Shown: piece by piece, positions 1 to 64,000 of the stretch | Layout: each line of letters starts with the position of its first letter | Numbering within the stretch: the first letter of the stretch is position 1 | NCBI GenBank assembly: GCA_965228475.1 | Contig: OZ245817.1 | Coordinates: 480,001 to 544,000 of the forward strand | Direction of reading: 5' to 3' | Origin: Myxococcota bacterium | GTDB taxonomy: Bacteria; Myxococcota_A; UBA9160; JAFDDA01 | Length of the DNA: 64,000 nucleotides | Notes under the pieces: generated by a model | Databases searched by the model: none | What the model saw: the letters and a program-made list of their open reading frames with translations, nothing else | What the model was told of the DNA's origin: nothing | Translations under genes and position numbers: made by a program

Positions 1-1
1 C

Positions 2-466
2 GGCGATGCGGTGCCGCGGCTCGCGCTGCAGCGCCTCGACGGCCAACCCTTCGATCTCGCGAGCCTGCGGGGCCACCGCGTGCTCCTGACCTTCGAGCGC
101 AGCGTCGACTGGTGACCCTATACGAAGGCGCGGCTGGTCGAGCTGCGTGAGGCATTCGCCGAGCACCCGGACGTCCAGATCGTCTGGGTCATGGCCGACA
201 ACCAGATCACCGCGAAGGCGACGAACTACATCGACGGCATGGGCCTGCGCGGCCGTATCCACTTCGTGGTCGACCCGGGGAGCGCGGAGATCGATCGGCT
301 CGGGATCCGCAAGGAAGACCCGGAGCCGATCGAAGCCGGCGTCCCCCACCCGGCGACGTACCTGATCGACCGCCAGGGCACCGTCCGCTTCGTCGACGTG
401 CGCGAGGACTTCCACATCTGGCTGGACCCGGCCGCCGTGATCGAGGCGCTCGCCGCGGCGCCGTAG
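2..466 (+). CDS. Peroxiredoxin-like (AhpC/TSA, thioredoxin fold) protein, probable selenoprotein, 5'-truncated by window edge
   Basis: The frame of ORF 191..466 continues to base 2 with one in-frame TGA at 113-115: GDAVPRLALQRLDGQPFDLASLRGHRVLLTFERSVDW-U-PYTKARLVEL...HPATYLIDRQGTVRF. The TGA sits at the redox position of the W-C-P-x-C motif. Confidence 0.88.
128..148 (+). promoter_or_regulatory. Putative bacterial SECIS hairpin
   Basis: GCGCGGCT-GGTCG-AGCTGCGT forms an 8-bp stem (2 G-U pairs) with a G-first apical loop, starting 12 nt after the in-frame TGA. Confidence 0.7.
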
Positions 467-525
467 GCCGCCCCCGCGCCGAAAACGTCCCATGTCGGTT
501 GCCCGATCCCGGTTAGAATCGGCGC

Positions 526-1704
526 ATGCCCCCCGTCCGTCGATCGCTCGCCGCCGTCTCCCTGTGTCTTCTGGCGCTGGCGGCCTGCGGAGAGCCGGAG
601 CCCGTTCCTCCGCCGCCCCCGAAGATCCCGGTGGTCGCGGTCCTCGAGCGGGATCAGCCGATCAAGCTCGACATGGTGGGCGAGACCCGCGGCTCGGTCG
701 AGATTCCGATCCGCGCCCGCGTGGACGGCGTCCTCGAAGGGATGCACTTCGTCGAAGGCGAAGCGGTCGAGAAGGGAGCGCTCCTCTACACCATCGACCC
801 CCGCCCGTTCCGGGCGAAGGTGGCGGAGATGCAGGGGCGCGTGGCCGAGGCGCAGACGGCCGTTGTGAAGGACCGCAGCCAGCTCGATCGCATCCGTCCG
901 CTCGCGGAGATCCACGCCGTCAGCCAGCAGGATCTCGAAGCCGCGGTGGCCCAGTACGAAGCGGCGCTCGGTGCGCTGAAGGCCGCCGAGGCGCAGCTCG
1001 AGCAGGCGAGGATCCAGCTCGGGTACACGCGGGTCCATGCCCCGGCGGCGGGGCGGCTCGGCATCACGCGGATCCGCGTCGGGGAGTACGTGGGGGCGGG
1101 TTCCGACGCGCTCTTGAACCAGCTCTCCGAGACGGATCCGATCCGGGTGCGTTTCTCCATCGATGAGCGCAACTACCTGCGGCTCGCCCGGGAGTCGGCA
1201 GGAGAGGGGCCCGACCGTTCCGGGGAAGGCCCGGGCCTCGAGCTGTTCCTCACCGATGGCAGCCTGCACGAAGGCCGCGGTCAGCTCGTCGGCACCCAGG
1301 CTTCCATCGACCCTTCGACGGGGACGTTCACCCTCGAGGCCGACTTCCCGAACCCGAACGGGATCCTCGTCGCCGGACAGTTCGCGCGCGTTCGGGCCGT
1401 GATCGAAACGCGGCAGAACGCGCTGCTCGTTCCGGACCGCGCGCTGAGCGAGCTCCAGGGAAGCTACCGGGTGTTCGTCGTCGACGACGACGGCACGGTG
1501 GCGCTTCGCCCGGTGAAGGTCGGCCCTCGGGTGGACCGCCTGCGGATCGTGGAAGAAGGGCTCCGCGCCGGCGAGTCCATTGCGCTCGAGGGGCTCCAGC
1601 TCCTGCGGGAGGGCGCCGTCGTCGTGCCGCAGCCGACCGCCCTCGACGCCTCGGGCAACGTCGTCGAGGCGGCCGCCGCGCCGGCCGGCCCGCCCGGAGC
1701 CTGA
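526..1704 (+). CDS. RND efflux periplasmic adaptor (AcrA/MexA family), lipoprotein
   Basis: Lipobox LAAC; IRARVDG...V.KG.LLY.IDP lipoyl halves, coiled-coil hairpin, GQFARVR. Confidence 0.95.
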   Translation: MPPVRRSLAAVSLCLLALAACGEPEPVPPPPPKIPVVAVLERDQPIKLDMVGETRGSVEIPIRARVDGVLEGMHFVEGEAVEKGALLYTIDPRPFRAKVAEMQGRVAEAQTAVVKDRSQLDRIRPLAEIHAVSQQDLEAAVAQYEAALGALKAAEAQLEQARIQLGYTRVHAPAAGRLGITRIRVGEYVGAGSDALLNQLSETDPIRVRFSIDERNYLRLARESAGEGPDRSGEGPGLELFLTDGSLHEGRGQLVGTQASIDPSTGTFTLEADFPNPNGILVAGQFARVRAVIETRQNALLVPDRALSELQGSYRVFVVDDDGTVALRPVKVGPRVDRLRIVEEGLRAGESIALEGLQLLREGAVVVPQPTALDASGNVVEAAAAPAGPPGA

Positions 1705-1707
1705 CGG

Positions 1708-4700
1708 TTGGCGGAGTTCTTCGTCCGGCGGCCGATCGTCGCGATCGTGCTCGCCATCGTCATCATCATCGTCGGCGTGGTGGCGCTCACCGGGCTGCCC
1801 GTCGCCCAGTATCCCGAGATCACGCCCCCCGTGGTCAACGTGAGCGCGCGCTACACCGGGGCGAACGCGGTGGCCGTCGAGCAATCCGTGGCGACGCCCA
1901 TCGAGCAGCGGATGAACGGCGTCGAGGGCATGCTCTACATGCGCTCGGCCAACTCGAGCGACGGGCAGATGAGCCTGGACGTCTCCTTCGAGGTCGGCAC
2001 GGACCTCGACCTCGCCAACGTCCTGGCCCAGAACCGCGTCGCCGAGGCGCAGGCCGGCCTGCCTTCGGAGGTGAAGCAGCAGGGCGTCGCGGTCAAGAAG
2101 AAGCTCGCCTTCCCGCTGCTGCTCGTCTCGATCGTCTCGCCCGGCGGGACCTACGACCAGAGCTTCCTCGCGAACTACGCCACGCTGAACGTCATCGACG
2201 AGATCGCGCGCATCCGCGGCGTCGGGCAGGCGCAGGTGCTCGCCGGGAGCACCAACGACTACGCCATGCGCGTCTGGGTCGAACCCGATCACCTCGCCAA
2301 GCTGAACCTGACGGTGCCGGACATCATCAACGCGATCCGCGCCCAGAACGTGCTGGTTCCCGCCGGCCAGATCGGCGGCCCCCCGGCGCCCGCGGGCACG
2401 GACTTCACCTACACCGTGAACACCGCGGGGCGCTTCGAGACGCCCGAAGAGTTCGGCGCCGTGGTCATCCGCTCGAACCCCGACGGCTCCCAGGTCCTGC
2501 TGAAGGACGTCGCGAAGATCGAGCTCGGCACCCAGAACTACGTGCTGCGCATGCGGCTCGATGGCCAGCCGACCGCGATCCTGCAGATCTTCCAGCTTCC
2601 GGACGCGAACGGGCTCGAGGTGGCGACGAAGGTCCGCGCCACCCTCGAGCGCCTGTCCGAGCGCTTCCCCGAGGACGTCGAGTACGTGGTCTCGCTCGAC
2701 ACGACCCGGCCCATCTCGGCCGGCATTCGCGAGATCATCATCACGCTCTTCCAGGCGGTCGGGCTCGTGATCCTGGTGGTCTACGTGTTCCTCCAGAACG
2801 CGCGCTCGACGCTGATCCCGACCCTCACCGTTCCCGTCTCGCTGATCGGAACGTTCGCGGCCTTCCCGCTGCTCGGGTTCTCGATCAACACGCTCTCCCT
2901 GCTCGGGCTCGTGCTCGCGATCGGGATCGTCGTGGACGATGCGATCGTCGTCGTCGAGTCCGTCGCGGCGAAGATGGAGGAAGGGCTCTCAGCGCGGGAG
3001 GCCACGATCGCTTCGATGCGCGAGGTCTCCGGCCCGATCGTCGCCACCTCGCTCTCGCTGATGGCGGTCTTCGTTCCCGTCGCCGCCATGGGCGGGATCA
3101 CCGGGCGCCTCTACCAGCAGTTCGCGATCACGATCGCGATCTCCGTGGCGATCTCGTCGCTGAATGCCTTGACCCTGAGCCCCGCGCTCGCGGCCGTCCT
3201 GTTGAAACGCGGCGGCGGGCAGGGGCAGAACCGTTTCTTCCGCGGCTTCAACCGCGGCCTCGATGCGATCACCGCCCGCTTCATGACGTTCGCGGAGTTC
3301 CTGGCCCTCCGCCCCGCACGCGCCGGCCTGCTCCTCCTGGCGATGGTGGCGGCGGTCGGCCTGCTGTTCGTCACCGTCCCCGGCGGTTTCGTCCCGGAGG
3401 AGGATCAGGGGTACGTCATGGCGACGGCCCTCCTGCCCGATGCCGCCTCCCTCGAGCGGTCGGACGCCGTCCTCCGCGAAGTGGAAGCGATCGTCGCGGG
3501 CTTCGACGCCGTCGAGAACTCCACCGCGGTCGCCGGCTTCAGCATGCTCTCGGGAACGATGCAGTCGAACGCGCTGTTCGTCTTCATCCAGCTGAAGGAG
3601 TGGTCGGAACGGCCCGACCCCGAGGATCACGCCCGCAACGTGATCCGGCGATTGAACGGCGCGCTCTCCCGGATTCAGGGCGCCCGGGCCTTCGCCTTCG
3701 GGCCGCCGCCCATTCCGGGCCTCGGAACGGGCGCCGGTTTCTCGATGATGCTCCAGGATCGCAGCGGCGGGCCGCCGACCTACCTGGCCGAGCAGGTCCA
3801 GGCCTTCACCCTCGCGGCGAACGCCCGACCGGAGATCCAGGGCGCCTACAGCCTCTACCGGGCGAACACGCCCCAGATCTTCCTCGACATCGACCAGGCC
3901 AAGGCCCTGAAGCTCGGCATCCCCCTCGACCAGGTGCACACGACGCTCGGCGCGTTCCTCGGCGGCGCGTACGTCAACGACTTCAACCGCTTCGGACGCC
4001 TCTACAAGGTCTTCGTGCAGGCGGAGCCGGCCTACCGCACGGACCCGGAGGCCACGCGCTACTTCTTCGTCCGGAACGCGGACGGCGAGATGGTTCCGCT
4101 CTCGACGCTCGTGACGAGCCGCCGAAGCACCGGCCCCGAGTACACCAACCGCTTCAACCTCTTCCGCGCCGCGGAGTTCTCCGGCCAGGCCGCGCCGGGC
4201 TTCAGCTCGGCCCAGGCCCTCGACGCCCTCGAGGAGGTCGCCGCAGAGACGCTTCCCCAGGACATGTCCTTCGCCTGGAACGGAACGTCCTACCAGGAGA
4301 AGGAAGCGTCGGGCAGCGGCACCGTGGTCTTCGCCATGGCGATCCTGTTCGTGTTCCTGATCCTCGCCGCCCAGTACGAGAGCTGGTCGCTGCCGTTCTC
4401 GGTGCTGCTCGGCACGCCGATCGCGGTGCTCGGCGCGATCGGCTCGCTCTGGCTCGCCCGGCTCTTCTCCGAGAGCTACGAGAACAACGTCTTCGCGCAG
4501 ATCGGCCTCGTGATGTTGATCGGCCTCGCCGCGAAGAACGCGATCCTGATCGTCGAGTTCGCCCGGGCGGAGCGCGAAGCCGGCAAGAGCCTGACGGAGG
4601 CGGCGCTCGAAGCGGCGCGGCAGCGCTTCCGGCCGATCCTCATGACGGCCTTCTCCTTCATCCTCGGCGTGCTGCCGCTGCTCATCGCGACGGGCGCCGG

Positions 4701-4857
4701 CGCCGAGGCCCGCAAGGTGATGGGCATGACCGTGTTCGGCGGCATGGTCGTCGCGACCGTCATCGGCGTGCTGTTCGTGCCGGCGCTGTTCGTACTCGTG
4801 GGACGGATCAGTGAGCGCAACGCGGGCGAACCGGAGGAGCCCCGTGTCGGCCCGTAG
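1708..4857 (+). CDS. RND efflux permease (AcrB/HAE1 family)
   Basis: 1049 aa; FFVRRPIVA start, AQYPEITPP, IGIVVDDAIVVVE, GLAAKNAILIVEFA, RFRPILMT. Confidence 0.97.
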   Translation: MAEFFVRRPIVAIVLAIVIIIVGVVALTGLPVAQYPEITPPVVNVSARYTGANAVAVEQSVATPIEQRMNGVEGMLYMRSANSSDGQMSLDVSFEVGTDLDLANVLAQNRVAEAQAGLPSEVKQQGVAVKKKLAFPLLLVSIVSPGGTYDQSFLANYATLNVIDEIARIRGVGQAQVLAGSTNDYAMRVWVEPDHLAKLNLTVPDIINAIRAQNVLVPAGQIGGPPAPAGTDFTYTVNTAGRFETPEEFGAVVIRSNPDGSQVLLKDVAKIELGTQNYVLRMRLDGQPTAILQIFQLPDANGLEVATKVRATLERLSERFPEDVEYVVSLDTTRPISAGIREIIITLFQAVGLVILVVYVFLQNARSTLIPTLTVPVSLIGTFAAFPLLGFSINTLSLLGLVLAIGIVVDDAIVVVESVAAKMEEGLSAREATIASMREVSGPIVATSLSLMAVFVPVAAMGGITGRLYQQFAITIAISVAISSLNALTLSPALAAVLLKRGGGQGQNRFFRGFNRGLDAITARFMTFAEFLALRPARAGLLLLAMVAAVGLLFVTVPGGFVPEEDQGYVMATALLPDAASLERSDAVLREVEAIVAGFDAVENSTAVAGFSMLSGTMQSNALFVFIQLKEWSERPDPEDHARNVIRRLNGALSRIQGARAFAFGPPPIPGLGTGAGFSMMLQDRSGGPPTYLAEQVQAFTLAANARPEIQGAYSLYRANTPQIFLDIDQAKALKLGIPLDQVHTTLGAFLGGAYVNDFNRFGRLYKVFVQAEPAYRTDPEATRYFFVRNADGEMVPLSTLVTSRRSTGPEYTNRFNLFRAAEFSGQAAPGFSSAQALDALEEVAAETLPQDMSFAWNGTSYQEKEASGSGTVVFAMAILFVFLILAAQYESWSLPFSVLLGTPIAVLGAIGSLWLARLFSESYENNVFAQIGLVMLIGLAAKNAILIVEFARAEREAGKSLTEAALEAARQRFRPILMTAFSFILGVLPLLIATGAGAEARKVMGMTVFGGMVVATVIGVLFVPALFVLVGRISERNAGEPEEPRVGP

Positions 4858-6223
4858 CGTCCTCCCGCTGCTCGCGCTGCTCACGTTCGGCTGTGCGCTG
4901 ACGCCGGACTACGAACGGCCCGAGCTCGACCTTCCGCAGGCGTGGCTGGACGGGTCGCCCGCGGGCGACTCCGTCGCGAACCTGCCGTGGTGGGACCTCT
5001 TCGGCGATCCGCGGCTTCGGGAGCTGACGGAGATCGCCCTGGCCGAGAATAAGGATCTCGCCGTCGCGCTCGGGAGGATCGCCGAGCAGCGCGCCCAGGT
5101 GACGGCGACGCGCGCGAACCAGTTCCCTTTCATCGACCTCATGGGAGGTGCGGGCCGCGGCCGATCGAGCCAGCAGGTGAGCCCCGGCGCCGCGACCCGG
5201 GACAGCTTCGACTTCTCCGCGGGGCTCTCCTTCGACCTCGACGTCTGGCGCAAGTTCGATCGCGCCACCGAGGCCTCCCGCGCGGATCTCCTCGCGACCG
5301 AGGCCGCCTATCGCGACGTGACCATCAGCCTCGTCGCGAGCGTCGCGACCACGTACTTCTCGCTGCGCGATCTCGATCGGCGTCTGGCCATCTCCGAACG
5401 CACCGTCGAGGGGCGCCGCGAGAGCCTCGAGATCGTCGACGCACGCTTCCAGCGCGGCCTCGAAGCCCAGCTCGACGTGAACCAGGCCGAGGTCCAGCTC
5501 GCGATCGCCGAGGCCGCCGTCGCGAGCTTCGACCGCGCGGTCGCGCAGACGCAGAACGCCCTGCGGCTGCTGCTGGGCCGGAACCCGGGAACCATCGAGC
5601 GAGGCATGGGCCTCTCGGAGCAGCTCCTCCTTCCCGAGGTGCCGGCCGGCCTGCCCTACGAACTGCTCCAGCGCCGGCCGGACGTGGTCGAGGCCGAAGA
5701 GCGCCTGATCGCCGAGACGGCGCGCATCGGCGTCGCCGAGGCCAACCGCTACCCGTCGTTCCGGCTGACGGCGAGCTTCGGGACGGCGAGCACCACACTT
5801 TCGCAGCTCGGCTTCAACGAGGCCAAGGCGTGGAGTCTCGCGAGCGCCGTGCTGGCCCCCGTCTTCAACAGCGGGAAGCTGAAGGCGCTCGCCAAGGCCC
5901 AGCGCGCCAAGGCCGACCAGGCCGCGCGGCGCTACGAGGCCACCTTGCTCACGGCGTTCCGCGAGGTCGAGGACGCGCTCGTCGGCGTGCGGACGTTCCG
6001 CGCCGAACACGGCGCACGCTTGCGGCAGGTCGAGGCGGCGCGCAAGGCGGCGACGCTCTCCCGCGCCCGCTACGACGGCGGCGTCGTGAGCTATCTCGAG
6101 GTTCTCGATTCGGACCGCACGCTGTTCGAGGCCGAACTCCAGGAATCGCTCACCCAGCAACAGGCGCTCGCCGCGGTGGTCGAGCTCTACCGGGCGCTCG
6201 GCGGCGGCTGGACGACGCCCTAG
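4844..6223 (+). CDS. Outer membrane efflux lipoprotein (OprM/NodT family)
   Basis: GTG start after GGAGGAG; GCALTPDYERP lipoprotein N-terminus, LLQRRPDV, ELYRALGGGW C-terminus. Confidence 0.95.
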   Translation: MSARSVLPLLALLTFGCALTPDYERPELDLPQAWLDGSPAGDSVANLPWWDLFGDPRLRELTEIALAENKDLAVALGRIAEQRAQVTATRANQFPFIDLMGGAGRGRSSQQVSPGAATRDSFDFSAGLSFDLDVWRKFDRATEASRADLLATEAAYRDVTISLVASVATTYFSLRDLDRRLAISERTVEGRRESLEIVDARFQRGLEAQLDVNQAEVQLAIAEAAVASFDRAVAQTQNALRLLLGRNPGTIERGMGLSEQLLLPEVPAGLPYELLQRRPDVVEAEERLIAETARIGVAEANRYPSFRLTASFGTASTTLSQLGFNEAKAWSLASAVLAPVFNSGKLKALAKAQRAKADQAARRYEATLLTAFREVEDALVGVRTFRAEHGARLRQVEAARKAATLSRARYDGGVVSYLEVLDSDRTLFEAELQESLTQQQALAAVVELYRALGGGWTTP

Positions 6224-6248
6224 AGTCAGGAGGAGAGAGGAGGTGCCC

Positions 6249-6782
6249 ATGGATCCGTCTCTCTACGAGCACGTCCGCAGCGCGGTGGGGGAGGTCTCGG
6301 GCCGGGCGAGTCCGGTGCCCGAAGGGGAGCTGCTGACCGACGTCGCCTCGGGGATCGCCACCTTCACGCGCGGCGTGTCCGAACTCCTGCACTGGTGCCG
6401 CCTCAACGAGAACATGATCCTCGACCAGCCGCTCTCCGATGCGAAGGTCTACGTCGGCTTCGAGCAGGTCTCTCGTACACGCGGCGTCGCCGCCCGCTAC
6501 GGCCGCATCTGCGAAGTGGCGGCGGAGGTGCACGTCTTCGGCGAGCCGGACGCGCAGGCGGCCTTCACGCCGACGTCGTTCCGGGCCGTCCACTCCGGGC
6601 CGCTGCTTCGCGAGTGGTTCCTCGTCATCGCGAGCGAGGGCTACAAGGCGCTGCTCTCGGCCGTGGAGCTCGGGCAGGGGCCGGCCAGCCGCGTCGGCAG
6701 CCGCAAGCTCGACGGCATCCTCTGCTACCACCCGAGGGTGGTCGAGAGCGCGTGCGAGCTGCTCGCGGAGATCGCGAGCTAG
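6249..6782 (+). CDS. Stand-alone DICT sensory domain protein
   Basis: GFEQVSR...RYGRI...VHVFG...LLREWFLVI pattern typical of DICT; strong RBS (AGGAGG). Confidence 0.7.
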   Translation: MDPSLYEHVRSAVGEVSGRASPVPEGELLTDVASGIATFTRGVSELLHWCRLNENMILDQPLSDAKVYVGFEQVSRTRGVAARYGRICEVAAEVHVFGEPDAQAAFTPTSFRAVHSGPLLREWFLVIASEGYKALLSAVELGQGPASRVGSRKLDGILCYHPRVVESACELLAEIAS

Positions 6783-6859
6783 CGGGGCCGCGGCCTCGTC
6801 CGGCGCCTCTGGCAGGCCCATTCGCCCCCCGCCCGGCACGGTTGCTAGCTTCCCGGCAC

Positions 6860-6936
6860 GCCCCGGTAGCTCAGCTGGATAGAGCAGCTGCCTTCTAAGC
6901 AGCGGGTCGCAGGTTCGAGCCCTGCCCGGGGCGCCA
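6860..6936 (+). tRNA. tRNA-Arg(TCT)
   Basis: Acceptor GCCCCGG/CCGGGGC, D-arm TAGCTCAGCTGGATAGAGC, anticodon arm GCTGC-CTTCTAA-GCAGC, GGTTCGAG T-loop, encoded CCA; 77 nt. Confidence 0.98.
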
Positions 6937-7020
6937 GTCCCCGCGAAGTGAGGCGAAACTGGAGGTCGATGTGCCGATCCCCGAAGCGCTTCGCGGCTCG
7001 ATCCTTCTTCGTGTCACGGG

Positions 7021-7746
7021 TTGAGCCGACCCCCGATTCTCGCTACCGCACCGGCAGGGGGCCGCTGCCGGTTGACGTCGGATGACTCGGGATCCATCGC
7101 GCTGAACGCCGCATCGCTGTCGTACGCCCATGCTCCGGGTGGCCCGGCGCTCTTGACCTTTCCGGACGTCACGATCGGCCGGGGCGAGACCTGTGCGGTG
7201 GTGGGGCCGTCCGGGAGCGGCAAGACGACGCTGCTGCACCTGGTCGCGGGGCTGCTCACGCCTCGGGCCGGCTCGATCCACGTCGCAGGCCAGCGGATGG
7301 ACACGGCCTCCCAGCGCGAACGGGACCGCCTGCGAGGGCGGCTGATCGGCATCGTCCTGCAGCAGCTGCGACTGGTCGCCTCACTCAGCGCGCTCGACAA
7401 CCTGCTGCTCGCCCAAAGCCTGGCGGGGCATCCAGCGGACCGCGAGGCCGCTGTGGAGAAACTGGTCGGGCTGGGGCTCGGGCATCGCCTTCATCATCGG
7501 CCGCGGGAGCTCAGCCAGGGCGAGGCCCAGCGCGTGGCCATCGCGCGCGCGACGCTCGGGCGGCCGGCACTGCTGCTCGCCGACGAGCCGACGTCGAGCC
7601 TGGATGACGCCAACGCGGAGATCGTGCTGCAGCTGCTCACGGAGCAGGCGGTGGAACACGGTGCGGCGCTGCTCGTCGTGACCCACGATGCGCGCATCCG
7701 CGGCCGGCTGGGGCAGGAAGTCGAGCTCGAGCGGGTGGCCGCATGA
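7021..7746 (+). CDS. ABC transporter ATP-binding protein (LolD/MacB type); start uncertain, possibly near 7072
   Basis: Walker A GPSGSGKT, signature LSQGEAQR, Walker B LLADEPT, VTHD. Confidence 0.92.
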   Translation: MSRPPILATAPAGGRCRLTSDDSGSIALNAASLSYAHAPGGPALLTFPDVTIGRGETCAVVGPSGSGKTTLLHLVAGLLTPRAGSIHVAGQRMDTASQRERDRLRGRLIGIVLQQLRLVASLSALDNLLLAQSLAGHPADREAAVEKLVGLGLGHRLHHRPRELSQGEAQRVAIARATLGRPALLLADEPTSSLDDANAEIVLQLLTEQAVEHGAALLVVTHDARIRGRLGQEVELERVAA

Positions 7747-9014
7747 GCCTCGTTCGGCTTGCATGGGCCAATCTGCGCGCCGCGCCCCTGACCAGTGCCC
7801 TGAACGTCGGGCTTCTGGCGCTTGGAACCGCGACCATCGTCGTGCTCTTGCTGCTGTCGCACCAGATCGGCGAGACGTTGACGCGCGACGCCCGGGGGAT
7901 CGACCTGGTGCTCGGCGCCAAGGGCAGCCCCGTGCAGCTGGTGCTCTCGACCGTCTACCACGCCGACGTCCCGACCGGGAACATCCCCCTGGCCGAGGCC
8001 GAGCGCTGGGCCGAAGATCGGCGCGTCGCCCAGGCCATTCCCATGTCCCTGGGCGACAGCGCGCGCGGGTTCCGCATCGTCGGCACGACGCCCGACTACC
8101 CGGCCTTGTACGATGCCGGCCTCGCGGAGGGGAGGCTCTGGGGGGCCAGCCTGGAGGCGGTGCTGGGCGCCGAGGTGGCGCTGGCCACGGGCCTCGGGCC
8201 CGGCGACGTGCTGACCGGGTCGCACGGAATGAGTGGGATGGGTGACCACCACGCCGAATCGCCCTACCGCATCGTCGGGATCCTCGCGCCGACGGGCGCC
8301 GTCGTGGACCGGTTGATCCTGACCGGTCTCGAGAGCGTCTGGGACATCCACTCCGACGGGCATGCTCACGAAGAGGAGGGGGAGCATGAACACGAAGGCG
8401 AGGGCGAGCATGCTCACGCCGACGAGCATGCTCACGGCCACGGCGAAACGCCCGACACCGACGAAGGCCGCGAGATCACCGCGATGCTCTTCCGATACGC
8501 CTCACCGGTCGCTGCGGTCAGCCTGCCGCGCCAGATCAACACCCAATCCGATCTGCAGGCGGCGGCTCCGGCCTTCGAGCTCACGCGGTTGCTTCGGATC
8601 GTCGGCCTCGGGCTGGACGGCCTGCGGGCGTTCGCCGGGGTGCTGATCGCATCCGCGGCGTTCAGCGTGTTCGGCGCGATGTACGGCGCGTTGCAGACCC
8701 GTCGCGGCGAGCTGGCCATGATGCGTTGCCTCGGCGCGACCCGCGAGAAGCTCATGGCCAGCTTGCTGATCGAGGGGCTGCTCCTGGGGCTGGCGGGTGC
8801 ATTGCTCGGTCTGGCGCTGGGTCACCTGACGCTCGAAGCGCTCGGTGCGGTGCTCGCCGATGGGGGCGCGCTCCCGCTCACGGGTCGGATCCTGCTCCCG
8901 GAAGAGCTGGCGCTGGCCGCGGCGCTCGTGCTCGTCGCGCTGCTCGCCGCCGCGCTGCCGGCCTGGCAGGCGTATCGCACCGATGTCTCCCGCGCGCTGG
9001 CGACTCACGGATGA
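7743..9014 (+). CDS. FtsX/MacB-type ABC permease with His/Glu-rich periplasmic insert
   Basis: IDLVLGAKGSP.QLVL..VYH motif; HAHEEEGEHEHEGEGEHAHADEHAHGHG insert; C-terminal TM helices; ATGA overlap with ATPase. Confidence 0.9.
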   Translation: MSLVRLAWANLRAAPLTSALNVGLLALGTATIVVLLLLSHQIGETLTRDARGIDLVLGAKGSPVQLVLSTVYHADVPTGNIPLAEAERWAEDRRVAQAIPMSLGDSARGFRIVGTTPDYPALYDAGLAEGRLWGASLEAVLGAEVALATGLGPGDVLTGSHGMSGMGDHHAESPYRIVGILAPTGAVVDRLILTGLESVWDIHSDGHAHEEEGEHEHEGEGEHAHADEHAHGHGETPDTDEGREITAMLFRYASPVAAVSLPRQINTQSDLQAAAPAFELTRLLRIVGLGLDGLRAFAGVLIASAAFSVFGAMYGALQTRRGELAMMRCLGATREKLMASLLIEGLLLGLAGALLGLALGHLTLEALGAVLADGGALPLTGRILLPEELALAAALVLVALLAAALPAWQAYRTDVSRALATHG

Positions 9015-9958
9015 CCGGGCCGACGCGCCACGACCGAGCCCGAAAGGTGGTGTTCGTTCTCGTCGCCGCCCTCGCCGTCACGTCCTGCGGCGACGGGGGC
9101 GAGGCCGTGCCCAGCGAGCCCGCACCCTCCGGCGTCGCGGACCGGCCCTCGAGCCCGGCTGCGCCCCCGCCCTCGCTTCGGGCGGAGGGCGTGAGGATCG
9201 CTTCCGAAGCGGTCGACTTCAAAGATGCTCTCCGTCCCCTGCGCCTGGCGATGGGTTCGAGGACCTCCTACGAGGGCCCCGATGGCAGGCTGGTCCTGGA
9301 CGTCCTGGAAGGCGACTTCGTTCGCGCGACGCTCCTGATCCTCGACGCGAAGGACCGCCCCGTACGCGGCCTGCGTCCGAAGATCACGCCCGAGGGAGAC
9401 AGCCGCGTCATCGACGCCCCCCCGTTCTCGGACGAGTTGGGCCAGTACCGATTCGCGCTCATGGGCGGCACGATGGGCGAGGAGGAGGTCCAGATCTCGG
9501 CCGGCGATGCCGTCGGGTCGTTGATCCTGAACGTCATCAGCCAGCGCGCGGCCGGCTACGGCTGGCTCGCGGACATCGAGGGCATCCTCGGCTGGGATCT
9601 CCTTCTCGAGGCCGAGGTCGTCTGGGGCGAGGAAGAGCTCACCTCGAAGTTCCCGGAGGCGATTCGGGCGAAGGACGGGCAGACGGTGAAGCTCGCCGGG
9701 TTCTTGATGCCCCTCGAGGCGGCGCGCATGCAGCGCCACTTCGTCCTGACCTCGAACCCCCCGAGCTGCTTCTTCCACGTACCCGGTGGGCCGGCGGGTG
9801 CCATCGAGGTCTTCGCGAAGGAGCCGATCGAGGCAGGGTGGGACCCGATCCTGCTGGAGGGGCGTTTCGAGGCGGTCCCGGCGAGCGAAGACGGCGTGGT
9901 CTACCGCCTGCACGAAGCGCGCGCGCTTCCGCTGGAGCCTCCCGAGCCGGCTTCCTGA
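9011..9958 (+). CDS. Lipoprotein with Ig-like middle region and C-terminal DUF3299 domain
   Basis: ATG at 9011 overlaps permease stop; lipobox VTSC; DGQTVKLAGFLMPL...FVL...PPSCFFHVPGGP is DUF3299-like. Confidence 0.8.
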   Translation: MTGPTRHDRARKVVFVLVAALAVTSCGDGGEAVPSEPAPSGVADRPSSPAAPPPSLRAEGVRIASEAVDFKDALRPLRLAMGSRTSYEGPDGRLVLDVLEGDFVRATLLILDAKDRPVRGLRPKITPEGDSRVIDAPPFSDELGQYRFALMGGTMGEEEVQISAGDAVGSLILNVISQRAAGYGWLADIEGILGWDLLLEAEVVWGEEELTSKFPEAIRAKDGQTVKLAGFLMPLEAARMQRHFVLTSNPPSCFFHVPGGPAGAIEVFAKEPIEAGWDPILLEGRFEAVPASEDGVVYRLHEARALPLEPPEPAS

Positions 9959-9986
9959 ACTTCGTCGGGCGCGACGCCCAGCGGGA

Positions 9987-10012
9987 AAGGACCGGGCCGA
10001 AGCCCGGTCCTT
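9987..10012 (-). terminator. Hairpin terminator between convergent genes
   Basis: AAGGACCGGGC-CGAA-GCCCGGTCCTT 11-bp stem; the minus strand has a cUUCGg loop and a short U-run. Confidence 0.65.
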
Positions 10013-10021
10013 CGGGTGGGT

Positions 10022-10627
10022 CTAGGGCTGGTAGGGCAGCGACGAATCCTGCAGGAAGATCAGGACGCGATCGTCCGGCGTCTTCACGTAGCCTTTCGTG
10101 TACTCGACCTTGGTCTCGGTGCCGTCCGGGCCGGTGAAGTAGTAGTGACCCATCGCGATGGCGAGGTTGCCCTGCATCTTCACGGTGTGGTTGTCGAAGC
10201 GGACCTTCGACCACGGCCGCAGGGCGAAGCCCTTGTCTTCCGCGTACTTCTCGTTGCCCGCGACGAAGTAGCTCAGCGCGCCTTCCAGGTCGGGGCGGAA
10301 GGGCTGCACCGAAGCCAGCGTCGGCTTGAACTGGATCGGTCCGAGGTCGAACGCGTAGGCGCCGCGAGCCGCCTTCTCGGCGACCTTCGCCGCCTTGCCC
10401 CCGGCCTTGCCGATCGCGACGACGGCATCGCCCCAGGCGGCCTGCGCAGCTTCGACGTCGGCCTGGGTGATCTGCGGACCGTCGGGCAGGAAGCTCACAT
10501 GATCCGAGAACTTGTTGGCATGCGTGTCCGCTTGCGCCGCGGGTGCGGCGAGCAGCGCGGCAGCAAAAAGGGCGGGAACGAGAAGCCGCCGGCGGCGCGC
10601 GGCGACGGTCGTATCGGAAAAAGTCAT
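10022..10627 (-). CDS. Exported COG4337-family (iota-class-related) carbonic anhydrase homologue
   Basis: ATG 10627 after GGAGG; RRRRLL...AAQA signal; FKPTLAS, GALSYF, DKGFALRPW, AMGHYYFT, KVEYT, SSLPY family motifs. Confidence 0.8.
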   Translation of the reverse strand: MTFSDTTVAARRRRLLVPALFAAALLAAPAAQADTHANKFSDHVSFLPDGPQITQADVEAAQAAWGDAVVAIGKAGGKAAKVAEKAARGAYAFDLGPIQFKPTLASVQPFRPDLEGALSYFVAGNEKYAEDKGFALRPWSKVRFDNHTVKMQGNLAIAMGHYYFTGPDGTETKVEYTKGYVKTPDDRVLIFLQDSSLPYQP

Positions 10628-10778
10628 GGCGATGGCCTCCTTGCGAAATCGTGACCCTCGTTTCTTAGGACGTCCCCACACCTCGGGCCATTAGAAAAGA
10701 AGCAAGAAGAACTTCGAAAAAATGGAATAGTAGGGAGCGGGCCGATCGGTGCGTTCGTCGCGGGGCCCGCCGAAGGGC

Positions 10779-12524
10779 CTAGTCGGTCGATCGATCGAGA
10801 AGTTCGTTCAGCTCGAGCACGGCCGGGTGGATCGTCGCCTGGCCCTCGCAGGTCGAGACGAAGTCGCGGTGGAACCATGCCCAGAGCCACTCCCAAAGTG
10901 TGGCGCCGCTGCGCAGGGTGTCCGGTTCGCCTCGTTCGGCACACCCATCCGTCCGGTCTTCGAAGAACGACAGCAGGAACCGCGCGTGGCCGGGCCGGTC
11001 CGTGAGTGCGCGCTTGTACGCGAAATGGGCCAGCCGCGTGAGCCACCGCCGCGCCGAAGGCCAGGCGAGATCCTCCGCGCCGAGTTCGGCCAACCCGTCC
11101 AGGAGTGCGCGGAACGCGAAACCGATGGACTGACTTCGAGAGGGTGTGAAGTAGGCAGCGAAGTCGATCGGGATCACGCCGCTCGGGGATCGGGAACCTT
11201 CACTGAAGTCGAGGGGATCCTCGCTCGCCGCGAAGGCCAGCATCCAGAGCTGTTCCCACTCGAGCAGGTCGTCGAAGCCGGGCGGCGGATCGCCCTCGAA
11301 GAGGTCGAGGAGGTACTGCTCGTAGTACGCCCGCTCCTCGGGCTCGTCGAGGTCGGGGTGTCCGAGGAGGAACCCGTCGGGGGCGGGGCCGTCCTTCAAC
11401 ACGAAGGGGATCAGTCCGAAGTAGACCTCTTCGTCCTCGATCCCGATCGCCTCCATGAAGTTCGCGCGCTGGTCGTAGACCAGGAAGATGCTCTCCACGA
11501 AGTGGTCGATCGTCGTCCGGCGGCGATCGAGGGTCGGTGAGTAGGTGTGGAAGCGGAGCTCGCCGGCGTCGAAGTCGAGCTCGTAGAGCCGGAGCCAGCC
11601 GTCGCCGCCGTTCCGGGCGTCCTGATAGTTGGAGAGGATCTGGACGATCGTCTGGGCCGCGTCGTTCTGCTCGTCGAGGCGCAGCCAGTCCGAGTGGACG
11701 TGCCCCGCGTGCACCATGAGGACGTTCGGGTGCCGGCGAACGAACTCGTGGAAGAACTCCTCGCCCGAGTGCGAGTCGACCACACGGCTCTGGATCCGGA
11801 CCGGAAGCGTGATCGGGCCCAGCAGGGTGTCCACCTCTTCCCCAAAGCGCCCCGCGGCGAGCTTGAAGTCGGCGAGGTAGCGGTGGGTGCCGATGATGAA
11901 GATCGTGTCGGGGTTGGCGGAGACCAGATCCATCGCCCAATCGATCTCGGCTTGGGGGTGATCGAGGCTGAAGTTCAGGAAACCGAGCTTGTAGTGCTCG
12001 TGCTCGATCTGCTGGAAGTTCGCGCCTCCAGCGGGCGAGGACGCCGTGTACCACGGGCGCCCCGCGAAACGCTGGGGGCCGAAGTTGTCGAGGTAGTTGA
12101 AGCGGTAGTCCGGGCCGTGGCTTCGATCGTGGTTGCCCATGACGGTGCCGTGGGGGATGTCGGCTTCGAGGAGGAGCCCCATGGCGTCCTCGGCGAGCGC
12201 CCACTGATCGAGGTCGTCCCCTTTGTGAACGATGTCGCCGAGGTGGGCTACGTAGCCGATGCCGAGGGCGTCGGCCTGCTCGACCAGCCAGCGCGTCTGA
12301 TCGTGGAAGATGGCGCCGGTCCCCCGTGGGTCCGTGATGGCGGGCGTTTCTTCGTGGCCGGGGAACCGGTCGTCCGCGTAGATCTGGGTGTCCGGGAGAG
12401 ACGCAAAGACGAAGGGGGCCGCCTGGGCCGGAAGGGCCAGGAGCAGGGTCAGGGTCGCGCCGAGGTGGAACCCGCGGCGAAGCCTGCGGAGCTTCGGCGA
12501 TTCGTGGCGATTCCGTTCCGGCAT
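10779..12524 (-). CDS. Secreted calcineurin-like metallophosphoesterase
   Basis: Signal peptide ending AQA; PDTQ, HLGDIV, GNHD, TH, AGHVH metal-binding motifs. Confidence 0.85.
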   Translation of the reverse strand: MPERNRHESPKLRRLRRGFHLGATLTLLLALPAQAAPFVFASLPDTQIYADDRFPGHEETPAITDPRGTGAIFHDQTRWLVEQADALGIGYVAHLGDIVHKGDDLDQWALAEDAMGLLLEADIPHGTVMGNHDRSHGPDYRFNYLDNFGPQRFAGRPWYTASSPAGGANFQQIEHEHYKLGFLNFSLDHPQAEIDWAMDLVSANPDTIFIIGTHRYLADFKLAAGRFGEEVDTLLGPITLPVRIQSRVVDSHSGEEFFHEFVRRHPNVLMVHAGHVHSDWLRLDEQNDAAQTIVQILSNYQDARNGGDGWLRLYELDFDAGELRFHTYSPTLDRRRTTIDHFVESIFLVYDQRANFMEAIGIEDEEVYFGLIPFVLKDGPAPDGFLLGHPDLDEPEERAYYEQYLLDLFEGDPPPGFDDLLEWEQLWMLAFAASEDPLDFSEGSRSPSGVIPIDFAAYFTPSRSQSIGFAFRALLDGLAELGAEDLAWPSARRWLTRLAHFAYKRALTDRPGHARFLLSFFEDRTDGCAERGEPDTLRSGATLWEWLWAWFHRDFVSTCEGQATIHPAVLELNELLDRSTD

Positions 12525-12585
12525 CCCTTGGCCTCCTCCAAGACCCCCGGGCGCGAGAAGGGGCTGGATTCGACGGCACTATATC

Positions 12586-12607
12586 ATGCATAATTATACT
12601 ATTACAT
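12586..12607. promoter_or_regulatory. AT-rich imperfect palindrome, likely TetR operator/promoter
   Basis: ATGCATAATTATACTATTACAT (14/22 self-complementary) between the divergent phosphoesterase and TetR genes. Confidence 0.5.
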
Positions 12608-12680
12608 TAGATATTCGGGCCTGCTCCCGGGAAGAGCAGCGCCTAAGCTCCGGCCGCCGCCGGGTCGGCCGAGGTGAGGG

Positions 12681-13937
12681 ATGCAGCTGCGGGAGCGAAA
12701 GAAGCGGGAGACGCGGCAGGCCCTCTACCTCGCCGCGCGGGATCTGTTCGCGGCCCAGGGCTTCTCGGCGACCACGCTCAGCCAGATCGCCGAGACCGCG
12801 GATGTCTCCGTCCCGACCCTCCGCAACTACTTCGGCGACAAGGACGGCTTCCTCGCCCACCAGCTCCGACACGAGATTCGCAAGCAGTTCGAGGACAAGG
12901 GCGGGCTGATGGCCCAGCTCTTCCAGCGCGCCGCCGTCGACGGTTGGGCGGCCCCGGCCCATGCTGCGGCCGTGGCTCTCGAAGTTCTGGCCTCCACGCA
13001 CGCGGAGTCGCGGGACCTGATCGCCAACCACATGCGTGTCGTCGTGAGCCGGACGGACGGTATCAAGCTGCTCGAGAGCTTGACGGTGGCGATTCGCGAC
13101 GGGATCGACATCGGCCGCGGGAAGGGAGCCGTCCGCACCGACGTCCCGGCGGGAAGTCTCGCTCGAATGCTCGCGGCGATGATCCCCGGCGCGCTGATCA
13201 ACTGGGTCCAGACGCCCGGCCTTCCTCCGCGGGCGAGCACGATGGTCGTCCTGGCCATGGTCCGGGACCTGGTCGCGCACTCGCCCGATCAAGCGTCGAC
13301 CGCAGAGAGCGTGCGCGAGTTCGCCGACGAGATCGATGCGCTCGAGCCGCCTCCTGCCGACCCGCGGACGCCTCGAAAAGCGGGGACGCTCCGCTCGCGG
13401 ATCTACGAGGGCGCCCGCCACAGGTTCGTCGAGCAGGGCGTCAAGGCCACTCGCATCTCGGATCTCGCGACGGACCTCTCGGTCAGTCCGCTGACCGTCC
13501 ACTACCACTACGGGACGAAGGAGGGGCTGATCGCCGAACTCCTCCTCGAGGTGGCCGATGCGGCGACCGAGCTCACCGATCGCCTGCTCGCGGGCCGTGC
13601 CGATCCGGTCGCGCGGCGAGCAGCCGCGTTGGAGCGCCTGTCCGACGTCGCCGATACCGACCGCGAACTCGTCGCCGCCTTGCTCTGCGCTTCGTACGGG
13701 CACCCCGCCGGCATGCAGGCCACACGGATGCTGTTCGAATGCATGGTGCGTTGGGTCGAGGAAGGGCAGAGCGCTGGCTCGGTGCGCTCCGACTACTCCG
13801 CACGCGTCCTGGCCAGGATCGCGTTCGATCTGGTGCAAGGGCTCCTGATCCACTGGATCCAGGAACCGGGCCGTCCCCTCGACGAGGCCGCCAACGAGGC
13901 GCTCGACGCGGTGGCCCTCCTCACGGAGCCGCGCTAG
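12681..13937 (+). CDS. Tandem (double) TetR-family transcriptional regulator
   Basis: Two HTH units (LRERKKRETR...QIAETADVSVPTLRNYFGDK and RIYEGA...DLATDLSVSPLTVHYHYGTKEGL), each followed by a TetR_C-like region. Confidence 0.88.
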   Translation: MQLRERKKRETRQALYLAARDLFAAQGFSATTLSQIAETADVSVPTLRNYFGDKDGFLAHQLRHEIRKQFEDKGGLMAQLFQRAAVDGWAAPAHAAAVALEVLASTHAESRDLIANHMRVVVSRTDGIKLLESLTVAIRDGIDIGRGKGAVRTDVPAGSLARMLAAMIPGALINWVQTPGLPPRASTMVVLAMVRDLVAHSPDQASTAESVREFADEIDALEPPPADPRTPRKAGTLRSRIYEGARHRFVEQGVKATRISDLATDLSVSPLTVHYHYGTKEGLIAELLLEVADAATELTDRLLAGRADPVARRAAALERLSDVADTDRELVAALLCASYGHPAGMQATRMLFECMVRWVEEGQSAGSVRSDYSARVLARIAFDLVQGLLIHWIQEPGRPLDEAANEALDAVALLTEPR

Positions 13938-13989
13938 CGGGCGCCGCCGGTGGCGACGCCCGCTTCGGGCCGAGTGCCTGCGCGACGGG

Positions 13990-14760
13990 TCAGCGATGGG
14001 CCGCGCGCCGCGAACCCGTCACCGCCAGCCCGATCATTCCCAATGTGGCGAGAGCGGCCGCGGTGGGTTCCGGCACGCTGGCCGGGACGTGGGCCGCGAT
14101 GCCGCGGCGCTTGTTGGATCCCCAGTTCAGGTCGTCGTCGAGCAGGGTCGAGGTGTCCGCCGAGAGGTCGCGGAGATAGAGGCCCCCGTCGGTCGAGTAG
14201 AGGATCGTTCCGTTGTCGGCGGTGCCGTCGCCCGTGTAGGCGGCAATGCCCGCGTGCTCGCCGCTTCCGGACCAGTTCCGGTCGTCGTCGATGACGGTCG
14301 TGGAGTTCGTCAGGAGATCGATGAGGATGAGGTTTCCGCCGTTGGTGGTCGCGACGATCGTTCCGTCATCGGCCGTGCCATCCCCCGTGTAGGCCGCGAT
14401 GCCGCGGTAGCCGTCGCCGGTCGTCCAGGTGATGTCGTTGTCGAGGGTGATTTCGTCCCCCGTCGAGAGGTCGACCAGGATGAGGTTGTTGTTGCCGATC
14501 GTGATGATCGAACCCGTGTCGGGGGAGCCGTCGCCCGAGTAGCTGGCGATCGAGCGGTACTCGCCGCTTCCGCCCTTCTGCCAATCGAAGTCGTCGTCGA
14601 GAACGGTGTTGGAGTCGGTGCCGATGTCACGGATCACGAGCTCATCGTTTCCGGTGACCGTGATCAGCGTCCCGTCGTCGGCGCCGATGATCACGGCCCG
14701 GGCGGCGCCGGGGAAGCTTGCGAGCAACAGTGCGATCACAGCAAGAAGAATGCGTTTCAT
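13990..14760 (-). CDS. PEP-CTERM surface protein with four ~50-aa repeats
   Basis: Signal MKRILLAVIALLLASFPGAARA; four repeats ending LDDD..W...GIAAY; VPEPT + TM + RR tail. Confidence 0.88.
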   Translation of the reverse strand: MKRILLAVIALLLASFPGAARAVIIGADDGTLITVTGNDELVIRDIGTDSNTVLDDDFDWQKGGSGEYRSIASYSGDGSPDTGSIITIGNNNLILVDLSTGDEITLDNDITWTTGDGYRGIAAYTGDGTADDGTIVATTNGGNLILIDLLTNSTTVIDDDRNWSGSGEHAGIAAYTGDGTADNGTILYSTDGGLYLRDLSADTSTLLDDDLNWGSNKRRGIAAHVPASVPEPTAAALATLGMIGLAVTGSRRAAHR

Positions 14761-14825
14761 GGTGTCGTTCCTTTCAGGGTGGGTTCGTTCCCGCCGTCTG
14801 GAGGGCGCGGTGGTCGTTCGAGAAG

Positions 14826-15734
14826 TCATTGGCTGCGCCGTCGGGCAGCGACCCCGACGAGAAGAGCCACGGAGGTGAGCAGGGCGACCGGCGACGTCTC
14901 CGGAAGGGTCGGGATCAGCGCGGAGCTCGTCGCCGCGACGCTGGTTTCGCCGAGGGTGATCGTCAGATCCTCGATGTCGACGTTCACGCCGTTGCAGAGC
15001 GGAATCGGACACGAGCCGATCTGATAGCGGAAGTCGTCGACCGGGAAGGCCAGGCCCGCGAGGTTCGGGACGGTGAGTTCGCTCCCGTCTTCGCTCCCCG
15101 CGGCGAACGTCCGCGCGAGGGTCATGATCCAGGGGGCGTCGTCGAGGGTGACCGACTCGACGACGCTCGTGTTGAAGTTGCCGAGCGTCCCGCTCAGCGA
15201 GAGGCCGATCCGGGCCTCGACCCCGAGGTCGACCGTGTCGAAGGCGAGCCACGAGTCGGCGCTTTCGTCGCCGAGGTTCGCGAGGAAGTCTTCTTCGAAG
15301 GTCAGGGTCAGCTCTTCGATCGTCACCGCCAGCACCAGGTTGAAGTTGACGCCGCGGACGCTGAAGCCGAGGTTGTCCTGGGTCCCGCCGAGGTTCTCGT
15401 ACGAGATCTCGAAGTCACCCGCCGCGACCTCGAGCTGTTGGTCCCAGACGCCTGGGTCGAGCTGGGTTCGCGGGGTTCCCCAGTCGGCGACGATCGCTCC
15501 GCTGCCCTCACTCGAGAGCGGGACGTCCGTCAGACTTCCACCTCGGGAGGGGTTGCTGACGCCGCTGATCTTGAACGTGAACTGGTAGTCGCCGCTCAAG
15601 GTGGCGTTCAGGGGCGCGTCGACCACCGTGTACGTCACGGGAACGGCATGGGATGGGGCTGCCAGGGCAGAGCCGACGAGGACGGCGGCCAACCCGAGGA
15701 AGTGGCGAGGAGCGGTGCGAGAAAAGAGAGGCAA
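14826..15734 (-). CDS. Secreted beta-rich protein with IPTL/PEP-CTERM-like sorting tail
   Basis: Signal peptide ending SHA; C-terminus IPTLPETSPVALLTSVALLVGVAARRRSQ. Confidence 0.8.
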   Translation of the reverse strand: MPLFSRTAPRHFLGLAAVLVGSALAAPSHAVPVTYTVVDAPLNATLSGDYQFTFKISGVSNPSRGGSLTDVPLSSEGSGAIVADWGTPRTQLDPGVWDQQLEVAAGDFEISYENLGGTQDNLGFSVRGVNFNLVLAVTIEELTLTFEEDFLANLGDESADSWLAFDTVDLGVEARIGLSLSGTLGNFNTSVVESVTLDDAPWIMTLARTFAAGSEDGSELTVPNLAGLAFPVDDFRYQIGSCPIPLCNGVNVDIEDLTITLGETSVAATSSALIPTLPETSPVALLTSVALLVGVAARRRSQ

Positions 15735-15770
15735 GGCGTTCTCCTGCGGAAGGGTTGCGATGGAGCCAAC

Positions 15771-15786
15771 TGCACGCCGTGTGCCA
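15771..15786 (-). promoter_or_regulatory. Sigma54 (-24/-12) promoter for the surface-protein operon
   Basis: Minus strand TGGCACACGGCGTGCA (GG-N10-GC), about 37 nt upstream of the 15734 start. Confidence 0.7.
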
Positions 15787-15814
15787 GTTTCCGGGGATGA
15801 GGAAAGACAAGCGA

Positions 15815-15827
15815 AGTCAAATACTTA
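15815..15827. promoter_or_regulatory. IHF-like binding site
   Basis: AGTCAAATACTTA, one mismatch to WATCAAN4TTR, between the sigma54 site and the upstream palindrome. Confidence 0.45.
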
Positions 15828-15872
15828 GAAAGTCAGCACCGTTCGAGCCGAGCCTAGCTCGTAAAAATAATT

Positions 15873-15906
15873 ACTAAATAAGAGAAAATATTTTCTCTTA
15901 TTTAGT
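15873..15906. repeat. Perfect 34-bp AT-rich palindrome
   Basis: ACTAAATAAGAGAAAAT|ATTTTCTCTTATTTAGT; 17-bp arms, no spacer. Confidence 0.95.
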
Positions 15907-16025
15907 CGAGTGTTCACAGCTCGAGGTTGGCTCCGGCCGCCTGCCGGGCCGCCCGGTCGACGGCCGACGTGCGACCCTCGTCGACAGTGGGCGTCGCTTC
16001 GAGCAGGTCTGCATCCGTACCGGCG

Positions 16026-17813
16026 ATGGTGCTCGCGGTTCTCGTGGTCGTCCCGCTCGTGCTGTGGGCGGTGCTGGCTGGCGACGCCTTGGGTCCGCAC
16101 TCCGTGCCGCTCTCAGGGGCTCGCCGCCCCAACGTCATCCTGATCCTCGTCGATACCCTGCGCGCGGACCATCTCGGCATGTACGGGTACGAACGCGACA
16201 CCTCGCCGTTCCTCGATGCCTGGGCCACCGGCGCCGTCGTCTTCGATCAGGCCTATGCGCCGTCCTCCTGGACCCGGCCGAGTACGGTTTCGCTGCTCAC
16301 CGGGCTCGACCCGATCCATCACCGGGTCGAGGATCGGCTCGACGTGATTCCACCGAGCCTGCCCCTGCTCGGCGAGCGGTTGCAGGTGGAGGGCTACGCG
16401 ACCTTCGCCGCCATCACGAACCCGCACGTGTCTTCGGCCTGGGCCTTCGATCGGGGCTTCGACGTGTTCGACGATCTGGAGGCGCTCGGCCTGGGCACTG
16501 GAGCCGACGCCGTCGTCGACCACGTCGTCGCGCGGATCGATGCGCTGGCCGAGAGCGAGCCCTTCTTCCTCTACCTGCACCTGATCGATCCGCACACGCC
16601 CTTCGATCCGCCGCCCCCCTTCGATGCGCGCTTTCCCGCCGATCCGGAGGACGTCGGCGACTACGCGATCGCGGGCTACGACGGGGAGATCGCCTTCGTC
16701 GATTCACAGCTTCGGCGCCTGTTCGAGGCTCTTCGCGCGCGCGGGCTCGAGGACGGGACGATGGCGATCGTCACCTCCGACCACGGAGAGGAACTCCTCG
16801 AACGCGGGGGCATCGGCCACGGCGTCAACCTCTTCGAAGAGGTGCTGCGGGTTCCCCTGATCGTTCGTTTCCCCGACGGCGCGCACGCGGGTGCGCGCGT
16901 GGCGGAACGCGTCTCGCTGATCGACGTGGTGCCGACGATCCTCTCCGCCCTGCGCGACGTTCCAGCCGCGGGACTCGACGGCAGGGATCTGACGACGCTG
17001 CTCGGTGTCCGCGAGCGCCCGTGGGCCGCGCGCGAGCTGTTTCTCTCCCTGCGCACCACGGGACCCGACAGCCACCTGATGCGGGGTCTGCTCGCCGGAC
17101 CGCACAAGTACCTGCGACGCTCCCGGCCGAGCGCGAGCGAAGCGCTCTTCGACCTCGAGCAGGATCCTTCGGAGATCGAGAATCTCGCGCGGGCGCGGGC
17201 CGGCACCCGCGAGCGCATGGCGGCGAGCCTCGATGCGTACCTCGGCCGGAGATCGAGCGGCATCCATCTCCGCATCGTGAGCGAGCCGGACGCGGACGCC
17301 GCCGGCTGCGAGGCGCACCTGGAAACGGAGGGGCGGTTCTCGGACGTCGCGGCGGTTCGTCTCGAGCCGGGCGACGGCTTCGAGCTGACGAACGACGGGC
17401 GAGCGCTTCGCCTCGCCTGCCGGCTCGAGAACCAGGTCCAGCCGACGAATGCGGGCAGCCGTCTGCTCCCGGACGAGGACGGCCTCTCGTTCCGGGTGCA
17501 CCCGCCGGACGCGCCGATCGTGCTGAAGCGCGTCGGGCTCACGGGGGGCGGAACGCTTCCGCTCCGCTCCGCGTCAGGTCCGAAGATCGAGGACTTCCCC
17601 GCCGCGTGGACCGCCACGGCGGAACCCTGGGCCGTTCGCGACATGGGCGAGGCGATGAGCGCCGCCGGTCCGGTGCGGGAAGGCGAAGGCGCCCGTGCCT
17701 ACCTGGGCGTGATCCCCGCTCCCGAACGGCACGAGGGCCTCTCCGCGGAGCTCCGCTCCCGGCTCGAAGCGCTCGGCTACACGACGGAGTCGGAGCCGCT
17801 TCGTTCGGACTGA
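16026..17813 (+). CDS. Membrane-anchored sulfatase-like hydrolase (alkaline phosphatase superfamily)
   Basis: N-terminal TM; PNVILILVDTLRADH, WTRPSTVSLLTG, PH, TSDHGE, LEALGY tail. Start uncertain. Confidence 0.88.
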   Translation: MVLAVLVVVPLVLWAVLAGDALGPHSVPLSGARRPNVILILVDTLRADHLGMYGYERDTSPFLDAWATGAVVFDQAYAPSSWTRPSTVSLLTGLDPIHHRVEDRLDVIPPSLPLLGERLQVEGYATFAAITNPHVSSAWAFDRGFDVFDDLEALGLGTGADAVVDHVVARIDALAESEPFFLYLHLIDPHTPFDPPPPFDARFPADPEDVGDYAIAGYDGEIAFVDSQLRRLFEALRARGLEDGTMAIVTSDHGEELLERGGIGHGVNLFEEVLRVPLIVRFPDGAHAGARVAERVSLIDVVPTILSALRDVPAAGLDGRDLTTLLGVRERPWAARELFLSLRTTGPDSHLMRGLLAGPHKYLRRSRPSASEALFDLEQDPSEIENLARARAGTRERMAASLDAYLGRRSSGIHLRIVSEPDADAAGCEAHLETEGRFSDVAAVRLEPGDGFELTNDGRALRLACRLENQVQPTNAGSRLLPDEDGLSFRVHPPDAPIVLKRVGLTGGGTLPLRSASGPKIEDFPAAWTATAEPWAVRDMGEAMSAAGPVREGEGARAYLGVIPAPERHEGLSAELRSRLEALGYTTESEPLRSD

Positions 17814-17838
17814 ACCGGCTGCCGGCCGGCCCGCCGCC

Positions 17839-18111
17839 CTACTTGCGGGTCGGAGGCTGGAGCTGCTTGCCGGCTTCCGGGGCCATCTCGGCCGCCTTCT
17901 TCTTGACCGGCGCGAGCTCCGGCGTCGCCTGCTTGATCTTCATGGCGTCCTTCGAGAGGTCCGGTTGGACCTTCTGGACGGCATCCTGCGTGACCGCCTT
18001 CACGGCACGGGCGGCCTCGGGCTCCACCACGGCATCTTCGGCCGAGGCGAGGCCCGGGCCGATCAGGAAACAGGCAGAGAACAGGGCAACGGTGCGAGAC
18101 AGTCGGGTCAT
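17839..18111 (-). CDS. Small secreted hypothetical protein
   Basis: RBS AAGGAG; signal peptide ending ASA; Lys/Ala/Pro-rich mature part. Confidence 0.7.
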   Translation of the reverse strand: MTRLSRTVALFSACFLIGPGLASAEDAVVEPEAARAVKAVTQDAVQKVQPDLSKDAMKIKQATPELAPVKKKAAEMAPEAGKQLQPPTRK

Positions 18112-18340
18112 GGTCGGCGTTCTCCTTCGCGGCGGTTCGGCAGCGCGAAAGGGTTGAAATCGTTCGGAAAACTATCACAGTGCTCCATCCACGGGATGGG
18201 CCTGTTCGAGTCGGACGCCGGGGACCGCGAAAGAATTCGCCGCCTCGCCGGGAAGAAGCCCGCGCCTCGAACCCGAGATTCTCGTTGATGAAACCCCGCA
18301 CCGGCCCTTAAGGTGGCCCGGCTCCAGGAGGAATCGGAAC

Positions 18341-19129
18341 ATGAGGAAGCGACTTGCCGTAGTGGCCATGGCCGCCGTCTTCGCGACGGGGCTCGGGTGT
18401 GATTCAGGGGTGGACCCGCAGGCGGGGCTCTGGGACGAGCTCGGCCTCCAGCTGCCGGCCGACGTGCCGCTCGATGCCCTCGACCTCGACGCCGACGCGC
18501 TGTTCGAACTCATCAACCTGGGCGGCGGCGAGATCGACCTCGGCGGTCTCGGGGAGAACGTCCCCGGCGCGATCCAGGATCTGATCGCCGCAGAGCTGGG
18601 CGACGCCGTCGATCTCGGCGGGCTGCTCGGCACGGGCGACGTCGCCGGACTGATCAGCGAGCTCGAGTCGCTTCTCGATCTGCTCTCCTCCGGTCTCGGC
18701 GGGCTCTTCTCCTTCCTCTTCGACCCGCTGCTCGACTTCTTCGGGCTCGGCTCCCTCGGTGAGCTCGAGGATCTGCTGAACGACGTCCTCGACTCTTCGG
18801 GTCTCCTCGCCGGCCTGCCGGATCTGCAGGGCCTGCTCGACGAGCTGAACGGCTTGCCCGGCACGATCCCCGCCGGCCACGACCTCGAGTGCAGCCTCTC
18901 GGGTAGCGGCATCGCCTGCGACACGCTGACCCACGTGATCGACGTGACGCCCGCCGCCGACGCGGTGATCGATCTCAGCATCGACGTCACCGGCGTCTTC
19001 GCCGGCCCGACCAGCGTGACGCTCCACGTGACCGTCGACGCCGCCTGCACCGGCGCGGACTGCGCCGAGGTGCTCGGCCTGACCGGGCTGACCTTCCCGT
19101 TCACCTACTCGGTGATGGGCGGGATCTAG
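18341..19129 (+). CDS. Leu/Gly/Asp-rich hypothetical lipoprotein
   Basis: RBS AGGAGG; lipobox GLGC; low-complexity helical region followed by a small domain with two Cys pairs. Confidence 0.8.
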   Translation: MRKRLAVVAMAAVFATGLGCDSGVDPQAGLWDELGLQLPADVPLDALDLDADALFELINLGGGEIDLGGLGENVPGAIQDLIAAELGDAVDLGGLLGTGDVAGLISELESLLDLLSSGLGGLFSFLFDPLLDFFGLGSLGELEDLLNDVLDSSGLLAGLPDLQGLLDELNGLPGTIPAGHDLECSLSGSGIACDTLTHVIDVTPAADAVIDLSIDVTGVFAGPTSVTLHVTVDAACTGADCAEVLGLTGLTFPFTYSVMGGI

Positions 19130-19155
19130 CGAAGCCGAGCTCGGCCGCGTTTCTC

Positions 19156-19189
19156 GACGCCCCGGCGCCGCACGGTGTCGGGGCGTTTG
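19156..19189 (+). terminator. Intrinsic terminator-like hairpin
   Basis: GACGCCCCGGCGCC...GGTGTCGGGGCGTT long stem just after the lipoprotein stop. Confidence 0.55.
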
Positions 19190-19233
19190 CGTTCGTCCTC
19201 GCTACGATCCGCTCGCACCGGAAGGGGGGCGGC

Positions 19234-20076
19234 ATGGACGGCGCTTCGGCGGAACGCATTCTCGAGCAGGTGATCGAACTCGGAACGACCTGGGGGCTCC
19301 AGGTCGTCGGCGGCATCGTGCTGCTCATCGTCGGGCGCATCGCGGCCTCGGCCCTGCGCGGCGCGGTGCGCAAGCGGCTCGAGCGGGCGGAGGCCGACGC
19401 CGCTCTCATCCCCTTCCTTTCTGGCCTCGTCTACTACGGCGTCATGGCTGCGGTGATCATCGCCGTGCTCGGGCTGTTCGGCATCCAGACGGCGTCGCTG
19501 ATCGCCGTGCTCGGTGCCGCCGGTCTCGCGGTGGGCCTCGCGCTGCAGGGCACGCTCTCGCACTTCGCCTCGGGCGTCATGCTGCTCGTCTTTCGCCCGT
19601 TCCGGCCGGGAGACTTCGTCGAGGCGGGCGGAACGTCGGGCTCGGTGCAGGAGATCGGTCTGTTCTCGACGGTCCTCCACACCGGCGACAACGTGAAGGT
19701 CATCGTCCCGAACTCCGCACTCTGGGGCGACATCATCAAGAACTACTCGGCGAACGACACGCGCCGCAACGACCTCGTCGTCGGAATCTCCTACGACGAC
19801 GACATCGGCCGCGCCAGCGAGGTGATCCGCGGCGTGCTCGCGGCCGATGCGCGGGTGCTCGCGGAGCCCGAAGCCGTCGTGGCGGTGGGCGAGCTCGCCG
19901 ATTCGTCGGTGAACCTGCTCGTCCGGCCTTGGTGCGCGAAGGAGGACTACTGGGCCCTGCGCTGGGATCTCACGCGCCGGCTGAAGGAGGAGCTCGAGGC
20001 CGCGGGCTGCTCGATCCCGTACCCGCAGCACGACGTCCACCTCGATCCGAGTTCGCCGGGCGCCCCCGCAGCCTAG
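19234..20076 (+). CDS. mscS: Small-conductance mechanosensitive channel
   Basis: AVLGAAGLAVGLALQGTLS..ASG..L..FRPF..GD, IVPNS, IPYPQ. Confidence 0.93.
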   Translation: MDGASAERILEQVIELGTTWGLQVVGGIVLLIVGRIAASALRGAVRKRLERAEADAALIPFLSGLVYYGVMAAVIIAVLGLFGIQTASLIAVLGAAGLAVGLALQGTLSHFASGVMLLVFRPFRPGDFVEAGGTSGSVQEIGLFSTVLHTGDNVKVIVPNSALWGDIIKNYSANDTRRNDLVVGISYDDDIGRASEVIRGVLAADARVLAEPEAVVAVGELADSSVNLLVRPWCAKEDYWALRWDLTRRLKEELEAAGCSIPYPQHDVHLDPSSPGAPAA

Positions 20077-20235
20077 GGCCGCAGCGTGGCCGCAGCAGCG
20101 AGCCGAGCCCGGCCGTTTCCGTCCCGCGCTGGGTTCCCATAGCGGGTTTCGTGCTTACGTTGCTTCTCGCGGCCGTCGGGATCGCGGAGCGCCTGAACGC
20201 GGGCTGAGGCCCGCAGGCGAGGGGAGGATCGGCTC

Positions 20236-20607
20236 ATGGTGTACGTCGCACTCGTTCTGGCCAGCGGGGTCGCCCTGTTGGGGGTGCTCGGCCTGGTCTC
20301 CCCGGTCCGGCTGCTCGGACTCTTCCGCCGGATCGAAACGCCCGGCGCACTCTACGCCGTTGCCGGCTTCCGTCTCCTGATGGGCGCCTCGCTCCTCCTC
20401 GCGGCGCCGGTCTCGAAGGCGCCGAACGGCGTCTTGGCGATCGGCGTGGTCGCGATCCTGTCCGGGCTCTTCACGTTCGGGTTCGGCGTGGATCGGACGC
20501 GCCGGTGGATCGACTGGTGGGCAGCGAAGCCGACGAGCTGGATCCGCGCCTGGGGCGCCGCCGCGCTCGCGATCGGTCTGCTTCTCGTGTGGGTTCTCTT
20601 GCCCTGA
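20236..20607 (+). CDS. Small four-TM membrane protein
   Basis: RBS GGAGG; four hydrophobic segments. Confidence 0.7.
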   Translation: MVYVALVLASGVALLGVLGLVSPVRLLGLFRRIETPGALYAVAGFRLLMGASLLLAAPVSKAPNGVLAIGVVAILSGLFTFGFGVDRTRRWIDWWAAKPTSWIRAWGAAALAIGLLLVWVLLP

Positions 20608-20642
20608 GGGCACCCCGGCGGCCCGGCCTGGCACCGATGCGG

Positions 20643-21662
20643 TCAGCTGCGGTCGGGAAACCGCGAGAGCCCCGCGAATTCCACGAACTCCGTCATGGAT
20701 GACCACAGGTGGTCGCCATAGTGAAAGGGTTCGAAGGGCTTCGCCCCGGCGATCGGCATCGGCGCGATCTCCGCATCGACCCGTGGTTCGTAGAAGAATG
20801 GAATCGAGTGGCGGGCGCGGTCGTTCCCGAGCACGCGATGCTCGGTGGCCCGGATCCGGCCCCCGCTCCAGCGTTCGAGCAGCTTGCCGAAGTTTACGAC
20901 GAGGGCGTCGTCGCGCGGTGAGACGTCGATCCAGTCACCCGCCGAAGAGCGGGCTTGCAGCCCGCCAACCGTGTCCTGCTGGAGGAGCGTCACGAGACCC
21001 GAATCGACGTGCTCACCTCCCATGTCGTAGCGGCGCGCTCCGCGGGTGGAGTCGACCAGGCGGGGCGTCCACCCGTGTGCGTCGGCGACCTCGGGCCAGG
21101 GCGGATACTCGATGATCCGCAGCGTCGAGTTCCCGTCGCGAAACGCCTCGTCGAACCACGCGTCGGGGAGGCCGAGCCCACGTGCCAGCGAACGCATGAG
21201 CGCACGGCCCACGCCCTCGAGCGAAGTGAACGCGCGGCGGACGCCGGCGCGCCAACCCGGGAGGATCGTTTCGTCCGGGAACGGTGTCGGCTCCGTGAGG
21301 GCATCCGGGCCGAGGGCTGCCACGGCCGGCGGCACCGGGTCCGGGCCGAGATCCACGCCTTCCTTGATGACGCCGGATTCGAGGGGGAAGTAGCCGCGGT
21401 AGACGTTCGGGTTCTCGGGAGCGGCGTTGCGTCGCCAGAGCCGGCGCTGGGTATGCGACGGCATCGAGAAGATGCGGAGCAGCTCGGTGCGGGCGGTGGA
21501 GCCGAGTGGGACGTCGCTCGGGAGGCCCGTGAGGACGAGGAACCCAACCTTCCCCGCGCTTCGTTGGATGGATTCGTCGACGCGTTGGCGCTCTGGGGAG
21601 TCAGGCCCGAACAGGGGAGCCACGTCGAGGGTCGGGATCTCCGCGCCTTCGTTCGGCTTCAT
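20643..21662 (-). CDS. Isopenicillin N synthase-family 2OG-Fe(II) oxygenase
   Basis: ATG 21662 overlaps xylA stop; IPTLDV, YRGY, HVDSG (HxD), EHRV, RHS (RxS) motifs. Confidence 0.9.
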
Positions 21663-22993
21663 CGGCGACTCCGTTCGATCCCGTTGCGGACGAGGTTCTC
21701 GAGCCTCTCCTGGCGGCCGGAGACCGGGCGGGGGTCGTCCTTCGAGGCGAGGGTGCGATCGTAGAGGCCGGCGAGATCGAGCCGCCCCTCGAGGACGTCG
21801 CGCCCGAAGGGTTCGGACCAGCCCGCATAGCGCTGCTCGCGTGCGCTCTCGAGCTGCCCTTCTTCGAGCAGGTGCGCGGCGGCGACGAGCGCGCGCGCCA
21901 GCGTGTCCATCCCGCCCACGTGGGCGTGGAAGAGGTCGATCGGGTCGAGGCTCTGGCGGCGAAGTTTGGCGTCGAAGTTGAAGCCGCCGGTGTCGAACCC
22001 GCCCCCGCGCAGGATTTCGTAGAGCGCGAGGGTCATCTCCTCGACGCTGTTCGGGAACTGGTCCGTGTCCCAGCCGTTCTGGGGGTCGCCGCGGTTCGCG
22101 TCGACGCTGCCGAAGATGCCGTTTGCCACCGCGTAGGCGATTTCGTGCTGGAAGCTGTGGCCGGCGAGGGTGGCGTGGTTCACCTCGATGTTGACCTTGA
22201 TCTCCTTCTCGAGCCCGAAGCGCTGGAGGAACGCCAGGACGTGGGCCGAATCGTGGTCGTACTGGTGCTTCGTGGGTTCGTGCGGCTTCGGCTCGATCAG
22301 GATCGTCCCGCCGAAACCGATGCGATGCTTGTGCTCGACCACGAGCTGCATGAAACGGCCGAGCTGCTCCGCCTCCTGGCCGAGGTCGGTGTTCAGCAGG
22401 GTCTCGTAGCCTTCGCGCCCACCCCAGAGAACGTAGTTCGCACCGTCGAGCCGATGGGTGAGTTCGAGGCAGTGCTTCACCTGGGCGGCGGCGTGGGCGA
22501 AGACCTCGGGATCCGGGTTGGTGGCCGCACCGGCGGCGAAGCGGCGATGGCCGAAGAGGTTGGCCGTTCCCCAGAGGAGCCGGACGCCGGTTTCTTCCAT
22601 GCGCCGTTCGATCCGTTCCGCGATGCGGTCGAGCCGCGCGCAGCTTTCGCGGAACGTGGCGGCTTCGGGCGCGACGTCGCGGTCGTGGAAGCAGAAGAAG
22701 GGGACGCCGAGCTTCGCGAAGAACTCGAAGGCGACGTCGGTCTTGTGCTCGGCCAGGGCCATGGCGTCGCCGTCGTCCGCGAGCCAGGGGCGTTCGAAGG
22801 TGCCCTCGCCGAAGACGTCGCTGCCCGGCCAGCAGAACGTGTGCCAGTAGCAGACGGCGAAGCGCAGGTGCTCCGCGAGGGTCTTGCCCGCGACGACGCG
22901 GCCGGCGTCGTAGTGGCGGAAGGAGAGTTCGCTCTCTGCGGCCGGGCCTTCGTATCGGACGGCATCGACTTCGGGGAAGATGGGCTTGCTCAT
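21659..22993 (-). CDS. xylA: Xylose isomerase (class II)
   Basis: [45 protein letters not shown]. Confidence 0.97.
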
Positions 22994-24474
22994 GTTCGGG
23001 GCTCCTCGGAAGCGCTGGCTCGGAAGGTCGGACGCAGGGCGGTGTAGAGCGCCCGGAAACGCTCGAGCCGGGCGGCGTAGTGGGCGACGAGAGCGGGCTC
23101 GGGTTCCACCCGGAAGGCCTCGGGGAGCTCGGGGCACGCCTCGGCCGCGGATGCTCCGGTCGCACCCATGCGGGCGAGCCGCGCCGCGCCGCGGGCGGGG
23201 CCGACTTCGCCGCCCTGCCGGTAGACGAGCGGGCGTTCGAGGACGCTCGCGAGGATCTCTCCCCAGAGCCGGCTGCGCGCGCCGCCGCCGATCACCGAGA
23301 CGTCTTCGATGGTGCTCCCAGCGTCGCGAAGCGCCGCTTCGGCGTCCGCGAAGGCGAAGGCCACGCCCTCGAGGACGGCGCGTCCGAGCTCGCCGCGGCC
23401 CGTCGTGGGGTCGAGCCCGACGAAGACGCCCGTCGCGTCCGGGTCGTTGTGGGGCGTGCGCTCTCCCGAGAGGTAGGGGAGGAAGAGCAGCCGCTCGCTC
23501 GGTTCCGTCTCCGCAGCGATTTCTTCGAGCAGCGCCGCCTCGTCGCGCGCGCCCGTCGCGCGTGTGATCCAGGTGAGGCAGCTCGCGGCCGCGAGCAGGA
23601 CGGACATCTGGTGCCACGCCCCGGGCAGCGCGTGACAGAACGCGTGGACCGCGCGTTCGGGGTTCGGCCGGAATCGGTCTCCCGCGACGAAGTAGACCCC
23701 CGAAGTGCCGAGGGAGATCAGCGCGCGGCCCGGCACGACGACCCCCGCACCGACGGCACCCGCCGCCTGGTCCCCGCCTCCGGCGACGACCGGGACGGGC
23801 TCGCAGCCCCACTCGCGTGCGACCTCGGCGCGGAGCTGGCCCGTGGGTTCGGGCCCTTCGTGCAGCGTCGGCATCGCGCGCTCGTCGAGCCCGCACGCCG
23901 CGAGCATCGTCGCGGACCAGCGGCGGGCCGCGACGTCGAGCCAGAGCGTCCCCGAGGCGTCCGAGACGTCGGTGGCGGCGTCGCCGGTCAGGCGGAGACG
24001 CAGGTAATCCTTCGGCAGCAGGACCCGAGCGACGCGCGCGAAGATCTCGGGCTCGTGGCGGCGGACCCAGGCGAGCTTCGGCGCCGTGAAGCCTGGCATG
24101 GCGAGGTTGCCGGTGATGCGGCGCAGCTCCGGAACTTCGCGTTCGAGCGTTTCGCACTCCGCGGCGCTGCGGCCGTCGTTCCAGAGGATCGCCGGGCGAA
24201 GGGGGCGGCCGGCTTCGTCGAGCAGCGTCGCGCCGTGCATCTGGCCCGAGAGGCCGATCGCGCGGAGGCCCTGCAGCCCGCCGCTTCGTTCGGCCGCGAG
24301 CGTGCGGACGGCCGTGTCTGCCGCATGCCACCAGGCCTCCGGGTCCTGCTCGGACCAGAGCGGGCGAGGACGGCTGACGTCGAGGGGAGCGGAGGCTTCG
24401 CCGAGCACCCCATCCGCTTCGTCGAGGAGCAGTGCCTTCACGGCCGACGTCCCGAGGTCGATGCCTAGGAACAC
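22990..24474 (-). CDS. xylB: Xylulokinase
   Basis: [38 protein letters not shown]; next to xylA. Confidence 0.95.
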
Positions 24475-25475
24475 GGTGGGCCCGTCGAGGCGCGCTCGAC
24501 CAACGAGGTCGGGAGCGTGGCGTGGGCCTCGGACGGTTCGTTCCCGTCGAGGGCGCCGATGAGCGTGCGGACGGCGAGGGCGGCGATCGCTTCCGTCGGT
24601 TGATGCACCGTCGTGAGCGGCGGCCACACCTGGTGGGCGAGGGCGACGTCGTCGAAGCCGGCGACCGAAATCCCGTCGGGGACGCGGACGCCGTGTTCGT
24701 GACAGGCCGAAAGGACGCCGGCGGCCATGTCGTCGTTGCTCGCGAAGATCGCGGTGGGGCGCCGCTCGAGGGCGAGGACCCGGCGGCCGATCTCGACGCC
24801 CGATTCGAAGGAGAAGTCACCGCGGAAGACGTGGTCCGAGCGCCAGCGGACGCCGGCCCCGGCGAGGGCTTCGCGGAATCCCTCCAGGCGATCCTGGCTC
24901 GAGCGCTGCTCGGCGCCGCCGGCAATGAAGGCGATCCGCCGATGCCCGAGCGCCACGAGGTGCTCTCCCATCTCGCGGGCGCCGCGGCGATCGTCGGCAC
25001 TGACCGTGGGTCGGGGCCCGACGCGCCGGGTCGGTGCGATCCGCACGTAGGGGGTCGAACGCTTCTCGAGCGTGCGAACGACCGGCTCGAAGTCGCCGCA
25101 GGGCGGGGTGAGGACCAGCCCGTCCACGCTGCCCTGGCCGACGGTCTGGCCGAGGAGCGCCCGGTCCTCCGGTTCCTCGACGTTGCTCGGGTGCATCAGG
25201 ATCTCGTAGCCGTGCCGGCGCGCTTCCTCGATGGCGCCCCGCTGGAAGTCGCTCAGCCAGTTCCAGCTCTTGTTCTGGTAGACGACACCCAGCACGAAGG
25301 AGCGTTGCCGAACGAGCCGGCGCGCCGCCACGCTCGGGACGTACCCGAGGGCCTGGACCGCGCGGTCGACCCGGGCGCGGGTGGCCTCGGTGACGCCCGG
25401 CTCGCCGTTCACGACCCGCGAGACGGTCTTGATCGAGACCCGGGCGCGGGTGGCGACGTCGCGGAGTGTTGCCAT
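24465..25475 (-). CDS. LacI-family transcriptional regulator of the xylose locus
   Basis: [39 protein letters not shown]. Confidence 0.95.
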
Positions 25476-25487
25476 CGCGTTCAGGCT

Positions 25488-25503
25488 ATGACAACGTTGT
25501 CAT
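25488..25503. promoter_or_regulatory. LacI-family operator
   Basis: Perfect 16-bp palindrome ATGACAACGTTGTCAT with central CG, in the short gap between the divergent lacI-type and GH3 genes. Confidence 0.85.
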
Positions 25504-25536
25504 CATTGCAACCACGTATGGCGGGAGGCCGGGCCG

Positions 25537-27612
25537 ATGGCGGAACGAACGGAGGACGAGCAGGGCCGCGAGGCGCGGATCGAGAAGATCGTGGCCGAGC
25601 TCTCGCTCGACGAGAAGATCTTCATGCTCTCGGGCCACGGCTTCATGGACTCGGTGACGGGAGAAGGCGGACGCTACTGCGGCGAGCCACACCACATCGG
25701 CGCCGGAAACGAACGGCTCGGCGTTCCGAAGCTCTTCTTCCTCGACGGCCCGCGCGGCGTCGCCGCCGGCGAGTCCACCTGTTTTCCCGTTCCGATGGCG
25801 CGGGGTGCAAGCTTCGACGTCGACCTCGAGGAGCGCATCGGCCAGGCGATCGGCCGCGAGATGCGCGCCCACGGCGCCAATCTCTTTGGCGGCGTCTGCA
25901 TCAACCTGCTCCGGCACCCGGCCTGGGGGCGCGCCCAGGAGACCTACGGGGAGGATCCCCACCTGCTCGGAGAGATGGGCGCGGCCCTCGTGCGGGGCGT
26001 CCAGCGGCACGGCGTGGTGGCGACGCCGAAGCACTTCGCCGCCAACAGCATGGAGAACGCGCGTTTCACGGTGGACGTGAAGGCCGAGGAGCGGCCCCTC
26101 CGCGAGGTCTACCTGCCCCACTTCAAGCGCTGCATCGACGAGGGCGCGGGCGCCGTCATGTCGGCCTACAACCAGTTGAACGGAGCGTACTGTGGGCACA
26201 ACCCGGAGCTGCTGACGCGGATCCTGAAGGAGGAGTGGGGCTTCGACGGTTTCGTCTACTCCGACTTCGTGCTCGGCTGCCGCGGGGCCGATGCCTGTGC
26301 CGCCGGGCTCGACGTGGAGGCCCCCGACACGATCCAGTTCGGAGAGAAGCTCCGCCTGGCGGTCGACGACGGCGTCGTGCCGCTGGCAAGGATCGACGAC
26401 GCGGTGCGTCGCATCCTGCGGAGCCTCTTTCGAGCCCTCGAGACGCCCGCTCCCGAAACCTATGAGCCGAGCGTCGTCGCCTGCGCGGACCACGTCGCCC
26501 TGGCGCGCGAGGCGGCGCAGAAGAGCATCGTCCTGCTGAAGAACGAGAACGCACTCCCTTGGGACCCGGCCGCGGTGCGGCGTGTCCTCATCGTGGGCCG
26601 GCTCGCCGCCGAGCCGAATCTGGGCGACCACGGCTCGAGCCGGGTCTACCCGCCGCGGGTCTCGACACCGCTCGACGGCCTGCGCGCCGCCTGCCCGCCG
26701 GGCTGCGAGATCGTCCACGACGCGGGCGACGATCGCGAACGCGTGGCGCGCCTCGCGAGCGAAGCCGACGCCGTGCTGGTCGTCGCCGGCCACACGCACC
26801 TCGAGGAGGGCGAGTACATCCCCGCCCCGATGGCGGATCCGAACGACCCGACGCTGACGATCGGCGGGGACCGCCTCGATCTCACGCTCGGCAAGGCGCA
26901 GGACCAGCTCGTGCAGGCCGTCGCGGCCGCCAACGCGAAGACCGTCGTCGCCGTCATGGCGGGCTCCGCCGTGCTGATGGAGGCGTGGCGCGAGCAGGCC
27001 GCCGGGATCCTCCTGCTCTGGTACCCGGGGATGGAAGGGGGCGCCGCTCTGGCCGACGTCCTCTGGGGCGCGGTCGATCCCTCCGGGCGTCTGCCCTTCA
27101 CGATCCCGAAGCGCCCGGAGGACCTCCCGTACTTCGATCGGGATGCGGCCGAGATCGAGTACGACCTCTGGCACGGCTACACGAAGCTCGAGCGCGACGG
27201 CATCGAACCGGCCTTCCCCTTCGGCTTCGGGCTTTCCTACTCGAGCTTCGAGCTTGCGGGCGCCGAAGCCTTGGTCGAGGAGGAGACGCTTCGCGTGGGC
27301 GTCGACGTGAGAAACGCGGGCGCGCGCGACGCGGAGACCGTCGTCCAGGTCTACGCCGGCTGGGCGCAGCCCGACGCCGACCAGCCGCGAAAGCGGCTGT
27401 GCGGTTTCGGCCGGGTTGCCGTGGCGGGGAACGGCGCCCGTCGCGCCGAGATCGAGATCCCCTTGAAGCGGCTCGCCTGGTTCGATCCGGAGGCGAAGGC
27501 GTGGCGCCTCGGCGCCCGCGACTGGCGGCTCCACGTCGGCACCAGCAGCGCCGAGGGGCTCACCGTCCCCCTCGCCCTCGAAGAGCGCACCTGGTCGATT
27601 CGCGAGCGGTAG
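25537..27612 (+). CDS. GH3 beta-glucosidase/beta-xylosidase
   Basis: DGPRG, GRAQETYGEDP, KHFAAN, VMSAYN, YSDF nucleophile, FPFGFGLSY, Fn3-like tail. Confidence 0.95.
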   Translation: MAERTEDEQGREARIEKIVAELSLDEKIFMLSGHGFMDSVTGEGGRYCGEPHHIGAGNERLGVPKLFFLDGPRGVAAGESTCFPVPMARGASFDVDLEERIGQAIGREMRAHGANLFGGVCINLLRHPAWGRAQETYGEDPHLLGEMGAALVRGVQRHGVVATPKHFAANSMENARFTVDVKAEERPLREVYLPHFKRCIDEGAGAVMSAYNQLNGAYCGHNPELLTRILKEEWGFDGFVYSDFVLGCRGADACAAGLDVEAPDTIQFGEKLRLAVDDGVVPLARIDDAVRRILRSLFRALETPAPETYEPSVVACADHVALAREAAQKSIVLLKNENALPWDPAAVRRVLIVGRLAAEPNLGDHGSSRVYPPRVSTPLDGLRAACPPGCEIVHDAGDDRERVARLASEADAVLVVAGHTHLEEGEYIPAPMADPNDPTLTIGGDRLDLTLGKAQDQLVQAVAAANAKTVVAVMAGSAVLMEAWREQAAGILLLWYPGMEGGAALADVLWGAVDPSGRLPFTIPKRPEDLPYFDRDAAEIEYDLWHGYTKLERDGIEPAFPFGFGLSYSSFELAGAEALVEEETLRVGVDVRNAGARDAETVVQVYAGWAQPDADQPRKRLCGFGRVAVAGNGARRAEIEIPLKRLAWFDPEAKAWRLGARDWRLHVGTSSAEGLTVPLALEERTWSIRER

Positions 27613-27683
27613 GGCCATTTGCGCCCAGGCCGGCGAGCCACGATGCTCGGCCGTCTTCCTGCCTTCGGAGTTCGCCGCCGCCC

Positions 27684-28562
27684 GTGCCCCTCGAAACCCT
27701 CGGTCTCGTTCTGCTTTCCTCGCTGCTCCACGCCGCATGGACGGCGAGCATCAAGGGCAGCCGCGACCCGCTCGCCTTCAACCTGCTCCAGGCGGTGCCC
27801 TTCGTCCCGATCGTCGCGGGCATGCTCCTGGTGGTGGACCTCTCCGCCGTGCCCGCGCGCGCCTGGCAGATGTTCGCGGCCTCGTCGGTCGTTCACGCCG
27901 CCTACGTCTACTGGCTCTCGCGCGCGCTCGAGACCACGGACTTCTCCGTGGCCTATCCGATCATGCGCTCGACGCCGGCCTTCCTCCCGCTCGTCGCGGT
28001 CCCGCTGCTCGGCGAGCGCGTCTCGCTCGTCGGAGCGCTCGGGATCGGCGTGGTCGTCGCCGGCATGTGGCTCGTCCATACCCGCGGGAGCTTCCGCCTC
28101 GCGAACTTCGTCCAGCCGGGGACCGGTTTCGCCTACCTGGTCCTGCTCTCGACGGTGGCGTACTCGCTCACGGACAAGGCGGCCATGGTCGCGCTCACCG
28201 GGAACGGCTGGAGTCAGCCCGTGCCGGCTTCCCTCCTCTACTTCTATGGGATCGGCGTCGGCTACGCGGTCTGCATGGCCCCCTTCGCGCTGCGGCGCAC
28301 CTCGCTCCGGGATCTCGCGACGGTCGGCCGCCGCGAGTGGCGCGCCATCCTCGCGGCCGGCGCGGGGAGCGCCGCGAGCTACTCGCTCATCCTCGAAGCC
28401 TTCCGCTCCGCGCCGGCGAGCTACGTCGTGACGGTGCGCCAGGCGTCGGTGCTCTTCGCCGTCGCCATCGCCGCCTTCTGGTTCCGCGAAGCGCCGGGCC
28501 GCGCCCGGGTCGCCGGCGCCCTGCTGACCGTGCTGGGCGTGGCGCTGGTGTCACTCGCCTAG
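27684..28562 (+). CDS. EamA/DMT family transporter
   Basis: LLHAAW, DFSVAYPIMR, LLGER, ASYVV..RQ.SV; about 10 TM helices. Confidence 0.88.
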   Translation: MPLETLGLVLLSSLLHAAWTASIKGSRDPLAFNLLQAVPFVPIVAGMLLVVDLSAVPARAWQMFAASSVVHAAYVYWLSRALETTDFSVAYPIMRSTPAFLPLVAVPLLGERVSLVGALGIGVVVAGMWLVHTRGSFRLANFVQPGTGFAYLVLLSTVAYSLTDKAAMVALTGNGWSQPVPASLLYFYGIGVGYAVCMAPFALRRTSLRDLATVGRREWRAILAAGAGSAASYSLILEAFRSAPASYVVTVRQASVLFAVAIAAFWFREAPGRARVAGALLTVLGVALVSLA

Positions 28563-28667
28563 GCCTGTGCGAGGGGCGCCAGGGCCTCGCGCGAGCGTCT
28601 CCCTCGACAGTCGAGCGCGCCGTGGCGTAGGCTGGGAGCACGTTCCTCGATCCAGGTCGGAGTTCCC

Positions 28668-31508
28668 ATGGTCAGGCGGATCCCCGGACTCCTCGTCCTT
28701 CTCGGCATGCTCGTCGCGACCGACGGCCGCGCCGCCTGGGTCATCCCCGGCAACGACAACAGCGGCTTCTTCGGCGTCCGGCTCGAGGTGTTCGACGAGG
28801 ACTCCGGAGCCCTCGTCGGCGAGCTCGCCCGGGAGTTCGGCCAACCCACCGCGATGGCGAACGATCCCGCAGGGAACGTCTGGATCGCGAACGCCTCCGA
28901 GCTGCGGCAGTACGACGGTTTCACCGGAGACGAACTCGCACGCTTCCCGGCGCCCGGTTCGGGCCCGCCGGAAGGCCTGCTCTTCCTCGCGAACGGCGAG
29001 CTGCTCGTTGCCGACAGCGGCGAAGACATCGTGCACCGCGTCGACCCCACGAGCGGAGCGGTGCTCGGCACCGCGATCTTCGGGAGCGCCGCAACCGGGC
29101 TCACCGCGCTTGCCGTGGGCCCGACGGGGGATCTCTTCGCCGCCGACCCGGCCCTCGGGCGGCTGTTCCGTTTCGATTCCACCTCCGGACGGCGGCTCGG
29201 CGCATTCCCCCTTTCGGTGACCCTCCCGCGTGGCATGGCCTTCGGTGCGGACGGGATGCTCTACGTCTCGAGCAACTCCGACGACACCGTCGTCCGGGTC
29301 GACCCGGCGACGGGCGCCACCCTTTCGACGTTCGCCTCGGGCGGCGGCCTGGATGCACCCGAGGGCGTCGCGTTCGGGAGCGACGGGCACCTCTACGTCG
29401 CGAGTTCCGGCAGCGATGAAATCCTCCGCTTCGACGGGGCGACCGGCGCGCCGCTCGGCGTGTTCGCGACCGGTGGCGGCCTGGCGACGCCGAGCGGGAT
29501 CACCTTCGGCCCCGATGGCCATCTCTACGTGGCGAACCTCGGGAGCGGCGAGATCGTTCGCTTCGACGGGGCGACGGGCGCGTCGCTCGGCGTCTTCGCG
29601 ACGCTCACGACGGCGGTCCATCGTGCCCTCGCCTTCGCCTCCAACGGGGATCTCGTGGCGACCGCCGATACGGGCCCGACCCAGCAGCTGCGGCGCTACG
29701 ACGGAGCGACGGGCGCGATCGAGGGGTTCCGGTCGGCATCGGGTGCGGACGGGGTGGCCGCGGTCGCCGGGGAGCGGGTCTTCGTCGCGCGCACCGTTCA
29801 GGTCGATACCCACGACGTCTCGGCGGCATCGGGCGCCACGAACCTCGGCGTGCTGGCCGGCCCGGCGGAGCCCGCGGACCCGTCCCACCTGCAGCTCGGC
29901 CCCGATGGCTTCATCTACCTGACGGACGCCGGCGATCGCATCCTCGCCTACGACCCGGCGGACTTCCTCCCGACGGGCTTCGTCGCGGAAGGCGGTGCCG
30001 TGGCCGGCTTGCGGGGGTTCGATTTCGGGCCCGGCGGCGACCTCTACGTCGCGAGCGCCGGGACCGACGAGGTCTTCCGCTACGACGGAAGCACGGGTGC
30101 GCCCGTCGGGGCCTTCGCTTCGGACCCCGGGCTCGACGCCCCGCGCGACGTCCGGTTCGCCCCCGATGGCGATCTCCTCGTCGCCGGGACCGCGACGGGC
30201 GTGCGGCGCTATGACGGCACGACCGGCGCCTTCATCGACGTCTTCATCTCGCCGGTCTCCTTCTACATCCCCTATTTCCTCTCGCGCTCGACGGCCCCGG
30301 AGGTCCTCCCCGGACTCATGCCGGTGATCGACGGAACCGGCGACGGCACGAGCCCGCTCGTCGACCCGACGGATGCGGCCCTCGGGCCCGACGGTGCCGT
30401 CTACGTCGTGGGCCGCGGCTCGCAGAACGTGTTCCGCGTCGACGCCGACGGGACGGTCACGCTGCTGCTCGATGCTGCGGGCGGCGGAAGCGGCGTGCCG
30501 CTCTCGAACCCGTTCCGGATCGCCGTGGGTGCCGACGGCACGGTCGCCGTGGCGGGCGACAACGAGGCCGTGCACCGCATCAAGCCCGACGGCAGCGTGA
30601 CGGCCGTCCGCGACGAGACCGACGGTGGATGGCTCGGCGCGCGCGACGTCGCCGTGGGACCGACCGGGAACGTCTACGCGACGGGCCCCTGGCCGAGCGT
30701 CTGGAAGATCACGCCCGACGACGTCGCCACCCAGATCATCACCCTGACCGGAGACGGACAGGGCAACGGATTGAACGACCCGACGAGCCTCTGGGTCGAC
30801 GAGGACGAGTTCGTCGTGGTCGGCGCCGATGGGAGCGACAACGTCTTCGAGATCTCGCCGACCGGCGACATCGAGCTCCTCTACGCCTCGCCGAGCCCGG
30901 CCACCATCACCGACGTGGCCAAGGACGCACAGGGCAACGTCTACGTCGCGGCGGGCACCGTGCTTCAACTCCCGCCGGGCGGCGGCGTCGTGAGCGTCCT
31001 CGGCGGAGAGCGCCTGACCGTGGACGCGGATGGCGATCTGTTCGCACGAACGTCGAGCGGCGCCTATCTCCGCCGCACGCCCGGGGGAGACACGGCCGTC
31101 GTCGAAGCGCCGGCGACGGCCCTTGGCTTGATCGCCGCCGTGGCCGAGGACTTCGAGGCGGACGCGTCCGGTCTCCTCCTGCCGAGCCTCGTAGGGAACG
31201 CCGTCTACCGCGTGCCGCTTCCGCCCGAGTGCGGCGACGGTCTCGACAACGACGGGGACGGTCTCGTGGACTTCCCGGACGACCCCGGATGCCGCGACGT
31301 CGACTGGTTCGAAGCGCCGCCCTGCGACGACGGTCTCGACAACGACCTCGACGGCAGGATCGACTTCGCCGGCGGCCCGGGCGGCGAGCCGCCCGACGGC
31401 GTGTGCAAGGCACCCTGGGAACTGTTCGAGAAGTCGGGCTGCGGCCTCGGACCGGAGCTCGCGCCGCTGTTGGCCCTGCTGCTGGCGGGACGGCGAAGGA
31501 CCGCTTGA
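28668..31508 (+). CDS. Large secreted NHL/Vgb-like beta-propeller surface protein with acidic Cys repeats and a Cys-type C-terminal tail
   Basis: Signal peptide; many G.AFG.DG.LYV...I.RFDG.TGA blades; two C.DGLDND.DG..DF motifs; tail CGLGPELAPLLALLLAGRRR. Confidence 0.88.
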   Translation: MVRRIPGLLVLLGMLVATDGRAAWVIPGNDNSGFFGVRLEVFDEDSGALVGELAREFGQPTAMANDPAGNVWIANASELRQYDGFTGDELARFPAPGSGPPEGLLFLANGELLVADSGEDIVHRVDPTSGAVLGTAIFGSAATGLTALAVGPTGDLFAADPALGRLFRFDSTSGRRLGAFPLSVTLPRGMAFGADGMLYVSSNSDDTVVRVDPATGATLSTFASGGGLDAPEGVAFGSDGHLYVASSGSDEILRFDGATGAPLGVFATGGGLATPSGITFGPDGHLYVANLGSGEIVRFDGATGASLGVFATLTTAVHRALAFASNGDLVATADTGPTQQLRRYDGATGAIEGFRSASGADGVAAVAGERVFVARTVQVDTHDVSAASGATNLGVLAGPAEPADPSHLQLGPDGFIYLTDAGDRILAYDPADFLPTGFVAEGGAVAGLRGFDFGPGGDLYVASAGTDEVFRYDGSTGAPVGAFASDPGLDAPRDVRFAPDGDLLVAGTATGVRRYDGTTGAFIDVFISPVSFYIPYFLSRSTAPEVLPGLMPVIDGTGDGTSPLVDPTDAALGPDGAVYVVGRGSQNVFRVDADGTVTLLLDAAGGGSGVPLSNPFRIAVGADGTVAVAGDNEAVHRIKPDGSVTAVRDETDGGWLGARDVAVGPTGNVYATGPWPSVWKITPDDVATQIITLTGDGQGNGLNDPTSLWVDEDEFVVVGADGSDNVFEISPTGDIELLYASPSPATITDVAKDAQGNVYVAAGTVLQLPPGGGVVSVLGGERLTVDADGDLFARTSSGAYLRRTPGGDTAVVEAPATALGLIAAVAEDFEADASGLLLPSLVGNAVYRVPLPPECGDGLDNDGDGLVDFPDDPGCRDVDWFEAPPCDDGLDNDLDGRIDFAGGPGGEPPDGVCKAPWELFEKSGCGLGPELAPLLALLLAGRRRTA

Positions 31509-31651
31509 GCTCCTAGCGCGTCCGCGGCGGTTTCCCCTCTGCTCGCCCGCGCCCCCCAGGGATTCGCTTCGCCGGGCGTTCGTGCGAACGAACCGCACAC
31601 AAGGTGACGGCAGTCACGCCGCCCGGTGTAACCATCTGCAAAGTTAGGGAG

Positions 31652-33895
31652 GTGACGACCGAAGACACCCAGAATCGGCCGAGCCTCGCCGTGCTCGGCA
31701 CGGTGGCCCTCGGTCTGCTCGGCGTTCTCGCGATCGCGATCACGGCCAACCGCCTCGCCTCGGATGCGCACGAACGCTCCGCCGAAGGTGCGGCGCGCTC
31801 CTACTCGGCGGCGCTCACCGCCGTTCGCGACCGCTACATCCAGGACATCGTGCAGAGCGCGGTCGTGCAGCACATGACCCCGGACGAGAAGCAGCATTTC
31901 ACCTACGGAAGCTTCCCGGTCGCCTACGAACTCCTGAACGAGGTGAGCGAGGATCTTGCCGGCTCCGAGCGGGGCCGCTTCCGCATCTACAGCGACTTCC
32001 CGTGGCCGAGCCGAGAGAACGGCGGGCCGAGGACGACGACGGAGGTGGAGATCCTCCGGGCGATCCTCGACGGCCGCGAAGCCAGCGTCGTTCGAGAGGA
32101 GCGCCGAGGTTCCGAGCGATGGCTGGTCTTCGCGGAGCCGGTCGTCATGCGCGAATTCTGCGTCGACTGCCACAACGATCACGTGCAGAGTCCGAAGCGG
32201 GGGTGGAAGGCGGGGGACGTGCGCGGCGTGCAGCTCGTCGAGGTCGCGCTGCCGGCGGTCCCGTTGCTCCCGACCGAGGCGACCTGGAGCAGCCTCGGCA
32301 CGATCGTCGCCTTCTCGGGCTTGACCCTGATGCTCTGCGGAGGCCTCCTGAGTCGCGTGCAGCGTGGCCAGCAGACCGCCCGGCGCGGCCGGCTCTTCCA
32401 CGACCTCCTCCACCGGGCCGGAGACCCGATGATCTCGATCGACGAGGAAGGCAGGGTGACGACCTTCAACCTCGCCGCGGAGGAGCTGCTCGGGTATGGC
32501 GAGGCGGAAGTGCTCGGCCGAAGCGCGACGGTGTTCATGGATGCGAAGGACGCCCCGCGCCACGAGGCAGGCTTCCGCGCGGCGATCGCCCGGGGGCGTG
32601 CCCGCAGCGCCGAGCCCGCGGAGGTCGAGGCCGTCACCCGGGACGGCGAGAGGATCCCGGTCGGGATGGTCGTTGCCGTGGTCGACGGGCCCGAGGGAAA
32701 GCGGGTGATCGGGACGCTGCGCGACCTCCGCACGACGAAGCGGCTCGAGGCGCGCGTTCGTTCCGCGGAGACCGCCGAGGCGATCGGCCAGCTCACCGCC
32801 GGGATCGCGCACGACTTCAACAACATGCTCATGGTGATCGGCGCCAACGCCGAGGTCGTCCGGGAAGACCTCGAGGGGCGGATCGACCCCCAGCCGCTGA
32901 CCGACATGGTCGAGGCGGTCGAACAGGCCGCGCAGCTCACGAACCATCTCCTGACGGTGACCGGGCAGCAGCGCTTGAGCCCCCAGCCGGTGTGGCTCGA
33001 TCAAGAGCTTCCGCGAATGGTGAAGCTGTTGCGCCGGACGCTCGGGACCTCGATCCGGATCGAGCTCTCCCTGGGTAACGATTCCGAAGCCGTCCGGGTG
33101 GATCCGGGGCTCTTCGAAGCCGCCGTCATCAATCTCGCGATCAACGCCCGCGATGCCATGCCGGGTGGCGGGAATCTCTCGATCCGGGTCGACCGCGTCG
33201 AAGGGGCCGTTCCCTTCGAGGCGTCGCACGAAGCGGGCTTCGTACGGCTCACCTTCTCCGACACCGGCCAGGGGATTCCCCGAGAGCACCTCGAGCGCGT
33301 CTTCGAGCCGTTCTTCTCGACCAAGGAGACCTCGCGCAGCCGCGGGCTCGGCCTGAGCATGGTCCGCGGTTTCGCGCGCCAATCGGGCGGGGAGGTCGAA
33401 CTCGAGAGCTCGGCCGAGGGCGGCACGAGCATCTTCCTCTTCCTCCCGCGCGCCGCGGAGGAAGCCGCGCTCGAAGGGGACGAGGCGCCGCCGATCAACG
33501 TGGCCGGAACCAGCGTGCTCGTCGTGGAGGACGAAGCGCCCGTTCGCGAGGCCCTGGTGCGCATCCTCGACCGGCTCGGCGTCAAGAGCAGCGAGGTCCA
33601 CAACGCGGACGAGGCGCTCGCCCGGTTGACCCTGGGCGATCGGCCGGAGGTCGTGCTGACCGACGTGCTCATGCCCGGCGCACTCGACGGACACCAGCTC
33701 GCCCTCGAGATCGAGCGCCGCTTCCCCGAGGTCGGGGTCGTCGTCGTCTCCGGCTACAACGCCCACCCCGAGTGGCCGGCGTCCGTGCCCCATCTGCGCA
33801 AACCCGTTCGCAGCGAGGAGCTCGCCGCCGCAATCGATGAGGCCCGGCGGTCTCCCGCCGGGCCCTCGGTTGCGGACGAATCGTCCCTCGTCTGA
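31652..33895 (+). CDS. Hybrid sensor histidine kinase: periplasmic heme-c (DUF3365/Tll0287-like) domain, PAS, HisKA, HATPase, REC
   Basis: GTG after AGGGAG; CVDCH...WKAGDVRG; FNLAAEELLGY PAS; GIAHDFNN; NARDAM; GLGL; LTDVLMPG receiver. Confidence 0.92.
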   Translation: MTTEDTQNRPSLAVLGTVALGLLGVLAIAITANRLASDAHERSAEGAARSYSAALTAVRDRYIQDIVQSAVVQHMTPDEKQHFTYGSFPVAYELLNEVSEDLAGSERGRFRIYSDFPWPSRENGGPRTTTEVEILRAILDGREASVVREERRGSERWLVFAEPVVMREFCVDCHNDHVQSPKRGWKAGDVRGVQLVEVALPAVPLLPTEATWSSLGTIVAFSGLTLMLCGGLLSRVQRGQQTARRGRLFHDLLHRAGDPMISIDEEGRVTTFNLAAEELLGYGEAEVLGRSATVFMDAKDAPRHEAGFRAAIARGRARSAEPAEVEAVTRDGERIPVGMVVAVVDGPEGKRVIGTLRDLRTTKRLEARVRSAETAEAIGQLTAGIAHDFNNMLMVIGANAEVVREDLEGRIDPQPLTDMVEAVEQAAQLTNHLLTVTGQQRLSPQPVWLDQELPRMVKLLRRTLGTSIRIELSLGNDSEAVRVDPGLFEAAVINLAINARDAMPGGGNLSIRVDRVEGAVPFEASHEAGFVRLTFSDTGQGIPREHLERVFEPFFSTKETSRSRGLGLSMVRGFARQSGGEVELESSAEGGTSIFLFLPRAAEEAALEGDEAPPINVAGTSVLVVEDEAPVREALVRILDRLGVKSSEVHNADEALARLTLGDRPEVVLTDVLMPGALDGHQLALEIERRFPEVGVVVVSGYNAHPEWPASVPHLRKPVRSEELAAAIDEARRSPAGPSVADESSLV

Positions 33896-33931
33896 CCGCC
33901 CGCCTCCGATCGAGGTCCTGTCCCGCTTCGA

Positions 33932-36226
33932 TCAGCGGCTCGCGAGCGCCGCCGCCGAGCCGTCCCGGACCTCGGGGGCGAGGTCGAAGCGGTCGAGGTG
34001 CATGACCTTGGCGAAGGCGGCCGCGAAATCCTCGGCGAATCTCTGCCGTGCGTCCGCGCTGGCGTAGACCTCCGCGAGAGCCCGCAGCTGGGAGTGCGAC
34101 CCGAAGACCAGATCCACCGCGGTGGCGGTCCAGGTGATCTCCCCCGTCGAGCGGCTTCGTCCTTCGAAGACCCCTGCCTCGGTTTCGGACTTCTGCCACT
34201 CGGTCTCCATGTCGAGCAGGTTCACGAAGAAGTCGTTGGAGAGCGTGCCGGGCCGCGCCGTGAAGACGCCGTGGGCCGCGTTCTCGTGGTTCGCCCCGAG
34301 GACGCGCAGGCCCCCAACCAGGACGGTCATCTCCGGAGCCGTCAGCGTGAGCTGGTTGGCCCGGTCCACGAGGGACACCTCCGGCCGCCGGGCGTTGCCG
34401 CTCGCGACGAAGTTCCGGAAACCGTCGGCCTGCGGCTCGAGCACCTCGAAGGAGGCCGCGTCCGTCTGCTCGGCCGACGCATCGGTGCGGCCCGGCGTGA
34501 ACGGGACGGTCACCGTGTGTCCGGCCTTCTCCGCCGCGGCCTCGACCGCCGCCGAGCCGGCCAGAACGATCAGGTCGGCGAGGGAGATCTTCTTCCCGCC
34601 CGTCTGCGAGCCGTTCCACTCCGAGCGGATGCGTTCGAGCTCGCCGATGACCTTCCCGATGCGCTCGGGCTCGTTGGCCTCCCAGCCCGACTGCGGCGCG
34701 AGCCGGATGCGCGCGCCGTTGGCGCCGCCCCGCTTGTCGCTGTCGCGGAAGGTCGAGGCCGAGGCCCAGGCCGTCGAGACGAGGTCGGCGATCGAGAGCC
34801 CGGAGTCGAGCACGGCGCGCTCGAGCGCCGCGACGTCCTGCTCGTCGACGAGCTCGTGGTCGACGGCGGGAACCGGGTCCTGCCAGATCTGGGGTTCCGG
34901 TACGTCACGGCCCAGGAGCCGGGAGGCCGGGCCCATGTCGCGGTGGGTCAGCTTGTACCAGGCGCGCGCGAAGGCCGCCTCGAACTCCTCCGGGTTCTCG
35001 TGGAAGCGCTTCGAGATCGGGCCGTAGATCGGATCCATCCGCAGCGCGAGGTCGGTCGTCAGCATCATCGGCGCGTGGACCTTCGAGGGGTCGTGCGCGT
35101 CCGGCACGAAGCGGGCGCCGTTCTCGGGCGTCCACTGCCAGGCGCCGGCGGGGCTCTTCGTGAGCTTCCACTCGAAGCCGAAGAGGTTCGCGAAGAACTG
35201 ATTCGACCAGCGCGTGGGCGTGGACGTCCAGGCGCCTTCGAGGCCGCTCGTGATCGTGTCGCCCCCCTTGCCGGTGCCGTAGGAGCTCTTCCAGCCGAGC
35301 CCTTGCTCTTCGAGGCTCGCCCCTTCCGGCTCGGCGCCGACGTACTTCTCGGGCTTGGCGGCGCCGTGGGCCTTGCCGAGCGTGTGCCCGCCGGCGATCA
35401 GGGCCACCGTCTCCTCGTCGTCCATGGCCATGCGTCCGAACGCCTCGCGGATGTCGCGCGCGGCAGCGAGCGGGTCGGGCTTGCCGTTCGGGCCCTCCGG
35501 GTTGACGTAGATCAGGCCCATCTGCACCGCGGCCAGCGGGCGACGCAGCTCCCGGTCGCCGCTGTGGCGTTCGTCCGCCAGCCACTCGTTCTCCGGGCCC
35601 CAGTCGATGTCGTTCTGCGGTTCCCAGACGTCCTCGCGGCCGCCGGCGAACCCGAAGGTCTCGAACCCCATGGATTCGAGCGCGACGTTGCCGGCCAGGA
35701 CCATGAGATCGGCCCAGGAGATCTGCTGTCCGTACTTCTGCTTGACCGGCCAGAGCAGGCGCCGGGCCTTGTCGAGGTTGGCGTTGTCGGGCCAGCTGTT
35801 GAGCGGCGCGAAGCGCTGGGTGCCGTCGGAGGCGCCGCCGCGGCCGTCGCCGACGCGGTAGGTGCCCGCGCTGTGCCAGGCCATCCGGATGAAGAGCGGC
35901 CCGTAGTGGCCCCAATCGGCGGGCCACCACGCCTGGGAGGTCGTCATGACCTCGGCGAGATCCTTCTTCAGGGCTTCGAGATCGAGCTGGGCGAACGCCT
36001 CGGCGTAGTCGAAGTCCGCTCCGAGCGGATCGCTCTTCTGGGAGTTCTGGTGGAGGATTCCCAGGTCCAGCTGGTTCGGCCACCAGTCTTGGTTCGTCAT
36101 CTTGCTCCTCGCTTTCGCGTCGTGGGTTCCGGGTTCGTAGTGCGAAGGCTTCGCCGTCGCGGGGGTCGCGCCGCACAGGAGCGCGAAGGCCGCCGCTGCG
36201 CAGAGAATTCGGTGCTTGGAAGTCAT
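33932..36226 (-). CDS. katG: Catalase-peroxidase with N-terminal signal peptide
   Basis: [47 protein letters not shown]. Confidence 0.98.
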
Positions 36227-36321
36227 GGTTCTCCTCGTCGGGAAGTCGCGCGTTCAAACCAGCATCGCCGCACCCGGGCCATCGGTCCAATTGATAATCA
36301 TTCATGAAGCGATAGGATCAG

Positions 36322-37214
36322 GTGATGATCACTCCGACCCTTCGTCAGCTCGAATACGTCGTTGCGGTGGCGGACGAGCGCCACTTCGGCCGTGCCGCCG
36401 AGTCCTGCGCGGTGACCCAGCCCGCCCTGAGTGCCCAGGTGCGCGAGCTCGAATCCCTGCTCGACGTCCGCATCTTCGAGCGCGACCCGAAGGGGGTGCT
36501 CGTCACGGCGGCCGGGGCGGTGGTCGTCGAGCGGGCGCGGGAGATCCTGGTGAAGGCAGGCGAGCTCGTGGACGCCGCGCGCGTGGCGCAGCGGCCTCTC
36601 TGTGGGCGCCTCGACGTCGGGGTGATCCCGACCGTCGCGCCCTACCTGCTACCGCGCGTACTGCCCGCCGTGCGACGGAAGCACCGCGAGCTTCACCTGC
36701 GCCTGCGCGAGCTTCACACGAACCGACTCGTCGAGGATCTCGAGCAGGGGCGGCTCGATCTGCTCGTCCTGGCCCTCGAGGCCGATCTCGGCAACGCGGA
36801 GACGTTCCCGCTCTTCAAGGATCCGTTCTTCGCCGCCATGACGAAGGGCCACGAACTCGCCAAGAAGAAGACCGTTCGTGAGCACGATCTCGAGGGGAGG
36901 CAGGTCATGCTGCTCGAGGACGGGCACTGTCTGCGCGACCAGGCGCTCTCGGTCTGCGGTGCCACGGGAGCGGTGGAGATCGGCGACTTCTTCCGGGCCA
37001 CCAGCCTGACCACGCTGATGCAGATGATCACCGAAGACGACGTGATGACGCTCCTGCCCGAGCTCGCCGTTCCCTTCGAGACGCGCGGACGGCGGGACCT
37101 CGTCGTGCGCCCGTTCCGGAGCCCGCCCCCTACCGGACCATCGGCCTCGCCTGGCGCAAGCACAGCCCCCGCGCCGACGAGTTCCGCACCCTCGGCGAGA
37201 GCCTGAGGGTCTAG
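36322..37214 (+). CDS. oxyR: OxyR (H2O2-sensing LysR regulator) with an apparent 1-nt deletion near 37126-37130
   Basis: TLRQLEY...HFGRAAESC.VTQP; EDGHCLRDQALSVC with both redox Cys; the conserved tail PYRTIGLAWRK...EF..L is in another frame ending at TAG 37212-37214. Confidence 0.9.
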
Positions 37215-37228
37215 GGCATATTATTCGA

Positions 37229-37257
37229 TTGACAAGCCAAGTGAGCGCCCCTAGCCT
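37229..37257 (+). promoter_or_regulatory. Sigma70-type promoter for the GST gene
   Basis: TTGACA-N17-TAGCCT with an AT-rich upstream stretch. Confidence 0.65.
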
Positions 37258-37318
37258 GCCACTCTTCGCTGGTCGGACGACCGATCAGCCCGTTTCGCGC
37301 GCCCCGAGGAGAAGCCCG

Positions 37319-38122
37319 ATGCTCGAACTCCACCACAACGCGTTTTCCACGTGTTCCCAGAAGGTCCGCCTGGTACTCGTCGAGAAGGGGCTCGAGTTCG
37401 AGTCCCGCGAGGTGAACCTGCTCACCGGCGAGCAGCACGATCCCGAGTACGTGAAGCTGAACCCGAATCACGTCGTCCCGACGCTCGTCCACGACGGCCG
37501 GGTCTTCGTCGAGTCGTCCCTGATCATCCAGTACCTCGACGACGCGTTCCCCGAGCCGGCCATGCGGCCGGCGGACGCGGCGGCCCGTTACGAGACCGAC
37601 TTCTGGATCAAGCGGGCCGACGACGTGATCCACAAGGTCGCGCCCGTCGTCACCTTCGCCCTCGGGCCGCGCAAGGCCATCCTGGCCCAGCCCGAAGAGG
37701 TGCGGCGCGCAAACGTCGACTCGATCCCTGATCCGGCCAGGCGGGCCATCCGGCGAAGCGTGCTCGAGCACGGCGTGGCGGCGCCGGAGTTCGCGGGCGC
37801 GCTCGGGGTCTTCGTCGACATGCTGGTCGACCTGGAGAGCCTCCTCGCGGAACGCGCGTGGATCTCCGGCGATCGCTTCGGTCTCGCGGACGCGACGCTC
37901 CTGCCCTACGTGCTGCGGGTCGAGCATCTCGGCATGGACCCGCTGCTCGACGGCACCGTGCGGCCGGCGCTCCGTGGCTGGCTCGACCGCGTGAAGGCCC
38001 GGCCGAGCTTCGTACCGGCGGTCGAGGCCTGGGCGCCTCCGGCCCTGGTGGAGATGATGCGCACCAACGGCAAGGAAGAATGGTCCGAGATCGAGGCGTT
38101 GGTGGAGGCCAGGACCGCCTGA
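37319..38122 (+). CDS. Glutathione S-transferase family protein
   Basis: STCSQKVR, KLNPNHVVPTL, ESSLIIQYLD, GDRFGLAD. Confidence 0.92.
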   Translation: MLELHHNAFSTCSQKVRLVLVEKGLEFESREVNLLTGEQHDPEYVKLNPNHVVPTLVHDGRVFVESSLIIQYLDDAFPEPAMRPADAAARYETDFWIKRADDVIHKVAPVVTFALGPRKAILAQPEEVRRANVDSIPDPARRAIRRSVLEHGVAAPEFAGALGVFVDMLVDLESLLAERAWISGDRFGLADATLLPYVLRVEHLGMDPLLDGTVRPALRGWLDRVKARPSFVPAVEAWAPPALVEMMRTNGKEEWSEIEALVEARTA

Positions 38123-38150
38123 GCGGAGCGTTCGAGGCCCCTCGCGGGCC

Positions 38151-39080
38151 CTACTTCCGCGGCTCCGCCGGCATTCCGAGGCTCGCGTAGCGCGACGCCG
38201 CCTCGTCGCAGGCCTCGTCGAGGACGCCCACGATCTCGTCGGCCTCGGGGACGATGCCCTTCCACGATTCGTGGATGCAGTTGTCCGCGATCCACTCCGC
38301 CCGGTCTTCGGCGGGAAGTGCTGCGAGCTCGAGATCGCCCGCGAGGCAACACGCCAGCCGATCGGCCAGCTGCACGCAGACCAGGGTGGCGCGCGTGAAC
38401 TCGGTATCGACGGGGATCTCGTCCGGGTCGTAGACGTGGTGGTGCTCGACGAGGTCGCACAGCGACGGCGGGAGGCCCCACTTGCGCATGGCCCGCGCGC
38501 CGAGCCGGGCGTGGTCGAGGCCGAAGAGGCCCGATTCCTTCTCGATCAGTTCCTCGGGCGTCCGCCAGCCCTTCTGCTCGACGGCGTCGAGCTCGTCGGG
38601 CGCGGTGTCGAGCATCAGGAAGCGGCCGAGGTCGTGGACGAGGCCGCCGAGGTAGGCCTCCTCGAGGCCGCCGTCCGGCTCGTTCGCGATCAGCTGCGTG
38701 ATCTCCCGGGCGAGGACCGCCACGAGCAGGCTGTGTCGCCAGAGGTCGCATTCGCCGGCCGTCGACGGGACGAACACGCGGGAGACCGCGACCGAGGTCA
38801 CGAGGTCCGCGATCGACTTCGCGCCGAGGCGCATGACGGCGTCGCGCAGCCCTTCGATGGGCTGGATGGGCGCCGAGTGCGCGGCGTTCGCGGCCTGGAT
38901 CACCTTGGCGGCGAAGGGCGGGTCGTCGGTGCCGAGCTCGAGGACCTCGGCGAAGAACTCGTCCGAGCGCGGGTCGAGGGCGAGCAGCCGGGCGACGACC
39001 GAGGGGAGCATCGGGAGGTCGTCGAGCGCGCGCTCTCCTGCATCCCGCTCGATCCGATTTCGCTTCGATGCCAGGGACAC
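38151..39080 (-). CDS. HDOD domain signalling protein
   Basis: LPMLP...DP...KVI..AN...AVMRLG; LWRHS; GLVHDLG; DHARLG...WGLP...HH. Confidence 0.92.
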   Translation of the reverse strand: MSLASKRNRIERDAGERALDDLPMLPSVVARLLALDPRSDEFFAEVLELGTDDPPFAAKVIQAANAAHSAPIQPIEGLRDAVMRLGAKSIADLVTSVAVSRVFVPSTAGECDLWRHSLLVAVLAREITQLIANEPDGGLEEAYLGGLVHDLGRFLMLDTAPDELDAVEQKGWRTPEELIEKESGLFGLDHARLGARAMRKWGLPPSLCDLVEHHHVYDPDEIPVDTEFTRATLVCVQLADRLACCLAGDLELAALPAEDRAEWIADNCIHESWKGIVPEADEIVGVLDEACDEAASRYASLGMPAEPRK

Positions 39081-39246
39081 TCGGGCCTCCGGGGCTGCGG
39101 GTTCTCGCGGACGCTGATGCCCTGAAATCGGCCAGCTCGGGGCCCGGCTTGAGCCGGCCCTTCGGTCGGATCGCGTCGAGCGACACGCGGGCGTGTACCA
39201 GTCGGTTCCATCTTCGGGAACACGACCCGAGCTGACGTGGTCCCGC

Positions 39247-39269
39247 GAAAGGGCGCTCTGAGGCGCCCT
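39247..39269 (-). terminator. Terminator-like hairpin after the Cys-rich protein gene
   Basis: Minus strand AGGGCGC-CTCAGA-GCGCCCT-TTC. Confidence 0.45.
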
Positions 39270-39282
39270 CCGCGCCCCGGGG

Positions 39283-40902
39283 TCAGTTGCAGCGCGAGGG
39301 TTCGAGGAACCCGCCGGCGACGCAGCTTCCGTTGCAGCAGTCCGAGTTCTCGTTGCACTCGTTGCCGGCTCCGAGGCACGCGCGGCAGGTGAAGAGGTCG
39401 CAGCGGTTGCTGCAGCAGTCGCCGTTCACGGCGCAGATGTTGCCGTTCGGCGCACAGCAATCGCCGCAGTCGAAGGCGCAGGTCGCGCAGGTCTCGCCGT
39501 TGTTGCAGCTGAAGTCGCCGCAGAAGGGGCAGACGCCGCAGTCGATGCCGCAGCTCGCGCAGTCCTCGCCGTTGTTGCAGGTGAGATCCCCGCAGAAGGG
39601 CTGCGCGGTGCAGAAGCCGAGGGAGCAGTTCCCGCTCTGACAGGCGGAGTCCTTCAGGCAGAGGGAACCGTTCGGCAGGGTGTCCTGGCAGAAGAAGAGG
39701 GCATCGCAAAAGCCGGTGCAGTCCTCGTCGATCGTGCAGCCGTAGTCCGTCGGGCAGGCTCCGCAGTCCGCCTGGCAGGTGGCGGTCGAGGAGGCGCGGC
39801 AGCTCTCGCCGGGCTCGCAGATGCCGTTGCCGCACAGGCTGCAGCGTCCGTTCGGTCCGCACTCGCCGCCGAAGCAGTCCTCGTCGACGACGCAGACGTC
39901 GCCCGGGCCGAGCTCGCCCGTGCAGTCCGCCGAGCAGGTCGTTCCGCTCTCGCCCTCGAGCGTCTCGCAGATGCCGTTGCCGCAGACGGGGCCGTTCCCA
40001 TCGCAGGGGCACTCGCAGCCGCGCTTCTGGTTGGTCAGGTATCCGCCGGGACCGACCGCGGCGACGGCGCCCGCGTAGAGCGCGGCGATCGACCGGCACG
40101 AACCGGCGCAGGCCGCCTCCGCGACGGGGAGCGAATCACAGACCGCGAGCATGTTGGCGAGGAACGCCGCGTTGCACTGGCCGAAGCCCGTGCCGCAGGT
40201 GGTGAAGCACGCGTCGTGGAGGTCGCACGGCCCGGGGTTCGCCGGGTCGCCCGTGCCGAAGGCCGCGCTCGGGCAGGCGAGCAGGGGCGTGGCGGATTCG
40301 GTCGGGTTGTTCCGATCGTAGAGGGAGGGGAGCCCGGCTCCCGCGAGCAGGTCCGCGCTGCATCCATCCGTGGCCCGCGGATCGAGGCCGTTGGCGACAC
40401 GGTCTTCGAAACAGACGCCCTCGGCGATGTCCTCCCCCTCGATGCTTCCGGTCACGACCCGTGCACCCGGGAAGACGCCGCCGTTCGCGTCGTTGCAGTC
40501 GCCGCCGTCGGCCGAGATGCCGTCGCCGTCTCCGTCGGGAGCGACGCCGGACGGCCCGGGCCGGCCGCTCGTGAAGCCCGGGACGAACAGCAGGAAGTCG
40601 TCGATGTTGACGAAGCCGTCGCCCGACATGTCGGTGCCGGTGCCCGAATCCGTACCCGCGACGAAGTCCGGCAGGAACTGCTGGAAGTCGTCGAGGTTGC
40701 AGAAGCCGTCGCCGTTGAAGTCGCAGTCGCAGGCGTTGCCGAAGCCGTCCGCATCGGTGTCGACCTGGGGCGGGGCGCCGTTCGGGACGTCGATGCAGGT
40801 GTCGACGGTGTCGGCCGCGCCATCGCCGTCCGAGCCGGCTCGCGCCGAGGAGGGCAGGGCGATCAGGACCACGGTGAGCAGGAGCTTGAGCGGCAACGAC
40901 AT
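39283..40902 (-). CDS. Secreted Cys-rich modular protein: TSP3/dockerin-like Ca-binding N-terminus, PLA2-like domain, Cys-rich repeats
   Basis: Signal ending ARA; DTDADGFGNACDCDFNGDG, DMSGDGFVNIDD; CDLHDACFTTCG...CN..F...M..VC; CG(N/D)..C..GE.C..C..DCG repeats. Confidence 0.85.
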   Translation of the reverse strand: MSLPLKLLLTVVLIALPSSARAGSDGDGAADTVDTCIDVPNGAPPQVDTDADGFGNACDCDFNGDGFCNLDDFQQFLPDFVAGTDSGTGTDMSGDGFVNIDDFLLFVPGFTSGRPGPSGVAPDGDGDGISADGGDCNDANGGVFPGARVVTGSIEGEDIAEGVCFEDRVANGLDPRATDGCSADLLAGAGLPSLYDRNNPTESATPLLACPSAAFGTGDPANPGPCDLHDACFTTCGTGFGQCNAAFLANMLAVCDSLPVAEAACAGSCRSIAALYAGAVAAVGPGGYLTNQKRGCECPCDGNGPVCGNGICETLEGESGTTCSADCTGELGPGDVCVVDEDCFGGECGPNGRCSLCGNGICEPGESCRASSTATCQADCGACPTDYGCTIDEDCTGFCDALFFCQDTLPNGSLCLKDSACQSGNCSLGFCTAQPFCGDLTCNNGEDCASCGIDCGVCPFCGDFSCNNGETCATCAFDCGDCCAPNGNICAVNGDCCSNRCDLFTCRACLGAGNECNENSDCCNGSCVAGGFLEPSRCN

Positions 40903-41114
40903 GGGGTCTCCGCCGCCAGTGTGTCCGATCCCCCCGTGCATTGCTCCGCCTTTTTCGGCCTCTCCCCGCCTCCTGGCGGCTTGCGCATCGGTTGCCGGTC
41001 TCCGGCCGGCGGGAATCGGCCCATCGCCCGCCGCCGCCGGGTGCGTCGGCAGGAATGCCCGGGTCGGACTTTCCGAGCCCGGGCGGGCGGGCCTCCCTGC
41101 GCGTCCTGCGCGGT

Positions 41115-41130
41115 TGGCACGTTCGATGCT
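41115..41130 (+). promoter_or_regulatory. Sigma54 promoter
   Basis: TGGCACGTTCGATGCT (GG-N10-GC), 26 nt upstream of the 41157 ATG. Confidence 0.65.
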
Positions 41131-41156
41131 CTAGCTCCCGACAGGAGGTGAGTGTC

Positions 41157-41495
41157 ATGAAGAAGCTGAACTCGAGAATCGCTGCGGCTCTCTTCGGAAT
41201 GATCGTCCTGGCCACGGCCGGGGTCGCTCAGTCCGAGGCACCGGCCAACCCGATCGCCCGGCCGCTCACGGTGACGGGAATGATCGAGCCGGTCGCCGAC
41301 CCGCTCTTCGGTGCGACGACGCCCGTGCAGATCGTCTCCGCGGACGCGGGGACGTTCCTCGTCGCGAACGAAGGCGTGGGGAAGGATCTTCGCGCCCACG
41401 TCGGCGTGAAGGTGACGGTGGTCGCGAAGCCCGAGGCCGACGTCGACGGCAAGCCGCTCCTGCGGGTTCTCCGCTACGAGCTGCACGAGAGCTGA
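41157..41495 (+). CDS. Small secreted protein, possibly OB-fold
   Basis: RBS AGGAGG; signal MKKLNSRIAAALFGMIVLATAGVAQS; ...HVGVKVTVVA...LRV..Y pattern. Confidence 0.75.
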   Translation: MKKLNSRIAAALFGMIVLATAGVAQSEAPANPIARPLTVTGMIEPVADPLFGATTPVQIVSADAGTFLVANEGVGKDLRAHVGVKVTVVAKPEADVDGKPLLRVLRYELHES

Positions 41496-41611
41496 GCCGG
41501 AGTTGAGCGTTCGGCTCCGTGGCGCGCTCGAAGGAGCCCGCCGCGGGGCCGATTCGCCAAGTTGCGGGGCATTCCGAAGCGAGCCACGTTCCACTCGCGT
41601 CAGGAGGCCCC

Positions 41612-42100
41612 ATGACCGTCGCCGTCAACGGAATCGCGCACATCCAGCTCACCGTCGGGAACGCATCGCACTGCATTCCCTTCTGGGAATCGCTCTGCCA
41701 CTTCCTCGACATGAAGACCCTGATCAAGAACGAGGAGGTCCTCTATTGCATCGGGAGCCGCACCGGCATCCTGATCCGCGGTGCACCGAAGGGAAAGGAG
41801 GACGTGCCCTTCGACCAGGAGACGCCCGGTCTGCACCACTTCTGTTTCCGCGCCCGCGCCCGGGAGGACGTCGACGCCGTCCATACCTTCGTCGACGAGA
41901 CCCTCGGCGCGCGCATCATCCATGGTCCGGAGGAGGGCGCCTTCGCGCCCGGGTACTACTCGATCCTCTTCGAGGATCCCGACGGCATCCGCGTCGAGGT
42001 GAACCACGTCCCGGGCCGCGGCCACTTCGACCAGGGCGGACGGCTCGGCGAGGGCGGGCCCGGGGCCGCGAGTACCTACGGCGAAGACGGGATGGCCTGA
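41612..42100 (+). CDS. VOC/glyoxalase family protein
   Basis: GIAHIQLTV, PGLHHFCFRA, GYYSILFEDPDGIRVEV. Confidence 0.92.
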   Translation: MTVAVNGIAHIQLTVGNASHCIPFWESLCHFLDMKTLIKNEEVLYCIGSRTGILIRGAPKGKEDVPFDQETPGLHHFCFRARAREDVDAVHTFVDETLGARIIHGPEEGAFAPGYYSILFEDPDGIRVEVNHVPGRGHFDQGGRLGEGGPGAASTYGEDGMA

Positions 42101-42101
42101 G

Positions 42102-42170
42102 CCGGGAAAGCCGGCGCCTCCCGTCCGGGAAATCCGGTGCCTCCCGTCCGGGAAAGCCGGCGCCTCCCGT
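42102..42170. repeat. Three tandem 23-bp repeats
   Basis: CCGGGAAAGCCGGCGCCTCCCGT / CCGGGAAATCCGGTGCCTCCCGT / CCGGGAAAGCCGGCGCCTCCCGT, no spacers. Confidence 0.92.
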
Positions 42171-42213
42171 CGTTCCCGCGACACCCGCCGCCCGGGGACG
42201 TCCACTACTCCGT

Positions 42214-43038
42214 ATGGTGTTCCGCAGCCGCCGGGTTCTCGTCTGTGCCGTGCTTGCCGGCGGGTGGCTTTGCGGAGGAGGCCCCGCTCGGGCGCTGGAG
42301 ATCGTCGGCCGGTTCAACGGAGGCGACCTCCCGGCTCCTGCGCTGCTCGCGGGCGGCGGCTCGGTCGAGGAGGTCTTCGAAGCGGCCGCCTCGCTCTGGG
42401 AAACGCACATTCTCGATTCCCACACCCTCGAGATCCAGTACGCCTGGGTGGCCTTTCCCGACGATACGCTCGGCAACGCGTTCGGGTTCGCCGGCCCCGA
42501 TGGCCGGGTGACGTCGGCCTTCATCACCCTCGACAACGACAGTCCCTGGTTCCTAGACCCGACACCCGGGGATTCCTCGGAATGGGCGAGCTTCCTCGAG
42601 CAGCGCTTCGATCTCGGCGCGGGCGAACTCGTCGTCGGGCGGGACTTCACGGATCCGCTGGGCGATGCCCAGCTCGGATGGGACCTCTTCACGGTCTTTC
42701 TCCACGAGATCGGCCACGCCCTCGGCATGGGCGTCGAGTACGCGCGCTACCGAGCCGAAACCGCGGACGGCGACGTCGACGTTGCATCGCCGCTGCCCTT
42801 CGCCGGGACGGAACTCCTCGTGACACCGTCCGGCGGCGCCCACCTGCTGTTGACGTCCGCCTTGCTCTTCCCCTCCGTGAGCCGGGACGCCCGCACGCTC
42901 CCCTCCGATGCCGACGTGCTCGCCGTGGCCCAGGCGGGAAACTTCCGCGAGGTGAGTCTCGCGGTTCCCGAGCCGAAGCTCGTGGGGCTGCTGCTCGCCG
43001 CCGGGCTCGGTGCCGCGTACTTCCGCCGCCCTCGCTAG
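42214..43038 (+). CDS. PEP-CTERM matrixin-like zinc metallopeptidase
   Basis: Signal ending ARA; HEIGHALG; VPEPK + TM + RRPR tail. Confidence 0.85.
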   Translation: MVFRSRRVLVCAVLAGGWLCGGGPARALEIVGRFNGGDLPAPALLAGGGSVEEVFEAAASLWETHILDSHTLEIQYAWVAFPDDTLGNAFGFAGPDGRVTSAFITLDNDSPWFLDPTPGDSSEWASFLEQRFDLGAGELVVGRDFTDPLGDAQLGWDLFTVFLHEIGHALGMGVEYARYRAETADGDVDVASPLPFAGTELLVTPSGGAHLLLTSALLFPSVSRDARTLPSDADVLAVAQAGNFREVSLAVPEPKLVGLLLAAGLGAAYFRRPR

Positions 43039-45383
43039 AGGAGCGGTTCGAGCCGGAGTGTCTCTCCGCGCACCTCCTCGAAGTGCGCGGGCAGCGCATC
43101 GAGCTCGCCGCGGAGCCACGGCTCGATCTGGTCGTCGTAGTGCGGGTCGAAGGGGTGGCCGGCCTGGCCGCCCGGGAGGATCGCGCGGATGCGCATCGGG
43201 TCCCCCATCTCGACGACGGTGCGCATGGCGGCACCGGCTCGGACGCGCTCCGGACGGTCGTATCGGTAGCGGGCCCGTCCCACGCTCGCGTGGTCGCCGC
43301 CCCAGGGAAACGGTCCGCGGTCGAGCCAGCGGGAAAGCGGCGGGACGGCCGCCGCCAGCTCGTGCACGAGGTGGACGGCGTGGTTCGCTTCCCACCGCCA
43401 GCTCGCGTCGTTCGGATCGAAACCCTGGCTCGCCGTTTCGAGGGCGCCGCGGACGAGGGTCTGCCGCTCGCCCCGCCACCACGGGGACGCTTCCGTCGGG
43501 GCGAGGATCAGCCCATCGAGGGCGTGGTTCAGGACGTAGTTGTTCTTCAAGAGCCGTCGATGGAGCTCCGGCCCGAGACGCTCGGCAAAGACCGCCTCCG
43601 CCAGGGCGAGGTACCAGCGCAGGAAGATCGTCGGTGCGGTCGCCGCGGGTTCGTTGACGAGGCCGGGCTCGGCGGCCTGCCAGGCCTCGAGCTCCGTCCG
43701 CGCGCTCGCGGCGGCAGGCGAGAGCGCCCCGTCTCCCAGCAGCGTGAGCAGGTGCGGCAGGAGACGCGCCGCCTGTCCGTTGTGCCAGTCCATCTGGAGG
43801 GCGCGCATCGTCTCCGGCGTGTGATCCCGGCGGCCCGCGAGTACTTCCTGGATCCGGCCGATGCGGTAGCCCGGCGCGTTGTCCGCGGAGACGAGCGGGC
43901 CGGCGCCCGGCGGGTTCACCCGCGCGTTGGCCGCTGCGACGAACCCCTTGGGCGGGTCGATCTCCCGCGGCAGCTCCGCCATCGGGATGAAGCCCCGCCA
44001 TCCCGCTTCCGCCTCGTGGCCCGGCTGCGGAAGGAGCCCCGTGCCCCGGCCGCGCACCGGCAGGAGCCCGACGCTCCGGAAGGCGATGCGGCCCTCGGCG
44101 TCCGCATAGGTGGCGTTGGCGCTCGGCGCGGCGAGCCGGTCGAGGGCGTCGCTCGCGGCGTCCCAGTCCTCTGCGAGGTTGAGTGCGAACAGCGCATCGA
44201 TCCCGAAGCGGTGCTCGGCGGCGTGGTGGCCCGTCCAGGCGAGCGAGAGCGGCGGGTCCTCCTCGAGGAGCGGGCCGTGGCGCGTGTGGACGATCTCGAA
44301 GACCTCGTCCTCACTGCCGCGGACCCGGATCCGGGCTTCCTCGGTGCGCGCCTCGTACCAGCCGTCCGGCCCGAGGAAGCGCAGCGGGTCTTCGGGGTCG
44401 CGCGTCTCGAGGAAGAGGTCCTGGCTGTCGCCGATGTTCGTGAAGCCCCAGGCGAGCCGGTCGTTGATTCCGTTGATGACGCCCGGCAGCCCCGGCACCG
44501 ACCAGCCGCGCAGGCTGCGTTCGCCGAAGAAGAGGTGGACTTCATAGTGGAGGTTCGGGAGGGCGAGCGCATCGTGGGAGTCGAAGGCGAACAGCGGCAC
44601 GCCGGAAGCCGTTCGCGAGCCGGCGACCGCCCAGCCGTTGCTGCCCCGCGAGAGGCTCGGGAGCAGGGCCTGTTCGTAGGCGTCGAGGGCGTCGCGCCGG
44701 GCGAGCATGCGCCGCGCCGCGGCCGCATCCACGACGTAGGGGAAGTCCGGGACGCGGGATTCGTCCGGGAGGAACGCGGCGATCTCCTCGGGCGAGGTCG
44801 CGCTCGCGATGGCGTAGCGCAACAGCTCGTTGCCGGCGTTCCGTCCGGAGGCGTAGGCCATGGCCGCGCCGAGGGCGTAGACGTCGGCCGGTGTCCAGCG
44901 GCGAAGGGGAGTCCAGGTGAGGAGGAGTTCGGGCGGACGGGCATCGAGCCCTTCGAGCCCGGCGTTCACGCCGTCGACGTAGCGGCCGACCAGGGTCCGT
45001 GCTTTCGCATCGGCGTTGGCCTCGATCTCCGCGGCGAGCTGCGGCACGCCCATCTTCCAGAGTTCGCGGTCCGTCTCGAGCAGGGGAGGGCCGAGCAGCT
45101 CCGCGAGCCGCGCCTGGCCGGCGCGGCTGAGAAGCTCCATCTGCCAGAGCCGTTCGCGGGCGTGGAGCACACCCTGGGCGAAGAACGCGTCGCCGAGCGT
45201 CTCGGCGCGCACGTAGGGCCGAGCGCGTTCGTCGAAGCGGATCGTCACCGGCGCAGCGAGCCCGGGAAGCGCGAGCGTCCCGGTGCGCTCGATCCGGGAG
45301 GCGTGGACCCGCCAGCCGAAGACGAGTGCACCCGCCGCCAGTGCGAGGAGCAGGAGCCCGAGCGCCTGGCCGAGGCGCTTCAC
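43035..45383 (-). CDS. Penicillin acylase family Ntn-hydrolase (peptidase S45)
   Basis: N-terminal TM; AQGVLHARERLWQM; GSNGWAV N-terminal nucleophile; PGGQAGHP..PHY.DQ. Confidence 0.93.
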   Translation of the reverse strand: MKRLGQALGLLLLALAAGALVFGWRVHASRIERTGTLALPGLAAPVTIRFDERARPYVRAETLGDAFFAQGVLHARERLWQMELLSRAGQARLAELLGPPLLETDRELWKMGVPQLAAEIEANADAKARTLVGRYVDGVNAGLEGLDARPPELLLTWTPLRRWTPADVYALGAAMAYASGRNAGNELLRYAIASATSPEEIAAFLPDESRVPDFPYVVDAAAARRMLARRDALDAYEQALLPSLSRGSNGWAVAGSRTASGVPLFAFDSHDALALPNLHYEVHLFFGERSLRGWSVPGLPGVINGINDRLAWGFTNIGDSQDLFLETRDPEDPLRFLGPDGWYEARTEEARIRVRGSEDEVFEIVHTRHGPLLEEDPPLSLAWTGHHAAEHRFGIDALFALNLAEDWDAASDALDRLAAPSANATYADAEGRIAFRSVGLLPVRGRGTGLLPQPGHEAEAGWRGFIPMAELPREIDPPKGFVAAANARVNPPGAGPLVSADNAPGYRIGRIQEVLAGRRDHTPETMRALQMDWHNGQAARLLPHLLTLLGDGALSPAAASARTELEAWQAAEPGLVNEPAATAPTIFLRWYLALAEAVFAERLGPELHRRLLKNNYVLNHALDGLILAPTEASPWWRGERQTLVRGALETASQGFDPNDASWRWEANHAVHLVHELAAAVPPLSRWLDRGPFPWGGDHASVGRARYRYDRPERVRAGAAMRTVVEMGDPMRIRAILPGGQAGHPFDPHYDDQIEPWLRGELDALPAHFEEVRGETLRLEPLL

Positions 45384-46240
45384 GCCGCCGCGTCGAGCCC
45401 CGCGCGCGCGCTCACGTCCTGGCAGGCCGCGACGAGGGCGGGTACGAAGACGTCCGCGCGAGCGACGCAGGCGGCGTGGTCCCCCTCCACCTCGAACACG
45501 CGTGCGCCGGGGATCGCCTCCGCGAGCCCGCGCTGGCGCCGCGGCGGGACGAGTTCGTCCTTCGTCGTGACGATCACGGCCGTCGGGACGTCGACCTCCC
45601 CGATCCACGCGTGCGAGGAGAAGCTGCCGACGGCGCCGGTCGCCTGGATCACGCTCGGACCGTCGTGGCCCGAGAGTTCCTCGGCGACCCGGCTGCGCAT
45701 GCCCTCGTGCTGGATTCCCGAGAGCGTGCGTTCGAGCATGCGGCGCTGCACGAGACCGGGGACGAGCCGCGCGCCCGTGGCGACCCAGGGCATGAGCCAC
45801 CGGGCGAAGGGGCTCGCGTGGCGTGTGCTGAAATGTCGCGCCGTCGCGGCGAGGACGAGGCCGGCGATGCTCTCGGGGTGGCGCCGCCAGGCGAGCGAGG
45901 CGATCGGTCCGCCCATCGAGTAGCCCACGGCGATGAGGCGTCTCGCTCCGAGATCGAAGGCCGCGTCGACGGCGTCGTCGGCGCAGTCTTCGAGCCGGAA
46001 GCGGCGCGTGCGCAGGCCGCGGCCGTGGCCGCGGTGGTCGATCGCCAACACGCGGAAGTGTTCGGAGAGCGGGCGGAACGCGGGGCCCCAGTTCAGCCGG
46101 GCGGTGGCGCCCAGGCCGTGGAGCAGCAGCACGGCAGGCGCGTCCGGGTGCGGCCCCGGGATGTCCCGCATGAAGACGTCGCCGCGTTCTTCGAGGGTGA
46201 TGATGCGGTCGATCGGCCGCTCTTCTTCCTTTGCCGCCAT
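45380..46240 (-). CDS. Alpha/beta hydrolase
   Basis: LLHG, DHRGHG, GYSMGG nucleophile elbow, DELVPP, GDH. Confidence 0.92.
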   Translation of the reverse strand: MAAKEEERPIDRIITLEERGDVFMRDIPGPHPDAPAVLLLHGLGATARLNWGPAFRPLSEHFRVLAIDHRGHGRGLRTRRFRLEDCADDAVDAAFDLGARRLIAVGYSMGGPIASLAWRRHPESIAGLVLAATARHFSTRHASPFARWLMPWVATGARLVPGLVQRRMLERTLSGIQHEGMRSRVAEELSGHDGPSVIQATGAVGSFSSHAWIGEVDVPTAVIVTTKDELVPPRRQRGLAEAIPGARVFEVEGDHAACVARADVFVPALVAACQDVSARAGLDAAA

Positions 46241-46331
46241 GAATCTCCGTCCCGTCCTGCGCGTCCGAACCATGATGGCACGCCCCGCGCTTCTTGACCC
46301 CTCGGACGGTAGTTGGGACACTCGACGGGTG

Positions 46332-47108
46332 ATGTCCGCCCGAAGCTCCCGCCCGGCATCGTGGAAGCGATGGCTCGGCGCCGCCGTTCTCGGTCTCGCC
46401 GCGTTTCAGATGAGCCTCCCCGCCCTGGCCATGGAGGGCCGCGGCCGCAGCATGGAAGGGCGCGGCCGGGGCCCGATCCGCATGCCCATGCCGCCGACCG
46501 GTCCGCCCCCGAGCCTGCCGCCCGGGACGATCCTGCCGGGCATGCCGCCGGGCGTGAGCCAGGCGATCCTGAACTCGCTCCGCCGCCGCTCGATTCCGCG
46601 CATGGGCCCGATCTCGGACGAGCAGCTCATCGCCGAGCTCAACGCGGAGCTGCGGCGCGCCCAGAACGATCTCAACAACCACCAGGGCTCGTACAACATC
46701 ATCCGCGTGATCAAGTACGGAGGCGCGCTCGTCGCCGTACTCACCGGCACCGCCTTCTTCGGTCCGGCAGGGGGTCTCGCCGCAGGCGCGCTTTTCCGCG
46801 GCACGGAGGGGACGACCGAAGTGTTCGTCCGTTCGAGGGATTCCCAGCGGACCGGCCGGGAGGTCGTCTACCAGGGGCTCGGCGAGCTCGCCGGGGCGGC
46901 CACTGGGAATCCGGTCGTCGGATTCGTGGTTCGGGCCGGGACCAAGGAAGGCGCCCGCGCGATCGGCGAGGCCGATCTCACCTTCCTGTTCGAGAACGAG
47001 AAGAAGCGCGGCGGGGTGAAGACCTCGGGCGCCAACGCGCGAACGGAGAGCTCGCACCCCGGTTTCGGACCCTCCTCGCCGGCCGGCTGGCGGGGGCCGA
47101 TCAAGTGA
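46332..47108 (+). CDS. Secreted hypothetical protein (MEGRGR repeats, Pro-rich, coiled coil, Gly-rich hydrophobic helices)
   Basis: Signal ending PALA then MEGRGRSMEGRGRG; host-like codon usage; GTGA overlap with next gene. Confidence 0.75.
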   Translation: MSARSSRPASWKRWLGAAVLGLAAFQMSLPALAMEGRGRSMEGRGRGPIRMPMPPTGPPPSLPPGTILPGMPPGVSQAILNSLRRRSIPRMGPISDEQLIAELNAELRRAQNDLNNHQGSYNIIRVIKYGGALVAVLTGTAFFGPAGGLAAGALFRGTEGTTEVFVRSRDSQRTGREVVYQGLGELAGAATGNPVVGFVVRAGTKEGARAIGEADLTFLFENEKKRGGVKTSGANARTESSHPGFGPSSPAGWRGPIK

Positions 47109-47977
47109 CGGAGTTCCGCCGGCGGGGCGCCCGCCACGCTTTCTCCCTCGTGTTCGGTCTGCTCACTCTCTTCGTGGGGCTTCCCGCGGCCGGGGCCGAA
47201 CCCGTCGACGACGCGGCCGTGGCCGCGGGCCTCGACTCGCTCCACGTGAGTCAGACGGTGGCCTGGGCGCTCGAGGGCGTGGCCCGGCCGGAGAAGATCG
47301 GCCGCGTGCGCTTCGCCGCAGAAGCCGCACGCCCCAGGCTGGACCCGGATGTCCATGCCGCCGGCATGCGCCTCGCCGACGTCACGATCGCGGGCGAGGA
47401 GGTCGCGCAGGAGGGAGGCCGGCGCGTGTTCGGCACGCTGACCCACGAGAGCCCTCTCGGCTTCCGGGCGATCAACGACTTCGCGGCCCGCTACCGCACC
47501 GAGAAGGGACGCTACGTCGTCGAGGAGAGTCACGCGCAGGCCCGCTTCCTCGAGGCGCCGCGGGTCGCGTTCGCCGCGGTCGAGGCGGCGAAGGTGCCCG
47601 CGGAGTTCCTCGGCGGCGCCTACGAGCCCCATCGGCTCGTTTCATTCCTGAGGAAGAACGGCGTCGACCCGACGCGGGTCGACGAGGCGCCGCGCGAGTA
47701 CGTCGTGTTCGCCGTCCTGCTCGACCGCCTCCCGCCCGGGAAGGGGTTCTTCGTCTCCGACGAGACCAGGAAGAAGAAGAAGCCCAAGCGCACCGAAGCC
47801 GGGCTGACGGTGTTCTCGCGCGAGCGGTGGCACGCTGCCGCGCTGCGATCGACCTTCGCCTTCGGCGCGAAGAAGCCCCGCTACTTCCACGCCGCCGTCA
47901 CGGACGAGCGGGGCCGTTCCAAGCGCGTCGGTCTGCTCGAAAGCGGCGGTCTCGTCCCCTTCGAGCCGGAGGGATGA
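47105..47977 (+). CDS. Secreted hypothetical protein
   Basis: GTG 47105; signal ending AAGA; coupled to both neighbours by 4-nt overlaps. Confidence 0.75.
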   Translation: MTEFRRRGARHAFSLVFGLLTLFVGLPAAGAEPVDDAAVAAGLDSLHVSQTVAWALEGVARPEKIGRVRFAAEAARPRLDPDVHAAGMRLADVTIAGEEVAQEGGRRVFGTLTHESPLGFRAINDFAARYRTEKGRYVVEESHAQARFLEAPRVAFAAVEAAKVPAEFLGGAYEPHRLVSFLRKNGVDPTRVDEAPREYVVFAVLLDRLPPGKGFFVSDETRKKKKPKRTEAGLTVFSRERWHAAALRSTFAFGAKKPRYFHAAVTDERGRSKRVGLLESGGLVPFEPEG

Positions 47978-49284
47978 GGCCGCTCGGGCGGCGGGCCCTT
48001 CTGAAGGGCGCGCTAGGCAGCGTGGCCCTCGGGCTCGCGGGGTCGCGTCTCGGGCGCGCGGAAGTTGCTCCCGCGAAGACCGCGACCTACTTCGTGCCCG
48101 GGTATGCACCGGATCGGGCCTACCACCGGGGGCGCCCCGTGCGCGAGGATCCGGCGCTCACTGCCGCGGTCCCGCGAGATTGGCAGGGCGCCCTCTCGCT
48201 CCTGACCCGGGTCGACGAAGGCGACGGCTCGGTCCGCCGCGCGCTCTTCCCCGTGGCCGGCCACGAGATCACGATCTCCCCGGACGGCCAACACGGCGTG
48301 TTCAACAGCCTGAACGACGGCCACTGCGTCGCGTTCTCGCCCGAAACGCTCGAGTCCCGCGGCATCCACTCCCACGGAGAGGGCTTCATCGGCGCGGGGC
48401 ACGCCTTCTATCTGCCCGAAGGCGGCCCGCTCGTGATCGCGGAAAGGCGGGAGTGGCGGGCGTACACGGGCAAGCCCGAGGATCACCACGGCCGCATCAC
48501 CCTGCGCGACCCGGAGACCTTCGCGCTGCTCGAAGCCTTCGATTGCCGCGGCATGGCGCCCCACGAGATCGGTCTCACCGCGGACGGCCGGCACGTCGCC
48601 GTGGCGAACTACGGCAAGACGCTCTGGCCCGACGGCACCTGGCGCGACGGGCTGCTCCATCGCGTCGCACCGAGCCTGACCGTGATCGAGCTCGCGAGCG
48701 GGCGGCTCGTCCACGAGGTCCGAAACCCGGACCCGCGCCACGAGGTCCGTCACCTCGCGGCCCACAGCCTCTCGCGCGTGTTCGCGATCTCGGCGCGGAT
48801 GGAGAGCTTCGGAGAGGGGCAGAAGTCCATGCGCGACTGGGAGGAAGGCGTCTACGAAGCGGACGTCTACTCCGGCGGCGAAGAGATCGGGTACCTGCCT
48901 TCGCCGCTCCTGCGCTACGAGCTCACGGAGGGTCCCTCCCGGGCGACGGAGTCGTTCACCGAGGACCCGCTCTTCATGCGCTACGGCCAGAGCATCGTCT
49001 ACGACCCGGCCCACGACGAAGTCATCGCGACCTATCCGACCCGGCACGCGGTGGTGGTCTTCTCGGGAGAGGACGGCGCCGTCCGTCGCGTCCTCCGCAC
49101 GGATCGCCTGGGTCTGCGGCAGCCGCGCGGCGTGGTGCTGCACCCCGATGGCAGGCACTACGTCGTTTCGGGATGGTGGCAGGGCGCGCGGGCCTTTTCG
49201 CGGGGGGAACACGCGCCGGTGTCGCGCCTCGACCGGCACGAGGTCTGGTTCGGCCACAGTCACCTGGCGGTTGCGGCGGCCTGA
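47974..49284 (+). CDS. Tat-exported DUF1513-like beta-propeller protein
   Basis: GRRALLKG twin-arginine signal; GH, GHA, APHEIGL..DG..VAVANYG, PSL..I....G.L, RHLA motifs. Confidence 0.75.
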   Translation: MRPLGRRALLKGALGSVALGLAGSRLGRAEVAPAKTATYFVPGYAPDRAYHRGRPVREDPALTAAVPRDWQGALSLLTRVDEGDGSVRRALFPVAGHEITISPDGQHGVFNSLNDGHCVAFSPETLESRGIHSHGEGFIGAGHAFYLPEGGPLVIAERREWRAYTGKPEDHHGRITLRDPETFALLEAFDCRGMAPHEIGLTADGRHVAVANYGKTLWPDGTWRDGLLHRVAPSLTVIELASGRLVHEVRNPDPRHEVRHLAAHSLSRVFAISARMESFGEGQKSMRDWEEGVYEADVYSGGEEIGYLPSPLLRYELTEGPSRATESFTEDPLFMRYGQSIVYDPAHDEVIATYPTRHAVVVFSGEDGAVRRVLRTDRLGLRQPRGVVLHPDGRHYVVSGWWQGARAFSRGEHAPVSRLDRHEVWFGHSHLAVAAA

Positions 49285-49294
49285 ACGTTCCCGG

Positions 49295-50248
49295 TCAGCG
49301 CCCCATTCGGCCCATGCCGCGCCCTTCGACGCGAGGCGGGGAGGGCGGCCGGCCGCGGCCTTCCATCGGCACCTTCGGCCCGGTTGCACCCGGCGTGACG
49401 ATCGGGCTCCGCCCCGCGGCGCCGCGGCGGACGTTCTCGCGGGCGGCATCGCCGCCGGGCCCGCCGTTCTCCGTCGTCATGTCGTCGAAGTCGACGCCGA
49501 GGCGGTCCTCGGCGAGCTGGCGAAGGATCTCCCGCGCCCGCGGGTTGTCGATGCCCGTGATGAACTGCCAGAGCGAGTCGATGTCCTGCCGGTCGGCGTC
49601 GATCCGGTCGAGCATGCCCGAGAGTTCCTCGAGCCGGTCGTTCAGCCGGGTCGCCCCGCGTTCGATGCGCCGGCGGGTCCGGGCGACGCCGGTGCGGTCG
49701 ATGTGGGCGTCGAGCCGTCCGCCGACCTCGGCGTCGAAGTATTCCTCGAGCAGCGCGCCGACCTCGCCGGTGCGGTCGAAGATCGGCCGCAGCGGGCGCT
49801 TGGCGATCTCGAGCACGCGGTTGCGGATGCGATCCACCTGTTCGAACACGTGACCGACCGGCCCGGAGACGTGGCGCGCGGCGTTGCGGACCTCGTTCTG
49901 GACACCCCGGGCCACCGTCGTCGCTCCGCGGACGGCGCCGTCTTCGCCGAACAGTCCGTGACCGACCTCGCGGACGAACACGACGAGCGGGAAGCCGCGG
50001 CTGCGCCGCCGGCGGGCCGCGCGCCGCGCCGCCAGCCGGGCGGCTTCCGCGGCCGCCGCCTGCCGCCGCTCCTCGTTCAGCTGGCCGAGGTTCCCGCCCC
50101 GCTCCTGGTCCGCCGCCGCACGCTGCTGACGCATCGTCTCGAGCGTGCTCTGCAGGCGCGAGACCGTCGGGGAGGTTCCCTCCGGGTTCGCGACCGCGTC
50201 GGGAGGGACGAAGGCGAGGAGCGCCACGACGAGCATGAAGCGCTTCAT
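49295..50248 (-). CDS. Secreted coiled-coil hypothetical protein with C-terminal MEGRGR motifs
   Basis: Signal MKRFMLVVALLAFVPPDAVA; helical body; tail PMEGRGRPPSPPRVEGRGMGRMGR. Confidence 0.75.
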   Translation of the reverse strand: MKRFMLVVALLAFVPPDAVANPEGTSPTVSRLQSTLETMRQQRAAADQERGGNLGQLNEERRQAAAAEAARLAARRAARRRRSRGFPLVVFVREVGHGLFGEDGAVRGATTVARGVQNEVRNAARHVSGPVGHVFEQVDRIRNRVLEIAKRPLRPIFDRTGEVGALLEEYFDAEVGGRLDAHIDRTGVARTRRRIERGATRLNDRLEELSGMLDRIDADRQDIDSLWQFITGIDNPRAREILRQLAEDRLGVDFDDMTTENGGPGGDAARENVRRGAAGRSPIVTPGATGPKVPMEGRGRPPSPPRVEGRGMGRMGR

Positions 50249-51153
50249 TGCAGCACCAGGGGGTTGGCGCGCACGTAGAAGAGGCCGCCGTCCTTGAACC
50301 CCACCGAGAGCTGCCCGGTGACGACGACCTCGCCGGCCTTCATCACCGCATCGGTGAGCTCCATGTACTGGTACTTCTCTTCGCGGATCAGCTGCGACAT
50401 GTCGGCGAAGCGCATGCCGTTCAGGAACTGGTAGGGCCGGACGAGGGGCACGAGGGCTTCGACCTTGTCCGCCTTGAAGCGCTGCTCGTCGAAGAGGCGG
50501 CCCTCGACGAAGGTGAACTCGCGTCCGAGCCGGTGGTAGGTCCAGATCTCCGTCCGCACGACGAGCTTGGTCTTCGCCTTGTTGGCCGCGACGTAGATCG
50601 CGAAGTCATCGGGCATGCCGTGCTTCGCGATGACCTTGCGCTGGGCGGCGCTCGCTTCGTCGAGCGTCGCGAGGTTGGCGACGGCGGCGTCCGCCCAGGC
50701 ACTCTCGGGTGCAGCGGACGCAGCGGCTTCGTAGTCCGCCCGGGCCTTGGCCCAGTTCCCCTGCCGCTCTCGCGCGAGCCCGCGGTGGTAGAGCGCGGCT
50801 GCGCTCTTCGGCTCCTTCGAGATCGCGTGGTCGAAGTCCTTGATGGCCTTGCCGACACGTCCACGCTGGAGGTGGTGCAGGCCCCGCGCGACGCGCACGT
50901 TCGTTTCGCCGGGCCGCTTCTTGACCTGCTGGTCGAGGAAGCGGGTCTTCAGACGGCCGATCTCCGGGCGCGGGTTCTGCGCGGCGGCTTCGGCATCCGC
51001 GGAGAGGTGCCACTCCTTCAGCCAGAGATCGACCTGCGAGAGGGCGGCGACGTCGGTCGCGAGCGGCGGCCAGGGCCCGGCCTCTGCCCGACCAGCTGCC
51101 AGGAGCAAGAGCATCGAGAGCGGGAGAAGGAGCCGGACACGAAGCGATACCAT
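50245..51153 (-). CDS. Secreted TPR-repeat protein
   Basis: Signal ending AEA; ARG...G...KAIKDFDHAI..EP, ALYHRGLA...G...ARADY..A TPRs. Confidence 0.82.
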   Translation of the reverse strand: MVSLRVRLLLPLSMLLLLAAGRAEAGPWPPLATDVAALSQVDLWLKEWHLSADAEAAAQNPRPEIGRLKTRFLDQQVKKRPGETNVRVARGLHHLQRGRVGKAIKDFDHAISKEPKSAAALYHRGLARERQGNWAKARADYEAAASAAPESAWADAAVANLATLDEASAAQRKVIAKHGMPDDFAIYVAANKAKTKLVVRTEIWTYHRLGREFTFVEGRLFDEQRFKADKVEALVPLVRPYQFLNGMRFADMSQLIREEKYQYMELTDAVMKAGEVVVTGQLSVGFKDGGLFYVRANPLVLQ

Positions 51154-51216
51154 GGGTCCAGTCTATGCCAGCGCCCGCCGCGAAGGGAAGGCAGCAGATC
51201 CCTCGCTGCCGGCGGC

Positions 51217-52056
51217 TCAGCTCTCGGCGGCGTCCTTCGTCCGGTAGTCGCCGAAGGGCTGGTCGCGTTCCTGGAGTGTGGCGGTGAGTCCCTGTCTGGC
51301 GACCTTGGCCATGAACTCGTGCAGGCTCTTCTGGTGCGTGCCGAGGGCACAGAGTTCCGAGCCGGCGCGGATGCCCGTGTGAAGGCCCATGATCTCCATC
51401 TGGCGGTGCACGACGCGCTTGTTCAGCTGAACGAGATCCTCGGGAACGCCGACGATGCGCTTGGCGACGTCGAGCACGCGCGCCTCGAGCTCTTCGGCCG
51501 GGAAGGTGTCGTTCGCCCAGCCGAGCCGCTTGGCCTCGTGGCCGTCGATGGAGTCGCCGGTGAGCATCATCTCCATCGCCTTGCGCATGCCGACGAACCA
51601 GGCGTGGAAGTGGTTGTCCGGCACGCCGAAGCGCACGGCCGGATATCCCATCTGCGCATCGTGGGCCATGTAGACGAGGTCGCAGCAGGTCGCGAGCTCG
51701 CTGCCGCCCGCCAGGCAGTAGCCGTGGACCTGGGCGATCACGGGCTTCGCGAGCTCCCAGATGCTCATCCAGCCCTGGGTGACGTGGCGCGGCCAGTGGC
51801 CGTCGCCCCCCGCCGTGTACCACGGGAACTCCTGGCCGGCGCTTCCGCCGGCGAGGTCGTAGCCCGAGGAGAAGCATTTCCCCGCGCCGCGCACGATCAT
51901 CACGCGCACCTCGGGGTCCGCGTCGGCTTCGCGGAGCGCTTCGAGGACGCCGCCGCGCAGGGCGTGGTCGAGAGCGTTGCGTTTCTCGGGCCGGTTCAGC
52001 GTGATGCGCCGGACGGCCGGGGCGGGTTCGTCGGTGAGTACGACGTCGGAGCTCAT
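51217..52056 (-). CDS. Enoyl-CoA hydratase/isomerase family protein
   Basis: LNRPEKRNAL, FSSGYDL, KPVIAQVHGYCLAGG. Confidence 0.93.
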   Translation of the reverse strand: MSSDVVLTDEPAPAVRRITLNRPEKRNALDHALRGGVLEALREADADPEVRVMIVRGAGKCFSSGYDLAGGSAGQEFPWYTAGGDGHWPRHVTQGWMSIWELAKPVIAQVHGYCLAGGSELATCCDLVYMAHDAQMGYPAVRFGVPDNHFHAWFVGMRKAMEMMLTGDSIDGHEAKRLGWANDTFPAEELEARVLDVAKRIVGVPEDLVQLNKRVVHRQMEIMGLHTGIRAGSELCALGTHQKSLHEFMAKVARQGLTATLQERDQPFGDYRTKDAAES

Positions 52057-52117
52057 GGTTCCTCCGTGAAAGGGTCGCGCGCGCTTCGCGCTACGCTCGG
52101 GCTCGGGGGGATACGCG

Positions 52118-52789
52118 ATGAGCATGATACGCGGATTGGTGCGCGGCGTGGGCTGGGTCTTCGTCCTCGGTGGCCTCGCGCTGGCCGGGGTTGCGGGCTA
52201 CGGGCTGCTGCGCGCCCAGCTGGCCGACGAGATCCTGCGCGGGCGCCTCGACCTGCTGGCCGAGGACTACCGCGACCTGCACGGGCGCTACGAGGCGCTC
52301 GTGGCGCGAACGGCGGTGACCGAACTCGTGGTGCGCGACGGCAGCCTCTCCGTCGTGGTGCGGGGCGCACACGGCGAGCTGCGGGAGATCCCGACGCCCT
52401 ACGACCCGACCTCGGAGATCTACGTCGACTACGCCCTGGTCGACGGCCGCCTCTTCGTCCGGCGGGTCTTCGCCGACGACGTGCCGCCGCGGGAGGGCGT
52501 GCTCGTCGACCCGGCGCTGCTCGCGATCGATTGGCAGGAGGCGAATGCCCAGTACGGCAAGGCGGCCTACCGGACCCTCGGCGAGGGCCGGTGGGTCGTG
52601 ACGGTGACCGGCGGCGGTGCGCTCGGGCTCGCCCCGGCCGGGGCCGAGCCGACCGTGCTCGCTCCGCCGCCCGCGCTCCGGGAGTTCGAGCCCGTGGCGA
52701 GCCGCGTCGACGAACGCCTCGCGACGATCCAGCCGTCCGAGGTGTGGGCCGTCCTCCGCGCTAGAGTCCCCGCGGAGGTCCAGCCATGA
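52118..52789 (+). CDS. Membrane-anchored hypothetical protein
   Basis: N-terminal TM, short coiled coil, beta-rich domain; ATGA overlap with next gene. Confidence 0.75.
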   Translation: MSMIRGLVRGVGWVFVLGGLALAGVAGYGLLRAQLADEILRGRLDLLAEDYRDLHGRYEALVARTAVTELVVRDGSLSVVVRGAHGELREIPTPYDPTSEIYVDYALVDGRLFVRRVFADDVPPREGVLVDPALLAIDWQEANAQYGKAAYRTLGEGRWVVTVTGGGALGLAPAGAEPTVLAPPPALREFEPVASRVDERLATIQPSEVWAVLRARVPAEVQP

Positions 52790-53379
52790 CGTTGTCCCAG
52801 ATGATCCGCGGCGATGCCAAGATTCTCGAGATCGCCCAGCACCTCGATTCGCTCTCGCACGGGCAGCGCCTGACCGAGACCCAGGAGCTCTCGGCGAGCG
52901 ATCAGAAGAAGCTCTTCCGGGCGGCGGCGGATTCGCCGCCCCTCGACTTCGAGTTCTTCGTGCCGGCCGCGAAGTCGGCGCTCGCCGAGGTGATCCACCA
53001 CGGGAAGAACAGCCAGCCGGCCTTTCGCAACTTCCAGAAGCGCTGGTGCCGTCCGGCCGACCGCGGCGACGCCCTCTACGGCTACAACGAAACCGTCGTG
53101 CGGCCGCTGATCGGGCCGGGCTACTTCGTCGCGCACGAGACCGCGGACGGCGGGCGCGACCCGCGCGGCGCCATCGTGGTCGACTACTTCCAGGTGCCCG
53201 AGGGCGACGTCGCCACGGGCTGGCCGGCCGTGAAGCCGAACTCGAGCGGCCTGCAGCGCTTCGTCTACGACAAGACGCGCGACTACATGCGCCGCGTCTC
53301 GAACCACGTCTCGATCGGCGAAGCGCACAAGAACGAGAAGAACGTGCTCGGCTGGTTCATCCTCTGCCGCGAAGACTGA
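52786..53379 (+). CDS. Hypothetical protein
   Basis: RBS GGAGG, host-like codon usage; H.GKNS, F..FQKR, GYN, GPGYF, DY.R.VS.HV.IG motifs. Confidence 0.8.
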   Translation: MTLSQMIRGDAKILEIAQHLDSLSHGQRLTETQELSASDQKKLFRAAADSPPLDFEFFVPAAKSALAEVIHHGKNSQPAFRNFQKRWCRPADRGDALYGYNETVVRPLIGPGYFVAHETADGGRDPRGAIVVDYFQVPEGDVATGWPAVKPNSSGLQRFVYDKTRDYMRRVSNHVSIGEAHKNEKNVLGWFILCRED

Positions 53380-53530
53380 AGCCCGCCGGGCATTCCAGGC
53401 GCGTGGCAAACAACACGCAACGGTGACGGGCAAGGCGCGGAAAGGCCGGGTTCTCGTTTCCTGAGCCGTTCCGCGCCTGTGACGGCTTCCCGCCGGTCCG
53501 CATTGAACCTCCCAGAGATCGGAGGTTCCC

Positions 53531-54991
53531 ATGGACCTGGAAATGCTCGTTCAAAGTCTCCAGGGCACGCTCGGCGCGACCCTGCCGGCGCTGCTCGGCG
53601 CCCTCGCCATCCTGGTGGTCGGCTGGTTCGTCGCGCTGCTCGTGCGCGCGGGCCTGCGCCGCTCCCTCGACGCGATCGGCCTCGACCGCCGCATCGAAGA
53701 GAGCGCGGGCCGCAACGTCGGTGCCCAGAACGTCGTCGCGCGGATCGGCTACTGGGTCGTCATGGCGATGACGGGCATCGCCTTCTTCAACGCCCTCGCG
53801 CTCCAGAACGTCTCGACGACGCTCCAGACCTTCGTCGACCAGTTCTTCGCGTTCCTGCCGAAGGGCATCGCGGCGGCCGCGATCCTGCTCGTGGCCTGGG
53901 TCGTGGCGACGGTCCTGCGCGCCGTCGCCGAACGCGCCCTCGCCGCGACCACCCTCGACGAGCGCCTGGCCCGCGAGGCGGATGCGGCGCCGCTCGCGAT
54001 GAGCCTGGGGAACGTCCTCTACTGGCTCGTGATCCTGCTCTTCCTGCCGGCTGCCCTCGGCGCGCTCGAGCTGCGCGGGCTGCTCGCGCCGGTGGAGAAC
54101 ATGGTCGGCGAGGTGCTCGGGATGCTCCCGAACGTCTTCTCCGCCGCGGTCATCGGCGGCGTCGGCTACCTGCTGGCACGCATCCTGCGCGACGTCGTCC
54201 GGAGCCTGCTCGAGGCCACGGGCATCGACGCTGCGGGCGAGCGCGCCGGCCTCGCCGGCGACCAGCGCATCTCGGGCGTCGCGAGCCTGCTCGTCTACGT
54301 CTTCGTCCTGGTGCCCGCCCTCGTCGCGGCCCTCGACGCGCTGAAGATCGAAGCGATCTCGGGCCCGGCGACCCAGATGCTCGGCGAGTTCATGGCCGCG
54401 ATCCCGCCGCTGTTCGGCGCCGCGGTGATCCTCACCGTCTCGTGGTACGTGGCGCAGTTCGTCGCGGAGCTGCTCTCGAGTCTGCTCGCGGGCTTCGGCT
54501 TCGACGCGCTGCCCGAGCGCATGGGCGTCGCCCAGATCGTCCCGGAAGGCGAGCGGCTCTCGCGCATCGCGGGCCGCGCCCTGGTGTTCTTCGTCATGCT
54601 CTTCGCGGTGACGGAAGCGGCAGGGCAGCTCGGCTTCGGGCAGGTCTCGGCCCTCGTCTCCCAGCTGATCGCCTTCGGCGCCCAGGTCCTGCTCGGCATC
54701 GTGATCATCTGCACGGGGATCTGGATCTCGAACGTCGCCGTCGACGCGACCGAGCGCATGGGCGGGGAAGGAGCCCAGGCCATGGCCCGGGTGGTCCGCT
54801 TCGGCATCCTCGGCATGGTCGTGGCGATGGGCCTGCGCGCCATGGGCCTCGCCAACGACATCGTCAATCTGGCCTTCGGGCTGACGCTCGGCGCCCTCGC
54901 CGTGGCGTTCGCGCTCTCCTTCGGCCTCGGCGGGCGGGAGGCGGCCGGCCGCCAGATGGACCACTGGCTCGCGAAGATGCGCGAGGAGTGA
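53531..54991 (+). CDS. CmpX-like / TM_helix-repeat mechanosensitive channel family membrane protein
   Basis: Repeated (L/I)P....A..IL.V.W..A helices; C-terminal AVAFALSFGLGGRE.A. Confidence 0.85.
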   Translation: MDLEMLVQSLQGTLGATLPALLGALAILVVGWFVALLVRAGLRRSLDAIGLDRRIEESAGRNVGAQNVVARIGYWVVMAMTGIAFFNALALQNVSTTLQTFVDQFFAFLPKGIAAAAILLVAWVVATVLRAVAERALAATTLDERLAREADAAPLAMSLGNVLYWLVILLFLPAALGALELRGLLAPVENMVGEVLGMLPNVFSAAVIGGVGYLLARILRDVVRSLLEATGIDAAGERAGLAGDQRISGVASLLVYVFVLVPALVAALDALKIEAISGPATQMLGEFMAAIPPLFGAAVILTVSWYVAQFVAELLSSLLAGFGFDALPERMGVAQIVPEGERLSRIAGRALVFFVMLFAVTEAAGQLGFGQVSALVSQLIAFGAQVLLGIVIICTGIWISNVAVDATERMGGEGAQAMARVVRFGILGMVVAMGLRAMGLANDIVNLAFGLTLGALAVAFALSFGLGGREAAGRQMDHWLAKMREE

Positions 54992-55089
54992 CCTCCCGAG
55001 CCTCGCGCGACCTTCACCGGTGCTAGGTTGTGACCCGTCGAGCCGTCCGGCTCGGCGGGTCACGTCGTTTTCAAGGCAGGGGAAGGTCC

Positions 55090-56736
<1,647 letters not shown>

Positions 56737-56818
56737 CGATCTCCCCGGGGTTCGGCGACTGACGCTTCCTTCCCCCCGCCGGCCGGCGTAGGATGGAGCG
56801 CCAGCGAAGGAGGGAGCC

Positions 56819-58642
56819 ATGCGCCTTTCGAATTTCGGCCAGGACATCGCCCACGTCGACCTCGCGGCCGGCCGTTTCGAGCGGCGTCCCGCGCCCCCGG
56901 AGTGGGTCGAGAAGTACATCGGCGCGCGTGGCCTGGGCGTTCGTTACGTGCTCGAGGCGGGCCCGGAGGTCGACCCGCTCGGCCCCGACAACGTCCTGTG
57001 CTTCATGAACGGCCCGCTCACCGGCTCGGAGGCGAGCATGAGCGGGCGCTGGGCGTGCGTGACGAAGTCGCCGCTCACCGGCACGGTGACCGACAGCCAC
57101 CAGGGCGGATGGAGCGGTGCGCGCCTGCGCTGGGCGGGTTTCGACGGTCTGGTCTTCGAGGGGCGTTCGGCGCATCCGGTCTACGCCTTCATCGAGAACG
57201 GCGAGATCGAGCTGCGCGACGCTTCGGAGGTCTGGGGCCGCGGCATCCACGAGACCGTGGCGTTCTTCCAGAAGCGCTACGGGAAGAAGAACCTCTCGGT
57301 GAACGCGATCGGGCAGGCCGGGGAGCGCGGGAACCGCTTCGCGGCCTGGGTGAACGAGGACGATCGTGCCTTCGGGCGCGGCGGCACCGGCGCCGTCGGC
57401 GGCGCGAAGAACCTGAAGGCGATCGTGATCCGCGCGGGCCTCGCCAAGAGCGACGTCGACGATCCGGACCGCTGGAAGGCCGTCCGTCGCGAGGCGCTCG
57501 ACACGATTCGCGACGAGGTCAACATCACGAGCCCCCGCAAGGGCGGGCTCTCGGTCTACGGCACGAACGTGCTGATGAACGTCACCAACCGCATCGGCGC
57601 CCTCGGGACCCGCAACAGCCAGACCACCTCCTTCGGCGACCGCGCCGAGGCGATCAGCGGCGAGCACGTGAAGGAGACCATCCTCACGAACGACCCGACC
57701 TGCCACGCCTGTCCGGTCGCGTGCAAGAAGGAGGTCGAGGTGAAGGAAGGGCCGTGGAAGGGGCTGCGCATGGAGAGCGTCGAGTACGAGCCCGCGTGGT
57801 CCCTGGGCTCGAACTGCGACAACGACGACGTCAACGCCATCGCGAAGCTGATCGACCAGAGCAACGACTACGGCTTCGATCCGATCGAACTCGGCAACGT
57901 CCTCTCGATGTACATGGAGGCGACCGAGCGCGGCTACGTGAAGGGCGACGGCCTCGCCTGGGGCGACACCGAAGCGATGGTGCGCCTCACGGACGCCATC
58001 GGTCTGTGCGAAGGCGAGGGCCAGCCGTTGGCGGAAGGGGTCGCCCGGGCCGCGGCCGCGCTCGGACACCCGGAGCTGGCGATGCACGCGAAGGGACAGT
58101 CCGTTCCGGCCTACGACCCGCGCGGCTTGAAGGGCATGGGCCTCGGCTACGCGACGAGCAACCGGGGGGCGTGTCACCTGCGGGCCTACGTCGCGGCCGC
58201 GGAGCTCGGCGTGGTACCCGGCGAAGCGGAGCCGCTCGACCCGCTCGAGTGGCGGGGGAAGGGGGAGCTCGTGAAGATCTTCCAGGATCTCCACGCCTTC
58301 TCGGACAGCCTCGATCTGTGCAAGTTCAGCGCCTTCGCCGAAGGCGCCGGGGAGTACGCGGACCAGTACGCCGTCGCGATGGGCCGGGCCTTCACGCCGG
58401 ACGACGTGATGGCGGCCGGCGAACGGATCTACAACCTCGAGCGCCACTACAACAACCGGGCCGGCTTCCGCGAGGGCTCGGACACGCTTCCCGCGCGCTT
58501 CACCGAAGAGGCATCGACCGAGCCGGGGAGCAAGGGGCACGTCTCGGAGCTCGCGCCGATGCTCGAGGAGTACTACGCCGTGCGCGGCTGGCAGGACGGC
58601 GTCGTCCCGGACGCGAAGCTGCGCGAGCTCGGCGTGGTTTGA
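56819..58642 (+). CDS. aor: Tungsten-dependent aldehyde:ferredoxin oxidoreductase family enzyme
   Basis: YIGARGLG, KSPLTG...DSHQGG, GRGG.GAV, CHACPVAC, EYE, AYDPRG, NRGACH, LDLCKF. Confidence 0.93.
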   Translation: MRLSNFGQDIAHVDLAAGRFERRPAPPEWVEKYIGARGLGVRYVLEAGPEVDPLGPDNVLCFMNGPLTGSEASMSGRWACVTKSPLTGTVTDSHQGGWSGARLRWAGFDGLVFEGRSAHPVYAFIENGEIELRDASEVWGRGIHETVAFFQKRYGKKNLSVNAIGQAGERGNRFAAWVNEDDRAFGRGGTGAVGGAKNLKAIVIRAGLAKSDVDDPDRWKAVRREALDTIRDEVNITSPRKGGLSVYGTNVLMNVTNRIGALGTRNSQTTSFGDRAEAISGEHVKETILTNDPTCHACPVACKKEVEVKEGPWKGLRMESVEYEPAWSLGSNCDNDDVNAIAKLIDQSNDYGFDPIELGNVLSMYMEATERGYVKGDGLAWGDTEAMVRLTDAIGLCEGEGQPLAEGVARAAAALGHPELAMHAKGQSVPAYDPRGLKGMGLGYATSNRGACHLRAYVAAAELGVVPGEAEPLDPLEWRGKGELVKIFQDLHAFSDSLDLCKFSAFAEGAGEYADQYAVAMGRAFTPDDVMAAGERIYNLERHYNNRAGFREGSDTLPARFTEEASTEPGSKGHVSELAPMLEEYYAVRGWQDGVVPDAKLRELGVV

Positions 58643-58956
58643 GCGAAGGGGAGGGTGGTCCGCGGGCGGGACGAGCCGTCCGCGTCCGCTTCTACGCGAC
58701 GTTCCGGCCCATCGTGGGCGGCAAGGAGGCGGACGTCGAGGTCGCTTCCGAGGCGGACGCCGGCGCCCTGCTCGATGCCATCGTCGCGCGCTGGCCCGAG
58801 CTCCGCGAGCACCTGATCCGCCCCGATGGGGGTCTCTCGAAGCGGGCGAACCTCTTCATCGACGGACGTGCGGTGCGCTTCCTGCCCGAGGGCCTCGCGA
58901 CGCCGCTCGAACCCGAAGCCGAGGTGGACTGCTTCCCGGCCGTCGCGGGAGGCTGA
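58639..58956 (+). CDS. moaD: MoaD/ThiS-like sulfur carrier
   Basis: VRFYATFR..VGG...FPAVAGG with C-terminal GG; overlaps the aor stop. Confidence 0.88.
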   Translation: MSEGEGGPRAGRAVRVRFYATFRPIVGGKEADVEVASEADAGALLDAIVARWPELREHLIRPDGGLSKRANLFIDGRAVRFLPEGLATPLEPEAEVDCFPAVAGG

Positions 58957-58975
58957 CGGGTCGAACCCGGACGCG

Positions 58976-59356
58976 TCAGTGGAGCCGGCGCGGCTCGATG
59001 TCGAGCCAGCGGTGCGCCTCCGCGGTCGTCTCGAACAGTTCGACGTGGAAGCCGTGGGCGCTCGCGAGGTCCTGGAAGATGCGGGCCGCGCCGAGCCCGC
59101 AGCTCCCGACGAGCAGGGCGAAGCGGCTCGCGGCGCGCGGCAGGTGGGCGGCCGCCGTGGCGAGATCCATGGCTTCGTCGCTGCTCGGTTTCCAGCTCGA
59201 ACCGCGCATGTCCACCAATACGTTGAAGCCCTCGCCGATGCGCTCGTCGTGGAACAGGCGATAGCCGGCGTCGAGGCTGCTTCGGAGGTCGATCGCGCCT
59301 TCGGCGCGCATGCAGGCCCGCCGAGCGACGCGTGAGATCTGAAAGGAGAAAGGCAT
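58976..59356 (-). CDS. Small STAS/SpoIIAA-like hypothetical protein
   Basis: VLVDMR...RFALLV...LF....EA.RWL pattern. Confidence 0.65.
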   Translation of the reverse strand: MPFSFQISRVARRACMRAEGAIDLRSSLDAGYRLFHDERIGEGFNVLVDMRGSSWKPSSDEAMDLATAAAHLPRAASRFALLVGSCGLGAARIFQDLASAHGFHVELFETTAEAHRWLDIEPRRLH

Positions 59357-59406
59357 CGTTCTCTGTTTTCCCATCCTTCCGGGTTCGACCCGGTGCACGA
59401 AGAAAG

Positions 59407-59422
59407 AGCAAGAGCCGTGCCC
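59407..59422 (-). promoter_or_regulatory. Sigma54 promoter
   Basis: Minus strand GGGCACGGCTCTTGCT (GG-N10-GC, TTGC). Confidence 0.6.
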
Positions 59423-59630
59423 GGCCAGAGGGGGCTCAGGGGCCCGTTCCCAGGAGGTGCGGGCCGAACCCTGTCCGGTTTCGACGTAGTCGACCGCAGG
59501 AGGCCGGCAGCTCGCCGCGCAAAGTGGCCTCTCGAAACGACTCGGGAGGAGGGGAAACGTCGCGACCGGCAGCGGTGGCAGCGTTGCTTTCGAAGCTGCC
59601 GGCGGGTTGCGCGCGCATGAAGCGCGCGGC

Positions 59631-60527
59631 TCAGGGGTCGGCTTTGACTTCGTTCTCGATGGGTGGGAGCGAGCGGAGGTAGGTCGCCATCGCCAGGAGG
59701 TCTTCGGGCGGGAGGTGGGCGTAGCCGTGCTCGATGACCTCGGACATGAGTCCCTGCGTATCGTCGCCGTCGGGCTTGATGCCGGTCTCGAGGTACCAGG
59801 TGAGGTCGGCCTCGGACCAGTCGCCGATCCCGGTCTCCACGTGGGGCGTGATGTTCGGTGCGAGCTCGCCTTCGGGGCCGTCCTTCGAGCCGGCCAGGAA
59901 GAGGCTTCGGTCGAGCCCGCCGGTGAGGGTGCGCGGCGAGTGGCACTCGCCGCAGTGGGCCGGGCCGTTCACCAGGTACGCGCCCCGGTTCCAGGCGTCC
60001 GAGCGCGCCGGATCCGGCTCGAAGGGCCGCGGCCGGAAGTTCAGCAGCTTCCAGCCTGCGACGGTGAAGCGCCAGCGGAAGGGCGGCGGGGCGTCCGGCG
60101 GCCGGTTCGCGCGGCGCACGGCCGGGAGCGACATCAGGTAGGCGTGGAGATCTTCGAGGTCCCGCCGCGTCATCGAGGCGAAGGCGGGGTACGGGAAGAC
60201 CGGGAAGTAGTGGGAGCCGTCCGGCGCCAGGCCTTCGGTCATCGCGCGGATGAAGGCCTCGACGCCGAGCTCGCCGATCCCGGTCTCCGCGTCCGGCGTC
60301 AGGTTGGTCGAGTAGAAGACGCCGAAGGGCGTCTCGAGCCCGCGGCCTCCCGCGAGCTCCGGTGCGTCTGCGCCCTCCCCCGGGTAGTTCGTGTGGCAGG
60401 TGCAGCCGCCCGTCGCGCGCAGGACCGCTTCGCCCCGGAGCGGGTCCGGAAGCTCGGACGCCCCCGCCGCGGCGGAGGCGAGCCACGCGGCGAGCGCCGC
60501 GGCGAAGCGAAGGCGGCCCGGCCTCAC
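59631..60527 (-). CDS. Periplasmic di-heme cytochrome c; first site is CxCH
   Basis: Signal ending AGA; GGCTCHT; LAGG..L.TPFG.FYSTNLTPD.ETGIG; YFPVFPY; HCGECHSPR. Confidence 0.9.
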   Translation of the reverse strand: MRPGRLRFAAALAAWLASAAAGASELPDPLRGEAVLRATGGCTCHTNYPGEGADAPELAGGRGLETPFGVFYSTNLTPDAETGIGELGVEAFIRAMTEGLAPDGSHYFPVFPYPAFASMTRRDLEDLHAYLMSLPAVRRANRPPDAPPPFRWRFTVAGWKLLNFRPRPFEPDPARSDAWNRGAYLVNGPAHCGECHSPRTLTGGLDRSLFLAGSKDGPEGELAPNITPHVETGIGDWSEADLTWYLETGIKPDGDDTQGLMSEVIEHGYAHLPPEDLLAMATYLRSLPPIENEVKADP

Positions 60528-61012
60528 TTCTTCTTGTACGACTCTTCCTTGGGCTTGCGGAAGGGCTTGTGACAGCCGCCGCAGGACTTGCCGAGGTCCT
60601 TGAAGGCGGCCTTCACCGCCGCGGGATCGCCGTCGTCGGCGGCGTCTTCGAGGGCGTCGGCCGCGGCGGCGAAGTCGTCGATCGCCTGCTGGAACTCGCC
60701 GGGCTTCGTCCAGATCTCGGCCTTGGCGTCGGTGGCGAGGTCCGCCGTCTGCTTCTCGAAGGCGCTCGCCATGAGGGCGGCCGCGTCTTCCATGCGGTTC
60801 GCATGGAGGGCCACGTTCGCCGTGAACGGCAGCCCGTGTTTCAGGATGTCGCTGATGGCGCCCATGTCGGAGCCGACGCCGGACATCAGCTTCTGCCGGT
60901 ACTCGATGTGGTTCTTGTCTTCTGCGGCCATCGCTTCCGGGGCCCCGACGAGAGCGGCTCCGGCGACCACGACGGCCATCCCTGTCATCCACGCGGACGA
61001 GATACGAATCAC
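60524..61012 (-). CDS. Cytochrome c' / c556 (class II)
   Basis: Signal peptide; IEYRQ..M, AKAEIW, C-terminal CGGCHKPFR. Confidence 0.92.
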   Translation of the reverse strand: MIRISSAWMTGMAVVVAGAALVGAPEAMAAEDKNHIEYRQKLMSGVGSDMGAISDILKHGLPFTANVALHANRMEDAAALMASAFEKQTADLATDAKAEIWTKPGEFQQAIDDFAAAADALEDAADDGDPAAVKAAFKDLGKSCGGCHKPFRKPKEESYKKK

Positions 61013-63999
61013 GCGACTCCCTCCTCTTGCGGACGATGCGCGCCCGCGCGCGGAAGGGTATCGCCTCGCTCGGCTCGCCGCTTGGCGCGCCGGGTCTCGT
61101 AGCGGCGGATCGAGACGTAGGCGCACGGCACGAAGACGAGGGCCAGCACCGAAGCCCCGAGCACGCCGCCCGCGATGGCGGTGGCCAGGGGCGGCCAGAA
61201 ACGGCCCCCGAAGAGGATCAGCGGAAGGAAGCCGCCGATCGTGGTGAAGGTGGTGGCGAGGATGTGGCGCGAGGATTCGATCACCACGTCTCGCGTCGGG
61301 CCGATCTCCCCGTGCGCGGCGCGCGGGTCGCCCCGGAGCCCCGAGAGCACGACGATGCTGTCGTTGATGGCGAGCCCGACGAGGCCCATCGTCCCGACGA
61401 TCGCGAGGAAGCCCATCGGGTAGCCGAAGGCCCAGACCCCGAGCATGGCGAGGCCGATCGAGAGGAAGGCCACGGCGAAGATCACGCCCGCCAGCCGGAA
61501 GGAGTTGAAGGAGAGGATGATCGTCCCGAGCATGATCACGAAGAGCGGCAGCGCGAAGGCCATGAGGTTCGCGAGCGCTTCGCTGCGCTGCTCGCTCTCA
61601 CCGCCGAGCTCGATCCGGTAGCCGTCCGGGAGCACGAAGTCCGAAGCGTCGAGCCTTTGGCGGAAGTCGGCCAGGGATTCCGCGATCAGGGTATAGGGCT
61701 GCAGGAAGGCCTGGACCGTGTTCGAGCGCTCGCCGTTGCGGCGCGTGATCCCCGAGAGCTCCGGCACCAGTGCCACTTCGCCGACCGCGGCGAGGGGGAC
61801 GCCGGCGATGCCGCGCGGATCCCCCGGCCGGCCCGCGGCGACGAGGGCGTCCCCGGCGATGTCGCCGAGCGAGGCGCGATGGTCGCCGCGCACCCGCACG
61901 CGGACGGGGATTTCCTCGGTCCGTTCGAGGATCGAGCCCCCGACGGCGCCTTCGAGGCTCGCGTTCAGCTGGCCCGCGATCTCGTCGAGCCGCAGGCCCG
62001 CGAGCCGGGCCTGCACTTCGTCGGCGCGCACGAGGAGCTTCGGTTCGCCGGCCGAGACCTTGGCGACGGTGTAGGTGACGTCGTCGGTCTGGGCGAGCAC
62101 GCTGCGCACGTCGTCCCCGAGGCGGCGCAGCTCGGCGAGGTCCGGGCCGATGATGCGGATCTCGATCGGGGCGTCGAAGGGCGGACCCTGCTCGAAGGGA
62201 AGGGCCACGATGCGCGCCTCCGGGAAGGCCGCGATGAGTTCGCGCTGGAGCTCCGGCAGGAGCCCCTCCGTGGCGTCCGGCGACTTCGTCGTGACGAAGG
62301 CGGCCGCGGCGCTGCTCACGCCTTCCGACGAGCCGAGCATCGTGTAGAAGACCCGCGGCGGGGAGTCGCCGACGAACCAGTGACTCTCGAGGACCGCGTC
62401 GTGCGCGTGCACGATCTCCCGTGCGCGTAGCGCCTGGCGCCGGGTCTCCGCGATCGAGGCCTGGGAGGGCAGGGTCAGCTGGAGCTGGAACTGGTTGCGG
62501 TCGTTCGGCGGGAAGAACTGCTCCGGCAGCGTACGCGCGGCGAGGAAACCGGCGATCGGCATCACGACCGCGATCGCGAAGCCGAGCCAGGGGCGGGCGA
62601 GCACGACGTCGAGGAAGCGTCCCCAGGCCGCCGTCAGCCGGGCGCTCGTGAAGCCGTCCTTCCAGAAGGGCGCGCGCTCGCCTTCCTTGGCCCGGGCCAC
62701 GGCGTTGGCGCTCGTCGTGAAGGCGGCGAGCGCCGGGATCAGGGTCATCGCGATCAGGAAGGAGCTCGCGACGGCGAGGCCGACGCCGATCGAGATCGGG
62801 CCGACGAACTCCCCGGCACCGCCGGGCATGAGAACGATCGGCAGGAAGGCGAGGATCGTCGTCAGGGTCGAGGCGAACAGCGGCACGCGCAGGTGCCCGA
62901 CGGTCGCGGCCAGCGCCTGACCGCGCGTCACGCCGCGCCGGAGGCGGAGGTCGTACTCGTCCACCACGACGATCGCGTTGTCGATCAAGAGCCCGAGCGC
63001 GATGATGATGCCGGTGACCGAGGTCTGGTGGAGCGGGACGCCCAGCCAGTTCAGCTCGGCGAGCACCATGCAGACCGTCAGCGGAAGCGCCGAAGCCACG
63101 ACGAGGGCGTTCCGCGCGCCCATCATGAAGAACAGGATCGCGACCACGAGTCCCGCCCCGAGGAGCAGGTTCCCGACCAGGGAGCCGAGACGCTCCTCGG
63201 TGTAGAAGCTCTGGTCGAACAGGACCTCGTAGCCGATGCCCGCCGGGACCTCGGGGCGGTACTCCTCGACGACCCCGTGGGCGGCGTCCGCCCAGAGGTC
63301 GACGCGCCGGTTCGACTCCATCGTGGCGCTCACCGCCACGCCGCGGGTGCCCGAGAGCCAGGCCTCGTCCCCGACCGGCTCGCGGACGGTCCGTTCGACC
63401 GTCGCCACGTCGCCGACGCGCAGGACCCGGCCGCTCGTCTCGAGCAGGGGGATCGAGCGGATGCGCGCGAGCGAGTCGAGTTCGCCCGCGACCTCGATCA
63501 CGAGGTCGTTCGTATCGTGGCGGAGCTGCCCGGCCGGCACCTTCGCGTCCGCGGCCCGCACGGCGTTCGAGACCGCCGCCGCCGTCAGCCCGACGGAGGC
63601 CAGCACGTCCGGCGAGACCGTCACGCGGATCTCTTCCTCCGCCTCGCCGTAGAGCTTCGTCTCCTTGGTGCCGTCGAGGCTGCGCAGGCGGTTCTCGAGT
63701 TCGTCGGCGAGGCGGGTCATCAGGGCGAGCTGGGGCGGCCCGTCCCGCTCCCAGGTGAAGCCGACGAGCAGGGTGATCGCCGTCGAGGTCTGGTCCTCGA
63801 AGACCGGGGGACGCACGCCGTCGGGGAACTCGCCGCGTGCCTGCTCGACCCGGTCGCGCACCTTCGACCAGATTTCGTCGACGTCCTCCTCCTCGTACTG
63901 TTCGTCGAGTTCGAGGCGGATGAACGAGATGCCCGTGCGGGAGTCCGAGTCGATCTCCCGGATCTCGTGAAGTTCCTGGAGCTCGGCCTCGATCTTGTC
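61009..63999 (-). CDS. AcrB/AcrD/AcrF-family RND permease, 5'-truncated by window edge
   Basis: Frame open to the window end (DKIEAELQEL..I..IDS.SR.G.S); ALGLLIDNAIVV, GLAINDSIV, RHILATT.TT. Confidence 0.93.
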   Translation of the reverse strand, partial: DKIEAELQELHEIREIDSDSRTGISFIRLELDEQYEEEDVDEIWSKVRDRVEQARGEFPDGVRPPVFEDQTSTAITLLVGFTWERDGPPQLALMTRLADELENRLRSLDGTKETKLYGEAEEEIRVTVSPDVLASVGLTAAAVSNAVRAADAKVPAGQLRHDTNDLVIEVAGELDSLARIRSIPLLETSGRVLRVGDVATVERTVREPVGDEAWLSGTRGVAVSATMESNRRVDLWADAAHGVVEEYRPEVPAGIGYEVLFDQSFYTEERLGSLVGNLLLGAGLVVAILFFMMGARNALVVASALPLTVCMVLAELNWLGVPLHQTSVTGIIIALGLLIDNAIVVVDEYDLRLRRGVTRGQALAATVGHLRVPLFASTLTTILAFLPIVLMPGGAGEFVGPISIGVGLAVASSFLIAMTLIPALAAFTTSANAVARAKEGERAPFWKDGFTSARLTAAWGRFLDVVLARPWLGFAIAVVMPIAGFLAARTLPEQFFPPNDRNQFQLQLTLPSQASIAETRRQALRAREIVHAHDAVLESHWFVGDSPPRVFYTMLGSSEGVSSAAAAFVTTKSPDATEGLLPELQRELIAAFPEARIVALPFEQGPPFDAPIEIRIIGPDLAELRRLGDDVRSVLAQTDDVTYTVAKVSAGEPKLLVRADEVQARLAGLRLDEIAGQLNASLEGAVGGSILERTEEIPVRVRVRGDHRASLGDIAGDALVAAGRPGDPRGIAGVPLAAVGEVALVPELSGITRRNGERSNTVQAFLQPYTLIAESLADFRQRLDASDFVLPDGYRIELGGESEQRSEALANLMAFALPLFVIMLGTIILSFNSFRLAGVIFAVAFLSIGLAMLGVWAFGYPMGFLAIVGTMGLVGLAINDSIVVLSGLRGDPRAAHGEIGPTRDVVIESSRHILATTFTTIGGFLPLILFGGRFWPPLATAIAGGVLGASVLALVFVPCAYVSIRRYETRRAKRRAERGDTLPRAGAHRPQEEGVA

Positions 64000-64000
64000 C

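Follow-up and report, generated by a model that had tools for sequence, protein, structure and literature searches.

A short peptide motif, MEGRGR and its close variants, was found in duplicate at opposite ends of two predicted exported proteins (A and B) encoded in the window, that is, the whole 64,000-nucleotide stretch of Myxococcota bacterium contig OZ245817.1 that was analyzed. The motif is genuine and rare in this genome. It is conserved in the protein B family, lies in termini predicted to be disordered, and does not serve as a general tag in related genomes. Its probable role is that of a small tag for docking or processing in a cell-envelope gene cluster that is rare and undescribed. 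An earlier note on this DNA had reported the doubled motif at the two opposite termini, and the sequence reads as claimed. The features of the cluster are as follows.

46332..47108, forward strand: protein A, 258 aa, an open reading frame with translation and a coding-type GC3 of 0.88
46332..46430, forward strand: predicted Sec signal peptide of A, read from the sequence, whose A-x-A site, LPALA, immediately precedes the motif
46431..46448, forward strand: A motif copy 1, MEGRGR (ATG GAG GGC CGC GGC CGC)
46452..46469, forward strand: A motif copy 2, MEGRGR (ATG GAA GGG CGC GGC CGG)
46470..46556, forward strand: Pro/Met/Gly-rich linker of A, GPIRMPMPPTGPPPSLPPGTILPGMPPGV, which with EGRG forms the module common to A and B
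47105..47977, forward strand: protein C, 290 aa, predicted exported, no Pfam or NCBIfam family
47974..49284, forward strand: DUF1513 beta-propeller protein (Pfam PF07433) with the twin-arginine-type signal GRRALLKG
49295..50248, reverse strand: protein B, 317 aa, with a signal peptide, an all-helical Arg-rich body (16% Arg), and a disordered motif-bearing tail
49349..49366, reverse strand: B motif copy 1, MEGRGR, preceded by P; P294-G299 invariant in all four family members
49313..49330, reverse strand: B motif copy 2, VEGRGM; E308, G309, and G311 (E-G-x-G) invariant in all four
50245..51153, reverse strand: exported TPR protein, 302 aa, with a signal peptide and about 3 TPR repeats (residues ~80-165; Pfam TPR_2 at 1.3e-11 and others)
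50248..50646, reverse strand: C-terminal beta-rich 'X' domain of the TPR protein (residues 170-302)

From the sequence, the cluster appears to comprise A-C-DUF1513 and TPR-B, a pair of operons that converge and are each translationally coupled, and all five products are predicted to be exported. The stop codon of A overlaps the start of C (GTGA), the C/DUF1513 and TPR/B junctions each overlap as ATGA, and 10 nt lie between the two convergent stop codons of DUF1513 and B. Export of A and B was judged from N-termini read by eye, from a hydropathy scan, and from signal-like N-termini in homologues; the scan returned a hydrophobic 19-mer at residues 14-35 of A and, as the sole such segment of B, its signal peptide at residues 1-22. 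The DUF1513 gene is present as a single copy in the genome, and its match to PF07433 (8.1e-16; 58.4 bits versus a cut-off of 27) covers profile positions 6-300 of 304. Protein C contains one copy of an OAAH-lectin-like motif (residues 103-121). OAAH-family lectins are built of tandem repeats of ~66 residues, each with GGKTLxGTMTYxGEGPIGF, whereas C shows a single motif-like stretch, which matches all four repeats of 4fbr with a whole-sequence E of 2.7e-4, no single stretch passing alone.

Protein B, for which no known family was found in Pfam or NCBIfam, was compared with homologues P0003-P0005. Across these four sequences, down to 40% identity, all six positions of P-M-E-G-R-G are invariant, as compared to 81 of 256 positions in the body and 9 of 34 in the remaining tail. 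The protein ends in the order P-MEGRGR, PPSPPR, VEGRGM, GRMGR, stop, so that the conserved core stands 18-23 residues from the C-terminus, and the end itself varies within the family (RR, RYGR, MGMPPR). An AF2 model of B is helical with a mean pLDDT of 54, and residues 249-317 fall below 50. Protein A, which has no Pfam or NCBIfam family, consists of the signal peptide, the two MEGRGR copies separated by a single S, a Pro/Met-rich linker, a helix, a Gly-rich hydrophobic segment (residues 123-151), and a conserved extreme C-terminus, PAGWRGPIK. The gene-caller version (P0001) begins at M27; the start at 46332 was favored because both homologues (P0010 and P0011) have signal-like N-termini. The closest homologue, P0010 (55% identity), carries one degenerate copy, SEGRGGR, at the same post-signal-peptide position as in A, and its junction reads AIA|SEGRGGRPSMPMPP, with the EGRG core directly after the signal-peptidase site. 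No copy was found in P0011 (32% identity), which comes from an NCBI metagenome-assembled genome (none of the three B homologues was found with an NCBI source). The motif thus appears only partly kept in the A family, and the doubled copy of A may be a recent 21-nt tandem duplication.

Rarity was assessed by six-frame translation of the whole 5,006,157-bp genome. All three matches to MEGRGR fall in the genes for A and B, as do four of the 12 matches to [MV]EGRG[RM]; of the composite pattern, EGRG with [MP]P[MPS]P within the next 8 residues, A and B each contain a single instance and the rest of the translation none. The two genes are 3 kb apart. The motif is therefore not at background frequency in this genome and is conserved in the orthologues of B, which together support a protein-level function in B. 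This much of the earlier interpretation was upheld; retention of the motif across the A family was not. The MEGRGR DNA pattern gave 35 matches spread over 32 of the 192 other genomes in the order (no genome with more than two, versus three here) and the reversed control pattern gave 16, and none of the 29 instances inspected of the 35 lies within an exported-protein terminus. MEGRGR thus does not mark secreted proteins generally in related genomes and occurs across the 192 genomes at a background rate.

The families involved are very rare, with 3 to 4 sequences each among the billions searched, and the comparisons were made with four B, three A, and four TPR sequences, the TPR homologues being P0006-P0008. 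The source organism is apparently known from metagenome assemblies alone. In the 192 genomes of the order, no relatives of the cluster families were found except those of DUF1513 and the X domain, and four of the five cluster genes were not found in a same-genus genome that is 89% complete. Both the B homologue P0003 and the TPR homologue P0007 come from Logan and have a longest contig of 26,665 bp, which suggests that the B-TPR pair is kept in another organism. X-domain homologues without TPR repeats were found in genome G162, with a PAN_4 domain, and in G159, with none; both are likewise followed by an exported helical protein, and neither helical protein has an EG.G motif. These neighbors and the homologue sources offer weak hints of co-occurrence. 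A DUF1513 homologue in genome G006 (45% identity) has different neighbors, none carrying EGRG.

On this basis we tentatively favor the reading that a selectively maintained linear motif acts as a bivalent docking peptide joining A and B to the same envelope partner. The motif has an E-G-R-G core, mostly as M-E-G-R-G-R, with a Pro/Met stretch after it; each protein carries two copies in an exposed end predicted to be disordered, which is the N-terminus of mature A and the C-terminal tail in B. As a docking peptide it would bring both proteins to one periplasmic or envelope partner. Common docking could then link the A-C-DUF1513 and TPR-B operons into a single exported assembly of five proteins. 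The foremost candidate for the receptor would be the TPR array in the protein whose gene is translationally coupled to that of B; the DUF1513 propeller comes second. A common purpose of the motif in A and B, docking as that purpose, and the identity of the receptor are what we infer from rarity, invariance in the B family, synonymous differences, the position in P0010, predicted export and disorder, and operon structure. Counting against docking are the motif-poor A family, the frequency with which chance alone gives a common hexapeptide (below), the placement of the motif off the extreme C-terminus, and the G006 genome, where the DUF1513 neighbors lack EGRG. The reading of the two operons as one system draws indirectly on gene adjacency, on the four genes not found in the same-genus genome, and on the B and TPR homologues with a longest contig of the same size. 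A more elaborate version, which we consider speculative and unlikely, is that a private two-copy peptide 'address' (E-G-R-G plus a Pro/Met stretch) recruits two unrelated exported proteins, one Gly-rich and membrane-active, the other helical and highly basic, to a hub made of the TPR protein or the propeller, forming a five-protein envelope machine all of undescribed families, in which the TPR module and the EGRG tail were acquired together atop an older pair of X-domain protein and exported helical partner.

Several other explanations were weighed. It is possible, though rather doubtful, that the motif has no common function, the hexapeptide being a coincidence or convergence of G/R/P/M-rich disordered ends that matters for B alone, the doubling in A being slippage, and the operons being mere neighbors. 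When the disordered segments of A and B were shuffled, a common 6-mer arose in 339 of 40,000 trials (251 of 40,000 with a single A copy) and a common 5-mer in 2,621 of 40,000. A common 6-mer at ~0.6-0.9% is unlikely by chance, but not astronomically so given the biased G/R/P/M-rich composition, and the figure is not negligible, as the motif was picked from a scan of the whole window. The state of the motif in P0010 and P0011 also fits coincidence, as do the similar Met/Pro/Gly tails of unrelated exported proteins, for example a Bacteroidota-like outer-membrane barrel protein ending in GGMPPGGMEPGGMEPGGMP. So does the lack of other similarity between A and B, which the earlier note had called otherwise dissimilar and which BLASTP (only the motif region aligns, E 0.038) and profile-profile comparison (2% probability) confirm as not homologous beyond the motif. 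Against coincidence, a 5 Mb genome has every one of its three MEGRGR instances, and both of its composite modules, in two genes 3 kb apart, the core occupies an identical post-signal position in P0010, and the motif is strictly invariant in the B family. A DNA-level role, in which an 18-nt inverted repeat 2.9 kb apart allows in-frame inversion of the C-DUF1513 segment to swap the ends of A and B, is extremely improbable. The repeat (46452-46469 and 49349-49366) is 17/18 (94%) complementary, and since both strands read the motif in frame, neither reading frame would be broken by an inversion. It is, however, confined to the peptide motif, 57 comparable GC-rich inverted pairs occur in the same 3.2 kb, and conservation in the B homologues is at the protein level. 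Only the reference arrangement was seen in whole-stretch contigs (runs of two studies) and pieces from a third run, although rare variants are lost from contigs and one or more of those checked may be the window's own source. A Pfam scan of 6 cluster or flanking proteins and 17 further neighbors showed no recombinase among the 23. The earlier argument that codons differ between copies held in that the MEGRGR copies differ pairwise at 1 to 3 of 18 bases, every difference being synonymous, but A copy 2 and B copy 1 are identical at 17 of 18 bases. The DNA likeness between the A and B copies ends at about 24 nt, which with the synonymous differences fits protein-level rather than DNA-level constraint.

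Cleavage and ligand binding were considered as functions of the same ends. It is distinctly improbable that an Arg-specific envelope protease cuts E-G-R|G, trimming the N-terminus of A and freeing a basic C-terminal peptide of B. The motif is exposed, predicted to be disordered, and in tandem, its invariant residues are E-G-R-G rather than the flanks, trimming at protein ends would be harmless, and the E-G-R|G preference presumably resembles that of factor Xa-type trypsin-like proteases; but no protease gene was seen in the cluster, and the 23 scanned proteins included a penicillin amidase and an alpha/beta hydrolase and no trypsin-like or subtilisin-like enzyme. Improbable as well is that these are ligand-binding low-complexity tails, with Met binding Cu(I)/Ag(I) or Arg-Gly repeats binding extracellular DNA, polysaccharide, or LPS. 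The start of mature A has 4 Met in the first 20 residues and 5 in the first 38, the end of B has 3 in the last 23 with M295 invariant, B is rich in Arg, and R-G-R-P, the AT-hook core, occurs in three of the four B tails. Set against this, His and MxxM/MxM series are both missing from the conserved part, none of the 23 scanned proteins points to a gene for copper or another metal, P0004 lacks RGRP, and no Pfam AT_hook match was obtained at E<=0.1. A functional disordered His/Met-rich N-terminal domain is described for PcoB (PMC12509749), but conservation there is reportedly of composition only, which the invariant E, G, R, and G do not resemble.

Short linear motifs are well charted in eukaryotes and poorly in bacterial envelopes. 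If docking is correct, this conserved bivalent tag, borne by two unrelated exported proteins whose genes adjoin those of a TPR protein and a propeller, would offer a compact case of motif-based periplasmic assembly that is open to testing, and would give a first handle on four unannotated families (A, B, C, and the C-terminal domain of the TPR protein) and on a non-canonical use of DUF1513.

The motif was compared with known systems. PEP-CTERM, MYXO-CTERM, GlyGly-CTERM, and LPXTG sorting tags sit ahead of a transmembrane helix and a basic cluster, and a single genome encodes many proteins that bear them. Protein B likewise has a conserved short motif near an exported C-terminus, but this class was rejected because the B tail has no hydrophobic segment and the motif is on two proteins only. 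An AT-hook, which has its R-G-R-P core between basic residues and belongs to nuclear or nucleoid proteins, was rejected because RGRP is absent in P0004 and A, Pfam gave no match, and the proteins have export signals. In PcoB, an outer-membrane copper protein, the disordered His/Met-rich N-terminal domain is reported to be poorly conserved in sequence and to matter for function and for the stability of a co-operonic partner (PMC12509749). Protein A similarly has a disordered Met-containing segment directly after its signal peptide, but the present motif lacks His and keeps one specific core, E-G-R-G, invariant. A Met-rich Cu(I)-binding periplasmic segment, expected to show series of MxM, MxxM, or HxxM and to conserve composition more than exact sequence, was rejected given the lack of His, the exact invariance of P, M, E, G, R, and G, and a single MPMPP (A only). 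The canonical DUF1513 operon (EfeO-like, DUF1111, EfeO-like, DUF1513) has been proposed, on the basis of mutant fitness data, to serve ferrous iron uptake (bioRxiv 10.1101/072470). The propeller here is likewise over the Pfam cut-off and has an export signal, but its partners are two orphan exported proteins, and an iron-uptake operon was rejected because no EfeO-like (imelysin) or DUF1111 gene is among the 23 scanned window proteins.

Two further parallels concern the candidate receptors. The EEVD tails of Hsp70 and Hsp90 are bound by TPR 'carboxylate clamp' co-chaperones, and the present system is alike in having a conserved short peptide in a disordered tail, an adjoining gene with three TPR repeats (here translationally coupled), and one tag on more than one client. 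It differs in that the motif is basic (E-G-R-G-R) rather than acidic and the partners are all predicted to be exported. With the core away from the extreme C-terminus in B and N-terminal in A, no free-carboxylate clamp is possible, and an EEVD-type ligand was rejected. Envelope proteins and colicins carry linear motifs of the TolB box/TonB box type in their disordered parts, where the periplasmic TolB beta-propeller binds them. DUF1513 is not TolB, the motif has no sequence likeness to the TolB box, no Tol-Pal genes were seen, and the propeller is a candidate binder only; the likeness lies in a Gly-rich turn-type motif in a disordered exported terminus, in a cluster that encodes a predicted periplasmic beta-propeller.

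The MEGRGR motif is carried by two of the five genes of a pair of convergent operons in a single-contig 5.0 Mb genome of 70% G+C, of which the window covers positions 480,001-544,000. The genes and motif copies are as follows.

46332..47108, + strand: protein A, 258 aa, with a signal-peptide-like segment ending LPALA
46431-46448 and 46452-46469, + strand: the two motif copies of A (MEGRGR-S-MEGRGR), directly after LPALA
47105..47977, + strand: protein C, no Pfam or NCBIfam family
47974..49284, + strand: DUF1513 propeller, Pfam score 58 bits (cut-off 27), twin-arginine-type signal
49295..50248, - strand: protein B, 317 aa, C-terminal end P-MEGRGR-PPSPPR-VEGRGM-GRMGR
49349-49366 (MEGRGR) and 49313-49330 (VEGRGM), - strand: the two motif copies of B
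50245..51153, - strand: TPR protein, TPR repeats (Pfam)

All coordinates in the earlier note proved correct when the sequence and its translation were re-read. Start and stop codons overlap within both operons (GTGA at A/C, ATGA at C/DUF1513 and at TPR/B), 10 nt separate the operon ends, and a terminator and promoter scan gave nothing above shuffles. The GC3 of the cluster genes is 0.88-0.92, so all five were taken as real genes, and export signals were predicted on all five proteins by sequence reading and a hydropathy scan.

A and B are unrelated outside the motif, as had been claimed, because BLASTP of one against the other aligned the motif alone (E 0.038) and profile-profile comparison of their two small families gave a 2% probability. 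In a six-frame translation of the genome, [MV]EGRG[RM] occurs 12 times, four of them in A and B and the remaining eight all VEGRGR; the three instances of MEGRGR all fall within A and B; and EGRG followed by [MP]P[MPS]P within eight residues occurs exactly twice genome-wide, once in each protein. The degenerate DNA pattern for MEGRGR has three matches in this genome, compared with at most two in any of 192 further genomes from its order, 32 of which had 35 matches between them (reversed-pattern control, 16). The 29 of these 35 instances that were read fell in histidine-kinase ATPase boxes, other internal positions or non-coding frames, and none stood at the start of a mature exported protein or within the C-terminal tail of one, so the motif does not serve this lineage as a general tag. 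Histidine kinases account for part of this background, with MEGRGR inside their ATP-binding N-box region (…NA..A-MEGRGR…; loci L028, L033, L047, L050 and L051). When the disordered segments of A and B were shuffled, a procedure that keeps their biased composition and is harsher than the pattern counts, a 6-mer was shared in 339 of 40,000 trials (251 of 40,000 with one A copy). Given that the pair was picked from the whole window, a chance origin of the shared motif is unlikely but not absurd.

The earlier note took differing codons as a sign of selection on the protein. Differences between the MEGRGR copies do exist and every one is synonymous, but they amount to only 1-3 of 18 bases (17 of 18 are shared by the second A copy and the first B copy), which makes the argument weaker than stated. 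Read on the + strand, the copies in A and B make up an inverted repeat whose arms are 2.9 kb apart. That the motif is a DNA-level inverted repeat is scarcely credible and was rejected, as the repeat extends for at most about 24 nt, the same 3.2 kb holds 57 comparable GC-rich inverted pairs, and contigs from public sequencing runs, which cannot reveal rare variants, contain the reference arrangement alone. Three sequencing runs contain the stretch, as contigs identical to the window, no RNA run is listed among them, and these contigs are uninformative on inversion or expression. The one joint in the runs, 47590->49364, has a side of 20 letters (depth 3.5) and is most likely fortuitous, a match to DNA of another organism.

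Three homologues of B were found among 5.8 billion proteins (P0003, 72%; P0004, 65%, on a 2,307-bp contig; P0005, 40%, on an 8,967-bp contig). In the four-sequence alignment all six positions of P294-M-E-G-R-G299 are invariant, as are E308, G309 and G311 of the second copy, and invariant positions number 81 of 256 in the body and 9 of 34 in the tail outside P294-G299. The motif is the best-kept block in a tail that otherwise drifts and is rich in indels and, on the evidence of this alignment, is under selection in B. No homologue of B was found among the 192 other genomes of the order, a metagenome scan with the B alignment gave no match, and a plasmid search matched neither A nor B. The sole match of a GTDB-wide scan with B (55 residues, Clostridiaceae MAG) was judged spurious, and that of a metagenome scan with P0005, due to likeness to the P0005 tail, was an unrelated, Bacteroidota-like outer-membrane barrel protein of 963 aa (L005 2597-5488, L004 2-802) whose C-terminal Met/Pro/Gly tail reads GGMPPAGMPPGGMEPGGMEPGGMPSGGMPIN; such tails recur across unrelated exported proteins.

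For A, whose doubled motif is followed by the Pro/Met-rich stretch GPIRMPMPPTGPPPSLPPGTILPGMPPGV, a word-based search found no homologue, and two emerged when 1.84 billion representatives were searched in full with HMMER. P0010 (55% over residues 38-139; source contig 954 bp) has AIA at the end of its signal peptide and SEGRGGRPSMPMPPMGR directly behind it, with one degenerate motif copy positioned as in A and then MPMPP. P0011 (32%, full length; MCP5373148.1, on a 167,430-bp contig), whose source name is that of a Hyphomicrobiales MAG protein, is without EGRG. Conservation of the motif is thus, as far as these few sequences indicate, firm in B and partial in A, and its perfect doubling in A looks recent. 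The C-terminus of A, PAGWRGPIK (window 47079-47105, residues 250-258), is identical in P0011 and is kept far better than EGRG within the family; it may be the real terminal tag of A. In the database the A record, P0001 (232 aa), begins only at Met27, without most of the signal peptide (window 46332-46430); the start at 46332 is favoured by the signal-like N-termini of both homologues. None of 40 relatives held a homologue of A, and marginal matches in 7 of 400 phylum genomes (E 0.002-0.009) were judged spurious.

In the same-genus genome G001 (89% complete), the flanking enoyl-CoA hydratase is present at 85% DNA identity while the cluster has no DNA match, and A, B, DUF1513 and the TPR protein C-terminal domain have no protein match, so the cluster is accessory. 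The unmatched DNA (window 41500-51200) reaches from the gene for the penicillin amidase as far as that for the TPR protein; G001 does match the enoyl-CoA hydratase and what lies past it, but on two different contigs and with other neighbours, a pattern suggestive of an accessory island some 10 kb long or of a rearrangement. A, B and the TPR protein C-terminal domain, like C, match no family in Pfam or NCBIfam. Searches of the PDB by sequence and by profile returned nothing for A, B or DUF1513, and in the ESM Atlas A gave a best score of 0.80 and no lead, and B no usable match. Matches to C in 3 of 400 genomes were marginal only. One stretch of C (residues 103-121, window 47411-47467; GGRRVFGTLTHESPLGFRA) resembles the repeat motif of OAAH-family lectins such as myxobacterial hemagglutinin 4fbr (whole-sequence E 2.7e-4) and lectin SfL-1 (7umj), with no single stretch passing by itself; C is perhaps a diverged glycan binder.

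The genome has no second DUF1513 gene. EfeO-like and DUF1111 proteins, the canonical partners of DUF1513 according to bioRxiv 10.1101/072470, were absent among 23 neighbouring proteins scanned with Pfam. Its closest relative in the order (G006, 45% identity, lipoprotein-like Tat signal; L059, G006:C3, 7318-12076) sits between two genes different from those in the window, one encoding an exported protein of 511 aa whose Pro-rich N-terminus shows a weak alignment to the A linker (26% over 97 aa) and the other an outer-membrane-barrel-like protein ending in Phe; neither contains EGRG.

Homologues of the TPR protein include P0007 (62%) and P0008 (64%, on a 1,709-bp contig). P0007 and the B homologue P0003 come from the same source with the same longest contig of 26,665 bp, so the TPR-B pair is probably kept in another organism. 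A further homologue from another assembly, P0006 (97% identity, 5,301-bp contig), departs from the window protein beyond residue ~250 and stops short (…GMRFADIDRADL), perhaps through an artefact of the contig end, perhaps because strains differ where TPR and B join. Two genomes of the order encode relatives of the beta-rich C-terminal domain of the TPR protein (residues 170-302; window 50248-50646), behind a PAN_4 domain in G162 (47.7 bits; L064 7255-8325) and standing alone in G159 (28 bits; L065 5960-6502), so that this small unnamed family carries N-terminal TPR, PAN_4 or no modules. Directly downstream of both relatives is a gene for an exported, helical, Arg-rich protein (L064 8322-9383; L065 6513-8807), overlapping the domain gene by ATGA in G162, and such pairs look like an undescribed two-gene module of the order. 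These downstream proteins do not qualify as B homologues (2-4 bits) and have no EG.G motif. The EGRG tail is present only where the upstream protein has TPR repeats, a co-occurrence in a single lineage that fits TPR as the motif receptor.

The structural model of B shows helices throughout and a disordered tail (mean pLDDT 53.7; residues 249-317 below 50), that of the TPR protein (mean pLDDT 48.2) is confident only at residues ~70-165, and neither is good enough for a fold search. A complex prediction of TPR residues 26-302 (4-row alignment) with B tail residues 268-317, run without controls, scored 0.00 and has no bearing either way. The motif would form the first residues of mature A, and we tentatively favour, at somewhat under even probability, its acting as a bivalent docking peptide for a partner common to A and B, because it is conserved, exposed and tandem, sits in disordered ends of two exported proteins, and has genes for a TPR array and a propeller next to those of its carriers. 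The earlier note had named the propeller or the TPR protein and joined the operons into one system; we infer the A-B link and the receptor, with TPR as first choice and DUF1513 as second.

That low-complexity tails merely coincide, with the motif functional in B only, is unlikely but a serious contender: the partial conservation in A and the shuffle counts are compatible with it, and the restriction of MEGRGR to these two proteins genome-wide is less so. Binding of metal or polyanions by the Met/Arg-rich tails, for which the disordered N-terminal domain of PcoB offers a comparison (PMC12509749), is improbable; as a Met-rich copper motif the element failed its tests, as it did as an AT-hook. 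An Arg-specific processing site, compatible with the exposed, disordered ends, is quite improbable. A PEP-CTERM-like C-terminal sorting tag was rejected, there being no hydrophobic segment and only two carriers genome-wide.

Members of the A, B, C and TPR C-terminal domain families are exceedingly few, and there is no sign of a widely important process. The motif may best be described as a short linear docking or processing motif. Known cases of peptide docking include EEVD tails, which bind TPR domains, and the TolB box, which binds a propeller. The element would most resemble these two kinds of docking while belonging to neither, since EEVD-type tails are acidic and stand at the extreme C-terminus, whereas the motif is basic and lies away from it.

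Follow-up and report, generated by a model that had tools for sequence, protein, structure and literature searches.

The window analysed here is a stretch of 64,000 nucleotides from the genome of a Myxococcota bacterium, a single contig of 5.0 Mb with about 71% GC. Five genes of this stretch, designated g1 to g5, form two convergent groups, g1-g2-g3 on the plus strand and g4-g5 on the minus strand, which meet tail to tail:

46244..46331, no strand: presumed promoter region of g1-g2-g3, a short divergent intergenic region (sequence reading)
46332..47108, plus strand: g1, hypervariable protein, predicted to be exported (GC3 0.88; hydropathy and motif positions)
47105..47977, plus strand: g2, protein of an unnamed family, predicted to be exported (GC3 0.91; family profile and predicted model)
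47974..49284, plus strand: g3, predicted seven-bladed beta-propeller with a Tat-type signal, belonging to a DUF1513 subfamily of about 432 aa (PF07433 match and predicted model)
49285..49294, no strand: gap of 10 nt between the convergent stop codons (sequence reading)
49295..50248, minus strand: g5, Arg-rich helical protein, predicted to be exported (GC3 0.92; translation)
50245..51153, minus strand: g4, predicted to be exported, with TPR at approximately residues 80-165 and an uncharacterised C-terminal domain at 160-302 (TPR models and homologues)

All five open reading frames were confirmed at these coordinates, and codon-position GC showed that they read as coding. With g3 (0.89) and g4 (0.90) included, the GC3 values of the five genes lie between 0.88 and 0.92, as opposed to 0.63-0.78 in the overlapping alternative reading frames. 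Reading of the sequence revealed 4-nt start/stop overlaps at all junctions within the two groups: GTGA at g1/g2 and ATGA at both g2/g3 and g4/g5. These overlaps and the 10-nt gap agree with the earlier note, which had described two coupled operons meeting 10 nt apart. No terminator-like hairpin was found in the gap (49285..49294). The presumed promoter region separates g1 from a minus-strand alpha/beta-hydrolase gene. How long this region is depends on the start of the hydrolase gene, which is uncertain, and no match to a sigma-70-like consensus was detected in it (46244..46331).

The same note had assigned export signals to all five products, and this assignment was upheld: each N-terminus carries positive charge followed by a hydrophobic stretch. 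Kyte-Doolittle windows of 19 residues scoring at least 1.3 cover residues 14-36 of g1, 8-34 of g2, 1-24 of g4 and 1-23 of g5. There is no such window in g3, whose N-terminus contains the Tat-type motif RRALLK at residues 6-11. Signal-peptide cleavage sites were read by eye.

The product of g3 matches the Pfam model DUF1513 (PF07433) with 58.9 bits, against a cut-off of 27, and the match spans positions 6-300 of the 304 in the model; in the whole-genome scan the score was 57.4 bits. We collected 96 homologues of about 432 aa, all of which contain PF07433. R6 and R7 of the RR motif are at least 90% conserved among 60 homologues, and PF10518 is a precomputed match in some of the g3 homologues. 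In the phylogenetic tree the canonical DUF1513 proteins occupy a long separate branch (length 5.45), and the g3 of the window is the sister of the g3-like protein of the metagenome locus L027 (support 99/99). The predicted g3 model (pLDDT 93.5, pTM 0.91) matched propellers in Foldseek with E values from 5e-13 to 1e-10. Its structural matches were generic seven-bladed propellers (Z 25-31), a flat list indicating no specific function.

All 61 sequences compared have residues H97, H143, H197, H260, H430, E157 and R259 of g3 without exception, and this set of sequences takes in the DUF1513 proteins of two canonical operons (G096 and G100). In the model H97, H143, H197 and H260 fall on strands 96-101, 138-146, 196-201 and 256-263, respectively, which places these four histidines on the inner strands of successive predicted blades. 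As judged from strand positions, not from distances, the invariant histidines would converge on the propeller axis, and g3 probably has a metal site. Further near-invariant histidines of the g3 subfamily are found at positions 358, 413 and 428.

No match to g2 was found in Pfam, NCBIfam or the PDB sequences. The structural model (pLDDT 89.1, pTM 0.80) predicts two domains, an NTF2/VirB8-like one at approximately residues 35-150 and, after it, an Ig-like beta-sandwich at about 148-282. In a hhalign comparison g2 was aligned with four neighbours of g3-like genes, g2 itself being left out of the four-neighbour alignment; the match had a probability of 96.3% and an E value of 1.6e-9 over 232 columns. 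At E<=1e-3 the g2-family profile detected 469 representative clusters, of which 389 reached E<=1e-10 and 126 reached E<=1e-30. These results define a new, fairly large family of predicted exported proteins, NTF2-like and Ig-like, which has neither a Pfam model nor a name. DUF3108 (PF11306), suggested for g2 by an Atlas feature lead (score 0.91, 151 shared features), was rejected: none of five g2-family members matched it at E<=1.

The gene context was counted by starting from g3-like genes and looking at their neighbours, among which g2-like genes were identified by BLAST clustering and HMM search. Of 22 metagenome loci, four (L027, L031, L034 and L044) have both a g2-like and a g1-like gene beside the g3-like gene. 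Next to the g2-like gene, each of the four has a gene whose product combines a signal, a low-complexity linker and a hydrophobic core. L027 shares the order g1-g2-g3 with the window, L031 and L034 show g3-g1-g2, and L044 has its g1-like and g2-like genes on the opposite strand. The GC content of the loci spans 0.45 to 0.71. The g3-like propeller is mostly found alone, because a g2-like gene is present in only two of the eight metagenome loci in which the g3-like gene is flanked by 6 kb or more on each side, and is absent from G006 (45% identity) and G099, where a g3-like gene occurs. Among 401 genomes sampled across the phylum the module was found in one. We conclude that g1-g2-g3 is a recurring module present in a few unrelated bacteria. 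The undescribed module that the earlier note had placed around the DUF1513-like propeller is thus retained for the trio and lost for the five-gene unit: the trio co-occurs elsewhere, the set of five genes does not.

The product of g1 was a singleton in a search of 5.8 billion protein clusters. It had no relative in Pfam, NCBIfam, the PDB sequences, PADLOC or PHROGs, and its best score in the ESM Atlas (0.80) was at noise level. The translation start is uncertain, Met1 and Met27 being the candidates. The public gene call uses Met27 (232 aa), a start that would strip the signal peptide from the protein. In codons 1-26 the GC3 of the g1 frame is the highest among the three frames, yet only 0.77. 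Directly behind the putative cleavage site, between ALA and M, the signal-like N-terminus is followed by two copies of the motif MEGRGR. The protein also contains a Pro/Gly-rich linker and an NNHQGSY motif, and its residues 123-154 form a hydrophobic stretch rich in Gly and Ala.

The positional analogues of g1 in L027, L031, L034 and L044 resemble it in place and architecture only: each combines a signal sequence with a linker rich in Pro, Gly and Arg and with a hydrophobic stretch of 30-40 residues. The hhalign probability for the g1-like proteins was 1.7%, and phmmer comparisons between pairs were non-significant, except for L031-L034. At the level of sequence, homology among the g1-like proteins is not demonstrable.

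On the minus strand, the TPR protein of the earlier description is g4, which matches TPR_2 (E 1.3e-11, 44.1 bits, cut-off 27), and TPR_9, TPR_16, TPR_1 and TPR_11 also above their cut-offs. Consensus TPR chains in the PDB were matched with an E value of 5.7e-30. Among 193 genomes of the order, the C-terminal domain of g4 was detected in three, namely the host, G162 (E 1.2e-12) and G159 (E 1.4e-4); among the 401 genomes of the phylum sample it was detected in the host alone. The alignment of this domain (A8) has 26 invariant columns. In G162 and G159 it is attached to other N-terminal parts, and the gene is directly followed by one for a signal-bearing basic protein. A tblastn search with g1, g2 and g3 at these two loci returned nothing at E<=1e-3 (best E 0.019-0.035, g1 and g2 in L053). 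For g5 there was no match in Pfam, NCBIfam or the PDB sequences and no convincing relative in the 193 genomes of the order, where two matches (E 0.002 and 0.006) were taken as chance. The Pro-rich C-terminal tail of g5 bears the motifs MEGRGR and VEGRGM. As far as searched, g4-g5 is a separate pair, which lies beside g1-g3 only in this genome.

The reading that we favour, with moderate confidence, is that two modules lie tail to tail: a trio built around a metal-site propeller (module A, g1-g2-g3) and a separate pair (module B, g4-g5). In module A, g3 would be a Tat-exported periplasmic propeller that binds metal or acts in redox chemistry. By analogy with the canonical DUF1513 proteins, its role would most likely be related to iron. 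The three products may form a complex, in which g2 could serve as an adaptor or scaffold for g3. The fast-evolving g1, with a hydrophobic segment of hairpin length, may be a membrane-embedded tether or a client. Together, g1 and g2 would stand in for the imelysin and di-haem partners missing from the genome. Module B would consist of two genes, the first for a TPR protein whose C-terminal domain is rare and the second for a basic, helical protein predicted to be exported.

It is rather unlikely, in our view, that all five genes make up one functional system in which g1 and g5 are both tagged by MEGRGR for recognition or processing. The motif itself links the two groups: when the genome is translated in six frames, MEGRGR occurs three times, twice in g1, once in g5 and nowhere else, and 4 of the 21 genome matches to the relaxed pattern [MVLI]EGRG[RMK] are in these two genes. 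The codons vary among the four copies, therefore they do not represent a simple DNA repeat. The sharing of MEGRGR speaks against regarding the two modules as fully independent, and the 10-nt spacing of the operon ends and the export-type N-termini of all five products point in the same direction. At L041, two genes come after a g3-like gene, one for a secreted coiled-coil protein of low complexity and one for a TPR protein, but the similarity of the latter to g4 is weak (E 0.007) and confined to the TPR region. Against the single five-gene system proposed in the earlier note stands the lack of g4 and g5 counterparts in the four other trio loci, the closest one (L027) included. The absence of a convincing g5 relative from the order, and the occurrence of the g4 C-terminal domain in G159 and G162 with no significant g1-g3 matches nearby, also speak against it.

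An assignment of g1 as a secreted membrane-active peptide or toxin of the bacteriocin type, with g2 as immunity protein or chaperone and g3 as maturation enzyme, appears improbable. The 30-40 residue Gly/Ala-rich hydrophobic stretch of g1 and its analogues has the length of a hairpin, g1-like proteins evolve very fast, as is often so in toxin and immunity genes, and the patchy distribution of the module (one of the 401 phylum genomes) would fit horizontal transfer. However, the sequence searches described above related g1 to no toxin, bacteriocin or pore-former family, the Atlas scores were at noise, and the cluster contains no gene for an exporter, an immunity-like membrane protein or a secretion system. 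The proposal of a secreted membrane-active protein thus found no relative to lean on, and the modifying-enzyme and chaperone roles suggested along with it gained no support, g2 being predicted as NTF2/VirB8-like and Ig-like. We give equally little credence to the absence of any functional module, with lineage-specific genes for exported proteins lying by chance around a DUF1513 gene that stands alone. Most g3-like genes do have unrelated housekeeping-type neighbours, g1 and g5 are orphan-like, and a genome of the same genus (G001, 89% complete) is devoid of the region, the two genomes being heavily rearranged. Chance is difficult to reconcile with the adjacency of g2-like and g3-like genes in four independent loci of varied order and GC, where a g1-like gene is always there, and with the 4-nt overlaps at g1/g2 and g2/g3.

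A bolder idea, which we consider a long shot, is that the trio processes proteins in the periplasm, as a system not described before. The metal centre of g3, lined by histidines, would modify or cross-link exported clients of low complexity, rich in Pro, Gly and Arg, which g2 would present as an NTF2/Ig adaptor, and in this genome MEGRGR would be a recognition tag on the mature N-terminus of g1 and on the C-terminus of g5. If true, it would hint at the job of canonical DUF1513 in iron-starvation operons. DUF1513 is a widespread, uncharacterised member of such operons. On the preferred reading of a trio and a separate pair, the "five-gene extracellular system" shrinks to a recurring trio plus an unrelated pair, and MEGRGR remains a puzzle. 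The g3 subfamily, which retains the invariant His/Glu/Arg set and is found without imelysin and di-haem proteins, should offer a simpler setting for testing metal binding and the target.

The predicted fold of g3 resembles the seven-bladed propellers 1l0q (YVTN S-layer), 6nau (6-phosphogluconolactonase) and 3vgz (YncE), as well as 5c2v (hydrazine synthase beta), 1jju (quinohaemoprotein amine dehydrogenase beta) and 8ptf (BtuG). Superposition with these six structures gave Z scores of 30.9-28.0 over 279-309 aligned residues with 12-16% identity, and the list singles out no function. A five-His pattern like that of g3 is not known from any of the six.

Residues ~36-147 of the g2 model superpose on TcpC (3ub1_A, Z 9.2), OrfG (8s7l_A, Z 9.0), TraM (3wz3_A, Z 8.7) and VirB8 (2cc3), with Z values of 9.2-7.8 that are only slightly higher than the stated VIA-align background (Z 7-8), an rmsd of 2.8-3.4 A and 95-106 residues. 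Identity to these proteins is 6-10%, which amounts to no sequence similarity. Residues 148-282 matched Ig-like chains with Z 7.6 and 7.2. The NTF2-like fold is very common. No type IV secretion or conjugation genes were found in the window region examined around g2. Judging by the model, the match to VirB8-type domains points to a shared fold rather than to family membership.

The canonical DUF1513 arrangement is represented by PA4370-PA4373 of P. aeruginosa, an imelysin / DHOR (DUF1111) / imelysin / DUF1513 operon (PMC3143127). In another report, canonical DUF1513 showed cofitness with an EfeO-like/DUF1111 operon, and a role in the uptake of ferrous iron was proposed (10.1101/072470). In our comparison set, G096 and G100 carry canonical DUF1513 genes inside imelysin-DHOR-imelysin-DUF1513 operons. 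Like these proteins, g3 belongs to PF07433, has a Tat-type RR motif and shares the identical five His, Glu and Arg with the G096 and G100 proteins. Unlike the canonical operons, the host has no imelysin or DHOR gene: PF09375 (imelysin) and PF06537 (di-haem DHOR/DUF1111) had no match in the whole 5.0-Mb genome, whereas control genomes did match. The usual partners, noted earlier as missing, are therefore absent genome-wide, not only from the window. The g3 protein also differs from canonical DUF1513 by its place in a separate subfamily of about 432 aa on a distant branch, and His 413 and His 428 of the subfamily are not His in the G096 or G100 protein. In place of the partners found in the canonical operon, the recurring partners of the g3 subfamily are g2-family and g1-like proteins.

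The locus consists of two convergent operons, a trio on the forward strand (g1-g2-g3) and a pair on the reverse strand (g4-g5), with the following genes in and around it:

42265-43038, + strand: small metalloprotease-like gene, farther left, with an HEIGHALG motif and a weak match to Pfam Peptidase_M10 (E 6.9e-6)
43035-45377, - strand: penicillin amidase, left flank
45380-46321, - strand: alpha/beta hydrolase, left flank
46332-47108, + strand: g1
47105-47977, + strand: g2
47974-49284, + strand: g3, DUF1513 (PF07433) propeller
49295-50248, - strand: g5
50245-51153, - strand: g4, TPR protein
51217-52125, - strand: enoyl-CoA hydratase, right flank, 63 nt upstream of g4

The source genome is complete (5.0 Mb, ~71% GC). 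Long ORFs frequently arise by chance in such GC-rich DNA, therefore the GC content of the codon positions was used to sort real genes from chance. The five genes had GC3 values of 0.88-0.92 and low GC2, against GC3 of 0.63-0.78 in the overlapping alternative ORFs. Reading of the junctions confirmed the translational coupling described in the earlier note: the start and stop codons overlap by 4 nt in g1/g2 (GTGA), g2/g3 (ATGA) and g4/g5 (ATGA), and the ends of the two operons are separated by 10 nt. Read by eye, the N-termini of all five products also resemble the export signals described, a hydrophobic stretch coming after charged residues. In g3 the N-terminus contains RRALLK, a pair of arginines conserved to 90% or more in 60 homologues. 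The public gene call places the start of g1 at Met27, with which the signal would be lost; in codons 1-26 the GC3 of the g1 frame is the highest of the three frames, yet only 0.77. Promoter and terminator scans of the locus DNA found nothing beyond the shuffled expectation, and inspection by eye revealed no obvious Fur box upstream of g1.

Imelysin and DHOR are the usual partners of DUF1513, as in the canonical imelysin-DHOR-imelysin-DUF1513 operons. The g3 product scored 58.9 bits with the Pfam DUF1513 model (cut-off 27). Imelysin (PF09375) and DHOR/DUF1111 (PF06537) gave no match anywhere in the genome, thus the usual partners of DUF1513 are missing genome-wide, and the earlier statement that they are absent from the locus holds for the whole genome. 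In the order of the organism, 5 of 193 genomes had g3 matches, the own genome included. Two of these (G096, G100) carry canonical operons, and two others carry stand-alone genes of the g3 type (G006, 45% identity; G099, 38% identity, cut by a contig end). A search of a large protein collection yielded 96 homologues of g3, all annotated as PF07433 and mostly ~432 aa long; the named ones were alphaproteobacterial. In the phylogenetic tree the two canonical DUF1513 proteins stood apart on a branch of length 5.45, and by this sequence criterion g3 is placed in a subfamily distinct from canonical DUF1513. The G006 row of the tree represents a wrong ORF (long branch), and the partial row of the metagenome locus L034 was left out.

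Loci encoding g3-like proteins were then compared. A first scan of the metagenomes for related loci had given no match, and a search of genome contigs returned the G006 contig alone; a pattern scan built on the alignment of ten close g3 homologues yielded 22 metagenome loci. Clustering of the neighbouring ORFs revealed one recurrent family, present in L027, L031, L034 and L044. When g2, which was not part of the profile, was compared with this family by hhalign, the probability was 96.3% (E 1.6e-9, 232 columns), and in HMM searches of all fetched loci the g2-like family appeared only in these four loci and in the window. In each of the four a g1-like gene directly adjoins the g2-like gene. The window and L027 have the order g1-g2-g3, L031 and L034 the order g3-g1-g2, and L044 has its g1-like and g2-like genes on the opposite strand. 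The GC content of the trio loci ranges from 0.45 to 0.71, and in the tree L027 provides the sister of the window's g3 (support 99/99). These observations support g1-g2-g3 as a recurring three-gene module. Of the eight metagenome loci that extend 6 kb or more in both directions, only two contained the g2-like/g3-like pair; no pairing with a g2-like gene was found in G006 and G099, and most g3-like genes have unrelated neighbours.

The g1-like proteins share an architecture that combines a signal sequence with a Pro/Gly/Arg-rich region of low complexity and an N-[ND]-[HNA]-x-[WY]-type motif; most of them also have a hydrophobic Gly/Ala-rich stretch of 30-40 residues. The g1 product had no match in Pfam or NCBIfam, and a word-based search of 5.8 billion clusters returned only g1 itself. 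Pairwise phmmer comparisons of the g1-like proteins were non-significant except for the pair L031-L034, and hhalign of g1 with the alignment of three positional analogues gave a probability of 1.7%. They are positional and architectural analogues of g1, and at most putative homologues.

For g2 the same word-based search returned only g2 itself, a false negative corrected by profile search: a five-member profile matched 469 representative clusters at E<=1e-3, and 126 of them reached E<=1e-30. The members looked up were all labelled hypothetical, and g2 had no match in Pfam, NCBIfam or the PDB sequences; an Atlas lead to DUF3108 had no Pfam backing. Judged from these profile matches, g2 defines a sizeable unnamed family. 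Of 401 genomes sampled from the phylum, only that of the organism itself contained the family, so the g1-g2-g3 module was probably acquired. Comparison of g2 and g3 with 72,556 plasmids by tblastn gave no match. Some proteins contain tandem copies of the g2-family sequence (two to three matched stretches), and others appear by eye to be fused to peptidoglycan-binding- and dockerin-like segments (P0148, P0187 and P0108 are the proteins listed).

A g2 model computed from 98 sequences (pLDDT 89.1, pTM 0.80) suggests two domains. The first (residues ~35-150) is similar to the NTF2-like domains found in conjugation proteins (3ub1_A, Z 9.2; 8s7l_A, 9.0; 3wz3_A, 8.7), and the second (residues 148-282) to Ig-like sandwiches (Z 7.2-7.6). 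Because these Z values are only modestly above the stated background of the tool, the predicted resemblance is to the fold, not to a family; Foldseek with the model found nothing at E<=0.001.

In the alignment of g3, residues H97, H143, H197, H260, H430, E157 and R259 were invariant in 61 of 61 sequences, both canonical proteins included; H413 and H428 were near-invariant in the g3 subfamily only. The AlphaFold model is a seven-bladed propeller (pLDDT 93.5, pTM 0.91), whose structural neighbours are generic (1l0q, Z 30.9; 6nau, 29.7; 5c2v_B, 29.3; BtuG, 28.3; YncE, 28.0) and gave no lead on function. Four of the histidines lie on model strands (H97 in 96-101, H143 in 138-146, H197 in 196-201, H260 in 256-263), presumably the inner strands of consecutive blades. 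This arrangement, read from strand positions, suggests a putative axial metal or catalytic site. Given the putative Tat export and the set of His, Glu and Arg residues, g3 is probably a metal-loaded periplasmic protein.

Other neighbours of g3-like genes were also recorded. In L003, the locus of G006 (6950-8936), and in L031 (4-1937) an autotransporter beta-domain protein adjoins the g3-like gene (PF03797, E 1e-27 and 1.5e-23), beside a related alpha/beta-hydrolase-like protein with a GDGHA...SGGG pattern; the two form a second recurring neighbour pair of the subfamily. Small exported proteins with runs of 8-15 glycines, C-terminal or right after the signal peptide, adjoin g3-like genes in L037 (1438-2070, -), L032 (9539-10000, +) and L044 (9583-10656, -). 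These runs and the Pro/Arg-rich segments of g1-like proteins suggest that genes of the subfamily in general tend to have low-complexity exported proteins as neighbours. Giant repeat proteins directly adjoin g3-like genes in L035 (963-7382, -), L042 (588-5723, -) and L043 (5766-9851, -); two have bacterial TSP3 repeats (2140 aa and >1712 aa), the third DUF11 and PG_binding_1. In the related loci L038 and L039 (5927-12359) the g3-like gene is flanked on one side by a DUF1194 gene and a multi-PAS histidine kinase gene and on the other by a PAS-GGDEF diguanylate cyclase gene.

The g4-g5 pair is a different unit. TPR repeats, which the earlier note gave to one of the five products, were found in g4, and the C-terminal domain of g4 (residues 160-302) matched proteins of the genomes G162 (E 1.2e-12) and G159 (E 1.4e-4); the alignment of all three has 26 invariant columns. 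In both genomes the domain is joined to different N-terminal parts, and a signal-bearing basic protein is encoded directly after it. BLASTP of g5 with these downstream proteins was not significant, thus they have position alone in common. For g5 there was no Pfam or NCBIfam match, and a search of the order (193 genomes) gave no convincing relative. The g4 C-terminal domain occurred in one of the 401 sampled phylum genomes, again the own genome. In tblastn searches of the g4-domain loci of G159 and G162, g1, g2 and g3 had no hit at E<=1e-3; the lowest E values were 0.019-0.035 (g1 and g2 in L053).

The earlier note had treated all five genes as one extracellular system. The part of this claim that stood is the g1-g2-g3 module; the five genes were not supported as a conserved unit. 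Two observations speak for a single system. A six-frame translation of the genome contains the peptide MEGRGR at three places, twice in g1, right after the putative signal-peptide cleavage site, and once in the C-terminal tail of g5, where VEGRGM follows it; it is thus confined to g1 and g5, and codon usage varies among the copies. In L041, genes for a secreted coiled-coil protein of low complexity and for a TPR protein come after a g3-like gene. On account of this motif link and this parallel we retain the single system as an unlikely reading, and prefer a recurring trio next to a separate g4-g5 unit. Paralogy of g1 and g5 was considered and rejected, only the short motif being alignable (E 0.038). 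PADLOC had no match for any of the five genes, and PHROGs had nothing for g1, g2, g3 and g5 and one weak match for g4 (phrog_7590, unknown function, E 5.7e-4). No evidence supported a secreted toxin.

The five-gene region was not found in the same-genus genome G001; the borders of an insertion are not definable by this comparison because the two genomes are too rearranged. To the right of the locus, a translationally coupled pair without Pfam match (52118-52789 and 52786-53379, +) is kept in G001, with 68% protein identity for the first gene and 75-81% DNA identity for both; the enoyl-CoA hydratase gene of G001 sits on a different contig from this pair. An alpha/beta hydrolase and an enoyl-CoA hydratase accompany the trio in L027 as well, a likeness judged probably coincidental since they share only 25% and 33% identity and a signal peptide is present in the hydrolase of L027 but not in that of the window. 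The C-terminus of the metalloprotease-like protein (VPEP, a hydrophobic stretch, RRPR) resembles a PEP-CTERM sorting signal. Among contigs of sequencing runs, which indicate presence only, X1 and X2 contain the stretch at 100% and could be where it comes from. A 5301-base contig (X4) from a marine metagenome run matches 50399-51589 (an interval with g4 and the beginning of the hydratase gene) from its contig end with 17 differences in 1191 bases, so a close relative of the organism was present in that sample.

The gene structure, the families, the invariant residues, the predicted folds and the recurrence of the trio are established here, and the roles of its proteins are inferred. In the arrangement that we propose for the trio, g2 would serve as an adaptor of the exported g3 propeller, and g1 might be a membrane-embedded tether or client. 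For canonical DUF1513 the imelysin setting is taken from PMC3143127, and in a fitness study it was cofit with an iron-linked operon (10.1101/072470); in the literature searched, the term DUF1513 was found in no paper but this study. Compared with these known systems, DUF1513 itself is familiar, and what is new here is its recurring context and the unnamed family of its partner.
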